IMG/VR virus record: IMGVR_UViG_3300033463_000025
Span: 1 to 64,000 of that record
Direction: 5' to 3' (one strand)
Length of the DNA: 64,000 nt
Source of the DNA: a virus
Taxonomy: Duplodnaviria > Caudoviricetes
Translations under genes and position numbers: made by a program
Shown here: positions 1 to 64,000 of the stretch, one piece after another
Layout: each line of letters opens with the position of its first letter
How positions within the stretch are numbered: position 1 is the first letter of the stretch
The notes under the pieces: generated by a model
What the model was told of the DNA's origin: nothing
Database searches by the model: none
The model's input: the letters and a program-made list of their open reading frames with translations, nothing else

Positions 1-280
1 GTATGATGAACCTTTTTCAACAACAACAATCGACTCATATGCCCAAACGTTTAGCAGAATGTTAGGCAGACCCATGAACCCACATTGTTTACGTCATAGC
101 TTTACATCGGAATTACTTAGTAACGGTATTCCTGAAAGTGTTGTTTTAACAATAATGCACTGGAAAAATCTTGATATGGTGAAAGTGTACGACGATAGAA
201 CAGATGACGAACAGCTTGATAAATATTTTGGTGCTGAAGGAATAAAACAAGTTGAGAAAAAAGGATTAGAAGATTTGTAA
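1..280 (+). CDS. Tyrosine recombinase, C-terminal part (5'-truncated by the window edge)
   Basis: Frame is open from position 2; HCLRH ... HW ... VY catalytic box II and Tyr pattern. Confidence 0.8.
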   Translation, partial: YDEPFSTTTIDSYAQTFSRMLGRPMNPHCLRHSFTSELLSNGIPESVVLTIMHWKNLDMVKVYDDRTDDEQLDKYFGAEGIKQVEKKGLEDL

Positions 281-337
281 TGAGGACAACCACTCTGTAA
301 TAGGGTGATTTTTAATATACAAGAAAGGAGGAATTAT

Positions 338-2224
338 ATGGCTAATAATAACTTTCAAGCTCTTGTTCAGGCGATACTTGATAATAAATCGCTGGAAACT
401 GTTTCGGGACAGATTAAAGGGCTTGGGAGCACTCCTGTCAGATTAAGAAATGTAACCGTTGATACCGCTGAAGTTGCGAGGCAAATTCAAGAACAGTTAA
501 ACGGAATGTCGTTTAATATTCGCATAAGTGGTCTTAATAACAGTAACGGCGGTGGTAATGGTAATCCAATTCACACTCAAGTTCAAAGCATCGTGAATGA
601 TATTGACCTCGTAAATGGTGGATTGAGCCACATGAGAGATATGTTACAAGGTGCTGGCTTCAATAAAAGTTCAATTCAAGCTCTAACAAACGAACTTGAT
701 AGAATGAGCATTACTGCAACGCGGCTTAAAACCACTATGTTAGAAGACGGCTCTATTCGTATGACGATTACAGGCGTTGATGAACTTGGTCGTGCTGTTA
801 ATCTTGTTCGTGAGTTTGATAAAGAAACAGGTAGAGTTACATATACTACGAAAACGTTTACACAAGAACTTGCGACTTCACAAGCCACGCTAAAGGCTAT
901 GGAGAAAATCAATCTTGGTATTGATACTGGTGATTTTCAAACTAAGTTAGATGGAGTTTTAGACAACTTTACTCGTCTTAGTACGGTTACACCAGCTCTT
1001 AGTAACAACATGGCATCTCTGCAAACAGCATTTGAAACTATGTCTAATACTGAAAGTTCAAACCAAGAACGCATCGAGGCGTGGGAAAGATTTAGAAGTT
1101 TACTACCGATAGTAAATGCACAAATCAATCAAGTTGCAGGCTCTGAACGCGATGCCGCCGCCGCCGCAAGAGAAATTGATATTGCACAACAAACTCTCAC
1201 AAAATCGTCTACGCTATCAAATGAAATATTAGCGTGGATGAATAGCAATACTGAAGCGGCGAAGCTCTTTGGAAATCAGCTATATCAATTAAGAGAACAG
1301 CTTTCTAATAATACCGACCCAACAGCACTTACTCAAATTAGGCTTGAGTTTAATAAAATAAAAGCAGAAGCTAAAGCGGCAACAGCTACATCTTCTAATT
1401 TTGGTGCAGAATTAAAACGTTCGCTTTTAATTTCTGCTGGTGTTGGTAGTACGGTAATGATGGTACAAAAATTAGTTCGTACTATCAAAGAAGGAATTAA
1501 AACTGTAACGGAATTAAATGATGCTATGGTTGAGTTCCGTATTGTTACAGACGGAACGGAAGCGTCATATAAGAAATTCTACAACACAGTAATCAATACC
1601 GCAAAAGAAATAGCGGGTTCTGCTTCTGATTTAATATCATCGTCAACTGTGTACGCTCGACTTGGTTATTCAATGGAAGAGTCACAAATATTAGCGAAAT
1701 ACACACAGATGTTGCAGAACGTTGGTGATGTTGATGTAACCACAGCGCAAAACGCTATTACCGCATTAACTAAAGCATATGGAATTGGCGTTACTGACAT
1801 TGAAGAGGTTATGGATAAACTCGTAGTCGTAGGTAACAATTTCCCCATCAGTGTTGAAGAAATCTCCACGGCTATCAATAATGCTGGTAGTATGTTAGCG
1901 TCTGCTGGTAATAGCTACGAGCAAGCATTTGCATTACTCACATCAGCCAACACAACCGTTCAGGATATATCAAGAGCCTCAACAGGTTTAAGAACTATTG
2001 CGGCTCGTATTCGTAATACTAAAGCAGAATTAGATGATTTAGGTGAAACCGTTACAAAGGTTGAATACGACGCTATGATTCAAGCACTTACGGATTATGG
2101 CGTTTCTATAACTGATGTAAACGGCGAATTTAGAAGTACATACGATATTGTACAGGATTTGTCGCACGTTTGGGGTGATTTATCAGACCAAGAACAAGCG
2201 GCTATTGCCAAAATGATTGCGGGT
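338..2224 (+). CDS. Tail tape measure protein, exon 1
   Basis: ATG at 338 after AAAGGAGG; TP901-type tape-measure core (ARLGYS, GNNFPIS, GLRTIAAR, FRSTYDI); joins exon 2 in frame as IAG|TRQQN. Confidence 0.85.
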
Positions 2225-2616
2225 AGACAAGTACCCGTGCGTACAGAAATGTGCGCTTAGTACACATTTAATTGCAGGTAAATCCTAAAGCCCTTATACC
2301 ACAATAGCGGAGAAATCACGTTATGACGGTTGCTGAAAGGCAGAAACAAGTTAAGGGATAGAATACGGACAAAATCCTAAGTTCTGTATAATGGAAGCTC
2401 TGCAACGAAGCTCCTAAGTCTTATGATATGGAGAACGCTCAACGACTATCCCCGAAAGGGACACGCATCGCGTGTCAATAGGAGTACGGCGCAAATAAAT
2501 GGCGTGGGTGAAAACCCCTTAAATGGAAAAGGTGTGGCTCTAACGGATATTGCCGAGGGCTGAGAAATAGTCTAATCTTATGTGAAAACATAAGCGGATT
2601 TATTATTTGATTAAAT

Positions 2617-2799
2617 ATGAAAAAATTTTACAATGTGTCATCTGTTCGGATGGCACGTTTTCTTTATTCACTGGGTTTTGATAAAGAAAGCTATTATGAC
2701 AAAGACGGAAAAGAACGGTGGCGTTTTGAAAAAACAGACAACCTTATGGAGTCAGTTAGATTTTATAAGGAAATGCGCCGTAGAAACGATTATAGATAG
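2617..2799 (+). CDS. Small intron-encoded protein (DUF5659-like pattern)
   Basis: 60-aa ORF in the P9.1 loop; MARFLYSLGF...WRFEKT pattern; weak RBS. Confidence 0.55.
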   Translation: MKKFYNVSSVRMARFLYSLGFDKESYYDKDGKERWRFEKTDNLMESVRFYKEMRRRNDYR

Positions 2800-2810
2800 G
2801 AGTAGTACAT

Positions 2811-3845
2811 ATGGCAATACATGGCAAATATTCGGAAGCTGAACTGAATTTTCTTATTCAAAACTATCCTACTATGGAATGGGATGAACTAATTAGCGGT
2901 TTAGCAAAAATTAGTGGACATAAACGTAGTAAGGCTTCAATATTAGCAAAAGCATCAAAGTTAAAAATACCAAGACTTATTTATGGTAATTATTCAGAGC
3001 ATGAAGATAATTTGATTCGACAAGTATATGCCTCATCTGTTGAGACGACATTACTAAAGAATTTACAAAAACTTGTCGATGATGAAATGCCACATAGAAC
3101 ATTAAAGGCTGTTATATCTCGTGCAAATACACTTAAATTAAAACTTCGTCAAGAATGGACAGAAGATGAAATAGCTTTTCTTAAAAACAATTATCATAAA
3201 TTGACAATTAAACAGTTGGCAAATGAACTTCCTAAAAGGAGCAAAACTGCTATATATAATAAGATGATTAAATTGAATTTGTTGGATGCTCCAACCTTTG
3301 CTTATTCTGAACAAGATATTGCTTTTATTAAAGATAACTATGCAAATATGAGCGATGAAGAGATAGGGAAAATACTACATAGGTCTGCAAATGGGATAAA
3401 AGAGTGTAGAAGAAAATATGGTATTTATCGTCAAGACCCCAATCAAGGAACGAATTATAAGTGCATTTTAAGATTTGTCCAAGCACATAATTCAGATTGG
3501 AAAAAGAGGTCTATGAAAGCGTGTAACTATAGATGTATAATAACAGGAGAAATTTTTGACGATATTCACCATTTATATTCAAAAAACATGATATTAAATG
3601 CCGCGTTGGATAGATTAGGAATACCTTATGATTTAGATATAAATACTTGTTCAGATGAAACAAAAGAAAAGATACTAAAAGAATTTTTGATTGAGCAAGA
3701 CAAATACCCATTGGGTGTTTGTTTAAAGGCAAATCTCCATCATAGATTTCACGCGAAATATGGTTTTGGATATAATACACCAGAACAATTTGAAGAATAT
3801 GTGAAAGCCATTACCCAGAGTGGTATTCACAATAAAGTAGCATAA
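2811..3845 (+). CDS. Intron-encoded HNH homing endonuclease with N-terminal Myb/HTH-like repeats
   Basis: RBS TAGGAG; repeats (Y/W)(S/T)ExExxFLxxNY; C-terminal CIITG...IHH...GVCL...HHRFH. Confidence 0.8.
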   Translation: MAIHGKYSEAELNFLIQNYPTMEWDELISGLAKISGHKRSKASILAKASKLKIPRLIYGNYSEHEDNLIRQVYASSVETTLLKNLQKLVDDEMPHRTLKAVISRANTLKLKLRQEWTEDEIAFLKNNYHKLTIKQLANELPKRSKTAIYNKMIKLNLLDAPTFAYSEQDIAFIKDNYANMSDEEIGKILHRSANGIKECRRKYGIYRQDPNQGTNYKCILRFVQAHNSDWKKRSMKACNYRCIITGEIFDDIHHLYSKNMILNAALDRLGIPYDLDINTCSDETKEKILKEFLIEQDKYPLGVCLKANLHHRFHAKYGFGYNTPEQFEEYVKAITQSGIHNKVA

Positions 3846-3894
3846 AAGAATAATAATATCCGAGCAAGAGTTATGACCTTGCTAAATATAATTG

Positions 3895-6800
3895 ACTCGT
3901 CAACAGAATATCCTGTACTCATTAATCACACAATTCCAAGAAGCTGAGGGCGCGATGTCGGCTATGGAAGACAGTGCTGGTACGTTATCAAGTTCATATC
4001 AGGAATATATGGATGGCATAACGGCACACACTCAACAATTCCAAGCATCGCTTGACCAACTGGCTACAACGACTTTTGATAATGAATCAATCAAAGGACT
4101 CGTTGATGCGGGTACATTGTTAATAAACGTACTCAATGGAATAATTGACATATTTGGCGTATTCCCTGTTGCAATAGCAGGAATAGGAATAGCTAAGTTA
4201 ATAAAAGATTTTGAACAATTAAAAATCTTAGGACTACAAGGCGCAACAAGTATGGATGCGGTTATAGTTGCTACTCAAGGAATGACTCTTGAGAATACAA
4301 AAGCCGCATTGGTATTAAGTAAATTAGAAGCCGAAGAAGTTGCAGATATATTAGTAAAAAAAGGATTAACGCAAGCTGAAGCTGACGAGGCGGCGGCTAC
4401 AATCATTAGTGCGAGAGCAGATAATACTGCCGCCGCAAGTACGGTAGCATATACATCTGCAACTGGTGGATTAACAACTGCGTTAAAGGGATTGTGGACT
4501 ACGATGAAAGCAAATCCCATCCTTTTAGTTATTGCCGCTGTAACTGCCGCAATTAGTCTTTTTAGTACAATTAAAGATAAAATAGAAGAAAGCAGACAAG
4601 CGGCAATAGATGCAGGTAAAACTGTTACTGATACTTCTTCTCAATTAAATACACTTATTGATAGTTATAAGCAATTAGCTTCAAAAGGTATCAATGATGT
4701 AAAATCACGTCAACAAGCCGCGAAAATCCAAAGTGATATTACAGATTTAGTCGGAGCGCAAGCGGCAAACTTGGATTTGGTTAATGGCAAACTCGACACT
4801 GAGCTTGGTAAGCTAAAGGATATTAATGCAGAAGTAGTAGATATTGCGACATTACAATCTGCTTATGAAAATGCCAAAAACAACACTAAAGATAAAAGTA
4901 AGGTAGATTTAAAGTCGCCTTTAGATTTCTCTGGAAACGGTCACGATATTAAAGTCCGAACTGAAGTGATGGAAAATCTTAGCAAAGAAAAAAGAGACTT
5001 GGTAAAAGACATATTTAAAGAATCCATCGGAAATAAAGGAGAAATTCAAGACGAATCTGAATGGTGGCAATTCCATGTTGATTTTACTAACTTAGCAGAA
5101 GAAGACTATAAATCTCGTTTGGAAATCTATAATACTATTATTGAAAACCTTAGGAAAAATGGATTTAATGATGATGATAGACTTTATTCAGAATTTCTTT
5201 CTCAAAAGAATAATTTGCAAGAGTTGTATAATCAACAAACAGAAGCCGCTAATAATTTAATATCTGGCTTAGTTCAAAATAAATACTATTCCCAAGAAAC
5301 AGATGTTTCATCTATGGAAGAATATCTTGCACTTAGAAATAAGATGATAAACGAAATTAGAAGTGAAGGTTCAGTTCAAGATATGCTCGCTGATAATTCT
5401 ATAAGTGCAGAAGATATAGAAAAAAGGGTTGATACATACCTTTCTGGTTTGGGTGAATACTCCGATTATTACGAGGAATGGTATTCAAAATTTGGTTCTG
5501 ATATTGCTAAAACGACCAACGATGTTAAAGAAACCTTATTATTAAATAATGTTTTCTCTGAAGCTAAATCCCAAGCTGAATACGATGCAAAATCAACCAT
5601 AGCTAAGGATATTGAAAGTTGGTATGATGGATTAACTAATAAAGACCGAGAAATAGTTTACAAGATTAAAATGGAGCGCGAGGGCGAAACAGATAATTGG
5701 TCGCTCGATAAGTGGAAAGAAGAAATAGCAAACTGGAAACCGTCTGAATCAGAAAAAATCTCGTTCAGTGATTTAATTAAAGACGATGGTTTTAAAACCA
5801 AAATTGATGATTATAAAGATAGCATCACTGATTTAGATGATACCCTTGACGATTTGCGTAGTGGCGACCTATCAGAAGACGATAAGATTGCGCTCTTTGA
5901 AAAATTCCCGCAACTCGCAAGCCAAGCCGACGACCTTGACAGCGCGATAGTAAGCCTTATCGAAGATTTTGAATCTGACGCTATTGAAGATTTCAACGAA
6001 CAGCTTGATTACATGGACACCGACGATGATGTGACCGCTTTAAATAATCTTAAAGATAGCCTCTTAGGATTAGCGAAAACTAAAAACGGCGTGTCTACAT
6101 TGAGCGACGAACTCTCCAAACTTAAAACAATTCTCGATGATGTATCTGACACCTATTCAGATATGAAGACCATTATAGACGATTACAACGAAAACGGCTA
6201 TCTTACTTTAGACAACTTGCAATCTATAATGGACATGGAGCCTGAATACATCAACCTGCTTATGGACGAGAACGGTCAAATCAACCTTAATTCGCAGGCT
6301 TATAAAAACTATGTAATTGCTAAAACAAAGGCTTTACTTGTAAATGAATTACAAGATTTATATAGCTCTGTTCTTGGCATGAAGGTTGAAGAAGCTCAGG
6401 CTTATGCCAACGCAAAAGCGTACAACGAAGAAACTCGTAGCGTACAAGACTTACTCACAGCTACTACGCAGTTGTATTATGCAAAGGCTATGGCTAAGGA
6501 TAGCGCAAATCATACCACGGCTTATACAGATGCTATGAAGCGTTCGTTTAGTACGGCGGCGAATTATGCTTCTATGGTGGACGAGTACATTAATAGTTTG
6601 TCTACCTCACAGAATGAGTTTAGCACATCGACCAGTGAAACAACTTCTGCGCTTGAGGCTCAAAAGGAAGCTCTTGAATCCCAGAAGGATGCACTCGAAG
6701 ACTACAAGGACGGACTTGAGGACGCTAAGGATGCACTCGAAGATTATAAGGACGGATTAGAGGACGCACAATCAAAACTGCAATCTTTAATTGACCTCAC

Positions 6801-8304
6801 GAGCGATTATATTAAGCAGAAAAAGAACGACGAGAAGGATGCGCTGAACGACCAAATCGACGCTCTGAACGACCAGAAGGATGCACTCGACGACGAGAAG
6901 GACGCATATGCTGACGTAATCGACAAGCGTAAAGAGGCGTTACGACTTGCCAAAGAAGAACGCGAAGAAGCAGATAAATTAGCCGACAAACAAAAAGCTG
7001 TTGCTAAAGATGCACTCGCCCTTGCTGTGGCGAATCTTGATGACAGCTCGGCTGGTAGGAAATCTCAAAAGGTTGCCGCAGACAATCTTGCGGAATCCAA
7101 CAAAGACCTTGAAGACTATCTGTACGAGCAGTCATATGACAAACAGATTGCCGCGCTTGAGGAAGAACAAGAAAGATTTGAAGAAACGATTGAACGGCGC
7201 AAAGAGCTGATTGATGAGCAAGTTGCTAAAATCGAAGCCGCCATTGACGAAATAGAAGATTATCTCGATAACGAGCGCAAAATCTATGAAGACGCTTGCG
7301 AGATGATTGATAATGATAATGGCGAATTGTACGGTAATCTGTGGAATTATACTTATACTTATACCACTAAAACTCGTGCGGAATTTGATAAGCTGTGGTC
7401 TGATGCACAAGCCGCGATTCAAGCGTATCAAGGTGATAATGAATCACTTATCTCTGTTATGGAAAATCTGCAACAAAAGATTTACGATACAGATAGTGAA
7501 ATTTCAGACTTAAATACGCAGATTGATGAATGTAGTGACCAAATAGATATTTTAGACACGGCAATTAGTAATACGAGCGATGCAATTAATAGCACGTCGG
7601 GTGCTATTGATAATGTGTCGAGTAGCTTAGGTGGACTTGCTTCAAATATCTCTGCGTATAAAGCCGCATTAGACGCTTTAGCACAAACTAATGATGATAG
7701 TGGTGTTCCTTCTAATGCTAAGTGGACGTTTGAATACGCTGATAATAACGGTAATATACGAACTGCTTGGACTACGAGTAGTGATTTTGAAACCGCTGTA
7801 AGAGATATTCAAGGTGTAATTGAAAGAGAAACAGGATATTACAGACCTGATGTATATGGTGGCATTAAGAAACACTATGCTTCTGGTACATATAGCTCTG
7901 CTGGCGGCTTGTCAATCACTCAGGAGGATGCACTTGAAGCAATCTTTGGTAAGCTCCGCAACGGTCAATATACCTTACTAAACGAAGGTTCTCACGTCTT
8001 CAACGGCGATGCAACTCAAAACTTGCATGAATTTGCTGATAATCCTGCAAGATTCTTAGCACAGTATCAAAACTATGGTGGATATTTGGCAAAGAATTAC
8101 GGTAATACAGAATCAGGAATTAGAAGCGTTACAAGTGGTTCGCATAGAGTTTATGGTGATATAAACTTTAATCCTGCTCCGATTTACATTCAAGGAAAAG
8201 TTGATGATACAACGTTAGGTAAATTAGATAAACAAGAAAAGAGAAGATATGAAGTGTTCAAGAAACAGTTTATGGCAGAAATGCTCAAAGAACAACGGCA
8301 GTAA
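3895..8304 (+). CDS. Tail tape measure protein, exon 2 (spliced product about 2098 aa)
   Basis: Long helical/coiled-coil ORF with hydrophobic stretches and heptad repeats; no RBS of its own; in frame with exon 1. Confidence 0.85.
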   Translation, partial: TRQQNILYSLITQFQEAEGAMSAMEDSAGTLSSSYQEYMDGITAHTQQFQASLDQLATTTFDNESIKGLVDAGTLLINVLNGIIDIFGVFPVAIAGIGIAKLIKDFEQLKILGLQGATSMDAVIVATQGMTLENTKAALVLSKLEAEEVADILVKKGLTQAEADEAAATIISARADNTAAASTVAYTSATGGLTTALKGLWTTMKANPILLVIAAVTAAISLFSTIKDKIEESRQAAIDAGKTVTDTSSQLNTLIDSYKQLASKGINDVKSRQQAAKIQSDITDLVGAQAANLDLVNGKLDTELGKLKDINAEVVDIATLQSAYENAKNNTKDKSKVDLKSPLDFSGNGHDIKVRTEVMENLSKEKRDLVKDIFKESIGNKGEIQDESEWWQFHVDFTNLAEEDYKSRLEIYNTIIENLRKNGFNDDDRLYSEFLSQKNNLQELYNQQTEAANNLISGLVQNKYYSQETDVSSMEEYLALRNKMINEIRSEGSVQDMLADNSISAEDIEKRVDTYLSGLGEYSDYYEEWYSKFGSDIAKTTNDVKETLLLNNVFSEAKSQAEYDAKSTIAKDIESWYDGLTNKDREIVYKIKMEREGETDNWSLDKWKEEIANWKPSESEKISFSDLIKDDGFKTKIDDYKDSITDLDDTLDDLRSGDLSEDDKIALFEKFPQLASQADDLDSAIVSLIEDFESDAIEDFNEQLDYMDTDDDVTALNNLKDSLLGLAKTKNGVSTLSDELSKLKTILDDVSDTYSDMKTIIDDYNENGYLTLDNLQSIMDMEPEYINLLMDENGQINLNSQAYKNYVIAKTKALLVNELQDLYSSVLGMKVEEAQAYANAKAYNEETRSVQDLLTATTQLYYAKAMAKDSANHTTAYTDAMKRSFSTAANYASMVDEYINSLSTSQNEFSTSTSETTSALEAQKEALESQKDALEDYKDGLEDAKDALEDYKDGLEDAQSKLQSLIDLTSDYIKQKKNDEKDALNDQIDALNDQKDALDDEKDAYADVIDKRKEALRLAKEEREEADKLADKQKAVAKDALALAVANLDDSSAGRKSQKVAADNLAESNKDLEDYLYEQSYDKQIAALEEEQERFEETIERRKELIDEQVAKIEAAIDEIEDYLDNERKIYEDACEMIDNDNGELYGNLWNYTYTYTTKTRAEFDKLWSDAQAAIQAYQGDNESLISVMENLQQKIYDTDSEISDLNTQIDECSDQIDILDTAISNTSDAINSTSGAIDNVSSSLGGLASNISAYKAALDALAQTNDDSGVPSNAKWTFEYADNNGNIRTAWTTSSDFETAVRDIQGVIERETGYYRPDVYGGIKKHYASGTYSSAGGLSITQEDALEAIFGKLRNGQYTLLNEGSHVFNGDATQNLHEFADNPARFLAQYQNYGGYLAKNYGNTESGIRSVTSGSHRVYGDINFNPAPIYIQGKVDDTTLGKLDKQEKRRYEVFKKQFMAEMLKEQRQ
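6686..6768 (+). repeat. 42-bp near-tandem repeat encoding KDALEDYKDGLEDA x2 in the tape measure protein
   Basis: AAGGATGCACTCGAAGAYTAYAAGGACGGA seen twice, 42 nt apart. Confidence 0.8.
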
Positions 8305-8326
8305 AACGAAAGGAAGTGGTTAAACA

Positions 8327-9493
8327 ATGAGCAAATTTGATGTTTTTGAATATGCTGGCAAAAGTTCAAGCATATACAACCTTGTTTCTTGTGAAATAAA
8401 CAAGGATTATAACAACATTATTTCTGGTGCTGAATACGAGCCTTCCGTTGATACCCTTCCCCACTCTGTTAATCAATTACTCTTGGGGCTTGACTATTCT
8501 GACAAGCCCCTTGAATTTGACTTAGAAATCGTGAATCCCGATGAAAATATCCCTGACACTCAAGTTGAAGAAATCAAGGATTGGTTATTCGGGCAAAACG
8601 GTTGGAAAAAGTTTGTTTTGATTAACGAGAGGCAAAGATATTATTTGAGAGCTTTACTTATCCCATCGGAAGATATATTTGACGTTAATGGACAGCGTGG
8701 GTTTAGATGTAAGCTGAGAAATGATAGTGGTTTTTGGTACAAAGATGAGGATATCGAAATACCTCTCACCTATTCTTCGACCAATATTTATTCGATTATT
8801 GAAAAGACTATAGACTTGGATTATATTCCCGACAGAATGGAGATTAATCCGAAAATCAAATTCAGCACATATGCTCCAAGCATCAAGAAAACAGTTGATA
8901 TTGTAGCTTCTGAAGACAACAAATTAACAATTACCGATTCAGACGGAACGCCTCATTCAGTTTCAGTTATACATGATGGTGGTAATTATCAAGATGAAAT
9001 CACTGGTTCATATGATAGAAATACTCATGTATTTACAGTAACTAACCCATCGAGTACAAATCAAATTATGTCAGGTTATACTTATACAGCTACTTATTGG
9101 ATAAAGCAAGATAATGATAGCGGATATTATTGGAAAGAAAATTGTAATTTCAATCTATTAATAATAAACACATTAAATGATTCTGTTATGGCTTTTGACG
9201 GAGTTGATGAACAGTTTGACGTTGTAGTAGATTGCTTATATGGAACTTACACAATGATACAAAATGGAGCAGAAACAGAACATAATCTTAAATATCCTCC
9301 ATTTATTGATAATGATACCAAATATTCAAACTTGTTTTATCTTTCACGCGGACAAAATCAGTTTAAAATATATATGAGGTTATGGCTGGATGGGAACGGA
9401 GTATTTTATACTCATAATCAAGCTAATAACGGAATCGTTGATGATAAGATAATTATTTCATTTACGTCACTTCATAGGATTGGGGGATTCTAA
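8327..9493 (+). CDS. Distal tail (Dit)-like protein with an inserted beta module
   Basis: Directly after the tape measure gene; F.Y.GK.S N-terminus, IKDWLF, LSRGQNQFKI. Confidence 0.7.
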   Translation: MSKFDVFEYAGKSSSIYNLVSCEINKDYNNIISGAEYEPSVDTLPHSVNQLLLGLDYSDKPLEFDLEIVNPDENIPDTQVEEIKDWLFGQNGWKKFVLINERQRYYLRALLIPSEDIFDVNGQRGFRCKLRNDSGFWYKDEDIEIPLTYSSTNIYSIIEKTIDLDYIPDRMEINPKIKFSTYAPSIKKTVDIVASEDNKLTITDSDGTPHSVSVIHDGGNYQDEITGSYDRNTHVFTVTNPSSTNQIMSGYTYTATYWIKQDNDSGYYWKENCNFNLLIINTLNDSVMAFDGVDEQFDVVVDCLYGTYTMIQNGAETEHNLKYPPFIDNDTKYSNLFYLSRGQNQFKIYMRLWLDGNGVFYTHNQANNGIVDDKIIISFTSLHRIGGF

Positions 9494-12258
9494 TGAAACA
9501 TTCAAATAAAACCCCTAATGTTATCTTATACTCAATGAACAAGAAAGATGCTGTTGGTATATTAAGGCATATCAACAATTTTGAATGTGATTATTATTTC
9601 AATTCCGCTTCAGAAATTAAATTTGAAATACCGCAAAAAATCTATGATACTGATATATTTGAGTGGATAGATAATCCGCGTTATGATGATATAAAAGCAG
9701 ATATGTTACTTTATTTAGCTGACCCAACAGAACAATACAAGTTTAACGGAAGTCCTATATTAAGCAATAGCGATTATTCCTTAAAGGCTCTAAGTGATAT
9801 TCCCGAAAGCGACGTAAGACCTTCTACTAATATGAGTTACGATGCAAACAAAGGTATAAACGGTTTTAAAGTTCAAAGCGAAACATTATTATATGATTTA
9901 GGTTTATCGAAAGGATATATTTGGGAATGGCAACACTATTTTGATTCACATAATGGTTATGCTAATAGAAAAGCTCAAAGTGATAATGATAATTATGAAA
10001 GTTATAAAGGATATAGGCATATGTGTTGTGATAGCTTTATCCCTGTTGAAAATGGAGATATAATAGCTGTAAGGTCAAAGGTTTCAGATACAGCTTATTT
10101 TTACTATCGTGCATTTTTCTATGAAGATAATGATAGTACAACATTTGTAAAAAATTTGTTTTCAAATGATGATACAACTTGGGCGGTAGGAAATCCTATT
10201 TCTCGTGTTGGCATAAATAATGCAACTACTTCACGACACAGGCGTATTACCAGTATTGTAGCCACAAATAACGGTTCGATAACAGTAACGGATAATGATG
10301 GCACTCCTTTTAATATTGGTGTTTCAACAGATATGCACAGTAGCGGTATTAGAGGAACTTCAAGTGGAAATACCTTTACTGCGACCAATTCAGAAGATAT
10401 TGTTGCTGGTAATCAATACTATGTTGGATATGATATAGATGTTGCAGATGATATATCATCAGGCTTTATAAGACTTGAATGTGTAGATGTGCAAGCTGTT
10501 AAAACCACAGAGAATGGCACTACAAAATGGATATATCATTTAATGCCAGAAAACTATGTACGAGTATATAGTGGTTTAAGGAATGTCACTGAATTTAATG
10601 TGGGTGAGAAAACGCCTTATTCAATCAGACAGGTTTGGTGGGTTGTTACTGATACAGAGGAAAAAGATGACGGTATAAATAAAATTAAAACTATAACCGC
10701 TAAATCTTATGAATACTCATTATCTAAAAAATCGTTTTCACTTTCGGAAGGAACGATGCCACTTTATTTCCCAAATAAAATATATGATTTAATTACATCT
10801 TCAAATTGGAGACGTGACGTATGGCGAAGCAACGGAACAAATTATGCGACCACAGCGAAACAAAGGTGTACTCGTGGATTATTAAATCAAATATTGGATT
10901 ATTTACCAGAGTGGAAAATTGGATATGTCGATTCGGAAATAAAAAATAATATTCCTATTTCGCCACTTTGCTGTAAGTATAGAAATTTCGATGACGTAGA
11001 TAATGAAAATCTTTATACTTTTCTATTAGATGAAGTTGAGAAGGCATATCAATGTTTCTTTATATTTGATAGTGAAAAAATGACTATTAACATTATCAAT
11101 GGAAATCCAGCTAAAACAAATAGTAATGGCGCACCACAAGAAGATGGCAAGGTTGGTTCTGCTTCTAATATTGTATTGACTTGGAGTAACGCTATAAAAA
11201 ACACAAATATTCAAACAACAGAGGATAGAATTGTAACTGCATTGAGGGTACATACAGCGGAAGATACATATAGTATGGGATTAATCAATCCAACAGGAAA
11301 CAATATATTATATAATTTCTCTGCGTTTAAATCAGAAATGCAATATATTGCAGACCCAAACAAAAACAGAACGTTATGGGAAGCTGTTGAAGCATGGCAA
11401 ATTGCATATGATAATGCGAAGTCAAGCTATCAATCAACTGCAAAAACTTATGTTGAAAAACTACTTGAAGTAATCAAAAACGAATCGTCAATGTCTGACG
11501 CACTTACAAGATATAGAAGTGTTGTTAATAAAATAAATACTGGCGCAGATTATCATGGAGTAGATAGTCCATATTTGGATTATCCAATTCATTATACGAG
11601 TATAAACTTGGATTTCCCCGCAAGTTGGGCTACACCTCATTTACCTGATTTATATGATGCCTCAAAAAACTATTATGAAACATTAGTTAAAAGGGATAAC
11701 AATATCAGTGATAAAAAAACAAATTACAGAACATTAAGGAATACCAGTAATCTATTGACGATGGATTATAATACCGCCGTTGCTAATGACGGATATGCTA
11801 TCCTCTCCCCTACCGAAGTTTTGGAATTACAAAAATTTATCATTGAGGGTGACTGGACTAATGAGAACGCTGTTTTCTCTGATGACTTTTCGGCAGATGA
11901 TATAATAAACACATTAAAAAGTGTTTATACCGAAGCAAAAAGTGACCACGATAATTATATCTCTCAACAGTGTTATGAATTTGATGTTACATCTACAAAT
12001 ATTACGGCACTTGATGGCTTTGCAAAAAACATAGACAATTTAACTTTAGGCAGGATGATTACATTACAAGTAGATAGTGGTGATTGGCAATTCCCAATTC
12101 TTATGGGTTATCATATTGACCATGCTGATGATAGTGATTTCAACATGACGTTTGATACAAATTATTCAAATAAGCCGCTTAAAAAGAGGTTTGTAAAGAT
12201 ATTTGGAGCAATTAATCAAACAGGTGTTAAAACAAATAGTTACACATTTGAAGACTAA
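9493..12258 (+). CDS. Tail hub / Tal-like baseplate protein
   Basis: Follows Dit (overlapping TAATG); SEIKFEI, KTITAKSYEYSL, INPTGNNILYNFS motifs of siphophage minor tail proteins. Confidence 0.65.
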   Translation: MKHSNKTPNVILYSMNKKDAVGILRHINNFECDYYFNSASEIKFEIPQKIYDTDIFEWIDNPRYDDIKADMLLYLADPTEQYKFNGSPILSNSDYSLKALSDIPESDVRPSTNMSYDANKGINGFKVQSETLLYDLGLSKGYIWEWQHYFDSHNGYANRKAQSDNDNYESYKGYRHMCCDSFIPVENGDIIAVRSKVSDTAYFYYRAFFYEDNDSTTFVKNLFSNDDTTWAVGNPISRVGINNATTSRHRRITSIVATNNGSITVTDNDGTPFNIGVSTDMHSSGIRGTSSGNTFTATNSEDIVAGNQYYVGYDIDVADDISSGFIRLECVDVQAVKTTENGTTKWIYHLMPENYVRVYSGLRNVTEFNVGEKTPYSIRQVWWVVTDTEEKDDGINKIKTITAKSYEYSLSKKSFSLSEGTMPLYFPNKIYDLITSSNWRRDVWRSNGTNYATTAKQRCTRGLLNQILDYLPEWKIGYVDSEIKNNIPISPLCCKYRNFDDVDNENLYTFLLDEVEKAYQCFFIFDSEKMTINIINGNPAKTNSNGAPQEDGKVGSASNIVLTWSNAIKNTNIQTTEDRIVTALRVHTAEDTYSMGLINPTGNNILYNFSAFKSEMQYIADPNKNRTLWEAVEAWQIAYDNAKSSYQSTAKTYVEKLLEVIKNESSMSDALTRYRSVVNKINTGADYHGVDSPYLDYPIHYTSINLDFPASWATPHLPDLYDASKNYYETLVKRDNNISDKKTNYRTLRNTSNLLTMDYNTAVANDGYAILSPTEVLELQKFIIEGDWTNENAVFSDDFSADDIINTLKSVYTEAKSDHDNYISQQCYEFDVTSTNITALDGFAKNIDNLTLGRMITLQVDSGDWQFPILMGYHIDHADDSDFNMTFDTNYSNKPLKKRFVKIFGAINQTGVKTNSYTFED

Positions 12259-12313
12259 CAAAAAAAACAATTAAAGAAATTAGTATTTTTAAAAATACAG
12301 AAAGGAGGTAGCT

Positions 12314-15300
12314 GTGGCTCAAAAATTCTCTTATGATGATATATATAAGATTTATGCGTGGCGAGATAATAACACAAGACTTGTTTTAACACAAGGCGAA
12401 GGTTTGTCTGATAATGTTTCAAATTTTTCTAACACCTATGTAAAAACAGCAAAATTTCAGCTTCGTGATGAGCGTGGCGTAATTGCGATTCCGTCTGATA
12501 CAGCCGCAAAGCTCGCTCTTAAAAAGAGAGATGGAACAGAAGCACTGATTGAAATGTTTACATCTTACACTTCATCTTCTACTACGCTTTCTAATGATAA
12601 GAATAACGGAATTGTTACTTTCGCTATTAAGCGTTCGATGACCGACGTTTCTGGTGAAATGACAGGCGAAATACGTCTGCACACTTCGACTGGTATTATC
12701 AAATTCTACGGCATAAAATTTTATGTATATGATGGAGTATCAGATAACGCCGCAGTACAAAGCGAGGCGTTTAGTGACTTAGTTGCACAAACAAGCAAGG
12801 TTGAAGCATTATTAGCAAACGCTGATTCGTTTGGCAACCTCACAGCTCTTGATGATACAATCGCTCAGGGTGGTACTCACCCTGCAACGAGTGGTGTAAT
12901 CTATAATTATCTTGTTGGCAATTATACAAAATATGCCAGTATCTCTCCAAGCGATATTAATTCTGCAACTGATAATCAAACAATTTATTATATCAATAAT
13001 ACATATGAGGGTCATTACAATCGCGTCCTTTGCGTAAAGGGAACTGGCTCTGCTACACAATTTAGATTTACTTCCTCTGGTCAAATATTTTACCGACAGG
13101 CGAGTGTATCAGGTAGTACAGTAGGCAGTTGGGGAGATTGGATTTCGATTGGTTCAAGGCAGAATATTCAAGACTCAGCTATTAATACGGATAAATTAGA
13201 CAATGGTGCGGTAACATCTGCTAAAATTGGAACAGGTGAAGTTAAAACCGCTAATATTGATAGTAGTGCCGTAACAACTGCGAAGATTGCAGATGGAAAT
13301 GTTACTTCTGCTAAAATCGGAAATGGACAAGTTAAGACTATCAATATTGAGGATGAGGCGGTAACACCAGAAAAGCTATCCAAATCATATGTTGAAACCA
13401 GTAGGAAGATTGCCAACATTGAGTTACAGAATGACATCAGTGTGCCTGCATTAGCAACAGCTTTAAAAAGTGGACTTATGCGTTTTGTCTACGCTCACGA
13501 AAGCGGAAGTGAACCATATAGCGATGGTGACTATGAGGGAGTTCACATTAATAATGCGACCGATTTTAAAACCTGTTATATGTATAAAAATTCAAGCAAT
13601 TTAGCAGTAGGCATAATGTTCTGTGCTACAGTAGAAGCAGGTGTTAATCCAGAGATAACACAATATCGCTTTTTAAATAATGGTGAGATTTCATATCGAC
13701 ATAGTAGTGTGCAAAACGGAAGTAGAGTGTGGGATGCTCAATGGACAAAAATAGAAAGCACTGCTAACAAGGACACTTCATCTTTAAATACATCTGACCA
13801 TACTACATATCCGTCCAGTAAGTTAGTAAAAACAAAACTCGATGATAAAGTTGATAAAACTGCTAAAGATACATCATCGCTTTCCGATAGTGATGATAAG
13901 TACCCAACCAGTAAATTAGTGCTTGAAGAACTCAATAAAAAGCTGAACATTAAATATGTTCGAGAGGTTCAAAGTCAAGCTACTGAATCAGAAATTTATA
14001 TAGATAACGCTTCTGACCCTTATGCTTATTATTTGATTAAAGGTAGTGGTGGCGCAGTCGAAGGGATTATGTTTTGCGCTTCTATACCAAATTATAATTG
14101 GGGTTATACTCAAGTCCGTATTGATTATGCGGGGAATTTAAAATATCGTCACAGAAAAAGCGATAATACATGGGAACCAGATTCGGGTTGGTATAGTATA
14201 GAAAGCTCAAAGAATAAAGTTACTTCGTTAAGCAACAGTTCTACAGATGACCAATACCCAACCGCTAAAACCGTTTATGATGCTATCATCGGTTGTGAAC
14301 AATATAAAGACCTCGGTAATTCATATGTTAATAATAGCGCGAATCATCTCGACGGAAATACGGTGTATAAGTACGGTGACGGATTTGTTATTCAAGCTAA
14401 TGGTAGCACCTCTGAAACGCAGTATTATTTTGCTTCTGATGGCAAACTACGCTATAGAACTCGAACTAAAACAGGCGACATATGGAATGACTGGGTAGAC
14501 CAATTTCATTTTTCTGTTTTAGAAACGCAAGAGAATAAAACCACCACATTGAGTAGCAGTTCAACAGATAATCAATATCCAACCGCAAAAACTGTTTTTG
14601 ATAATACTATGAAGTTTGCGACGATTACTTCTACGCAGTTATTTGACGCTGACACTCATTTAGACCCACAGACAATTTATAGATATGGTTCGCAAGGAAT
14701 TATTTTAGCCGCAAACGATTCTGAACGTGAAACACAATACTATTTTGCACAAGACGGTATAATGCGTTATCGCTATCGTGTAAAAAGCGGCGATGTGTGG
14801 GGTGCTTGGATAGACGGAAGTAACTTTTACTCGATGATAAATCAAGAAGATATTGGTAATCTTTTAAGCCCACAAAATAAACTTGACAAGTATTTTGTTA
14901 AAACGTGCGTTGACAAAACACAAGTTAAGCTCACACCCAAAACAAGAATATTAGGGTTTGGTGACTCGATTATGAATCGGGGTTATGGCGGTTCTTGGAT
15001 GGATATAGTAAAAGAAAGAACTGAATGTTATACTCCAATTAACAAATCTGTTGGTGGTGCTCAGTTTGCAGTAAATAGTGGTACTAATACATTATCAACT
15101 CAATTATCAAGTTTTCATAGCGCGGTAAACAATAATACGCTTGTTGATGCAGACAATCACGCTGTTAATATTTCGGATATTAACCTTATTGTTGTGGCAG
15201 GTGGCACAAATGACGCATACAACGGCATACCTATAAATAGTTTTAAGACTGCCGTTGACACCTTTTTCGACGATTTAAAATCGGAGTTTGAAGATAGAAA

Positions 15301-15943
15301 TTTAAGTTGTCCACCTGTATTAGTGATTACTCCAATTAGGCGTGGCAAGGAATCAGAAATAAATGCGCCAGGAAATAAAAATCTTGAAAATAAGATTGCT
15401 AAGTATAGCGCAGTTATTAACAATTTAGCTTTGCAGTATGGCTTTAGCGTTTTGAACGGTTTTGATATACCTGTATTAGTAGATGATATGACTATTAAAG
15501 GCGTGGGTTCTGAAACCGCTACCATATCGTCGTTCATGTATAAGACTGCTGATAGTGGCGATGCTTATGACGATATACTTCATGTACATCCTAATCCAAC
15601 GGCTGGTTGTTCAACATATGCACAAGCCGTTATTAATGCCGTAGGGTTTGAACCTATATGTAGTTCCGTCTTTTCATACACGCTTTCAAGTAGTAGTTGG
15701 AACAACAATCAACAATCTATTTCAGTTCCTGCTAACTACGTTGTTACAGGAGATGTAATGGCTGATACCAAATTTGGTGACACAACGTTTAATCAACTTT
15801 GTACAGACGGTTGCGCTGGTATATATATATCATCTACCACAAGTGGAAGTACACTCACTTTAACAGCACACGCTTTGGGTAACGTACCAACCGCAAATAT
15901 TACAATTCAAGTAACGCTCACCGCTGTTAATGATTTGAGCTAA
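12314..15943 (+). CDS. Tail fibre / receptor-binding protein with a BppU-like N-terminus, repeated knob modules and an SGNH esterase domain
   Basis: RBS AAAGGAGG with GTG start; 10-aa VT.AKI repeats; five TQ..F...G...YR...W..W modules; GDSI, GGTND and D..HVHP SGNH blocks. Confidence 0.75.
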   Translation: MAQKFSYDDIYKIYAWRDNNTRLVLTQGEGLSDNVSNFSNTYVKTAKFQLRDERGVIAIPSDTAAKLALKKRDGTEALIEMFTSYTSSSTTLSNDKNNGIVTFAIKRSMTDVSGEMTGEIRLHTSTGIIKFYGIKFYVYDGVSDNAAVQSEAFSDLVAQTSKVEALLANADSFGNLTALDDTIAQGGTHPATSGVIYNYLVGNYTKYASISPSDINSATDNQTIYYINNTYEGHYNRVLCVKGTGSATQFRFTSSGQIFYRQASVSGSTVGSWGDWISIGSRQNIQDSAINTDKLDNGAVTSAKIGTGEVKTANIDSSAVTTAKIADGNVTSAKIGNGQVKTINIEDEAVTPEKLSKSYVETSRKIANIELQNDISVPALATALKSGLMRFVYAHESGSEPYSDGDYEGVHINNATDFKTCYMYKNSSNLAVGIMFCATVEAGVNPEITQYRFLNNGEISYRHSSVQNGSRVWDAQWTKIESTANKDTSSLNTSDHTTYPSSKLVKTKLDDKVDKTAKDTSSLSDSDDKYPTSKLVLEELNKKLNIKYVREVQSQATESEIYIDNASDPYAYYLIKGSGGAVEGIMFCASIPNYNWGYTQVRIDYAGNLKYRHRKSDNTWEPDSGWYSIESSKNKVTSLSNSSTDDQYPTAKTVYDAIIGCEQYKDLGNSYVNNSANHLDGNTVYKYGDGFVIQANGSTSETQYYFASDGKLRYRTRTKTGDIWNDWVDQFHFSVLETQENKTTTLSSSSTDNQYPTAKTVFDNTMKFATITSTQLFDADTHLDPQTIYRYGSQGIILAANDSERETQYYFAQDGIMRYRYRVKSGDVWGAWIDGSNFYSMINQEDIGNLLSPQNKLDKYFVKTCVDKTQVKLTPKTRILGFGDSIMNRGYGGSWMDIVKERTECYTPINKSVGGAQFAVNSGTNTLSTQLSSFHSAVNNNTLVDADNHAVNISDINLIVVAGGTNDAYNGIPINSFKTAVDTFFDDLKSEFEDRNLSCPPVLVITPIRRGKESEINAPGNKNLENKIAKYSAVINNLALQYGFSVLNGFDIPVLVDDMTIKGVGSETATISSFMYKTADSGDAYDDILHVHPNPTAGCSTYAQAVINAVGFEPICSSVFSYTLSSSSWNNNQQSISVPANYVVTGDVMADTKFGDTTFNQLCTDGCAGIYISSTTSGSTLTLTAHALGNVPTANITIQVTLTAVNDLS

Positions 15944-15953
15944 AAATTATAAG

Positions 15954-16376
15954 GTGGTGATTAAAATGCAACATATGACGCGAACTAAGTTTGAAAAGAA
16001 ATTAGAGAGTTTAAAAAGAAAGAATGAGATTATAAAACAAAAGAATGAATTAATAGCTGAAAAGCGAAAATACAAAAAATCACCATCCACGAGTAAACTT
16101 TTGTTGCTCGTGGTTATTTTTATATGTATTGAAATTATCGCTTTTTCCCAATATGTGATGATTGCTTTTAACGACATCAATGCTTTATATACGCTTATTG
16201 GTGTTCCTGTTTCACTTGTCCCTGTGGCTTTAGGTTATTACTACAAATCAAAGTCTGAAAACACTGAAGGTGGAATAATCTACAGACAAATGGAAATCGA
16301 GCATGGAATCGGCGTTGATAAAGCTGGTGGCGAATATGCAATCGACACAAACGGAACGGAGGAAGAACAATGTTAG
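15954..16376 (+). CDS. Membrane protein, holin-like
   Basis: Two transmembrane segments followed by YYYKSKSEN; located in the lysis cassette. Confidence 0.55.
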   Translation: MVIKMQHMTRTKFEKKLESLKRKNEIIKQKNELIAEKRKYKKSPSTSKLLLLVVIFICIEIIAFSQYVMIAFNDINALYTLIGVPVSLVPVALGYYYKSKSENTEGGIIYRQMEIEHGIGVDKAGGEYAIDTNGTEEEQC

Positions 16377-16768
16377 AAGGTATAAAACACTTTTTACAAT
16401 TCATTAATGAGAATTGGGTAAACATTATAATCATCATCGGACTGGCTATTGCTTTAGCACAGAAAATCAAATCCTATATCAAGCTGACCAAAGAGGAAAA
16501 GATTGAGATTGCTAAAGCACAGGCAAGGCAGGTTATCCTTACCCTTGTGACAAAGGCTGAGGTTGACTACGCCGATTGGACTAAGGCAGGCTCAATCAAG
16601 CGTTCTCAAGTAATCGCAAAGATTTATGAAGAGTTCCCTGTTCTGTCAAGAGTGGCAGACCAAGAACAGCTCACCATATGGATTGATGACATCATTGATG
16701 AGGCATTAAAAACACTTAGACCGATTGTTAAGGAGAACAAAGAAGAGCCTAACAACACAGCAGAATAA
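16370..16768 (+). CDS. Holin (LL-H-like)
   Basis: Single N-terminal TM; LVTKAE...GSIKR...IDEAL pattern. Confidence 0.6.
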   Translation: MLEGIKHFLQFINENWVNIIIIIGLAIALAQKIKSYIKLTKEEKIEIAKAQARQVILTLVTKAEVDYADWTKAGSIKRSQVIAKIYEEFPVLSRVADQEQLTIWIDDIIDEALKTLRPIVKENKEEPNNTAE

Positions 16769-16783
16769 TAGGAGGGATTACCA

Positions 16784-17245
16784 ATGGACACCAAAGACGT
16801 ATGGGAAGTGTTAGCTCAAATTCCCATTGGCGTATTAGTTGCGTGGGTTTTAGTTATAATTACACTTATTGCTACAATTATAGCTGGCATAGTCAGACTT
16901 TATAAGGTGTTCACAAAGGTAAGAGAAGTTCAAGATGAGAACGAAAAATACAAAGCAAAAATAGACGGGCAAGAAGAAAAGCTCGACAAAATCTTAGATG
17001 ACCTTAACCAAATCAAGAAAGATTTAGATGAGCAGAAAGACGTAAACTTTAAGCAAGTGCGATACAACATAGTACACACTTGCGACAATGCTATTGCTAA
17101 GGGTGAAATCTCGGCGGGTAAATTACGGTCACTTGAGGAAATGTACGAGGAATACACAGACGTATTTCACGGCAATCAATATGTTTCAACCCTGATGCAC
17201 AAAGTACGCAAAGATTGTAAAATTGTTCGTCCATTAGATGATTGA
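16784..17245 (+). CDS. Membrane coiled-coil protein of the lysis cassette
   Basis: N-terminal TM, coiled coil, YEEY...HGN C-terminus; immediately before the endolysin. Confidence 0.55.
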   Translation: MDTKDVWEVLAQIPIGVLVAWVLVIITLIATIIAGIVRLYKVFTKVREVQDENEKYKAKIDGQEEKLDKILDDLNQIKKDLDEQKDVNFKQVRYNIVHTCDNAIAKGEISAGKLRSLEEMYEEYTDVFHGNQYVSTLMHKVRKDCKIVRPLDD

Positions 17246-17311
17246 TAACTTCGGTTAAAATGCGATTGTAACGCATTATAGCCGAAGCCTTTTTTATTTA
17301 AGGAGGTTTTT

Positions 17312-18940
17312 ATGGCTACTGCAAATGACATTTTAAAAGTCGCAAGAGCACAAATAGGAACAGCCGCTACTAATGTCAAGCGTTGTAAATACAACACTTG
17401 GTATTATGACAATGAGGTATCAGGTTCAGGCTACGATTGGTGCGAAACATTTGTACAATGGGTGTTTGCACAATGCGGAGCGAGAGGATTGTTACTCACC
17501 AATACAGCTAACGTTGGTATTCAAGCTAAGGCGTTTTATGCTAACGGTCAACTTGTAAAATCGGGATATAAGCCTGGTGATGTTGTTATCATGTGTTTCA
17601 GTGGTGAAAACTCTACGTGGATTCCAGGGGTAAAAGCTCTTGAACACGTTGGCATTATCGAATCCGTGAACTCCGATGGCTCTATTGTAACTATCGAGGG
17701 TAACACAGGAAATACCGCCAATGGCGAGGTATTACGTCGTACACGTTATCCTGCAAATATTTCTTGTGCAGGCAGACCAAAGTACAGCGGTACAACTTCA
17801 ACTACCACTAACAACAATACTGTAACTACAAATACCGCTACAAGCGGCAAGATTTCTTGTATTGATGTTTCGTATGCTCAAGGTAATATTGACTTCACCA
17901 AAGTAAAAGCGGCTGGCGTAAATACCGTTATTATTCGTATTGGTTACGGCAACACCACATCTCAAAAGGATGATTACTTTGAAAGTAATTACAGCAAAGC
18001 AAAAGTCGCAGGATTAAAGATTGGCGGTTATTGGTATTCTTATGCAGGTTGGAACGGCGCGGATTCTGTAGCTGACGCTAAGAAAGAAGCGGCGGCTTGC
18101 CTTGCGTGTATCAAGGGTAAAACATTTGACCTTCCAATTTACATAGATTTGGAGGAAACAAAGAATCCTAATATGACCACGTTCGGCAAGACGAGATTAA
18201 CTAATACTGCTCTTGCTTTCTGCGACGCAATTAAGGCAGGGGGGTATAACGCAGGTGTATATACTTCTGCGAGTTGGTATGCTAACTATGTTGATTACCA
18301 AACCATTAAATCAAAATATTCAGTGTGGCTTGCACAATGGGCTTCAAAGAATGATTTTGCCTGTGACATTTGGCAGAACAGCGAAACGGGAAAGGTGAAC
18401 GGTATTAATGGTAATGTTGATACCAATATCATATTCAATGCTAAATTTGGTGGTACGTCAAGCGGCGGTACGACTAATGTAACTACTACAAATACGACTG
18501 TAACATTACCAAAAGTTACTTATCGTGTGCGTAGTGGGGGCGTATGGTTGCCTGAAGTAATTGATACTCAAGATTATGCAGGATTAGCTGGCAAGCCTAT
18601 TACTGACGTAGCTATCAAAGTATCAAAAGGCTCTGTTCGCTATCGTGTTCACGTTAAGGGTGGTGGCTGGCTCGGTTATATCACTGGCTATGATATTTCA
18701 AATATCAACAAATACGCTGGTAACGGAAAGCCGATTGACGCTATCGAGATTTACTACACCACGCCCAGCGATGTTAATAAGACTCTCGGATATTATCTTA
18801 GAGCTAAGTATAAAGTATCGCCTGTTGGTGGCGGTTATTACGATTGGCAGTATGATACCGAGAAGACGAACGGACAAGATGGTTATGCTGGCAGTTTTGG
18901 TAAGACTATTGACCGCTTACAAATTCTGTTAAGCAAATAA
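17312..18940 (+). CDS. Endolysin: CHAP + GH25 muramidase + ChW-like wall-binding repeats
   Basis: WCETFVQW / HVGII / IEGNT (CHAP); IDVS / DLEE / VDTN (GH25); YRVH..GGWL repeats. Confidence 0.9.
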   Translation: MATANDILKVARAQIGTAATNVKRCKYNTWYYDNEVSGSGYDWCETFVQWVFAQCGARGLLLTNTANVGIQAKAFYANGQLVKSGYKPGDVVIMCFSGENSTWIPGVKALEHVGIIESVNSDGSIVTIEGNTGNTANGEVLRRTRYPANISCAGRPKYSGTTSTTTNNNTVTTNTATSGKISCIDVSYAQGNIDFTKVKAAGVNTVIIRIGYGNTTSQKDDYFESNYSKAKVAGLKIGGYWYSYAGWNGADSVADAKKEAAACLACIKGKTFDLPIYIDLEETKNPNMTTFGKTRLTNTALAFCDAIKAGGYNAGVYTSASWYANYVDYQTIKSKYSVWLAQWASKNDFACDIWQNSETGKVNGINGNVDTNIIFNAKFGGTSSGGTTNVTTTNTTVTLPKVTYRVRSGGVWLPEVIDTQDYAGLAGKPITDVAIKVSKGSVRYRVHVKGGGWLGYITGYDISNINKYAGNGKPIDAIEIYYTTPSDVNKTLGYYLRAKYKVSPVGGGYYDWQYDTEKTNGQDGYAGSFGKTIDRLQILLSK

Positions 18941-18976
18941 TCATCATTTTGAAAAATAAAAGAAAATTGCGTAATG

Positions 18977-18998
18977 GCGACTGTGAAAACGGTCGCCT
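18977..18998 (+). terminator. GAAA-capped hairpin after the endolysin
   Basis: GGCGACTGT-GAAA-ACGGTCGCC; the U-tract is weak. Confidence 0.5.
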
Positions 18999-19006
18999 TA
19001 TGCACA

Positions 19007-19138
19007 ATCCTAAAAATATGCAAAACTCCGCAAAACGAACATTGAAAAATGTGTATTTTACTACATAAAAAGCATTGAAAAATGTGAAAATAATTACATA
19101 AAAAGTGTGGAAGAATGTGCAAATAAAAAAATAATGGC
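19007..19138. repeat. Degenerate 33-bp tandem repeat, about 4 units
   Basis: CATTGAAAAATGTG...TACATAAAAAG at 19040 and 19073, with degenerate units at 19007 and 19106. Confidence 0.7.
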
Positions 19139-19193
19139 GGAGATTAAAACAACGATAAAAGACTAATTTCATTTAAAGAAACGAGGTGAAATA

Positions 19194-20372
19194 ATGTCCG
19201 ATATTAAATGTTATGACAAATATGGAATTGAGATAGACCATCTCACTCAATGGGATTTGAACGTTTCGGTAAAGATACCCAACTGGCAATATGAGCTTGC
19301 ACCTATTTGTCATTTCGCAACGAGGTTTAATGATACCTCGCTGACGGTCACTTCAACTTTAGAAGATGGAACGGTTACAGTTGAAGTACCAAACGTATTC
19401 CTTACTGATACAGAAGCCGTGTTAATGTATGTATTCCTTTATGACCCAGAATCAGATAGTGGTAGAACAATATATACCGTCGTATTCCCTGTCCATAAAA
19501 AGAAGAAGCCAAATGATTACGAGTATGTTGATAACGTAGACGTTATTGAGATAAGCACGTTGAAAGCACAATTTGATGTTCTTGTTGCAGAAGCCGAAGT
19601 AGCCGTTCACGAAAGAATCAACAGCTTAGATAGTGCTTATACAAATACGATTCTTGAAATCAAAAACCAAATACATAGTGATGTGGTAAATCTTAATAAA
19701 GAAATATCAACTAATAACGAGCGTCTTACCGCTGATATTACACAAGCTCGTGAACAATTAAGCGGAGATATTACCTCCGCAAGACAGGGATTGCAAAACG
19801 AAATAACTAATTCAAATAATGCTTTAACACAGCAAATAGCTTCAGCTTTAGCTTTGCTTTTGAGCAGTATTAAGGACGGTTCACCAGAATTATACTTTGG
19901 TGATGTTACGGAGCTTGCTAATAAAGAAGCTGGCTTTTATTTATATATTGATGAAACGAGTGAAAACAACGGATATATCTACTATTGGGATGGTGTTAAT
20001 CTTTCTGATAGATTGCTCTATTATGCAGGAATGGTTATCAATGATGGCTCGGTCACTTATGAAATGCTGTCGGATAACTTAAAGAAAGAATCTGTTGAAA
20101 CAATTATCTCCTATACCCTACTCGCGGAAAGTTGGGAAAACAACGCACAAGAGCTTGATGTTTCAGACCATTACACGGTAACACATAATACAAAGGCAGA
20201 TATTGACCTTACTACCACAGCTTATAACCAGCTCCTTGAGGATGGTTGCTGTGGTCTTTTTATTGCTACAAATGAGAACAACGATAATAAGTTAATTGCA
20301 CACGCCTTACGCACATCGCCCACTACAGACGTGGCAATACAAATAACACTTAGAGAGGTGAAGACAACATGA
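19194..20372 (+). CDS. BppU-like tail fibre adaptor with a coiled coil
   Basis: LTQWD..V.VP...L N-terminus and KKKPNDY; C-terminal domain shared with 12314-15943. Confidence 0.65.
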   Translation: MSDIKCYDKYGIEIDHLTQWDLNVSVKIPNWQYELAPICHFATRFNDTSLTVTSTLEDGTVTVEVPNVFLTDTEAVLMYVFLYDPESDSGRTIYTVVFPVHKKKKPNDYEYVDNVDVIEISTLKAQFDVLVAEAEVAVHERINSLDSAYTNTILEIKNQIHSDVVNLNKEISTNNERLTADITQAREQLSGDITSARQGLQNEITNSNNALTQQIASALALLLSSIKDGSPELYFGDVTELANKEAGFYLYIDETSENNGYIYYWDGVNLSDRLLYYAGMVINDGSVTYEMLSDNLKKESVETIISYTLLAESWENNAQELDVSDHYTVTHNTKADIDLTTTAYNQLLEDGCCGLFIATNENNDNKLIAHALRTSPTTDVAIQITLREVKTT

Positions 20373-23300
20373 TTATTGGACAAATCGCTTATGCCGCTTC
20401 TCCTTCTGCTGAAGACTTTAGAATATTCAATAGTGAAAGTGCATTGACTACCTATTTAGGCACACCTGCCGCAAAAGCGGGTCAAGGCGTAAAGGTTTTA
20501 GACTCCACCAGTGGAAAGTATAAAGCATATATCATTCAAGGTACTGCTGGGCATTTCACTACAAGCCCTATGGGAGCTGGTGATTTTATTGGTAGTCAAC
20601 TCCCTTCTGTTGCTGAAGGCGATGAGGATTTAATCTATTATATCTATAATAGCGAGGATGACATTTATCAACAGTATCGCTTTAATGGAACGAGATATAT
20701 TTTAGTTGGTTCTAATAACAAAAAGGCGTATGTTGGTAGTTCGTTGCCTGGTGTTGGTGATACGGATATTGATTATTACATCGGCACAGCACAGGACGGT
20801 TTTATTCATTATCGTTATTTTGCTGACGAAATAAATGATTATATCGCTGTCGGCGGAGATTCATATACAAAAGCAGAAGTCGATGCGTTATTAAATGCTC
20901 AAGTTATCTATTATTACTATTTATCGTATGGTACTGCAATAGTAGAAGAAAACGGAGAACAAATTGAAAAGAATAATGTAGTTCGCCTTTGGAGATATAC
21001 AAACCCCGATGATGTTGGTGATACATCTGGTGAACTTGGAACAGTAGTCACTTGGTTTGAGTTGCAAGGCGGAGGTAGTGGCTCGTCACAAGCAACTAAT
21101 ATGACGTTTAACAGAGTAACGTCAGAGAATATTGCGATGTCTGCTGGTGACGTAGAAACAAACGGAATAGTTATTTTAGCTTCGTTTGCAGACTATGAAA
21201 CTGGTGGCGAGCCAGTTGCCGCGACCTATTCAATTAAAGTAGGAAATACTGTGGTAGAAACAGGAACGGCAATACAATGTAAGGATGCCAGCGGAAATCA
21301 ATTATATGACGAAGACGAAAATCCAATTTATAATGTTTTTGACGTAACGGATTATTGTCCGATTGGTAAAGAATCAACGGTTGCAATTTCAATAACAGAT
21401 GAATACGGAAATATGATTATCCGTAGATGGTATGTCAAAATTGTTGACATTAGCATTTCAAGTAAATTTGACGACTCTTATTCAAGACCTGTTGGAAGCG
21501 CAATTAACTTCCCGTATAAGCCAGAAGGCTTAGGCACAAAAACAATTCATTTTGTTTTAGATGGGGTTGAAATTGGAACTGCATCAACAAATAACACAGC
21601 CGAAACAACTTATTCTATTCCTTCGACATATGCGACATATGGCTCACACTTTTTTGATTGCTATGTTACCACAGTTGTTGGTGGTTCTACTATAACTTCA
21701 AATCATATCTATAAAGACATTGTTTGCTATTCGCAAGACGGTAGCTTGCCAGTCATTGGTTGTATTTATAGAAATGATATGTATGGCACTGTTCAATTAA
21801 ACGAATATGACACGCTTAATATCCCATATACGGTTTACGACCCAAGCACAAATAACCCGACTGTTACTCTGTCAGTTGATGGAACGACAGTTGATACATC
21901 ATCGCTCACATCACATAGTAATATTTGGGCGTTTAAGGGTAGTGAAGTTGGTAGTCATACTCTTACGATTGCTTGCGGTTCAACGTCTGTTACAATCGTT
22001 GTAAACGTAATTGATTTAGGATATGATATTAGTCCTGTTACGACTGGTCTTGCTTTTGATTTTGACCCAACTGGTATAACAAACAGTAGCACGAATAGAC
22101 TGTGGCATGATACAAACGATAATACCGTTGCTCTTTCTGTATCGGCAAACTTCGATTGGGATAACGGCGGTTATCAAATTGATAGTGAAACAGGCGAAAG
22201 CTATTTCCTTGTAAAAGCAGGAACAAGAGCAACAATTTCTTATAATCTTTTTGGCACTAATCCAAAATATGACGGCGCAGAGTTTAAGTTAGTATTTAAG
22301 ACGGGAAACGTTAGAGATGCCGAAGCGACATTTTTGAGCTGTGTATCTGATAACATTGGTCTTAAAATGGATGTTCACTCTGCGACAATCGCTAATAGTG
22401 TTAATATTGCAGACCCATTATGGATTCCTTATAGCGAAGAGGATATTATCGAGTTTGAGTATAATATCAGTCCGAGCATTAACGGATTATCGTATAATCC
22501 CCTGATAATGACATATGAAGATGGCGTTCCTTTCAAGCCATTAGAATACACAAGCGGTACATTTAACACATTAACTGGTGAATGGAATGGCGGCGCACAA
22601 TTACATCAAGATACGCCTGTCCCCATTACTATTGGTTCTGATGACTGCGATGTTTATATTTATCGAATGAAAGCGTACACCGTTTCTCTTTCTGATTCGC
22701 AGATTCTTGATAACTTTATAGCCGATGCAAGAAATTCGGAAACAATGGTTAATAGATATGTACGGAATCAGGTTTACGATAGAAACAGCGAGCTTACTCC
22801 TGAATCCGTTGCTGAGGCTTGTCCAAATCTTCGCGTTATTACAATCTCAGCACCATATTTCACAAACGATAAAGATGAAAAAGTACCAGATACAATAATT
22901 GAATATATTTACAAGAATGGCGACCCTGTACTTGAAAACTGGAAAGCCATTAACTGTAAGCACTCTGGTCAGGGTACAACTTCTAACGACTATGGTTTTG
23001 CTGGTAGAAATATGCTTCTTTATCTTAACGATGATAATACCGTTATTACGCTTGGCGATGATACCACTACGGTTAGTAAAGTTGCATTAACATTTGGCAA
23101 TCATATTAACATAGACCCCAGCAGTTATCCTACAACTGCGGATTATACAGAAGCCGTACAGCAAGCATTAAATACTAATGCCACATCAATCCCGAACAAC
23201 GTGTTTAACATAAAAGTTAATATCGCTTCTTCTGAAAATGCTAACAACGCATTACTGGCTAAAAGATATAATGATTATCTGCCTTATAAAATGCCAGCGC

Positions 23301-26300
23301 AAAAGAGAGATAGTAGAGTAAAAAATACTATGGAATTTGTAAATTGCGTTGTATTCATTAAGGAAACAGATAACGACTTAACAAGGCACAGAGAGTTCCA
23401 AGATAAAGAATGGCATTTCTATGCACTCGGTAATATTGGTGATGCTAAGAAGACAGACAAAACAAGGGTGAACGATAAGAATGACCCGAAGGAATTTGTA
23501 ATTGAAATCAAGGATAATGGTAAGCCCAACTCTGGATTTAATACTGGTACTGGCACATATCCTATTTCTGCTTCACAATGGGTCGCTGGTAATAGCGCAT
23601 ATGATTCGCTTTACAATAATTGGGATAGTTCTTTCGAGTTCCGTTATACCAAAGCTGACTATGACCCCAAGAATAATATAACAAGTCCACAGGCAGAGCT
23701 TAACAAGCAAAAGTGGCGTGATTTTTACGAGTGGGTTATAACTGTATCTGATGCTGATTTCCCGACCGAACTCGGAGATTGGTTTATTGTTGATTCTGCA
23801 TTGTATTACTATGTATTTACTCATCGTTATACAATGATTGATAACCGTGCTAAAAACTCTTTCTGGCATTGGAGCAAGGTATATATTACCGAAGCAGAAG
23901 CGGCTGAAATGGGTGAAACCGAAGCAAGTTATTATACCATTGATAACGCAAAGGCGGCTATCAATGAGGGCTATCGCTTTGAAATGTGGGGTTATGACTT
24001 TGATACCGCACTTGGTATCAACAACTCTGGTGTAATGAGTGAACAGTATCGCTATGGTAAAGAGGATAGCGATTACAGAAGCGATGGCGATTCTACTTCT
24101 GGCTATCTGTTTAATGAAGCAACGAGCGTATTCTGGTGCAGACTCCGTGATTTAATGCCTACAGAGATTGCGAATATGTATCAAACCGTTGCTACGAACA
24201 AGAGTAGTGCTTGGGATGCCGAACATTTAATCAATGAATTTGATAATTGGCAAGCTCAATTCCCCGAAGAGATTTGGAGATTAAACTACGAAAGAGAATA
24301 TACCCGTACATATCAATCTGGCGTAGACAGATTTATGACACAGATGATGCAGGGTAGAAAGAAATACCATCGTAGACAATGGGAACGCGACCAAGCTCCT
24401 TACTTTGGAACAAAGTACGGATTGATTTATTATAAGAACACTGACCGTATTTCATTCAGATGTAACCAACCGATTTTCGAGGTTGACAGTAGCCGTATTT
24501 TTGGTAATCAATCTACCGCAAATACCTATCTCGCTTCCGCAAGTGCCGCAGTAGACCAAAACGTAAAAATCAAGCAACAGGATAACACATATAAACTCTA
24601 TGTGATTAAATCTGTAAACGGCTCATTAACTTATATCCCGATTGTTGAGCCGAATTACGATTTAACTATCAAGCCTTATTCTGATTTGTATTTGTCTGCT
24701 GAATTTGGTAATGATGGTGAAACAACGGAAGTTGTTGCTATCAGAGCTAAAGCGGGTCAAAGCTATACAATCGAATGTCCTGCTGGCAGAAACATGACTA
24801 ATACTATGGTTAAGATTTATTGCGGTTCACACATTCAAGAGTTGAGCGACCTTTCGCCTTGTTATATCGAAGATAACGATGTCAGTATGGCGAGAAAACT
24901 TCGCAAGCTGATAATTGGTAATAGCACTCTTGGTTATAGAAGTTATATTACTACTCTTAAATTAGGTAACAACCCCATTCTTGAAGAGCTGAATATCGAA
25001 AACTGTAACACATTCACTAACCCCTCTATTGATTTGACGAATTGCGGAAACCTTGTAAAGTTTTATGCAAACGGAAGTAACATTACACAAGTATCATTCG
25101 CTAACTACGGTAAAGTTGCTGATGTTGAAATGCCTGCTAATATCAACACAATTAGCATGAGAAACCTTAACTACCTTGAGGATGCTAATTTTGATATGCC
25201 TTCATATAGCAGTATGCGTAGTGCAACTATCGTCAATGGTATTCTTGATACTAAAACCTTTATGGGTAACATTAGCCCGTACTTAACATATCTGTATTTA
25301 ACTGGATTTGATTGGACTTTCTTAAATGTTGACTTTACTAATCCGCAAGACTTCTTAATTGAAAAGCTGTATGCTATCAATAGTGTTACGCTGATAGGTA
25401 CAATCAGAATCGACAGAATCCCCTATAGATACGTTCAAAAGTATCACGAGAAATGGGGCGACGATTTTGTAATTGACGCTACACTTGTTGTGCCCGAATA
25501 TAGCATTACGTTCCTTAACGACGATAAAACACCGATTTCATCTATAGATAATAATACTCCGTATGTAGAATGGGTCGATGGTGAAAGCGCGGCTTACAAT
25601 CCAATTACAGAAGGTTATGTTAATACACCAACAAAAGCAAGCTCTGCTAAGTATGACTATACGTTTAGTCATTGGGCTATTTTTGTAAACAATACCGCTG
25701 GCGCAGAATATACGTTTGGTCGTGTGTTATCATCGAATATCACATTAATTGCTGTCTATACAAGTAGCTTGAGAACGTTTACCGTTAATTGGTACACATC
25801 CCCTGTCAACACGAATATTACTTCTGGTAAGTGGAACTCTAAAAACAACAGTGCCAACAAAACGTTGCTTCATACGGAAACAAACGTTCAGTATGGCGCA
25901 GAGGTATCTTTTGACATAACACAAAAAGTAAACTGTAAAAATGTTACTTCTGGTAATGTGACTTACTTAGAGAGTTATGTATTCTCTTCTTGGAGTGATT
26001 CAACGGGTGGTATCACAGGAGATACAGACGTTTATGCTGTTTGGGATTATGCTAAGATTTTCAAGAATAACGGCGAATTAATCCTTGAAGATACATTAGG
26101 CAATAGAAAGGCACTTAATAATATGACCTCTGCTGAAATCGCGGCGGTTTGTGCTAACGGAGAAGCTACGACATTCTTCCATGATAAGGATTATTTTGAT
26201 TATATTATGGGTCACGACTATTCGTTTGCTAACGTGGATGAAGAAGTCCTCGTACCGCTTGGCGAAGAACTCCACCTTGACGGTGTTACTCCGATAATCC

Positions 26301-27736
26301 CAACTGATTCACAAGGCAATCAAATTAAACTGTTCTCAGCCGATGCACCATCTTTCACTATGGCTATTGATTATCAGTTTACAAATGACGCAAACGATTA
26401 CGCTCCCTCAAATAATAAAACACTGATTTCGTGTTTTGAAAATCCCGATAACGGGAACGACGGTTTTGCATTGAGGTACTATTCCAACAAAGCAAACGTC
26501 CTTTGGGGCGATAAGAACCAAAACGTTACCACAGAGCAGAATCGTGATATGCTCGTTCTCCGTCATGTACAAGGAAGCGATGAGTTATACATCTACGCTT
26601 TTAATGGTGGAGATATTAGCTCTGGTTATTATTCAAATACCAAACTTGCGACTTCTAAAACTCGCACAGCATATAATAGTACAAATGCTCCGCTTGTCTT
26701 TGGCGGCATAGCAGAATATGATTCTGAAAATCAAGTATATATTGCAAGCGATAGCTCTACATATATCGGAGCAGGTATAATCTATTGGTGCAAGATTTGG
26801 TATGCTGATTTGGGTGATACCGTTGCAAAAGAGCTTGCTTCTTGGACTCGTGACGATGACAGACAAGAATATTATCAAGCTCAGTTAGACTCTGCTGGTA
26901 CTTTATTTGGCAGTCCTTATCTACTTTCTGGTACTTCAACGAGAGCATCAGCTTCGTTCATTTCAAATAACCTTATGAGATATTTGCATCAAATGAATGT
27001 TGATAACGTCAACGCTGGCGGTTGGGGTGGTAATACTTCAACCGAAGCTAAGTATCAAGCATCTATGCACTATTTCATGCAATACAAGTTCTATCCCGCT
27101 ATTCCAAACGAGATAAGAAACTTAATTGTACAGGTGAAAGTACCATCAACTACTGGTAGTCAATCTTCAAACATTGGCAACTACGATAGTTATGTCTACA
27201 TCCCCTGCTATAGAGAAATGGCAGATAATAATGATACTAAGAACGCTCCTTATTCTAATGAGGGTAGCTTCATAAGTTGGAACACTACAAATCAACGTAG
27301 GCTTGGTTTTAGAGATATTATCACATTAGATACATCTCTTTTGGCTAACGGTAATGCAAAGTTTACTGGTTCAAGCGAACCAATCTTCGCTCAGAATAAA
27401 GGCTTCTACGATGCCGACAGTAATCCTAATGGCGTTCGTGAATACGATATTTGGCACATAGATAATAACAATGTGGCAAGAATATATCTGTCCGCACAAA
27501 CGCTCAGGAAGAAGAACATCACACCTACTGTGGCGATTACACAGGGTACGGAGCTTCTCGGCGGCTGGTGCGGCGCGTATACCTATTTCCTGCGCTCCCC
27601 GAATACTGGCAACGCCAACAATTTTTGGTATGTGAACCTCATTGGTGCTACCAACAACTACTCCAACGCGAACTACTGGATTGGCGTTCGCCCGTGCTTC
27701 TCAATTTTTGCTCAAATTTCTCAAAACGAAAATTAA
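20369..27736 (+). CDS. Giant tail/adhesin protein; DGR target with a C-terminal C-type-lectin-like variable domain
   Basis: 2455 aa; Ig/ConA-like regions, CotH-like block, LRRs; C-terminal YFLRSP...GVRPCF encoded by the VR. Confidence 0.85.
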   Translation: MIIGQIAYAASPSAEDFRIFNSESALTTYLGTPAAKAGQGVKVLDSTSGKYKAYIIQGTAGHFTTSPMGAGDFIGSQLPSVAEGDEDLIYYIYNSEDDIYQQYRFNGTRYILVGSNNKKAYVGSSLPGVGDTDIDYYIGTAQDGFIHYRYFADEINDYIAVGGDSYTKAEVDALLNAQVIYYYYLSYGTAIVEENGEQIEKNNVVRLWRYTNPDDVGDTSGELGTVVTWFELQGGGSGSSQATNMTFNRVTSENIAMSAGDVETNGIVILASFADYETGGEPVAATYSIKVGNTVVETGTAIQCKDASGNQLYDEDENPIYNVFDVTDYCPIGKESTVAISITDEYGNMIIRRWYVKIVDISISSKFDDSYSRPVGSAINFPYKPEGLGTKTIHFVLDGVEIGTASTNNTAETTYSIPSTYATYGSHFFDCYVTTVVGGSTITSNHIYKDIVCYSQDGSLPVIGCIYRNDMYGTVQLNEYDTLNIPYTVYDPSTNNPTVTLSVDGTTVDTSSLTSHSNIWAFKGSEVGSHTLTIACGSTSVTIVVNVIDLGYDISPVTTGLAFDFDPTGITNSSTNRLWHDTNDNTVALSVSANFDWDNGGYQIDSETGESYFLVKAGTRATISYNLFGTNPKYDGAEFKLVFKTGNVRDAEATFLSCVSDNIGLKMDVHSATIANSVNIADPLWIPYSEEDIIEFEYNISPSINGLSYNPLIMTYEDGVPFKPLEYTSGTFNTLTGEWNGGAQLHQDTPVPITIGSDDCDVYIYRMKAYTVSLSDSQILDNFIADARNSETMVNRYVRNQVYDRNSELTPESVAEACPNLRVITISAPYFTNDKDEKVPDTIIEYIYKNGDPVLENWKAINCKHSGQGTTSNDYGFAGRNMLLYLNDDNTVITLGDDTTTVSKVALTFGNHINIDPSSYPTTADYTEAVQQALNTNATSIPNNVFNIKVNIASSENANNALLAKRYNDYLPYKMPAQKRDSRVKNTMEFVNCVVFIKETDNDLTRHREFQDKEWHFYALGNIGDAKKTDKTRVNDKNDPKEFVIEIKDNGKPNSGFNTGTGTYPISASQWVAGNSAYDSLYNNWDSSFEFRYTKADYDPKNNITSPQAELNKQKWRDFYEWVITVSDADFPTELGDWFIVDSALYYYVFTHRYTMIDNRAKNSFWHWSKVYITEAEAAEMGETEASYYTIDNAKAAINEGYRFEMWGYDFDTALGINNSGVMSEQYRYGKEDSDYRSDGDSTSGYLFNEATSVFWCRLRDLMPTEIANMYQTVATNKSSAWDAEHLINEFDNWQAQFPEEIWRLNYEREYTRTYQSGVDRFMTQMMQGRKKYHRRQWERDQAPYFGTKYGLIYYKNTDRISFRCNQPIFEVDSSRIFGNQSTANTYLASASAAVDQNVKIKQQDNTYKLYVIKSVNGSLTYIPIVEPNYDLTIKPYSDLYLSAEFGNDGETTEVVAIRAKAGQSYTIECPAGRNMTNTMVKIYCGSHIQELSDLSPCYIEDNDVSMARKLRKLIIGNSTLGYRSYITTLKLGNNPILEELNIENCNTFTNPSIDLTNCGNLVKFYANGSNITQVSFANYGKVADVEMPANINTISMRNLNYLEDANFDMPSYSSMRSATIVNGILDTKTFMGNISPYLTYLYLTGFDWTFLNVDFTNPQDFLIEKLYAINSVTLIGTIRIDRIPYRYVQKYHEKWGDDFVIDATLVVPEYSITFLNDDKTPISSIDNNTPYVEWVDGESAAYNPITEGYVNTPTKASSAKYDYTFSHWAIFVNNTAGAEYTFGRVLSSNITLIAVYTSSLRTFTVNWYTSPVNTNITSGKWNSKNNSANKTLLHTETNVQYGAEVSFDITQKVNCKNVTSGNVTYLESYVFSSWSDSTGGITGDTDVYAVWDYAKIFKNNGELILEDTLGNRKALNNMTSAEIAAVCANGEATTFFHDKDYFDYIMGHDYSFANVDEEVLVPLGEELHLDGVTPIIPTDSQGNQIKLFSADAPSFTMAIDYQFTNDANDYAPSNNKTLISCFENPDNGNDGFALRYYSNKANVLWGDKNQNVTTEQNRDMLVLRHVQGSDELYIYAFNGGDISSGYYSNTKLATSKTRTAYNSTNAPLVFGGIAEYDSENQVYIASDSSTYIGAGIIYWCKIWYADLGDTVAKELASWTRDDDRQEYYQAQLDSAGTLFGSPYLLSGTSTRASASFISNNLMRYLHQMNVDNVNAGGWGGNTSTEAKYQASMHYFMQYKFYPAIPNEIRNLIVQVKVPSTTGSQSSNIGNYDSYVYIPCYREMADNNDTKNAPYSNEGSFISWNTTNQRRLGFRDIITLDTSLLANGNAKFTGSSEPIFAQNKGFYDADSNPNGVREYDIWHIDNNNVARIYLSAQTLRKKNITPTVAITQGTELLGGWCGAYTYFLRSPNTGNANNFWYVNLIGATNNYSNANYWIGVRPCFSIFAQISQNEN
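27569..27703 (+). repeat. DGR variable repeat (VR)
   Basis: Aligns to TR 28657-28788; every substitution lies opposite a TR adenine; one extra codon. Confidence 0.95.
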
Positions 27737-27747
27737 GTTATAATTCA

Positions 27748-27797
27748 AAAGTCCTACAAATCTGGCGATAACTCGCTTATCGCCTTTGTAGGGCTTT
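27748..27797 (+). promoter_or_regulatory. Hairpin/cruciform downstream of the VR (DGR homing element and/or terminator)
   Basis: AAAGTCCTACAAA..GGCGATAA-CTCGC-TTATCGCC-TTTGTAGGGCTTT. Confidence 0.7.
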
Positions 27798-27825
27798 ATT
27801 AATAGTCTAAGAATGGAGATAATCT

Positions 27826-28626
27826 ATGAGTGTTATTAAAGCAAAAAGACATATAGCAAAAAGTGAATTTGAACAAACCTTTTCGTTATTCTATTCTGAC
27901 TCTAATAGAATACTATCCAAAGTTCCTAAAAGACGCGAAAGATTTGTATGCCCTAAAATAATATGGTTAAACAATTCAATCTACAACGACTTAATGATAG
28001 TACAAGAAATCTTATTTGCAAAACAACCAGAAAAGAAAGACGAAAAGCAGAGAAGAATAAAATCAGCTTTGCAGAAAATTGAATGTTTAGAAAAAGAAAT
28101 TATGGTTTATTCAAATATTATGTCAATGCCGTTTGATAAACAATGTAGTTGGTGTAATACATTAAATAGAGAAGTTGCTTTATTAAATGGCATGGTAGAA
28201 AACGAATCCGACAAATCCACTTTTAGGATAAAAGTGTTGGATTGGGATAAGATTTACAAATTTAAAGCATTATATAAAATGTGCGAATTACACAGATATA
28301 CACACGGAAAAGCTGTTAGAGCAATAAACTCATTAGAAAACGGCAATACACCGTTAGTTATCGAATTGATAAACGAAGCATTTTACAGTGTTATGACAGC
28401 TAATTTCTATCCGCAAACCAAAGAAGAATATCTCGATAGAGCGAAGCGGATAGAAAGAGCATTACAATGTTTAAATGAAATTCAAAGACCAATGCTATCG
28501 TACTTTAACACTATGAAATATAGCAATAGAGTAATGAAAGAATGGTCTGACTTGTTAAAAACAGAAATCAGATTATTAAAAGGTTTACTGAAATCGGATA
28601 AAAAGAGATTTAGTAAACTTCCTTAA
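27826..28626 (+). CDS. avd: DGR accessory variability determinant, tandem two-domain form
   Basis: Lies between VR and TR; MSVIKAKR..SEF start; two W...L..E..LL.G...SDK motifs; basic and helical. Confidence 0.8.
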   Translation: MSVIKAKRHIAKSEFEQTFSLFYSDSNRILSKVPKRRERFVCPKIIWLNNSIYNDLMIVQEILFAKQPEKKDEKQRRIKSALQKIECLEKEIMVYSNIMSMPFDKQCSWCNTLNREVALLNGMVENESDKSTFRIKVLDWDKIYKFKALYKMCELHRYTHGKAVRAINSLENGNTPLVIELINEAFYSVMTANFYPQTKEEYLDRAKRIERALQCLNEIQRPMLSYFNTMKYSNRVMKEWSDLLKTEIRLLKGLLKSDKKRFSKLP

Positions 28627-28656
28627 TTAAAAATATAATTGGTTAAAACCTATACT

Positions 28657-28788
28657 TGCGGCGCGAATAACTATTTCCTGCGCTCCCCGAATACTGGCAA
28701 CACCAACAATTTTTGGAATGTGAACAACAATGGTGCTACCAACAACAACAACGCGAACAACTGGAATGGCGTTCGCCCGTGATTCTCA
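28657..28788 (+). ncRNA. DGR template repeat (TR)
   Basis: AAC/AAT-rich non-coding copy of the VR (17 AAY triplets in the VR frame) between avd and RT. Confidence 0.95.
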
Positions 28789-29071
28789 TTTTCAAGTAGC
28801 TATGTATTAAGAGTGAAGAGTAATAAAAAATTGAGAAGGAGATTTTAACCATCTATTTGTAAAAATAGTAAATAATATGTTTTCGTGGTTTAACGGAAAC
28901 TCGCTGTGGTGGCGATTCGTAACGGTCGAGTGGAACGCTTCTTGCATAGACAAGCCTTTGCCTAACTTGTTTTTATACTCAACCATAATAGCCAGAACAG
29001 GCAAAATATAATAAGGCTAAACGAAGGAAAAACCAAAATTATAAGAATCTAAAAAGAAAGGAGGTTGTCTT

Positions 29072-38647: not shown

Positions 38648-38980
38648 CTATGGTTTAGTTATATATAATCCAAGCACTTCTGCTTGTTCCAGCGTAGTTA
38701 GTTCATCAAAAATATCATTCAAATAATCGCTATCTAATATTATTTCAGATAATAACTTAATTTTTTCTTTATCCGATTCTTTATTCCATTGTGTATTTAT
38801 TTTATCTTTAAGACATTCTTCGCAAATATCTTCGTCGCCACAAGTATATTCTGCACCTTCCCCACCGCAAGTATCACAATAACGAACAGGCACATTGACA
38901 TATTTACACGGCTTACCAAGACAGCCCATTTCATGAGGACAGCCGACACAAAAGTTTTCTTTCTTAATCATTGTATTCAA
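38648..38980 (-). CDS. Cys-rich hypothetical protein
   Basis: Multiple CxxC pairs. Confidence 0.5.
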   Translation of the reverse strand: MNTMIKKENFCVGCPHEMGCLGKPCKYVNVPVRYCDTCGGEGAEYTCGDEDICEECLKDKINTQWNKESDKEKIKLLSEIILDSDYLNDIFDELTTLEQAEVLGLYITKP

Positions 38981-39491
38981 CTCGCTTATATGTTATAAAT
39001 TCCCACGGAATATCCCCACATAATCTTGGCGTTACCCTGTCGGTAATTTCCCATTGTGGGTTTTCATCAATGTTCGGGAAAAACGTATCAGCTTCTTTAA
39101 ATGTTTTTTTTATTCTTGTAAGCAACACATAGTCGCAATAATTTAAAAGTTGCTTATATATGCTTTCTCCACCTATAATAAAAATGTTAATAATAGGAAA
39201 GTCATATGGGTGTTTGTGATGATAAAGATAACCTATTACATTATCCATGTTCATGTAAATGACCCCATTTTCATCTTTTATTGGAGATGAACAATCGTGT
39301 GTGATAACTATATTGATACGCTCAGGTAAAGGAATTGAACCAATGGATTTAAAAGTGTTTTTACCCATAACAACAATGTTATTTTTTGTCAATGCTCTAA
39401 ACCTTTTTAAATCTCCTTGTATAGAACATAATAATTTATTGTTGTACCCTATACCCCATGACTCATCGGCGGCAACGATAGCATAAATCAT
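38964..39491 (-). CDS. folA: Dihydrofolate reductase
   Basis: IVA...GIG, VVMGKNT, PLPER.NIV, IIGG, ADTFFP. Confidence 0.93.
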   Translation of the reverse strand: MIYAIVAADESWGIGYNNKLLCSIQGDLKRFRALTKNNIVVMGKNTFKSIGSIPLPERINIVITHDCSSPIKDENGVIYMNMDNVIGYLYHHKHPYDFPIINIFIIGGESIYKQLLNYCDYVLLTRIKKTFKEADTFFPNIDENPQWEITDRVTPRLCGDIPWEFITYKRVEYND

Positions 39492-40324
39492 ATTCCAAGC
39501 TCCAATCTTATTTGAGGTTTAATTGGATTATAGTTTACCATTTCAAAATCATAAATGGTCATATCATAGAAGTTCCGCTTTCCTGAATTTAACACTAATC
39601 GCGGCTTTGACTTTTCATTCTGCCCATAATATCTGTAAATCAGAGTTTTTGCCGCGTTAATATGTCTATCATAGATTTGCTCATTTGCTACAAAGTGAGT
39701 AAAAACTCCTGCTTTATAGCCTGTATGCTGTGCAATCATCATCAGTAAAGCCGCATATTGAACCTCGTTCACCATACCACCGCCTGAAGCCGTCAACATA
39801 TCACCAGAACGTTGAATCATACACATATCAAGAAATTCATCACGAACATTCCAAATAGTACAAAAAGCACAAGGGGCAAGTCCAGCAGTTTCACGCAAAT
39901 CAGTTTCTTGCCATAGATTTACAATTTTGCGACGACCATATGGGTCTTTTTCTATGTCATTAATTAACTGATTAATTAAATCATAACGTTTAACTGTTCC
40001 ACCATATCTTTGCCCGATTGTTCCATCTCCAATATCCCAATCCTTCCACCAACCAACTCCCATTTCCTCCATTTCGGAAATCTTATTAGTAGGTTTTTGA
40101 TAAATGGTAAAAATCTCTTTAATACCAGTTTTCCAAGCAACAGGTCTAAGGGTACAGATAGGGAAATCACCCTTGCTTAAATCATATTTTCTTACAACAT
40201 GATTGATTGAATATGTATATGCAGGTGTGCCATCGGCATATTTCGGGCGTGGATTATCGTCTTTATATCCATTTTTCAATATATCTTGTATCGTGTTTAC
40301 TAAGTAATCATCTGCTCTTGTCAT
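39488..40324 (-). CDS. thyA: Thymidylate synthase
   Basis: RRKI, LAPC, QRSGD, NEVQY, IYDRH. Confidence 0.92.
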   Translation of the reverse strand: MTRADDYLVNTIQDILKNGYKDDNPRPKYADGTPAYTYSINHVVRKYDLSKGDFPICTLRPVAWKTGIKEIFTIYQKPTNKISEMEEMGVGWWKDWDIGDGTIGQRYGGTVKRYDLINQLINDIEKDPYGRRKIVNLWQETDLRETAGLAPCAFCTIWNVRDEFLDMCMIQRSGDMLTASGGGMVNEVQYAALLMMIAQHTGYKAGVFTHFVANEQIYDRHINAAKTLIYRYYGQNEKSKPRLVLNSGKRNFYDMTIYDFEMVNYNPIKPQIRLELGI

Positions 40325-40341
40325 TTTTTTTTACCAGCTCC

Positions 40342-40629
40342 TTATTCACAACCAATATACGCTGGCGGATTATTATTCCTAAACCAACCGATTGATTGTT
40401 CACCTGTCTCGGTATTAGTCAAAATTTCAACTGTACAATCTTCATGTCGTTCAACAACATCAAAACAGTTTGTTCTAACTGTCGTGCTGTTATAAATATA
40501 AGGGCAAATAACATCATCACCGAAATATTCACTATACCATTTTCGACCCTCTTGAATATCCTTGTACATATAGCAAACATCTTTGTGACTACAGTGTTGA
40601 CATATTCTCTCGTTCATTAATTGTTCCAT
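40342..40629 (-). CDS. Hypothetical protein
   Basis: ORF with RBS; CxxCxHxxVC. Confidence 0.5.
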   Translation of the reverse strand: MEQLMNERICQHCSHKDVCYMYKDIQEGRKWYSEYFGDDVICPYIYNSTTVRTNCFDVVERHEDCTVEILTNTETGEQSIGWFRNNNPPAYIGCE

Positions 40630-40697
40630 TATAACTTATCCTTTCTTGTGCATTATTACCTGTATGCCACAATAAATAATGCTTTTATAATCATCTT

Positions 40698-40925
40698 GCG
40701 GTGTAATACATATCAACATAAAAAGGAGTAAAAAATGGATTTAGATAGCATACCTGTATATTACACAGATTTACCGCAAGATGAGTTGAAGCTACTGCTT
40801 TATTATAATCAAATACAACTAAGCAATTCTAAAACAGAAGAGCTAAAGCATTATTATCTGCAAAAGATAAAATACATATCTTCGCTAATAGAAGAATAAC
40901 AAACTAAACAAATGTATTACACCGC
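40698..40925. repeat. 14-bp perfect inverted repeats flanking the micro-ORF
   Basis: GCGGTGTAATACAT (40698-40711) / ATGTATTACACCGC (40912-40925). Confidence 0.85.
40735..40899 (+). CDS. 54-aa antisense-oriented micro-ORF (not in the ORF track)
   Basis: AAAAGGAG RBS then ATG; MDLDSIPVYYTDLPQDELKLLLYYNQ...SLIEE; occupies an intergenic gap. Confidence 0.65.
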   Translation: MDLDSIPVYYTDLPQDELKLLLYYNQIQLSNSKTEELKHYYLQKIKYISSLIEE

Positions 40926-41405
40926 TTATATTTCAGAAATAATCGTTACATTTCCAAAATGTTTTTTATCTTCTAAATCAATAGGAACATAATCAGTCTG
41001 GTTGTGTTGTTCAAAACACTTTTCATATGTATTCCAGTCTATTAACATTGGATATAATATAGTTTCAATATCATATATGGAAATAGAACCATCAATTAAT
41101 ATATGATTATTTCTTAATCCTCTTTGTCCATCATAAAATGGGATAACAAAAAATCTACTACCGTTTTTGAAAAGCACTTCATAATACAACTCAGAACGTT
41201 TATTTGCTCGTTGTATTGAACTTTGATAACTAACTAAAAGTTTATATACTATGTTCCTTATTGTCTTTATCTTATTGCCATTCATATCGTGTAAATAATA
41301 TAAAGCTGAATGATAGAATGAATAGTGTGTACACATTTTTAATTCTTTATCAATAGAAGATAATAAAAATTGATATTGCGATGTATTCATATTACTACTC
41401 ACCAT
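40926..41405 (-). CDS. Terminase-ATPase-fragment-like protein
   Basis: VLFKNGSRF...DGQRGLRNNHILIDG...ILYPML. Confidence 0.55.
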   Translation of the reverse strand: MVSSNMNTSQYQFLLSSIDKELKMCTHYSFYHSALYYLHDMNGNKIKTIRNIVYKLLVSYQSSIQRANKRSELYYEVLFKNGSRFFVIPFYDGQRGLRNNHILIDGSISIYDIETILYPMLIDWNTYEKCFEQHNQTDYVPIDLEDKKHFGNVTIISEI

Positions 41406-41781
41406 TCTTCTCTTTGGGTTTTAATATAGCCCAAACATAAATACTTTCGTTGTTCATTACAAAATCTTCACTTGCAACAACAGTATAATCAGCATTTTGA
41501 AATTCAACTGTAGTATTTTCACTAAGCAACGGACAATCAACATCACCAATATAGAGCAAATAACCCTGATTATAATTATTGTCTGTAAAAACATCTACAG
41601 GAGATTCGTCGGTTACATAATTAACATGGCGACGAAATGTCACATACTTACGACGTAGCGGTTGAATAAATGCTTTAGTCGATATACAGTAATTATCCCC
41701 ACATACAACAACGCTATTGCCGTACTTTTGTAAAGCGTTATTAATATACTTAGTTTTCATCATTCTTTTTCCACATATCAA
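41395..41781 (-). CDS. Hypothetical protein, possible head-closure-like fold
   Basis: AFIQPLR, LLYIG, Y.V...E, YVWAIL pattern. Confidence 0.4.
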   Translation of the reverse strand: MICGKRMMKTKYINNALQKYGNSVVVCGDNYCISTKAFIQPLRRKYVTFRRHVNYVTDESPVDVFTDNNYNQGYLLYIGDVDCPLLSENTTVEFQNADYTVVASEDFVMNNESIYVWAILKPKEKNGE

Positions 41782-41965
41782 ACTTAGCTATATTACACAA
41801 GGATTCAACCTGTTTGCAGACTTTTACAAGCGTTTGGTTGATATTAAAATTCTTTTCACGAGCGTAATCAGCAATCGTTGTAATAACACTCATAAGCAAC
41901 GTCGCATCATACTCGTATTCTGCGCTATTATTGGTATTCTCAACATCTGGCATATTGTTATTCAC
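41750..41965 (-). CDS. Hypothetical protein
   Basis: ORF in operon. Confidence 0.4.
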   Translation of the reverse strand: MNNNMPDVENTNNSAEYEYDATLLMSVITTIADYAREKNFNINQTLVKVCKQVESLCNIAKFDMWKKNDEN

Positions 41966-41998
41966 CCTTTCATTTACGCAAATGAAATAGTCATTTCA

Positions 41999-42358
41999 TC
42001 AGCATTTTTCAGTAGGAAAAATAGCCGTATTACAATGACGAAGGATATTTCGATAGACTTTATGCTCAACCTTATCGTCCAAAACAAGAGCGTTCCATCT
42101 ACGACCCCTTGTATTATCAGACGGTATAAGCACATCTATTCGACTTCCGTTCTTAAACGTAATCGCTTTCGTCGGCTGTGATAATGATAAATACTCAAGC
42201 AGAACGCAATCAACAAAATCCGTCAAAACATCAACAGCCTTATCAAGCGTATCACTATCAGCTACGGCAATTCCTATTTTCAACTTCGGATATAACTCGC
42301 ATATCTCAACAGCATATCTTAAAGCTGGTCGAGATAAAGGCAGTACAACATTGTTCAT
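41999..42358 (-). CDS. Terminase-ATPase-fragment-like protein
   Basis: CELYPKLKIGIA...ITFKNGSRI...DNTRGRRWNALVLDD. Confidence 0.6.
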   Translation of the reverse strand: MNNVVLPLSRPALRYAVEICELYPKLKIGIAVADSDTLDKAVDVLTDFVDCVLLEYLSLSQPTKAITFKNGSRIDVLIPSDNTRGRRWNALVLDDKVEHKVYRNILRHCNTAIFPTEKC

Positions 42359-42363
42359 TAATA

Positions 42364-42711
42364 TCACCCGCCATTCTCTCTTACAAGATAGTCCCATAAA
42401 TCTTTTGTAGTCTGAAGTTTAATGTCAACCCCATCGTCAACATAATCCCCTGGCTCCCAACGCTCGCCAAACTCAAGTTCCCAAACGAAATACGGTATTA
42501 CATCTGAATCGCAACCCATTATCTTTTCAAGAAGACCAATAACATCGTCATCAAGTGACGGGAACATAAATTCAATATCGGTATGTAATTCCTTATTCCA
42601 TTTTCGGATTAAGTCACTTAGGCTTCGCTCAAAATCTGCAACCTTCTTTACTCGTCCAATATACTTTTCAAATTCATCATACGTTATACTTATTTGTCTT
42701 TCCATTCGCAA
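42364..42711 (-). CDS. Hypothetical phage protein
   Basis: YFVWELEFG...LWDYL. Confidence 0.5.
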   Translation of the reverse strand: MRMERQISITYDEFEKYIGRVKKVADFERSLSDLIRKWNKELHTDIEFMFPSLDDDVIGLLEKIMGCDSDVIPYFVWELEFGERWEPGDYVDDGVDIKLQTTKDLWDYLVRENGG

Positions 42712-42744
42712 CCTCTTTTGTTTGTATGTCAGTAAATTTTAATT

Positions 42745-45700
42745 TTACTTGACAAATTCATATTTTGTCAGCCATAGTTCTTTCGTGCCTGGGATGGGCA
42801 AGAATGAGCCGTCAGGCTGTTTTTCTTTTTTCGGCTCATACTTTTGATTAAGTACGCGAATAATATCGCCTTTTTTGATTTGCTTATTTTTATATGTTGT
42901 CTTTCGTATTTTGCAGTAAAACTCAATACCCGTTTTAACAGCATATACCTGTAACCTCGGAGAATACTTTGTGCTTATAGCCAACACAACAAGTACCTTA
43001 CTTGCCTTTGGGTCAACTACGTCTACATAACCTAAATACTTTGATTGACTTTTTATCTTATCGCTTAAAGTCCTCGGTTCTACAATAAGGTGACTTTCCA
43101 TATAAAGCAGGAATCCATATGTATCAACTTTAGTAAAAGTCTTGTCCGTTACGTTTTGTGAAAACTCTGCGAGAATATTATAGTCAAGATTATATTTGTC
43201 AGCTTTAACTTTTGATACAGATACCTTACCGTACAGCTCATCAAATAACAGCTTGACTTTCGCAAGGAAATTAGCATCTCCAAACTCGTCAAAGAAATCC
43301 AAAGCAATCAGAGTATCAAGCTGGCTACTTGTTAAGGAAGTTTTATTTTTCAAATCAATCATTAAGTCAATAAATGATTTGTACCTATTATCTCTTAACG
43401 CATACATTTCTTCAGCAACAGCGGCGTTTAATCCATTAATTGAAGCTATGCCCTTTTGTATGGTATGAGTTTCCTTATCAAATCCGTAGTTGGCTCTTGA
43501 CTCTCTAAAGCGAATAGGTGTAATCCTAATCCCGTGTTTTCTTGCATATTCTGTGATAGCAAGCGACTTTTCTTTCTTGTCGATAAAGATATTAAAAGCT
43601 GTTGAAATAAATTCAAGCGGATAATAATATCTTAAATAACCACAGATATAGCCAACCCAAGAATAAGGGTCTGAGTGGTTTTGTGAAAACAGATAATCAC
43701 TTGAGTCTTTAACAACCGCTATAAAGCCTTCAACAATCTTTTCGGCTTCTTCGGGCGGCGTTCCGTATCGCTCATTCATCACAGCGAGAAAACCTTTGAT
43801 ATGTCTTCCACCAGCTTGCAACGAACCGCCATACTTGATAATTGGTATATCTTGCTCTGTACCCGTTTTCTTTGCAAAATGTCTTCGGACAATATCAGCT
43901 TCGCCCATTGTGAAATCACAAAACTCGTGGAGAAATCCCATAACTTCTTCTTGATATATGCAGAAGCCAAGCGTCGGTTTAAGGTATTCATTGATAGCAT
44001 AATGACCGTTATCTTTGAATACACCTTTTGCTAAATCGTCACGGTATGAGCTTCCACCTGGTCTAATCGCACCATTACCCATAGAGAAAAGGTCAATATA
44101 TGAGAAATTCGGGTTTTGCTTTCTAATGTTCTCAACGGTACTATCACTGAATAACTGTTGTAAGTATGCTGTAGCTGATTGTGACTCCCATTGAAATATC
44201 ATCGTGGTATCTTCTCTAATGCTATTCCAAACAGCCACATCATCAGGTGTATTATCTGGCGTTAAAAAATCTATCCCAGCCGCTTCACAAGTCTTTGAAA
44301 TCATACCCATCGAGTCCAAGCCTAATATATCCAGCTTGACAAAATTTAAGCTGTCAATTTCTTTCATGTTTAATACGGAAACGGGGTATTCATCATTTGA
44401 TGTAGTGAACGTTCCAAACCAGTCATCAATCGGGAATGGTGATACTACACAGCCAGCAGGGTGATTACCGACTGATACTACAACACCTTGAGCAATCTCG
44501 ACATTCTTGAATATATAAGGATATTTTGCCTTGACGCTTTCGTAATCATTTTCTGCAAGTTTGATTAGCTCTTCTGAGAAAGCTAAATAATCATAAGGAA
44601 TTTCTTTGTGTTGGGCTGATTTTGTATATTCCTTTTTAAGCCATTCTTCAACGGCTTTAGGCATTTCTAAATCTTCGCCCTTGTGGTGCTTTTTGTATTC
44701 TTTACGGTCTTTTTCATACTGCTTTAGAGCTTCATCAAGTTTTGGCGGAAGAACCAACGACCGCAGATTAATTTGAAATAACCCTCTACATATATCCTTA
44801 ATTGCACCCTTTAATGCGATTGTGTTAAAGGTCACTATATCGCAACAATACAATCCTTCTTTTTCTTGCAGGTATTTTCTAATTACTTTTCTATCGGGGT
44901 CATACCAGTCTGTATCTATATCAGCAAGACTAATACGTTCACGCGACATAAATCTTTCAAAGTTAAGGTGAAACTTAACACTATCAATCTCGGTAATACC
45001 AAGCAGGTATGCAATCAATGAACCAGATACAGAGCCACGAGAATAGCCAAACTTAATACCACGCCTCCGCATTTCACTTTTGCAATCCTCATCAAGAAGC
45101 ATAAAGTCTACTGCATCATTGTGAACATAGGTATCATATTCGTAATGTATTCTATCTACATATTCTCTGTAATTAGGATATTTTTGAATACCGCGCCATT
45201 TAACGCCTTCGTTGATTTTCTGCTTGAATACCTCTTGAGCTTTATCGCCATACAGACGAGGATATTTAGCAGAACGGTCTAATTCAAATGTTTCAACACT
45301 ATCTGTCAGCCTGACTGTGTTCTCCATCGCTTCGGCTACAACGTCCATAGGTAAAGAGTTCTGACGCTTATATGTGTCATATAATTCTTGTGGCGTTTTG
45401 AAAACCAAATTCCATTCATCTTCGTCGTTGAAATGAACACCTTTTGCGGCTTGCAGAATAGCTCTACATTCCATATGGTCTTCGCTAATAGCGTGTGTAT
45501 CAGTACCAACAATAAGCGGAATACCTGTTGCTTTATGAATTTCATAAAGCATTTTATTATAATCAATCTGTTCTTTGGACAGATGATGCTGAATTTCTAA
45601 GTAACAGCGATGCTTATTATTCCTCAAGAAGTTTAGAAATCTCTCAGCAACTTTGGCATCGCCTTTATGTAAAACCCCACCAAGACAGGCGGTAGTGACT

Positions 45701-46314
45701 AAAATATTGTCGGAAGTTTTGAAAAGCTCATCGAATGTAATTCGAGGACTGCTATAAAAATGACAGTCATCTTCACGATTAAAAGAAGCAGACGTGAGCT
45801 TATTTAACTCTTTTACGCCATCATAATTCTTTGAAATTAAAACACAATGGTAATTATCCCTTGTCTTTATATGCTCTGTTTTGATAGAATCAATATCTAT
45901 CCAAACGGTTTTTGTGATTTCGGGATTATCTGGGTCAGCAACGTCAGCTATCCACTTGCCATCATCGGATTGCCGTGGCTCTCCCAAAAGTGTAACTCTA
46001 ACAGCCTTTTTCTTTTTGTTTGGCGTAAGATTTATTAATTCGGCAGTAAAGTAAGAATTGTTTTCGCCGTTATCCTCGGTCAAATACGCCTCAATAGCGT
46101 GGATATATTTCATACCAGCGGCTTCAACGGCTTCTTTTTTATGTACCCATTCAAAAATATTGCCGTGTTCGGAAAAGGCTAAAGCTGTCATTCCGCACTC
46201 TTTTGCCGCTTTAACATACGTTTTAAATGGAGTAACACTGTCAATATTGATAGTGCCATTAGACAACATACTATGCAAATGATATATATTGTATCTTAGT
46301 CTGCTGTCTTGCAT
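42745..46314 (-). CDS. dnaE: DNA polymerase III alpha subunit (family C)
   Basis: PHP HLHS/SEHG/DTH, RGSVSGS, FERF, DIDTD, HPAG, KLDILGL. Confidence 0.95.
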   Translation of the reverse strand: MQDSRLRYNIYHLHSMLSNGTINIDSVTPFKTYVKAAKECGMTALAFSEHGNIFEWVHKKEAVEAAGMKYIHAIEAYLTEDNGENNSYFTAELINLTPNKKKKAVRVTLLGEPRQSDDGKWIADVADPDNPEITKTVWIDIDSIKTEHIKTRDNYHCVLISKNYDGVKELNKLTSASFNREDDCHFYSSPRITFDELFKTSDNILVTTACLGGVLHKGDAKVAERFLNFLRNNKHRCYLEIQHHLSKEQIDYNKMLYEIHKATGIPLIVGTDTHAISEDHMECRAILQAAKGVHFNDEDEWNLVFKTPQELYDTYKRQNSLPMDVVAEAMENTVRLTDSVETFELDRSAKYPRLYGDKAQEVFKQKINEGVKWRGIQKYPNYREYVDRIHYEYDTYVHNDAVDFMLLDEDCKSEMRRRGIKFGYSRGSVSGSLIAYLLGITEIDSVKFHLNFERFMSRERISLADIDTDWYDPDRKVIRKYLQEKEGLYCCDIVTFNTIALKGAIKDICRGLFQINLRSLVLPPKLDEALKQYEKDRKEYKKHHKGEDLEMPKAVEEWLKKEYTKSAQHKEIPYDYLAFSEELIKLAENDYESVKAKYPYIFKNVEIAQGVVVSVGNHPAGCVVSPFPIDDWFGTFTTSNDEYPVSVLNMKEIDSLNFVKLDILGLDSMGMISKTCEAAGIDFLTPDNTPDDVAVWNSIREDTTMIFQWESQSATAYLQQLFSDSTVENIRKQNPNFSYIDLFSMGNGAIRPGGSSYRDDLAKGVFKDNGHYAINEYLKPTLGFCIYQEEVMGFLHEFCDFTMGEADIVRRHFAKKTGTEQDIPIIKYGGSLQAGGRHIKGFLAVMNERYGTPPEEAEKIVEGFIAVVKDSSDYLFSQNHSDPYSWVGYICGYLRYYYPLEFISTAFNIFIDKKEKSLAITEYARKHGIRITPIRFRESRANYGFDKETHTIQKGIASINGLNAAVAEEMYALRDNRYKSFIDLMIDLKNKTSLTSSQLDTLIALDFFDEFGDANFLAKVKLLFDELYGKVSVSKVKADKYNLDYNILAEFSQNVTDKTFTKVDTYGFLLYMESHLIVEPRTLSDKIKSQSKYLGYVDVVDPKASKVLVVLAISTKYSPRLQVYAVKTGIEFYCKIRKTTYKNKQIKKGDIIRVLNQKYEPKKEKQPDGSFLPIPGTKELWLTKYEFVK

Positions 46315-47120
46315 ACCTTACTCCAATCTTCAACCTCTTGTTTGTATTCACACGAGCCACGATAATCACATAGCTCGTTGCAATAAAAGTATTCTAAGTT
46401 TGCAGGAAATTCTTTCTCTTTGCCAATATTCCTGATAGTTGTTTTTGTGGCATCAAGTGTATCGTTATACTCATCCATAACAAACGGTATTGTAGTTAGC
46501 ACACCATCGTTTTTGTAATGATGCCAAACCAGCTCTTTTGGATATTCACCATATTCCTCAAATACAGCACGAGCATATAAATACATTTGCAATCTGTATT
46601 TATAAAAGTCTTTTGCCGATTGTGCTCGTACCTTACCCGATAAAGTAAAGAACGGTTTTGATGATTTGTGGTCTACAATCACTATCCGACCATCTGATTT
46701 ATCTCGCAACAACAAATCTATATAACCAATAAATTTGTGTCTGCCAACCTTGAAATGCACTTCTTTTTCAATGCCGATTATTTCATAATCATCAAGCCAT
46801 TCAAGATTCGTTTCAGCTAAATAGTTTGCACAGGCAAAATAGCTGTTATCCATGATAGTCTGTCTGGTAAAATAAATAACATTGTTATCAAATTCTGAAG
46901 CATAGTATTCTGACGCTTCAGCTAAAGTCATCTGTTTGGATAATATCTTTGCGAAAATACTATGTACAAACGAACCAAACTCGGCATAAAAGTTATCTTC
47001 TGGGAAATACAAATCATCATTAGCGACAACGTATTTAAGATAGAAAGAGTATGGGCATTGAATAAAAGTAGAAAGCCTTGAAAAAGACCACTGCATATTT
47101 TTAATCTCATCATATTTCAT
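46296..47120 (-). CDS. PD-(D/E)XK nuclease, Cas4/RecB-like
   Basis: SFSRL...CP, G..VH, GYIDL, DHKS, QMYLY, C-terminal C...C..R..C. Confidence 0.85.
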   Translation of the reverse strand: MKYDEIKNMQWSFSRLSTFIQCPYSFYLKYVVANDDLYFPEDNFYAEFGSFVHSIFAKILSKQMTLAEASEYYASEFDNNVIYFTRQTIMDNSYFACANYLAETNLEWLDDYEIIGIEKEVHFKVGRHKFIGYIDLLLRDKSDGRIVIVDHKSSKPFFTLSGKVRAQSAKDFYKYRLQMYLYARAVFEEYGEYPKELVWHHYKNDGVLTTIPFVMDEYNDTLDATKTTIRNIGKEKEFPANLEYFYCNELCDYRGSCEYKQEVEDWSKVCKTAD

Positions 47121-48154
47121 ACTACTTTCCTTCTATCCTCGTATAACTTAATCCATATATCTTTACCGCAATCAACTGGTGCATTTTTGTTCTTTTTCTT
47201 TTCACCGTTTATAATCTCAAACGGCTTGCCTAAAAGGTTATTTGTATCAATGATGGTATATAAATTTGTCATTCGACGCAGACGAGCCACATCGCGCTTT
47301 ACACTTGCTTCTTTATAATCAACATCTTTATCATAAGCCAATACTACACTCGCTTGCATTTTGATTAGCAATCGGATTTGTTCATCTGTTAATGTGTGCT
47401 TTTCTGCTGAAACACAATTTTTATATCCCCATTGAAAAGCCTTCATCACAGACTTTATTGACTCAAATACTATAACCTCGCCTTTTTCTTTGATGTACGG
47501 GTAGGTTCTCTCTAAAGATTGAAAGTAGTCAACAGTACCGACTGGATAATAGTTGATATACTTAGCAATCTTTATTCCGCTATTAAGTGGATATCTTGTT
47601 CTACCCTTAATGTTTATTAAACGTCCCCTTGCGTCATAAACGGGGTAAACAATCCTGTTCCCTTTTTCGTCTACCCGTACACCAAAGAAATCTAAAGTCT
47701 TTTGTTCTATACCTTCCTCAATCCATTCGGGAACAGGAGCATGGCTATATGTATCTAAAATACTTGGGTTTAATATCTCGTGGTTGGTATGTTCTTTTTG
47801 TTGATTATTCAACTTGCGGACACTACGGAGAAACGAGATTGTTTCTGAATGACATAAACTTGCAGGATTTATATGAGCTAATTTAGAGCCTTTATCAACA
47901 GCCTGCTCAAATGACAATCCTTCATAGTCCATTAACCATTTGACTATGCCACCGCCACGACCACAACCAAAACAAAAGTATTTATTTGTTTCTGGTGTAA
48001 TAGAAAGCGACGGAGTGTTATCCGTATGCTTAGGACAACGTGCGAAATACTCTCCCCTACCGCGCTGTTCAAATTCAAAGCTCTGACTTGCATATTCTAA
48101 AAGATTGACGGTATTGTTGATATACTCCAAAAGTTCTTCACTTGGGTTATACAT
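47117..48154 (-). CDS. DNA primase (CHC2 zinc finger + TOPRIM)
   Basis: CPKH.D.TPS...CFGC; VFES; AYDKD. Confidence 0.85.
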   Translation of the reverse strand: MYNPSEELLEYINNTVNLLEYASQSFEFEQRGRGEYFARCPKHTDNTPSLSITPETNKYFCFGCGRGGGIVKWLMDYEGLSFEQAVDKGSKLAHINPASLCHSETISFLRSVRKLNNQQKEHTNHEILNPSILDTYSHAPVPEWIEEGIEQKTLDFFGVRVDEKGNRIVYPVYDARGRLINIKGRTRYPLNSGIKIAKYINYYPVGTVDYFQSLERTYPYIKEKGEVIVFESIKSVMKAFQWGYKNCVSAEKHTLTDEQIRLLIKMQASVVLAYDKDVDYKEASVKRDVARLRRMTNLYTIIDTNNLLGKPFEIINGEKKKNKNAPVDCGKDIWIKLYEDRRKVV

Positions 48155-48172
48155 TTAACAATACCGCCTCCT

Positions 48173-49519
48173 TTAAAAGTCTTCGTCCATTTTGTGTTGC
48201 ACAGCTTCGGTAATAGTGGTAGTTTCACCATCAAGGAAAAAGTCTAAATACTCATCTTCCTCATACATTCTTGCACCGATACGATTGATAATAACCTTAG
48301 CGTATGTGTTACCACATTCTGCTCCATCGTGGATTTGTAATGATTGAGGTTTATGACCCCATTTAATTGCAACAGATAATCTCTGTTCAATTTTGTAGCT
48401 GTCGGCAATATCGCCGCCTCGATTGAGCTGTGCCGCCGCAAGTACAGGTATTTTCAACTTACCAGCGACCTCGTTCTTTAAGAAGTCGCACTGTGCTCCG
48501 AGGATATTGTAGTTATTACCAGTATCTTTATCATTACTCTTAAAGTAATCATAGACGAGGAAATTCATACCGACCTTGTTTTTTAGCATTTTTGACATCG
48601 CATAAACTTCTTCCATTGTGATGCCTGGGCGGTATTCGTGGTACAATGGCTGTTTCTTTAGCCAGTCCTTCCACTTTATAATCTCTTGCTCTTGTTCTTT
48701 GGTGTAAGTACCGTTCTCAATAATCTTGATTGGAATACCTGTTAAGTGACCTAACAAACGGGAGAAGAATAAATCATCGTCCATTTCAGTGTCGATAACT
48801 AATACTTTCATACCGTTTATCAACTTATGTACAGCTTCATTCATCAAGAAGATTGATTTACCCTCTTTGGTTTTTGCCACAACAACATAGAGCTGAGAAT
48901 GTCGATATGTAAAATAGGAATTTAAAATATCAAACTTGGACGGAATACCAAAAGTGCCATCACCGTTACGCTGACTTAAAAGGTTATCCCAAAGTGTATC
49001 AACCTTTGAGCCTATTGTGGTGACATCACCTTCAACCAAAAAGCTCTGCGTAAGGTGGTCTAATCCATCGTTGACTTCAGTATTTAACACACCCAAGTCT
49101 TTTGACGTATCATAGCAATCTACCTGCAATTTCTGAGCAAACTTAACCAAATCACGCCTAAAAGCCAATGCCTTGATGTTCTTAGCATACATCTTGTATT
49201 CTTCGATAGAGCCTCGTGCGGCAGTCTGATAAAGCTCAACACACTCTTGAATGTCTGGCAGATTATATTTCTCCATCGTCCGATGAACGCCAGCGTTAGA
49301 ATGTATCTTGTTTGAAATATTGTAAGTATCAAGCTGGTCTATACCGTCTTTTTCGACAAGCTCTTTAATTGCCCAATAGAAACAAGCGTTTTCTTCGTTG
49401 TAAAAATACTTTGGTAATAAGTCCTCGCTGTATGCTAAATATTCGGGATGTAACAATAAAGTACCTATAACACTACTTTCTGATTGAATGTCGGAAAGCG
49501 TTTCATTTCGTTTTGCCAA
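48173..49519 (-). CDS. dnaB: Replicative DNA helicase
   Basis: AKTKEGKS Walker A, DTEM, YDY, AQLNR. Confidence 0.9.
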   Translation of the reverse strand: MAKRNETLSDIQSESSVIGTLLLHPEYLAYSEDLLPKYFYNEENACFYWAIKELVEKDGIDQLDTYNISNKIHSNAGVHRTMEKYNLPDIQECVELYQTAARGSIEEYKMYAKNIKALAFRRDLVKFAQKLQVDCYDTSKDLGVLNTEVNDGLDHLTQSFLVEGDVTTIGSKVDTLWDNLLSQRNGDGTFGIPSKFDILNSYFTYRHSQLYVVVAKTKEGKSIFLMNEAVHKLINGMKVLVIDTEMDDDLFFSRLLGHLTGIPIKIIENGTYTKEQEQEIIKWKDWLKKQPLYHEYRPGITMEEVYAMSKMLKNKVGMNFLVYDYFKSNDKDTGNNYNILGAQCDFLKNEVAGKLKIPVLAAAQLNRGGDIADSYKIEQRLSVAIKWGHKPQSLQIHDGAECGNTYAKVIINRIGARMYEEDEYLDFFLDGETTTITEAVQHKMDEDF

Positions 49520-49530
49520 ATTGTCACCCC

Positions 49531-49968
49531 CTAATCATCGAATATAGAATTGAATCCTTTTGGCTTGCTGTCTGGTGCTGTAAACGAAGGCTCTATACTT
49601 TGTTGTTTACGCATCTTTGAAAAGTCAATTTTCACCTTTGGCTTTTTCTTAGACTTTTCTTTTTCATACGCTTGTTTGATAAATGGCTTATCAAGAAAGT
49701 ATTTGAACCCTGCGGGATAATGCAAACTAAGACGGTTATCAATACAATATCTCAAAACGAATAAGATATAATCTGTATTAAACCCTCTGCTTATAGCATC
49801 ATTAAAGGCAAATTTAAGAAAGCCATACTCAACAGATTTGTTTATGCTGGCAATCCATAACTGCCGAAATTCATCAAATTCTTTTTGATATAAATACGGT
49901 TTAGATTTTTTCTTCTTACTCACCGTTATTACCCTCAAGAATATGTGAGGCTTCTGTGTCAGCTTCAT
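49531..49968 (-). CDS. Hypothetical replication-region protein
   Basis: ORF between the HD protein and the helicase; true start probably further downstream. Confidence 0.45.
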   Translation of the reverse strand: MKLTQKPHIFLRVITVSKKKKSKPYLYQKEFDEFRQLWIASINKSVEYGFLKFAFNDAISRGFNTDYILFVLRYCIDNRLSLHYPAGFKYFLDKPFIKQAYEKEKSKKKPKVKIDFSKMRKQQSIEPSFTAPDSKPKGFNSIFDD

Positions 49969-50509
49969 GCAAAGCTAATACAAGCGGATATTTTTCAATC
50001 GCCGCACTAAAGTCATTCCAATACTCTTTCGGCTCGGTATAACCCATATGCCAACGAATAGCGTACCGTTCTATAGGCTCAAGTTGCATAAACTGTTCAA
50101 TCATCATCACAGACTTTTCGCCGTGTCCGTATGGGAATTTATTGTCTATGGTGTAATACGGAACTTTAGTCCATACGTTATCAACCTTTGCATTACGATA
50201 ATCAATCTTATAAAAATACGTCTTGCAAATATCGTGAAGTAAGGCAACAATTATTAACGAACTTGTACTAATATCGGCTAATTCCGCTTTCCACATGGGA
50301 TTTTCTAACTTATCACATAAACAATTTAAAACATTCAAGCTGTGGATTAATAACCCACCCTCAAAGTTACCGTGATAACGTGTGCTTGCAGGAGCAGTAT
50401 AAAAGTCTGATTTACGAATAAACTCTAACAGTTCATCTTTGCCCTTGCGTTGGAATCGCTCAAACCAACCTTCAAACTCGTTAATCTTTTCTTGAATATT
50501 GATGTCCAT
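49916..50509 (-). CDS. HD-domain hydrolase
   Basis: APAS..YH...GGL..HS, LLHDICK, GHG, WHMG, HEAD. Confidence 0.85.
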   Translation of the reverse strand: MDINIQEKINEFEGWFERFQRKGKDELLEFIRKSDFYTAPASTRYHGNFEGGLLIHSLNVLNCLCDKLENPMWKAELADISTSSLIIVALLHDICKTYFYKIDYRNAKVDNVWTKVPYYTIDNKFPYGHGEKSVMMIEQFMQLEPIERYAIRWHMGYTEPKEYWNDFSAAIEKYPLVLALHEADTEASHILEGNNGE

Positions 50510-50518
50510 AATTGCTCC

Positions 50519-51046
50519 TTATTTATTCTCGGAAAGTTCAAAATCCCATATGGTAATAGAGGTTTTGACAGCCTGTTTTGATATAAACTTCTTTAACTTT
50601 TGCTGGTCACTTTCTGACATCAGCCCATCCTTTAAAAAGGCATAAATCTTTTGTCTGTCCTCGTCGGAAATATTTAAGCCTTTGATGAAGCTGGCAAATT
50701 CAGCTCTTGATTTGTGACTCGGAGCTAAACTGTCAACCCACTTTTCGCTTTTCTGTCTGCGTTCATTATCACAGTAAGTTGAAATATCGGGAGAAGAAGT
50801 AATCTTAATACTGCGGTACTTTCGATTTTGTCTATCTACTTCTGTCGGTAAACCAAGAGCTAATGCTTTTTCTCTTGCTTTATTTGCAAAAGTCACATAA
50901 CCGCTGTAAGCAATTTCGTAATTCTTTTCGCCTGTCTTACTATCGCTAACACGCTTATTAACACTTATTTGTCCGTAGCATTGTGTGTGGTTGGCGTTTT
51001 CTTGTACCGCCCAAACCTTAGCATAACAACCTTCTCTTAATCCCAT
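50519..51046 (-). CDS. Single-stranded DNA-binding protein-like
   Basis: YAKVWAV...IS...Y...F..KA OB-like pattern next to the SSAP. Confidence 0.5.
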   Translation of the reverse strand: MGLREGCYAKVWAVQENANHTQCYGQISVNKRVSDSKTGEKNYEIAYSGYVTFANKAREKALALGLPTEVDRQNRKYRSIKITSSPDISTYCDNERRQKSEKWVDSLAPSHKSRAEFASFIKGLNISDEDRQKIYAFLKDGLMSESDQQKLKKFISKQAVKTSITIWDFELSENK

Positions 51047-51053
51047 ATCAAAC

Positions 51054-51740
51054 TCACTTTCGGATAGCTGTTAATTTCTTCTTTAATCCAGCAAGAATAT
51101 CTATATCTTCAATATTCTTGTAATTGCCTGTAATATCTGACTCTTCCCAATCGGGATGTGCCGCTTTTTCAGCTTCAACACAAGCAGATTTTACCTTAGC
51201 CTGTGCTTCAGCACCTAACGCCGCCCTTTGTTTGGCGAGCTGTGCAATCTCGGTTTGGAGCTTGAGCAAGTTCTTGATTTCTTCGGGAACGTCCTCACCC
51301 TCGTAGATATACATACCAAGACCGTGCATAGCACACGCTTTTACAAGACATCTCTTTTCGGCTTTGTTGGCATCCACAGAAGTAATGTTATCAGCTTTGA
51401 TTGATTCATTCTTATAATTCATAATGGCGAGGACTTCACGCATCTCCACGCCCTTAATGGTTACACCAACTTCAACCCAGCCAGTTTTACTATCGTCATG
51501 CCAAAATCGTGTGTTACCAAACTCGTCCATTATCTGTGGATAAATGGTATATGTAGCATCGGGATATACTTTCTTAATTTCGCTCCACGCTGAAGCCCAA
51601 GAAAGATATTTGAGCTTTCCCTTTTCTTTAATCTTGCCATCGAGATTAATCTTACTAAGAGTTGAAAAAATGCTTTCATCAATAACGACTACAACATCAT
51701 CAGTTGAATCAACTTTAGTATTTCCTTTACTAACAGCCAT
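51054..51740 (-). CDS. Single-strand annealing protein (Sak/DUF1071, Rad52-like)
   Basis: YLSWASAW, KRCLVKA...GLG.YIY.GED. Confidence 0.85.
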   Translation of the reverse strand: MAVSKGNTKVDSTDDVVVVIDESIFSTLSKINLDGKIKEKGKLKYLSWASAWSEIKKVYPDATYTIYPQIMDEFGNTRFWHDDSKTGWVEVGVTIKGVEMREVLAIMNYKNESIKADNITSVDANKAEKRCLVKACAMHGLGMYIYEGEDVPEEIKNLLKLQTEIAQLAKQRAALGAEAQAKVKSACVEAEKAAHPDWEESDITGNYKNIEDIDILAGLKKKLTAIRK

Positions 51741-51788
51741 TCTATAACCTTCTTTCATTATTTTATTGAGTTATGTTATTAAATAAAG

Positions 51789-52100
51789 CTAAGAAGCAAC
51801 ACGACAAGCCTTCTCAAACATTCCTATAGCATCAGAATAAGCTACAGACGCATTACCAATTTGGCTAAATGCCTCTGATACTTCCTGAAGCGACATAGAC
51901 AACATTTGAAAAGGCTGTGTAATCCGCATCATCGTGATAAACGGAGGTGTATTACCATCACGACAACTGGTATATACTGCTTTATATGTATCGCCGTTTG
52001 AACTAATAACTTCGTCTAACTGCTTCTGTTGAGCTTTGTTAAAGTGGTTTTCATAAATCAGCTTATATCTATATGTATATTCACTCTTAGATAATTGCAT
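51789..52100 (-). CDS. Hypothetical protein, first gene of the replication operon
   Basis: GGAGG RBS; downstream of a consensus promoter. Confidence 0.5.
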   Translation of the reverse strand: MQLSKSEYTYRYKLIYENHFNKAQQKQLDEVISSNGDTYKAVYTSCRDGNTPPFITMMRITQPFQMLSMSLQEVSEAFSQIGNASVAYSDAIGMFEKACRVAS

Positions 52101-52135
52101 ATTAAGTCCTCCAATTCGTTTGTCTCAACAGTTAT

Positions 52136-52164
52136 ATTATAGCGTATTTTATAACATATGTCAA
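52136..52164 (-). promoter_or_regulatory. Consensus sigma-A promoter for the replication operon
   Basis: TTGACA-17 nt-TATAAT on the minus strand. Confidence 0.85.
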
Positions 52165-52209
52165 TAGTTATTTTTAATTATTTTATAACTTTTTTATATG
52201 ATTCGCCTT

Positions 52210-52422
52210 TTAATCAGAAACGACCTCCATTATTACACTAATAGTTAGCATAATAAGAAACGCCACAATAACAAGTCCTGCTGAAATCCAAATTGGTGAT
52301 ATAATCCAATACCATTCCCATTTGACAATATCAACAATTCGCATTATCAAAAACATAAAACTCATGGCTACAGGAACAGTACACAGACCGCCGCAACCAC
52401 AACCGTCATTATTATCGTACAT
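52210..52422 (-). CDS. Small membrane protein
   Basis: Two TMs with WEWYWIISPIWI. Confidence 0.6.
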   Translation of the reverse strand: MYDNNDGCGCGGLCTVPVAMSFMFLIMRIVDIVKWEWYWIISPIWISAGLVIVAFLIMLTISVIMEVVSD

Positions 52423-52433
52423 GGCTATTCTCC

Positions 52434-53219
52434 TTAGTATCTAACACGCCTACCACAAGTAGGACAATAATTCATTACTTTTTCTTTTCCTCTGTTTGTA
52501 TAGCACACATAATCTCTTGGTACTTGTTCGTCGCAATCTTCACAACCTTTGTGTTTGTCTGCAAACGACAACCTCAACTCATCGCTATCGTGAGATATAA
52601 TCTCATCAGCAATTCTCTTTCTGTTTTGATTGCAATATAAATTCACGAGTCTTAATGATAAATCGGCAGTATCTTTATCAACCAATAGATTAGCTTTTAT
52701 ATCGACCTTAAATTCTGACATACTATCCTCCCAACTACCAGCCAATACCATAACCCATAGTTAGTTTTGGCTCTACTGTAATTACATCATCATCTAAAAA
52801 AGACGTTTTTCTTTTGATTTGTCTTTCTTGTCTTTTACATACTTTATCGCAAGGTTTATCATAATAAGTACACAAGCCACACGGAGCATAATACTTACAT
52901 TGGTCTTTTATAAACACTAACAACACTTCCTTTTACAATGTCGTCCGAGAAAATCTTTTAAGAATATATCGTGGATTCCGTGAGAGATTAGAATATCCTC
53001 AAACATCGGCATATCACCTTTATCAGAATTGACAATATCCATCATTATAATCATCATCTTTTCTGTAGCCACAAATATATTCGGTAAAATCTCTTCCCCA
53101 TCGAACGCTAATTCAATTTCATCATTATTAGTAGTAACAAACAGATAAGCATTTTCAGAATTATTTTTGGCTTGATTCTTGATAATATCAACCCAAGCCT
53201 TATTTAATGTGTGTAACAT
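52434..53219 (-). other. Three small hypothetical ORFs (52434-52751, 52735-52926, 52917-53219)
   Basis: Tightly packed co-directional ORFs; the first ends in NYCPTCGR. Confidence 0.5.
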
Positions 53220-53242
53220 ATTAATACTCCAAATTCAATTTA

Positions 53243-54028
53243 TCACATATCAAAAAACCTTACGCCTTTATATTCAACTACAAACTTTTGTGATTCATGC
53301 CACGAACTTGTTGTGTACATTGAATTATACATAACCAATATTCTGTGCGGCACAGCCAACCCGCCTAAGTCAAAGATATAATCAATAGCGTCGTAGCAGT
53401 CTTGATTAGGAGCGTATATAAATGAGTAACGGTCATATTGATAATCGTGGTACACCGATTCAAGAGAAGTGCCAGTATATATAATAGCATCCCTTAGAGC
53501 TTGAGCTTGCAAACAGCAGGCAATATAACCTTCGTTTCCGAACTCACGCATTATAATGTTAGCCGCCAACTCACGCTCAGAATCCGATAGTCTTACCGCT
53601 TGTGGTGCATATGTAAAATCTGGGTCGTCAATGTCAAGCAGGTAAACGCCTGTATATCTTAGATTTATACCATCGGGATTGTTTTCGGGAGTATCATATA
53701 ATAGATATTCTGTGCTGTCCTCATCAAAGTCTGGCGAAGCCACCTCATATTCAAACGGTTTTGTTTCAGCTATTGCTTCTGTAGGTTTTTCGGTTGGGGC
53801 AGTCGTAGGATGAATTGTTGGCTTTACTGTTTCTGCGATTGTTGGAGCTGTTGTTGCTTTCACAGTTGGAGCTACCGTTTGGTCGGATATTATTTCTACA
53901 CCAATCGTCATCGGCTGTTCATATATTGATTCATCTTCCGTTTTTATTGTAGTAATACAAACAAAGCAAGAAATAAATAGAATCAATATAAGCACAAGAA
54001 AGACTATACTTATAATTCGTTTTTTCAT
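53243..54028 (-). CDS. Membrane-anchored cell-wall hydrolase (SleB-like)
   Basis: N-terminal TM, Thr/Pro linker, LAANIIMRE catalytic-Glu helix, WH...F...FF end. Confidence 0.6.
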   Translation of the reverse strand: MKKRIISIVFLVLILILFISCFVCITTIKTEDESIYEQPMTIGVEIISDQTVAPTVKATTAPTIAETVKPTIHPTTAPTEKPTEAIAETKPFEYEVASPDFDEDSTEYLLYDTPENNPDGINLRYTGVYLLDIDDPDFTYAPQAVRLSDSERELAANIIMREFGNEGYIACCLQAQALRDAIIYTGTSLESVYHDYQYDRYSFIYAPNQDCYDAIDYIFDLGGLAVPHRILVMYNSMYTTSSWHESQKFVVEYKGVRFFDM

Positions 54029-54510
54029 TATTCACCTCTCTTGCTTTGCCAACATATATATGGATAATCCTTTATGTCATCATATTCAAGGTCTTCCTGC
54101 CAAACGGAAATATTAGTTATTTCGTTTCCATCGTGAAAATACCCTTTGCCTTCATCAGGATAAAATATTTCATGTTCGCAGAAATAATCAACAGTCATTA
54201 CCTCATAATTATCATACTCCGCTTGTACTTGTTCGATAGGTTTAATCGGTTTCAATTCCTCAAACTCATAATTTGATGGGAGTATTGTTGCACAATTTGA
54301 CATACTGATTGTTTCTGTCTTTTTAGTACGAAGATTTGTAACATCAATATAACTTGAGTAAACACTGTTATGAGAAGACCTTGAGGTTAAGACTTTAACA
54401 TCAACTTGCAAAATTAAAATATCGCCAATTTGAATATCTTTAAAAGCCTTTGCATAACTCTTTCGCAAGATTTTTGTTATTTTAATTGTATTTTTAAGTC
54501 TTATTTTCAT
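54028..54510 (-). CDS. Hypothetical protein
   Basis: ORF in operon. Confidence 0.45.
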   Translation of the reverse strand: MKIRLKNTIKITKILRKSYAKAFKDIQIGDILILQVDVKVLTSRSSHNSVYSSYIDVTNLRTKKTETISMSNCATILPSNYEFEELKPIKPIEQVQAEYDNYEVMTVDYFCEHEIFYPDEGKGYFHDGNEITNISVWQEDLEYDDIKDYPYICWQSKRGE

Positions 54511-55090
54511 TTTTCCTCCAGGGCAACAAATCCCTTATACTAAACTTTTTCTTTGTATTATGTTCTCTATAATAATTGTCAATCAATTTCGCTATACGTT
54601 CTGGCGGCAACATATATTTTCTATTAATAATCTGAACGGTAGTTTCTTTATCAATATCCGTAAACTGCCCTTCGTCTGATAAACTCCTGCGACAAGCCTC
54701 ATCAATATTATCGCCACGCTCTAACATTTTGATAAGCCTTTCCCTACGAGGAACATTAATATAGAATGAATATATCGTATTCTTCGGAAGTAATTTTGAA
54801 ATCTGCCGAAAACCACTTGGATTGAAAACGCCAACAGTATTTTCTGTATAGTCAGCTCGTGCAGAGCCGTAATGCCATCCTCTATAGCAAGTGGTTTCAA
54901 GAAAGAAATTCTCGGACATCTTTTCTGAAAACTCTTGTTCGGAAATAAAGTGATAATCTACACCATCAACTTCATTTTCTCTTGGTGGTCTTGTCGTATA
55001 AGAAACGAGTCTGTCATAGCCAAAGTCTTTAGCTAAAACTTTTTCAACCGTTGACTTCCCACTTGCAGACTCGCCAATAATAACAATCAT
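54494..55090 (-). CDS. gmk: Guanylate kinase-like nucleotide kinase
   Basis: GESASGKST, SYTTRPPR..EVDGVDYHF, YG. Confidence 0.9.
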   Translation of the reverse strand: MIVIIGESASGKSTVEKVLAKDFGYDRLVSYTTRPPRENEVDGVDYHFISEQEFSEKMSENFFLETTCYRGWHYGSARADYTENTVGVFNPSGFRQISKLLPKNTIYSFYINVPRRERLIKMLERGDNIDEACRRSLSDEGQFTDIDKETTVQIINRKYMLPPERIAKLIDNYYREHNTKKKFSIRDLLPWRKNENKT

Positions 55091-55338
55091 TCAACCATCC
55101 CCTCAAACATAAAATCAATATTTCTTGCAGAGGATGTATATTCTGTAGAAGATACACAGCTTGTCCTCCAACTAACATCCCTTGCAAGCAACTTATTATT
55201 TTTGTACACATCCATCTGTGTACCAAAACGTTTCAGCCACTTCTTATTAATACGCCTTTTCTTATGACGGCGACGTTGAACAACGCAAAATTCCAAAACA
55301 GATAATTCGTCTGGTATTTCTATTTCAAAATCAGCCAT
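55087..55338 (-). CDS. Hypothetical basic protein
   Basis: RRHKKRRINKKWLKRFG. Confidence 0.5.
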   Translation of the reverse strand: MADFEIEIPDELSVLEFCVVQRRRHKKRRINKKWLKRFGTQMDVYKNNKLLARDVSWRTSCVSSTEYTSSARNIDFMFEGMVE

Positions 55339-56468
55339 TAGTGAGCCTCCAAATCAGCTTTATGAAGTATCATAATATCTTCATACATAGTTTTACCTAT
55401 GCGCTTCATATCACGAGTTTTTGATTTTTCACTCTGCGCCCACGATGTAAACGGCTTCATATGATAATAGATAAGATTGCAAATATAAAGACCGTCGTTC
55501 TTGTTTACGCCGAGGCTGGATAAATAAAACATAGCATCATAAGCCCCGACGTGATGGTGATTATAATAGTGATATTCGCCATCGTCTTTACCTTTGGCGT
55601 TTGTTCTCGATACAGTGAACGGCTTGCCAATATCATGCAAAAGCGCGGCAAGAGCAATCCTATCATATCTGTTGAGTTCACCAAGACCGCCATTAACAAT
55701 ACAGCCAGCGACTTTATCAACGTTTATCTTATCTTCTCTTACCTTTCCGTCATTATCTAAAATGTCAATTTTAACAGGATAATTAGACTTAACAAAGTCA
55801 TACGCCGCTTTACAGTGTTCGCCAAGAGAAAACTTGTGATGTGAATTATGTTGGTCAAATGAATCAAATCTTTCAAACAACGAAGACAAACTGTATTTAT
55901 TTGGAATTATTGAAGATTCGTTTTTGCCAACAATCTCAATTCGGTTAAAGCCTTCGGTGTACATCGGAGGACAATAACCTAACAAAACCTTGCGTAACTC
56001 TGTGGAATAAATTAACGATTCACTTAACGGAGAATTAACCAAAGCATCAAGATAATCTTCAGCAACAACAATACACATAGGAAAGCAGGTGATATTTGAT
56101 AACTCTTGAAGAAAACCAATACGAGCTGATTTCTTCATATGGTCGCCGTCATAAATAACGTGCTTTCCTTTACGTAACGCCATCTTAACTTCTTTCGGAT
56201 TTGAAAGAACAACAGTATTATCATCGTAAATGCTAAAATCATTTTCGTCATTAGTAAGCAGTTCATGTTCATAATAAAAATGAATTTGCTTAACAAACTC
56301 TGCTTTTGCAAGTGTCGGAAAACCAACAACCATACATACCGCAGGCGCACTATGCGTAGGTATGCCGTAATACACTTTATTCTTAGTTAAAACAAACATA
56401 AACAACCCCTCATCTTTTAAACGATGTGATATATTTATAAGCCTCGCGCCAATCATTAACTCTAACAA
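55338..56468 (-). CDS. Degenerate polynucleotide-kinase-like domain fused to an HD domain
   Basis: VGFPTLAKAE (eroded Walker A), P...EGF; H...LLHDIGKP...HH...HM...AD; start uncertain. Confidence 0.65.
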   Translation of the reverse strand: MLELMIGARLINISHRLKDEGLFMFVLTKNKVYYGIPTHSAPAVCMVVGFPTLAKAEFVKQIHFYYEHELLTNDENDFSIYDDNTVVLSNPKEVKMALRKGKHVIYDGDHMKKSARIGFLQELSNITCFPMCIVVAEDYLDALVNSPLSESLIYSTELRKVLLGYCPPMYTEGFNRIEIVGKNESSIIPNKYSLSSLFERFDSFDQHNSHHKFSLGEHCKAAYDFVKSNYPVKIDILDNDGKVREDKINVDKVAGCIVNGGLGELNRYDRIALAALLHDIGKPFTVSRTNAKGKDDGEYHYYNHHHVGAYDAMFYLSSLGVNKNDGLYICNLIYYHMKPFTSWAQSEKSKTRDMKRIGKTMYEDIMILHKADLEAH

Positions 56469-57012
56469 TATCGCTTTTGGTTACATCAAAATCTCTATTA
56501 TGTGACATATCCATCAATATCTTATGCTTTTGATTTCCCATAAGGTTATGTGGAGCATCATCAATAATAAAGTCAGTTGCAATCAAAGACTTATTCGCCG
56601 TAACAATAATGTGCGACCAATCAATAAACGGAAACAACCTTTTTATAACTCGCTCGAATTTTGGTTTAACATTCCTATAATCTGTCGCTGTACAAAAATA
56701 AATATCATACTCAAGATTAATAAGTTTTTGCAGGTACTCAACAGCCATAGGTTTAGGCGTTATCCTGTCCCAAAACCATTCAACAGTTAAAGGCGAAAAA
56801 ACCTGTTGACGAGTTAGTGTTGGAAAGAACGAAGGCACATCCCACTTATCAATATCATTACAATTAACATTTGTACCGTACATTTGATTCAGCCAGTCAA
56901 TCCAATGAGGAAGAAGATATGTAGCGGTATCATCAATATCTACCGCAATCGTACATCTACTCATTATCATCAGCCTCTTTATCTGTGTTGGACTTAGGTT
57001 CGATTTCATCAT
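56410..57012 (-). CDS. 5'(3')-deoxyribonucleotidase (HAD/NT5C)
   Basis: AVDIDDT, K, IIDDAPHN; true start probably 56964. Confidence 0.85.
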   Translation of the reverse strand: MMKSNLSPTQIKRLMIMSRCTIAVDIDDTATYLLPHWIDWLNQMYGTNVNCNDIDKWDVPSFFPTLTRQQVFSPLTVEWFWDRITPKPMAVEYLQKLINLEYDIYFCTATDYRNVKPKFERVIKRLFPFIDWSHIIVTANKSLIATDFIIDDAPHNLMGNQKHKILMDMSHNRDFDVTKSDIVRVNDWREAYKYITSFKR

Positions 57013-57091
57013 TCCTGCTATATGACAGAATTGCCATCATTGAAATGCCAATAAAGCCGCCAACTAATAAACCAATAAAAAATCCTAACAT
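56957..57091 (-). CDS. Small membrane protein (not in the ORF track)
   Basis: GGAG RBS; MLGFFIGLLVGGFIGISMMAIL. Confidence 0.5.
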   Translation of the reverse strand: MLGFFIGLLVGGFIGISMMAILSYSRNDEIEPKSNTDKEADDNE

Positions 57092-57106
57092 TTCTTTCTC
57101 CCTAAT

Positions 57107-60100
57107 TTAATTATCAACTGTAATAATAATTACGTCTTTCCAATATTCTTGATACTTTGTGGCGGTATCTTCAACCAATCTATCAAACTCTTCGTCTGAT
57201 AAATCCTCATATTCGTCTCCCAAACAATAGGCGATATTTTCTTTGAAATCGTCCTCGTCCATCATAACTTCTTCGTTGGTGTATGGCGTTTCACAATCCA
57301 GTATCATGCCAACACTAAAACTAATTGACGAACAATAGGTGTAAGTATAATCAGGGCAAGAGGCATCATAACCTGCCATTACAACAATCGGATAATCAGG
57401 ATGTTTTGCAATAAGTTCTTTTAATTCATCTGTGCTTGTTGTTAAATTAAGCGGAAAGATTTTACGGGCTATCATAGTTTATTCCTCCGATTTGATTTTG
57501 CCAAACTCATAATCGAGTTCTTCATAGCCAATCTTAGAATATGTATCAATAAACCATTTTGGGTCACTACTTATTTCTTCTAATAGCTCATCAATACCCA
57601 TTTTGGTATATTCTTCTGTCAATAAAGCATTTTTGAAAATTGAAGCATAACCTTCCATGTCCTCGAAAACACCAACAGTAATCAGACTATTACGCAGTTT
57701 TGAAAGGTCTTTAACTTCCTTTGAAAACTTATTTAATAAGTCATATAAAAGTGATACGCTTATCCCGTTATTATTTTCACATTCGGTATCAATAAACAAG
57801 AAATTATTTGCTTCATCACAGACGAACCTACAACGCTGGCGAAACGACCAATATGGATATTCACATCTTCTATCTTCAGTCACATAATTACATTGATACC
57901 GTTCTATATATTCATAGAATAAGTTATAAGTTAATCCGTCAATTTTAATTTTGTTAATATCTATCAATTTACAATCACCTCATCCTCAAACTCATCCATA
58001 AACATTCCCCACTTTGTATCTAATGTTCTGCCGTTAATTTCTATAAAGTCAGGATGTGTAATCTCAATCTCATTAAATAGTACATTACACATAAATCCAG
58101 GACGGTCTAACGATTTGCAAAATACCATTCTCCCTCTGGAACTAAAAGATAGAATTTGTATTTTTTCACCATCTTTAAAATCCAAAATGGTAGGGATGCG
58201 CTGAGGTGGCAAATGATATATACCAAAGCAATTTTTCATATCATTCAAATCCTTTTTGCCCAAAATGTTGATATATCTGAGCTTTATCAGCCAGTGTTAT
58301 TTTATAATATACTGTACGGTTGTTAAAATCTAATAACCAGAACGAATCTGGTGCTTGCGTGGAGGCAATAACAACTTTAGGCGTTACACCCTTATGATAT
58401 GAAACATCAAAGTTATTATATATATGCAAATCTTTAGGAGCGCCATCCTCGTCATAGTATTGCACACTTAGCTCAATGTTATTTTTATTACTAATGTAAA
58501 CATAGTAGCTTTTGTCATCTACTATATATGGAGTGAGTTCATATGTTTCTTCAGTAGTAGAGTACACACTATTAATACTGTAAAATATTCCGCTAATTGC
58601 CAACATAATCAGAATTGATACAGTTGCGCCGCCCAAAGCTCCAGCTAAAAAACCAAAACCTCTTTCTCCTTGTTCGTTAAAGAAGAATGTCATAAAAATA
58701 ATTGCAGAAGCGATTGCACATACAGTCACAATTACCCACATAGTTTTTTGTTCGACCTCCCACTCATTGAATATGCCAAATGTATCTTTTTTTAATCCTT
58801 ATGTTTATTTATTTTGAAACAACTCATATGGTATATCATCGTATGGAGAAATAATTGCAACAACATTCTCATCACCATTTTCGTTTTTACTTTCTAACTT
58901 TGTATAGTTGCCACGAATTTGTGACAATTTTATGTTTGCTATTTGAGTAAACGGTTCTATTGTGTTTTTATCAACTCTAATCATTTCAAGACCGCACTCA
59001 TTAACTCCACCGCAAAACCCACCTGGCATATAATTGTTGCGGACAATATAATAAATCCAATCGTTGGGATTACTATACCACGGCTTATCTATCACGATAT
59101 ATCCAACCACATAATCATTATCCTTGATTGAACGTGCCATATATGTATAATCTTCCTGTTTATTATCTTTATCATATTCTAAAACCAAAGTAACCATTTC
59201 TGTAGCCATATCTTATCTCCTATAAATATTGTTATTATTCAAGATTAAAAACATGGATAGTATCATTTTCAATAAGGGATTCTCCAAAATACAATCGACG
59301 CAAATAAAAATGATTATCACATAAAAACCATTTAATTCGGTTATCATCATCGGGTTCTGAAAAAAGAATATCTCCATCGAATCCTCGATAAAAGTTACGA
59401 TTATTCTTACTCAATATTAAACCTTTATCTGAAAATTCAACACCAAATAATATATCAAAATCATTTGATGATTTACCTTCGTATTTTGAAACACAAAGCA
59501 AGCACTCTTTTTCATATATATGTTTTGCACACATATCTTCATTGTGGTATTTCTTGTAATAACAATACTGATTACATTGAGATAAAGCGATACAATTATC
59601 ACAAGTTATTTTCCTATTTTGAATTTGATTTAATATTTCATTAATACGTTTTCTTTTATAAACCTCTTTTATCGGCATACAATTTCACCACAAAATCTTT
59701 TAACCATTTATTATTCTACAACTTCACTTTTGAGATAATCTTTCCAACAATCAAAGCAAGGGAGCGTAAACCTTCCTCTGACGTTAATAAAGCCTTTCTC
59801 AATACGTTCTACAGGACATCCACGTTCATCATGGCATACTTGATGAAAAGCTCTATCTGCGGCATAATCTTCAACAGTCATATTTTGTATGATTTTTTCA
59901 AAGTTAGTCACGATATATACTCCTTATGAAATACCAATTTCATTATCTTAATTACCAATACTGATTGTCTATATAGTCTTTACAATTATAGGCATCAGTC
60001 ATATTATCAAAACCTTCATCTGTAATGTTACACGCTCCGCAATATCCATAACAATTTCGACTTGCCATTATATATTTCTTTACGCCTTCATATTCTGCAT

Positions 60101-60953
60101 ATGTGAGCTTTACGAGAAATGTACCAGAATCCTCTGCACACATAACTCCACCATACCACTTAGAAACGTGCGGTGCATTTTCAATAGAATCAAGAAGAGA
60201 CTGATAGTCTTCAAGCCACTGACGTAGTTGCTTATGTTCTTGACCACATTTAGTACAATCTTCTTTTTCTCGACAATGTTGTATTGCTTCATTAAGAGTC
60301 ATCATAATATTCACCAATACCTATTTAATATTATCATCATACCGTTTAAGAGTACCATCTGAGTTATACAAAGGACATACGCTTATTCCAACCCCACCAC
60401 ACGTTGAGGCTGAATTGTAAACACATAGATATAAGATGCCCGAATCATTATCCATAAAAGTATCAAAACTAAACGCACCATGTTCCTCTTGAGCTACTAT
60501 TGTGTATGTATCTGTTATCGCTTGATTTTGATTTTTAGCCGCATCAACAGTACACGCGGATAAAACAAAAATAAACAGTATCAAAAATCCTATAGCTATA
60601 ATTATTGATAATCTTTGGTTTGAATTAAAACATTCTTTCATATTTTAAGCCTCTATTTATTGCAACAGTTTCATATCTCGCTCATCGTTTTGATGTGCTA
60701 AATCAGAAATGGTTATATAAGCAATATCGTGTTCGTTATTCCCAAACCGAATGATAGCATCATCTGATTTAAAACCAATGATTTTGCCACGCCTGCCGAC
60801 AAAAGAAAATGCAAATGTGCGTTCGGAATTTTTAACAACGGTAACTTTATCACCAATTTTAAATGCACTTTGCCATTCAGCTTTTTCTTTTCTTAATCTT
60901 TCAAACATTGTTTTCCCTCTCAAACACTTCAAAATAAAACTCAAATAGTTCAA
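57107..60953 (-). other. Array of about 10 small co-directional hypothetical ORFs, including membrane protein 58241-58741 and lipoprotein-like 60321-60641
   Basis: Dense minus-strand ORFs with short gaps; no recognisable catalytic motifs. Confidence 0.55.
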
Positions 60954-61311
60954 CAGGCGTTTCGTGGACTTCTATCAAACCATAGCGTTCTCCAATTCCA
61001 AACGTTTTTCTATCTCGCCTAAGTTTAAAAGGAATAGATGTAATGACTTTACGAAACGTATCTATATCATAAGTATCTTTGTACCTATTACAACTTCTAC
61101 AAGAAGGCATTAGGTTATCAAACGTATCAGGTAATTTGTTTTGAAGTTCAGGCTTGACTTCAAAATGATAGACAGGAATTAGGTGGTCAACTTCCATTTC
61201 ATCAAAAGCTATCTCGCATCCGCAATAAGCACAATGACCATGATACTTGTTATATATAGTTACACGTTGTTTTGGCGTTGGTTTGTGACGATTAATCTTT
61301 CGTTGGAACAT
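60901..61311 (-). CDS. HNH endonuclease
   Basis: CAYCG...VDHLIP...NLMPSCRSCN..K. Confidence 0.9.
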   Translation of the reverse strand: MFQRKINRHKPTPKQRVTIYNKYHGHCAYCGCEIAFDEMEVDHLIPVYHFEVKPELQNKLPDTFDNLMPSCRSCNRYKDTYDIDTFRKVITSIPFKLRRDRKTFGIGERYGLIEVHETPVELFEFYFEVFERENNV

Positions 61312-61383
61312 CTTAATCCTCTAATTCATCAATACAGCTTTGTGGTTTAAGCCCTGGTGATAAATCAAAAACATTTTTCATCT

Positions 61384-63565
61384 TTATTCAACACCTAATC
61401 TTTTCTTTAACGATTGTAATTCCGATTCAATCTGTTTGAGCCTTTTATTATTATGTGCAATCCTATCTTTCTTTCTGTTAATCTCGATTATTTCACAAGC
61501 TATTTTTGCAAAATCCACTTCATATGAACAATGACGTAACGATTCTTCCAACAGATGTAATGAATATTTTTCCCAATTTGCGTTCTCGCAACTTCTCCAA
61601 CGATACACTACCTCAAGGCAAAAATTATTTGACATATGTTCGGCAAGATGTTTGACATACTTATTAAACTCTGGCGTTTCTGGCATAAGTTTTGCATTGT
61701 TCAATTCTTCAAGCTCACTGTTTATATTATCTCTTTCAGTTTGCAATTCGCGGATTTTAGACAGAGCTGAATGTTCAAAAGGTTGAACGCAATCAACTGG
61801 ATTTCTCGGTACTTCTACAATCACTGGTAATGTATCTTCTTTTTCCTTCTCCTTCTTCTTCTGTAACCAATTAAACATTAAATAGCCTCCAACTCTTTAA
61901 GGATTGTTTCTCTATCAATATCGGCAAATTTCACAGACGGAGCAATATACATCCAATTACAGACAATCTCTCCACTCATTTTTCGCATCCACATTACAAA
62001 CTTGCCAAGAAATGGTGAATGTGTATATTGATTATTAAACTTAGAAATAAACTCTTTCATTTGTGACGTTGAAACATTATCTGCAAAAATTACATAAAAG
62101 TCTGACTTCCCGTGTCCACAACACGAATAGGCGGTTTCCAGTCCACAGGAATTAAATACATCACAAATCGGAATACACTCTTTATCCATTCTACTTGGAT
62201 ATTCAAAGTGTTTTAAATGAAAATTATCTTTCATTTTCTTTAACCTCACTACTAAGCCATTCATTCCAACATCGTCTACACGCTCTCTTTTTATCTAAAT
62301 AACCGCCATCTTCCCAATAGCAATTAATCATGTCCTCATTAGTTGGACATGAACGAGCAAGTATATCAATTAAATCAAATGGTCTCATAGACATAATCTT
62401 TTGATAATTATTCATAACATCAACCCCTACCAATTCCACTCGTCAATCACAAAGTCATTATCATAAAGACCATAGCATTTAAGCTCTAATAAATGTTTCT
62501 TTTCATCTTTTAATGCAAAAATCATATAATCTGCCTTTCTAATGCTGTCCATCGTATCATAGAAATCAGTCATTATTTTATGACACATTTGATAATCAAT
62601 GTCGATTGTTCTGTTGATTATATCTAAGTAGTTGTATTCGCTAAGTTTATCCATAAGAATAAGAACTTTTTGATATTTAGCTCTTATATCTTCACGCATT
62701 ATTTTTAAAGATTTTTCTAATGCTTGAATTTTATAATCTATCTCTTGCAAACGATTATCGTAATCAAATTTACACATATTCTTAGGTATATTATTATTTT
62801 TTAAAACATCATTTTACATTATAAAAATCATTTGTTATCTCTGTAACATTCTTAAATATAAACCAATCATCAAACGGATTCTTTGATATTAACACTATTT
62901 CTTTTACACCAATGTCAAAGCAATACTCCATTAACTTTCCTATTGAATCATACTCTTTCTCTGATTCAACGATAGTTTTATATAGTTTCCCATGATGTGC
63001 TATTATCGAATCGTTTTTGCTTATCTGATGGCTTGAAATGACTAAACTTCCATCATATGTGAAATACAAATAAGATTTACGATTTCCAAATTTTCCCAAA
63101 ATTGTAAATTTTTCATTTCGAGGTATTACTCTTAAATAGCAATTTCTTTTTGAATCAAACATCTTCTTCTACCTCTTTACAATATCTATATTCGGCAACT
63201 AAATCCTGTGCAATTTTGGCGGCGTGGTCTTCATCTTTAGCCATAACATAAACACCGTATCTACCATTTTTATAACGCTCAACTTCATTAAACACTGATA
63301 CATAATCACCAGTATAATAATCATCCACATAGTCAAAATGACCCTGTGCATCAAAAGCAACAGAATAAACTTTACAACCGCTATTTGCTAAATCTGCTTC
63401 GGTAGTGAATTTATCGGTATCATACACCTGTATTCTTGCTCTGGTGCTTTCAAAACTGTCATCGGTAAATAACTTTCGCAATCCTTCAGCTTTAACTTCA
63501 TCAGTAGCTACAGCGCAAATGTGGTAATCAGAATAGCAACCCTGCGTAATGACATATACTTTCAT
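61384..63565 (-). other. Further small hypothetical early ORFs (61384-61878, 62224-62439, 62427-62777, 62809-63162, 63155-63565)
   Basis: Packed minus-strand ORFs. Confidence 0.5.
61878..62264 (-). CDS. Hypothetical protein with a TYW3-like N-terminal motif
   Basis: MD..CI.I...FN..G.ET.YSCCGH. Confidence 0.35.
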   Translation of the reverse strand: MNGLVVRLKKMKDNFHLKHFEYPSRMDKECIPICDVFNSCGLETAYSCCGHGKSDFYVIFADNVSTSQMKEFISKFNNQYTHSPFLGKFVMWMRKMSGEIVCNWMYIAPSVKFADIDRETILKELEAI

Positions 63566-63678
63566 GGTTATAGCTCGCTTTCGTTTGTCTATTGTATTAT
63601 GTTATAAAATATAGAAAAAGGTAGGTTACTCGTTATACCATCAATATAGTTTTCACCTACCGTTTTCTTACACTATTG

Positions 63679-63707
63679 ATTATACTATATTTTACAGCGT
63701 TTGTCAA
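63679..63707 (-). promoter_or_regulatory. Consensus sigma-A promoter
   Basis: TTGACA-17 nt-TATAAT on the minus strand. Confidence 0.8.
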
Positions 63708-63736
63708 TAGTTCTATAATATTATATTGTAATTATT

Positions 63737-64000
63737 TTATACAACCTGAGTCACAGTATCAAACGCTTCTATACCGACGCTCTCAACCACGGTGTCAATT
63801 AATTCAAGAAGCACATCTTTCTCATTTGGCGTATCGTCATACATAACGCAATTCAAAAGATATTTCAAAGCGTTCCCTATTTGTTCACCTTCAAAGCCTT
63901 TTTCTTTCAGCTCTTCCCCACTGACAGCAAGCGCATCAATCGTATGAGGATTATTCATCTCGCCCAAAAGATGCTCTACAATACAGCCAGCGAACGCCAT
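63737..64000 (-). CDS. C-terminus of a CCA-adding/poly(A) polymerase-like protein (truncated by the window edge)
   Basis: LAVSG.EL...G..G.QIG..L..LL..V....PN.K..LL. Confidence 0.6.
   Translation of the reverse strand: MAFAGCIVEHLLGEMNNPHTIDALAVSGEELKEKGFEGEQIGNALKYLLNCVMYDDTPNEKDVLLELIDTVVESVGIEAFDTVTQVV

Follow-up and report, generated by a model that had tools for sequence, protein, structure and literature searches.

The Avd protein is essential for reverse transcription in DGRs, and what is understood of its role comes from one system, that of BPP-1. In this DGR, the gene for Avd (bAvd; structures 4DWL and 8UB7/8UB8; families PF22296 and NF033474) precedes that of the RT and is flanked by VR and TR; its product is one 128-aa bundle that assembles as a homopentamer. 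Without Avd, the BPP-1 RT has no activity; it contacts two of the five Avd protomers through its N-terminal extension, and all five together hold the stem-loop that lies at the beginning of the spacer, bases of which are inserted between the protomers (bioRxiv 10.1101/2023.10.23.563531). Single-domain Avds are usually about 110-140 aa in size. One DGR with two separate avd genes is mentioned in the description given by Wu et al. (2018; PMC5758913), where avd genes are said to be "of similar length". The same fold is also known outside DGRs, in the 23S rRNA intervening-sequence family (PF05635/TIGR02436; structures 2GSC and 2RLD), whose members are single-domain cellular proteins.

The window analyzed here is the whole stretch of 64,000 nucleotides that forms positions 1 to 64,000 of the virus record IMGVR_UViG_3300033463_000025 (Duplodnaviria; Caudoviricetes). 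The source record is complete, with a length of 143,758 bp and direct terminal repeats. The window carries an intact DGR in which VR, a double avd gene, TR and RT follow one another on the plus strand, and in which the mismatches between VR and TR are adenine-specific. The target is a giant tail-fiber-like protein of 2455 aa (ORF 20369..27736, +), and its residues 2378-2446 match Pfam DUF6273 (E 4.8e-11), the domain that bears the VR. This domain, at the extreme C-terminus, is the sole Pfam match of the target, the remainder of which is unannotated. The VR lies at the 3' end of the target gene (27569..27707, +) and matches the TR (28657..28792, +) over 139 nt with 89% identity; 11 mismatches fall at TR adenines and one at a T on the far 3' edge, and the VR has in addition a 3-nt insertion. 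The TR begins 30 nt past the avd stop codon. The RT (29072..30400, +; 442 aa; RVT_1 E 6e-18) has a TTG start located 8 nt after GGAGG, and its translation displays the DGR-type motifs LGSQISQ and YMDD.

Retrohoming normally reproduces the length of the TR. The 3-nt difference, equivalent to one codon, is located in an AAC-rich stretch (VR 27658-27662 vs. TR 28746-28750), and the same difference in length between VR and TR was observed in three other loci (L005, L008, and L009); the excess may result from slippage in the AAC repeats. On the 3' side of the RT (30315-33819) are a 249-aa ORF, a membrane protein resembling CmpB (PF06541, E 4.9e-13), a pair of small ORFs, and, on the minus strand at 32626-33819, a tyrosine-integrase-like ORF, whose counterpart in locus L035 matches Phage_integrase with E 1.3e-29. 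A temperate lifestyle is probable for this phage. In relatives, a tRNA gene is found near this region.

The slot occupied by avd in BPP-1, between VR and TR, is filled here by an ORF of 266 aa (27826..28626, +; pI 9.56), which exceeds the usual size of a single-domain Avd. An earlier note on this DNA had described the product as two similar halves, and this is borne out by direct comparison: residues 1-131 (27826..28218, +) and 132-266 (28219..28626, +) align by BLASTP with E 2e-7 and 22% identity over 89 residues. When an alignment of 95 full-length members of the family was split at the domain boundary, the two resulting profiles were aligned by hhalign with E 6.1e-22 and a probability of 99.4% over 120 columns, that is, over the whole bundle. 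The internal repeat is thus real and far beyond chance. All four of the peptides cited in the earlier note are present in the translation of this ORF.

In the AlphaFold2 model of the whole chain, built from an alignment of 17 sequences, the protein is predicted to form two four-helix bundles (pLDDT 89.5, pTM 0.87). The helices are predicted at residues 14-30, 35-61, 68-98, and 103-123 in the N half, and at residues 147-165, 174-191, 199-230, and 234-262 in the C half. Both halves are basic: the pI is 9.21 in the N half and 9.72 in the C half, as compared with 9.55 for bAvd; across the family, the mean pI is 9.1 for the N halves and 8.7 for the C halves. The list of structural matches obtained with the whole model probes the C half only, and the N half was therefore folded separately (model m09d476f143ad, pLDDT 90.4).

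Avd-family chains come first in the structure searches made with each of the halves. For the C half, the best matches were 2gsc (Z 15.8), 2rld (Z 15.6), 4dwl (Z 13.0), and 8ub7_B (Z 12.9), and the same four chains were the top four in a Foldseek-independent search of 48,161 chains; with chain 4dwl_A of bAvd, 106 of 109 residues were aligned at an rmsd of 2.4. [quoted passage not shown] The best fold matches of the tandem protein are thus 2GSC and 2RLD (rmsd 1.8-2.8), whose family shows no significant sequence match to it. In BFVD, entries named "Avd-like protein" were recovered at TM 0.79-0.80. Foldseek with the whole model returned no match with E < 0.001, and 2gsc and 2rld were nonetheless top-ranked. 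No solved chain among the 48,161 contains both bundles at low rmsd. Since helical bundles can reach Z values of about 13-14 through their arrangement alone, the argument for an Avd does not rest on these scores; it rests on the ranking of the matches, on the genetic context, and on a bridge in sequence.

This bridge is indirect. Neither the protein nor either of its halves matched PF22296, PF05635, NF033474, or TIGR02436, even with E values of up to 1, and searches of Pfam, NCBIfam, and PHROGs gave no Avd match for the whole protein or for its halves. The search of PDB sequences, with the protein or with a 17-member profile, returned only noise such as translin. The comparison by hhalign of each half with the bAvd alignment gave E 0.32, this being a weak test given how narrow the latter alignment is (65-88% identity, Neff 2.3). 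Direct sequence similarity between bAvd and the tandem protein is therefore not significant. In the family as a whole, sub-threshold matches to NF033474 were found in 7 of 54 tandem members (best E 5e-4). The single-domain relatives described below match the profiles of both the N half (E 1.8e-22) and the C half (E 1.5e-26), and themselves have sub-threshold matches to NF033474 (6 of 14 proteins, best E 0.0019), to PF05635 (best E 2.7e-4), to PF22296, and to TIGR02436. A second Avd of the same phage, P0291, matches NF033474 with E 2.3e-11 (below the cut-off), the profile of these single-domain relatives with E 1.7e-9, and each of the two half-profiles with an E of about 1e-5. The link between the tandem protein and the curated Avd models is thus a transitive one, which passes through sister single-domain Avds and P0291. 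It had been stated beforehand that the idea of a double Avd would fail if only one half were Avd-like; both halves proved to be so, and the identity of the protein as a tandem Avd is well supported.

The tandem family is not confined to this phage. An exhaustive search of representatives (E up to 1e-3) identified 128 clusters at 50% identity, mostly of 260-285 aa; the same search also returned proteins of 133-141 aa, more of which were added by a profile search. The corresponding ESM Atlas clusters are unnamed. An artefactual fusion of two genes was considered and rejected, as the 128 clusters share a single open frame of the same length. Species-representative genomes that carry the gene are those of Ruminococcus sp. 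YE282, a Tyzzerella MAG, and a Gastranaerophilales MAG; by tblastn, no relative was found among the GenBank phages (INPHARED).

The genetic context is equally constant. In all 23 IMG/VR loci with a tandem homolog (29-78% identity), an RT with 40-80% identity to that of the window is present 540-700 nt downstream. Of these loci, 22 also contain a TR and a VR that differ from each other almost exclusively at adenines of the TR, the exception (L014) having only 152 nt of upstream sequence. When the RT tree was rooted on bRT, the RTs linked to tandem Avds (22 distinct sequences) came out as one clade with a support of 0.965, which lies within the RTs of single-Avd DGRs. With the earliest possible start codon taken for every RT, the RT ORFs have a median length of 439 aa in the tandem clade and 384 aa in the single-Avd DGRs, and the spacer between TR and RT has a median length of 285 and 213 nt, respectively. 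The expectation that the tandem form would track with an RT clade and with long spacers was therefore correct.

Some of the single-domain proteins of 133-141 aa recovered with the family belong to sister phage DGRs that also have an RT-2 spacer RNA, and these are clear homologs of both halves of the tandem protein. Eight of them (P0152, P0283-P0287, P0289, and P0290) are referred to here as MSV-type Avds: they combine an N-terminal MSVxxxKR tail, like that of the N half, with a C-terminal SDxxRY/F tail, like that of the C half, so that one bundle contains together all the motifs that are split between the two bundles of the tandem protein. An RT was found in 16 of the 18 single-domain loci analyzed, and 12 of the 18 have a full VR-avd-TR-RT cassette with adenine-dominated mismatches and an RT with 36-38% identity to that of the window; the remaining loci are short or lack a clean TR/VR match. 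In a tree of the halves and of the single-domain proteins, all N halves group together, as do all C halves (support 0.975), and the MSV-type proteins constitute a third group; the C-half group also takes in six short proteins whose N-termini coincide with the domain boundary. This separation, together with the single RT clade, fits one event of duplication and fusion, which would have occurred within a phage DGR lineage with an RT-2 spacer RNA; the fused form has since stayed with that RT clade.

Tandem and single Avds can be carried by the same genome. In the phage studied here, a second complete DGR is located outside the window, at about 79400-81800 on the minus strand (L048:5434-7776). It comprises a 222-aa target whose VR lies at L048:7148-7215, the 123-aa single-domain Avd P0291, a TR with 11 mismatches, all at adenines, and an RT of its own (PF00078, 52 bits). 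In related phages (loci L034 and L035), a tandem-Avd module is followed, 1.1 kb past its RT, by a module composed of a single Avd, an RT-2 RNA, and an RT. In L035 (326-5935), the tandem Avd is at 326-1120 and its RT at 1581-2870, the single Avd at 4001-4414 and the RT-2 RNA at 4567-4781; the second RT comes next, followed by an integrase. Locus L023 likewise has a second RT, at 9679-10524. The case described by Wu et al. (2018; PMC5758913), as far as that description allows the comparison, also has more than one Avd unit per cassette, but those units are encoded by separate genes, whereas the units of the tandem protein are covalently fused and diverged.

The two halves have not kept the same residues. 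Scored at the positions that are invariant in MSV-type Avds, the N half retains M1, V3, R8, and K35-R36 (frequencies 0.76-1.00), R8 (0.97) and R36 (1.00) being near-invariant, and these residues are absent from the C half. Conversely, the C half retains N193 (1.00), P196 (0.91), R205 (1.00), and A212, as well as S257, D258, R261, F262, and L265 (0.82-0.98) of the C-terminal tail with its SDKxRF motif; these are lost from the N half, where the ancestral N60, P64, and R73 are missing. The C half is also the better conserved of the two, with a mean pairwise identity of 32% vs. 24% for the N half. As judged from these alignments, ancestral motifs have been retained in a complementary manner after the duplication. 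This pattern supports the earlier proposal of specialized halves, and it assigns neither the RT nor the RNA to one half in particular.

The spacer between TR and RT is 279 nt long, as compared with 140 nt in BPP-1, and contains an RNA related to Rfam RT-2 (RF03077; 28854..29049, +). The match extends over the full length of the model with 35.9 bits and E 2.7e-6, which is under the gathering score of 40; the 3' core of the spacer, including the ACGCUnCUUGCAU segment, is aligned to RT-2 with high posterior probability. The RT-2 scores are of 114-141 bits in the single-Avd sister DGRs and of 32-67 bits in the tandem-clade loci, the best of the latter being 67.4 bits in L012. RT-2 therefore appears to be the spacer RNA of this DGR lineage, and the low scores of the tandem clade relative to its sisters suggest that the RNA partner has diverged there as well. 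A candidate duplex between 28640-28651 and 28840-28852, comparable to the cPRT Stop of BPP-1, was no better in the window than in shuffled sequences (z -0.13), and the RNA from the end of avd to the RT did not fold better than shuffles either (z -0.69).

Taken with the constant position of the gene, these observations make it probable that the ORF encodes the Avd cofactor of the DGR in a duplicated and fused form, the two bundles of which would now do different parts of the work. By analogy with the bRT-Avd-RNA complex of BPP-1, the tandem Avd would provide a dock for the RT's N-terminal extension and clasp a stem-loop in the spacer RNA, and would thereby position the template-primer duplex of TR and spacer within the active site of the RT for the adenine-mutagenic synthesis of cDNA. 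The docking of the RT and the gripping of the RNA would then be divided in some way between the two bundles.

The stoichiometry of such a complex is less certain. A chain of two bundles cannot tile one ring of five bundles, which leaves an even-numbered ring with alternating bundles, an arrangement in two layers, or the admixture of C halves produced on their own. An alternating pseudo-ring of N and C bundles, even in number, for instance three chains with six bundles, is the arrangement toward which we lean, and we regard its chances as a little short of even. More tentatively, the assembly may be asymmetric or even-numbered, with distinct jobs for the N and C bundles (docking of the RT and gripping of the spacer RNA) and with an Avd-RT-RNA triad that is orthogonal to the second, single-Avd DGR of the phage. 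It is also conceivable, but rather unlikely, that the tandem Avd keeps the five-fold symmetry of bAvd, with five chains in two layers: the barrel would probably be made of C halves, which are the better conserved and which keep N193, P196, R205, and the C-terminal tail, while the other five bundles, stacked or peripheral, would provide extra contacts with the RT or the RNA. There is a precedent in that bAvd with the pentameric Fae protein fused to its C-terminus still supports cDNA synthesis with a truncated RNA; however, the Fae-fused layer blocked the reverse transcription of RNA with an intact TR (bioRxiv 10.1101/2023.10.23.563531), so that the RNA would have to follow another path if a second layer were present there. 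The confident and fixed packing between the bundles in the predicted single chain (pTM 0.87) may also speak against this arrangement.

A return to five bundles could otherwise be obtained if the gene had two products, the full-length protein and a C half translated from an internal start, for example in a mixed ring of two tandem chains and one C half. In the window, a candidate site is present at the junction of the two bundles, at 28225..28239 (+), where AGGA (28225-28228) is followed after 5 nt by an in-frame GTG (28234) and then by a TTG (28237). A Shine-Dalgarno-like motif with an in-frame start at residues 130-141 was found in 12 of 20 family genes, and the density of such sites at the boundary is about ten times that of the rest of the genes. 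Furthermore, five database proteins of 133-135 aa (P0101, P0103, P0116, P0118, and P0120) start exactly at the domain boundary and group with the C halves in the tree. However, many of the 20 genes are close relatives of one another, the acidic and purine-rich linker could yield Shine-Dalgarno-like strings by chance, and the short proteins may stem from gene prediction on truncated contigs; searches for loci with P0128 and P0101 found nothing. Neither the closest relatives (L002, L003, L043, and L044) nor L007, L008, and L011 have the site, and the idea of two products, with the mixed rings that it would allow, is for this reason held to be improbable.

The loss of N60, P64, R73, and the C-tail motifs from the N half, together with its faster evolution, could alternatively mean that the C half is the sole working Avd, the N half being in decay or recruited to another task such as regulation or phage-host conflict. 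This seems very doubtful. The N half is full-length in nearly all of the 128 clusters and has no stops, it is predicted to fold with a pLDDT of 90, and it is basic; moreover, R8 and R36, two ancestral positions that are gone from the C half, are kept in the N half, which argues for complementation and not for decay. That the protein might be no Avd at all, but a generic helical phage protein of two bundles placed in the cassette by chance, is hardly credible: although no curated Avd HMM was passed and four-helix bundles easily obtain high structural scores, the position of the gene is fixed in 23 of 23 loci, in which the identity of the RT co-varies with that of the protein, Avd-family chains take the top ranks for both halves, and a transitive link in sequence leads to NF033474. 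A tandem Avd with divided roles thus remains the reading that we prefer.

We encountered no account of a fused or tandem Avd in our searches of the literature, in agreement with the earlier suggestion that the architecture was possibly undescribed, and the protein apparently represents a conserved Avd variant that has not been described before. The curated Avd models miss this family, and surveys of DGRs would consequently score such elements as lacking an Avd; the DGRs affected are the abundant ones of phages of rumen and gut Clostridia. A covalent dimer with divided motifs resembles a built-in separation-of-function mutant. The tandem Avd could help to tell the Avd surfaces on which the RT relies from those used by the RNA, and to find out if five-fold symmetry is a requirement at all. 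Finally, the presence of a tandem-Avd DGR and a single-Avd DGR in one phage provides a natural test of the specificity, or orthogonality, of these cofactors, a property that would be useful for engineered DGR mutagenesis.

Follow-up and report, generated by a model that had tools for sequence, protein, structure and literature searches.

Two small P-loop-less proteins resembling the large-terminase ATPase core, candidate terminase mimics, in the replication region of an uncultured phage

What purpose could be served by two small terminase-like genes that lie ~86 kb from the gene of the large terminase (TerL) and encode half a domain? Bacterial NLR-like sensors detect phages by the large-terminase fold, and an initial annotation of the window analysed here, the first 64,000 nucleotides of IMG/VR record IMGVR_UViG_3300033463_000025, had read two small ORFs as degenerate TerL ATPase fragments and possible decoys. 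The uncultured phage genome is 144 kb in size. Both ORFs are on the minus strand and intact: ORF B (41999..42358) encodes 119 aa, and ORF A (40926..41390) encodes 154 aa.

The two genes and their neighbourhood

ORF B starts with an ATG behind a GGGTGA ribosome-binding site; a longer reading of 132 aa from 42397 would overlap the gene upstream. ORF A has a second possible ATG at 41405, and its C-terminal extension of ~35 aa is unrelated to TerL. The chance of such an open frame in AT-rich DNA is 3e-7 for ORF A and 2e-4 for ORF B, and coding-like signal at the two ORFs is confined to the annotated frames. The motif first noticed in both ORFs is real, as BLASTP aligns ORF A with ORF B at an E value of 4e-6. 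A recent tandem duplication was rejected as the origin of the pair, since the best family matches of ORF A are members other than ORF B, the two belong to different subclades, and the GC content of ORF A is 25.5%, an atypical composition, compared with 38.9% for ORF B.

ORF A and ORF B are located between the genes for the DNA polymerase III alpha subunit (PolIII-alpha; 42745..46314, minus strand) and thymidylate synthase. The PolIII-alpha gene is the conserved upstream anchor of a variable island, whose start is marked by a 113-aa gene directly upstream of ORF B (42364..42705, minus strand) that has a weak phrog_28377 match and is conserved just downstream of PolIII-alpha in some relatives. 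Two minus-strand orphan genes without family matches continue the operon-like run between ORF B and ORF A: a 67-aa gene (41750..41953) with coding-like codon usage, and a 122-aa gene (41395..41763) that lacks a P-loop and stops 4 bases before the start of ORF A. The genes around the two ORFs are tightly packed and have ribosome-binding sites. A scan of 40200-42900 for promoters and terminators gave counts no higher than the shuffled expectation. The gene neighbourhood thus bears out the placement of the ORFs among genes of replication and nucleotide metabolism.

Homology to the terminase ATPase and predicted fold

The phage's own TerL (G000:127493-129400) lies outside the window and is of the YonF/SPbeta type, which SPbeta and phi3T also have. 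BLASTP against this protein gives E values of 2e-7 for ORF B and 8e-4 for ORF A. Both ORFs match phrog_15503, the PHROG that the own TerL matches at 7e-34. Profile comparisons by hhalign with TerL alignments gave 98.2% for a 3-sequence ORF B family and 99.0% for a 136-member family, whereas ORF A alone gave 75%. Against the family of ORF B, however, ORF A reaches an hhalign value of 97.1% over 106 columns and a HMMER E value of 5e-14, with the Cys, NGS, RG and D positions aligned, showing that ORF A is a divergent member of the same family (hereafter mini-TerLs). Chance is far from sufficient to explain the resemblance of the two ORFs to TerL. In cultured phages, a tblastn search for relatives matched full-length TerLs only. 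Solved relatives of the ATPase of YonF/SPbeta-type TerLs, the half covered by phrog_15503, are T4 gp17, P74-26, Sf6 gp2, D6E and PhiV-1 gp19.

An AlphaFold2 model built from a 136-sequence alignment has a pLDDT of 94.3. Comparison of this model with 48,161 solved chains using VIA-align showed that the best six are all TerLs (Z of 8.0-9.4), among them the PhiV-1 TerL from the Avs3 complex. Foldseek agrees, finding TerLs in the PDB and in BFVD. The 136-sequence model supersedes one from a 3-sequence alignment, which had a pLDDT of 65 and weak glyoxalase-like Foldseek matches. TerL ATPase domains are therefore the best matches among solved structures, the opposite of the missing match that had been named as grounds for dropping the claim. 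When complex prediction paired ORF B (136-row alignment) with residues 45-300 of the own TerL, its ATPase domain (6-row alignment), the score was 0.02, which tells neither for nor against binding.

The homology covers TerL residues about 102-221 in both sequence and fold. The order of elements in ORF B is a short β1, α1, β2, α2, the NGS hairpin, the RG arginine, the Walker-B strand and α3. Conserved in common with TerL are a Tyr, the Cys/Pro region after α1, the F-x-N-G-S-x-I hairpin, R-G-x-R-x-N and the Walker-B strand. The proposed correspondence to the TerL ATPase segment running up to Walker B is thus borne out by BLASTP, hhalign and the predicted fold. In contrast to TerL, the mini-TerLs are only ~115 aa long and lack the P-loop, the β4/β5 coupling motif, the lid and the nuclease, with the catalytic glutamate mostly gone. 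In the tree, they fall outside the clade formed by the TerLs. Judged from sequence and models, the family appears to descend, by an old divergence, from the ATPase core of a TerL of the YonF/SPbeta type.

A family of stand-alone proteins without the ATP site

The family comprises at least 235 clusters of stand-alone proteins of about 100-200 aa, mostly ~115 aa, which outscore full TerLs in the search. Family statistics and the model alignment refer to 136 aligned members, with ORF B as the seed. All of these (136/136) start directly after the position of the P-loop and end about 15-25 residues past Walker B. ORF A and ORF B, which come from two different subclades, are full-length by these boundaries and hence complete members of a small-protein family rather than the fragments they had been taken for. 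Retained features are Cys20, the N-G-S hairpin, and an R-G that precedes a hydrophobic strand with a terminal D. Asn70 is conserved in 100% of members, Ser72 in 97% and Gly85 in 88%; position 84 is Arg in 83% and Lys in 10%, and R/K87 and H/N89 are also kept.

Walker A (GK[ST]) is found in none of the 136 members, including ORF A and ORF B, and is present in the own TerL and the TerL controls. Of the earlier wording that Walker A is eroded or absent, absence is correct and erosion is not. The Walker-B strand reads LVLDD in ORF B and ILIDG in ORF A, so that the DE pair is replaced by DD and DG as first described; across the family, 73% of members have the D, but just 23% the full DE pair. The TerL-like part of both ORFs ends shortly past Walker B and no other TerL remnant lies nearby, confirming that a nuclease domain is missing. 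Without β4/β5, the lid and the C-terminal nuclease, the mini-TerLs do not make up a complete ATPase domain. Lacking these elements and the P-loop, and mostly the catalytic glutamate, they cannot be motors or enzymes. The absent P-loop and the degenerate Walker B support, at the level of sequence, the description of the two proteins as catalytically dead. Reconstitution of a split ATPase with an adjoining P-loop protein was rejected, as P-loops are missing from all neighbours in the window. A P-loop protein of 114 aa encoded upstream of a homologue (L049) was likewise discarded as a missing half, being unrelated to TerL (hhalign 1%).

The family is unnamed and absent from Pfam, NCBIfam and PADLOC. 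Pfam has no match for ORF A or ORF B, PADLOC and NCBIfam have none among 8 proteins (ORF A, ORF B, two other members and four neighbours), and 4/136 members weakly touch the models Terminase_6N or TerL_ATPase. The C-terminal extensions of longer members have no Pfam match above the curated cut-off, and fusions give no functional hint. A 1403-aa SIR2-STAND-TPR protein (P0151) among the profile matches was treated as spurious, since it matches via seven TPR repeats.

The mini-TerLs occur in uncultured phages and in contigs binned with Clostridia genomes, with two copies per genome in two cases; the hosts are likely clostridial. The homologues L049 and L050 are carried by Eubacteriales and Congzhengia MAGs. 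BLAST of 24 PolIII-alpha relatives found no homologue of ORF A or ORF B, and a degenerate 99-aa mini-TerL occupies the same slot in 2 of the 24. Of five complete relatives, two have no copy, one has a single copy, one has two and one has a marginal copy interrupted by a stop; the positions in these genomes differ from that seen here. Scans of viral and metagenomic sequence, made with the dN/dS of ORF B in view, turned up no close relatives. Elsewhere, neighbours of family members include DNA methyltransferases (a Pfam match at L007, L045 read by eye) and a macro-domain-like gene (read by eye). The family is thus patchy among related phages and situated in variable early-region islands. Patchy presence, shifting copy number and different subclades are dynamics of the kind seen in conflict genes.

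Immune sensors, packaging motors and other possible roles

The two ORFs are genuine accessory genes under selection and represent divergent members of one large family; very probably they are selected mimics of the TerL core. The mini-TerLs are predicted to work by binding, as terminase look-alikes. Non-enzymatic mimicry of TerL is the favoured putative function, either as an antagonist of immune sensors or as a poison or regulator of the packaging motor. Sensor antagonism is proposed tentatively. The mini-TerLs would be made from the variable island in the replication and nucleotide-metabolism block, on the assumption that this island is expressed ahead of the late terminase gene, and would occupy host sensors of the TerL ATPase fold (Avs1-3 or Upx-type receptors). 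With no bound ATP and no complete interface, the sensor would not be switched on, and detection of the real TerL would be blunted. Avs2 grips the TerL ATPase domain via TerL-bound ATP and a bridging ATP, and the small TerL-ATPase-like proteins Vs.8, Ksap1 and Ksap2 fit the same pocket; the authors of that study suggested that such proteins may be anti-defence factors (bioRxiv 10.64898/2026.04.30.721860). It is a doubtful extension of this proposal that mini-TerLs in general are widespread structural decoys, ATP-free copies of the terminase surface gripped by Avs1-3 or Upx that occupy the sensors or cause them to assemble wrongly. Sensor specificity may vary between subclades, as for instance between those of ORF A and ORF B, which share a genome. 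If the decoy reading is true, a phage would for the first time be seen to weaken innate immunity with a copy of its own molecular pattern.

A decoy role is plausible. However, it should not be assumed, because Avs2 is activated, and not blocked, by T4 Vs.8, another stand-alone protein that resembles the TerL ATPase. Indeed, the only stand-alone TerL-like proteins that have been tested, Vs.8, Ksap1 and Ksap2, are all Avs2 activators, which counts against sensor antagonism. Moreover, a half-domain may be a poor ligand for Avs sensors, which enclose the greater part of their target. The anti-Avs proteins ORF55 and ORF83 of a 2025 anti-defence catalogue are a DNA ligase and a DprA/Smf-like Rossmann protein and not terminase mimics.

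Retention of the RG arginine, a further point against sensor antagonism, fits a role directed at the motor at least as well. A mini-TerL could dock on a TerL subunit by its RG-arginine face and, having neither an ATP site of its own nor the remainder of the ring interface, cap or stall terminase assembly, a reading considered rather unlikely; the target could be the terminase of a competing or resident SPbeta-like phage, or the own TerL until late infection. The arginine is kept together with G85, R/K87 and H/N89 while every cis-acting ATPase motif is gone, and positionally it resembles the trans-acting finger R139 of P74-26 TerL, a presumed equivalence. This finger sits between α2 and β3 (PMC5727402). 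YonF-type TerLs are present in 4 of the 4 mini-bearing genomes that are sufficiently complete (G000, G002, G004 and G008). A precedent is the satellite (PLE) protein Gpi, a small TerL binder which blocks packaging (PMC11417361) and offers a working model for such a poison. The likeness of Gpi to the mini-TerLs is one of function; Gpi is encoded by a satellite rather than a phage and is not described in the abstract as TerL-derived. However, the arginine is lost in some members (P0003 and the L045 protein of the relative G002), and a target of the own type would need control of timing or specificity, none of which is evident.

That the TerL half-fold was recruited for another job than mimicry is less probable still; its partner might then be, for instance, DNA, an enzyme of nucleotide metabolism or a replication protein. 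The neighbours that recur beside mini-TerLs (NrdD/NrdG, thymidylate synthase, DHFR, dUTPase and Dam) point in this direction, as do structural look-alikes of the same size in actinobacteriophages (Gordonia phage Hedwig and Mycobacterium phage Catdawg), one look-alike being annotated 'replication-associated protein', and the conservation of NGS and RG may reflect nothing more than turns of the structure. However, the residues conserved in mini-TerLs are those that are invariant in the parental TerLs, and a core role in replication sits badly with the patchy presence in close relatives. That the two ORFs are relics of a second terminase gene in decay, an outcome raised by the initial annotation, is very improbable, and for ORF B it is largely refuted. 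A search of 5.8 billion proteins yielded no close homologue of ORF A, which is also atypical in composition, and the marginal copy of one relative carries its stop internally, as expected of remnants. However, the frames are intact at lengths improbable by chance and are the only coding-like ones, the genes are tightly packed with ribosome-binding sites, and both ORFs have the full length of the family. ORF B homologues hold 116-118 aa at 45-58% identity, and the core dN/dS is ~0.08 for three pairs of one subfamily, so that neutral decay does not apply to the family. With the own TerL as query, tblastn over the whole genome matched only these two ORFs (E values of 3e-4 and 0.44), with no nuclease or other TerL remnant, a further reason for which a decayed second terminase was rejected. 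Because ORF A lacks a close homologue, selection on this gene is deduced solely from family membership and the intact frame.

For mimicry of TerL, the favoured reading, a close comparison is T4 Vs.8, a phage protein which likewise stands alone, has no structural role, stems from the terminase ATPase domain and has early or accessory genes as neighbours. Vs.8 is early and toxic with EcAvs2, and its benefit to the phage is unexplained (bioRxiv 10.64898/2026.04.30.721860). In contrast to the mini-TerLs, Vs.8 is 219 aa long and keeps Walker A and B. Its hhalign value against the mini-TerL family is 0.2%, and no Vs.8 PHROG is among the matches of ORF A or ORF B at E values up to 10; by sequence, Vs.8 appears unrelated to the family and independently derived from a T4-type TerL. 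Ksap1 and Ksap2 are, like the mini-TerLs, small lineage-restricted accessory proteins, with a TerL-ATPase-like arrangement of β-sheet and helices that fits the terminase pocket of Avs2. However, sequence homology to TerL has not been reported for them, and what they are known for is activation, as triggers of KpAvs2/EcAvs2, whereas the mini-TerLs are demonstrable TerL homologues whose interaction with a sensor is putative.

Vs.8, Ksap1 and Ksap2 have newly brought stand-alone terminase-ATPase look-alikes into the study of terminase sensing, as Avs2 activators that are unexplained. What sets the mini-TerL family apart from them is the loss of precisely the ATP site by which Avs2 recognises its target, and yet the family is kept by selection. 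Either as immune antagonists or as poisons of the packaging motor acting between phages, the mini-TerLs would be new to the biology of phage conflict and of packaging-motor assembly. They are small enough for direct cloning and testing, and the look-alikes in cultured actinobacteriophages could make the question experimentally tractable.

Relation of ORF A and ORF B to large terminases

ORF B (41999-42358, minus strand, 119 aa) and ORF A (40926-41390, minus strand, 154 aa) share the block FKNGSR...RG.R.N....D (BLASTP E of 4e-6). The phage's own large terminase (TerL), a 635-aa protein of the YonF/SPbeta type encoded outside the window (positions 127493-129400 of the whole record, G000), carries the same block as VKFKNGSKI...ARGNRSN, together with the C-x-x-x-I-L-Y-P stretch that the initial annotation had named for such enzymes. 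By BLASTP, ORF B matches this TerL at E of 2e-7 and ORF A at 8e-4. Both ORFs also match phrog_15503 (1.8e-6 and 2.8e-5), which carries the PHROG label 'unknown function'; since the own TerL matches it at 7e-34, phrog_15503 is the ATPase half of the YonF-type TerL lineage. Tblastn against cultured phages returned solely full-length TerLs, from SPbeta-like, Clostridioides and related phages. Profile comparison of ORF B and two homologues with four TerLs (hhalign, 98.2%, E of 6e-14) aligned ORF B residues 12-111 with TerL residues 113-221, a stretch that begins right behind the P-loop (A-R-G-D-A-K-S, 103-109 in the aligned TerL) and ends slightly beyond Walker B. This profile comparison settles the TerL descent of both ORFs. 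Although homologous to TerL, the ORFs lack four features that define it, namely the P-loop, the catalytic pair, a full ATPase domain and the nuclease, and should not be classed as terminases.

A family of P-loop-less mini-TerLs

A word-indexed protein search retrieved two homologues of ORF B, of 118 and 116 aa (58% and 45-47% identity), and none of ORF A. Seeded by ORF B, a profile search across 1.84 billion representatives found 235 clusters at E <= 1e-3, nearly all of them stand-alone proteins of 100-200 aa in which the match begins at their own second residue. Partial TerLs (294 and 426 aa) enter the ranking from E of ~3e-6, and a complete one, of 617 aa, first appears at 3e-5. None of the 136 members in the family alignment of these mini-TerLs has a P-loop. 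Cys20 (98%), Asn70 (100%) and Ser72 (97%) are conserved. At the position of the RG arginine, 83% of members have R and 10% have K; 73% retain the Walker-B aspartate and just 23% the DE pair. The nuclease is missing altogether, as is over half of the motor domain. The loss of catalysis proposed in the initial annotation is thereby borne out, and mini-TerLs are unable to bind ATP as TerL does. By hhalign, the match between the family and TerL stands at 99.0% (E of 4e-18). For ORF A against the family, hhalign gave 97.1% across 106 columns and HMMER an E of 5e-14, with Cys, NGS, RG and Asp all in register. Judged from these alignments, ORF A and ORF B are family members, not fragments. Pfam, NCBIfam and PADLOC hold no model for the family, its database sequences are unnamed and originate from metagenome assemblies, and its ESM Atlas neighbours are unnamed clusters, mostly viral.

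The AlphaFold2 model built on the 136-row alignment (pLDDT 94.3, pTM 0.87) consists of a short strand, helix, strand, helix, three-stranded hairpin region, Walker-B strand and helix. Comparison with 48,161 solved chains showed that the six best matches are all terminases: HSV-1 (Z of 9.4), P74-26 (8.8), PhiV-1 TerL in its Avs3 complex (8.4), T4 gp17 (8.3), Sf6 (8.1) and D6E (8.0), each over 105-112 residues at 2.5-2.9 Å. The structural match to TerL, on which the initial annotation had staked its reading, is thus present, and Foldseek is concordant (TMq up to 0.67). The viral predicted-structure library BFVD returned large terminases and similar-sized uncharacterised actinobacteriophage proteins (101-155 aa) from cultured Gordonia, Mycobacterium and Arthrobacter phages, whose predicted fold is shared with the mini-TerL; the closest is from Gordonia phage Hedwig (122 aa, TM 0.78/0.76).

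In a FastTree phylogeny of 166 sequences, 14 TerLs and one truncated TerL form one clade (support 0.79) separate from the mini-TerLs, and ORF A and ORF B belong to separate subclades with good support (0.92 and 0.94). The best family matches of ORF A are other members rather than ORF B, and the GC contents differ (25.5% in ORF A vs. 38.9% in ORF B). A recent tandem duplication was therefore rejected. The GC content of ORF A, with a GC3 of 17.5%, is far below that of its neighbours (33-39%), which suggests that ORF A was acquired separately, probably recently, from a more AT-rich source. Another small frame, TerL-derived in appearance, lies on a 115-kb human-gut contig (L032:5947-6291, 115 aa); it keeps AILYPES and FKNGSHI, is missing the Walker-B strand and may be an independent, more TerL-like mini-TerL.

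Nei-Gojobori analysis of one subfamily at three loci (L007, an IMG/VR contig, and L049 and L050, Clostridia MAG contigs) gave dN/dS of 0.077-0.083 for the TerL-like core in all three pairs, across a dS range of 0.04-1.37. Constraint on the C-terminal tail is weaker (0.12-0.35). The ORF B homologues keep their length at 45-58% identity, with invariant residue blocks. In both ORFs the annotated frame alone is coding-like, and an equally long open frame would arise by chance in local AT-rich DNA with a probability of 2e-4 (ORF B) or 3e-7 (ORF A). Neutral decay was rejected for the family and ORF B because of the subfamily dN/dS, the conserved length and the coding-like frame, and is unlikely for ORF A; that the two ORFs are decay remnants is very improbable.

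Genomic setting and distribution

The window covers the opening 64 kb of an IMG/VR phage record that is 143,758 bp long and carries direct terminal repeats. Reading of translations and relatives placed the replication and nucleotide-metabolism genes (NrdG, NrdD, glutaredoxin, DHFR, thymidylate synthase and DNA polymerase III alpha) in a minus-strand block starting at ~32.6 kb. Immediately 3' of the PolIII-alpha gene (42745-46314) and a 113-aa gene (42364-42705) lies a closely packed minus-strand run of four small genes, in the order ORF B, a 67-aa gene, a 122-aa gene and ORF A, whose members overlap or lie a short gap apart and have plausible ribosome-binding sites. The 113-aa gene is kept (38-39% identity) directly downstream of PolIII-alpha in four mini-TerL-free relatives; therefore the variable island starts after it. 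The sole sizeable break in the run is a 296-bp gap (40630-40925) between ORF A and the following minus-strand gene, which contains a 54-aa plus-strand ORF (40735-40899) and may delimit an operon. Three or four tyrosine-recombinase-like frames occur in the genome (32626-33819; 11-205 and G000:143273-143758; G000:92215-92748), of which the pair at opposite record ends may be one gene that the record boundary splits. The phage genome yielded no serine recombinase.

The 24 IMG/VR relatives (PolIII-alpha 44-59% identical) share the order helicase-like gene, two genes, PolIII-alpha, variable island, glutaredoxin, NrdD and NrdG; by BLAST none of the 24 has a homologue of either ORF, and the intervening orphan genes likewise have no homologue there. 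Two relatives have a degenerate 99-aa mini-TerL at the same slot, followed directly, as read by eye, by a macro-domain-like gene and a ~406-aa gene with a WGR-like N-terminus (L023:15329-17004, L030:15720-17414), then by thymidylate-synthase-like and nucleotide-kinase-like genes. From their sequences, these genes may form an anti-ADP-ribosylation or anti-defence cluster. The PolIII-alpha match in both (L023:10001-14475, L030:10001-14883) spans ~1.0-1.4 kb more than in other relatives, with the best BLAST segment beginning ~2.2 kb in; the polymerase gene looks to be interrupted by an intein, intron or homing-endonuclease insertion.

All five complete relatives encode a YonF-type TerL; one has two mini-TerLs (at other positions), one has one, two have none, and the copy in the fifth is marginal and contains a stop. 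In an unrelated prophage type, the mini-TerL is flanked by Dam methylase and PAPS-reductase plus dUTPase genes and adjoins a serine recombinase. On a Congzhengia MAG contig, the YonF-type TerL lies ~44 kb from the mini-TerL, and such a TerL accompanies the mini-TerL in every sufficiently complete genome examined. The patchy copy number and varied positions indicate that the mini-TerL is an accessory gene, repeatedly gained, lost and moved among early/accessory islands. On L049, 1.2 kb upstream of the mini-TerL homologue, a 114-aa protein (1003-1347) carries a P-loop (RRGTGKSS) and a YLVDE motif; it matches phrog_1828 (unknown function) and has no relation to TerL by hhalign.

Candidate targets of mini-TerLs

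The initial annotation had read the ORFs as early decoys or agents of packaging interference. The ancestry, loss of catalysis and selection in that interpretation stand, and its two functions now correspond to candidate targets of near-equal likelihood, the host TerL sensor and the packaging motor. The residues kept under selection are those invariant in the matching segment of the parental TerLs, and we infer that mini-TerLs bind a normal partner of the corresponding TerL face. An unrelated repurposed role is doubtful. A host TerL sensor is a tentative proposal. According to a 2026 preprint (bioRxiv 10.64898/2026.04.30.721860), Avs2 holds the TerL ATPase domain through two ATP molecules, one bound by TerL and the other bridging; the sensor is activated by T4 Vs.8, Ksap1 and Ksap2, which fit its terminase pocket, and the authors speculate that proteins of this type may be anti-defence factors. 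An early-made, ATP-free half-domain could fill the sensor pocket and leave the activating interface incomplete. Vs.8 is a stand-alone TerL-like ATPase with intact Walker motifs, whereas the P-loop is absent from 136 of 136 mini-TerLs, and hhalign gave no relationship between Vs.8 and the family (0.2%). Stand-alone terminase-ATPase look-alikes are a known kind; new here are the absence of the ATP site throughout the family, the reduction to half a domain and how large the family is.

The packaging motor is also a possible target, albeit a somewhat unlikely one. The conserved RG arginine lies immediately before beta3 and by position is the apparent equivalent of R139 of P74-26 TerL, a biochemically confirmed trans-acting finger between alpha2 and beta3 (PMC5727402). 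A subunit with an arginine finger but without its own ATP site could cap or stall the TerL ring. The satellite-encoded inhibitor Gpi, which binds TerL and blocks packaging (PMC11417361), would be a functional parallel.
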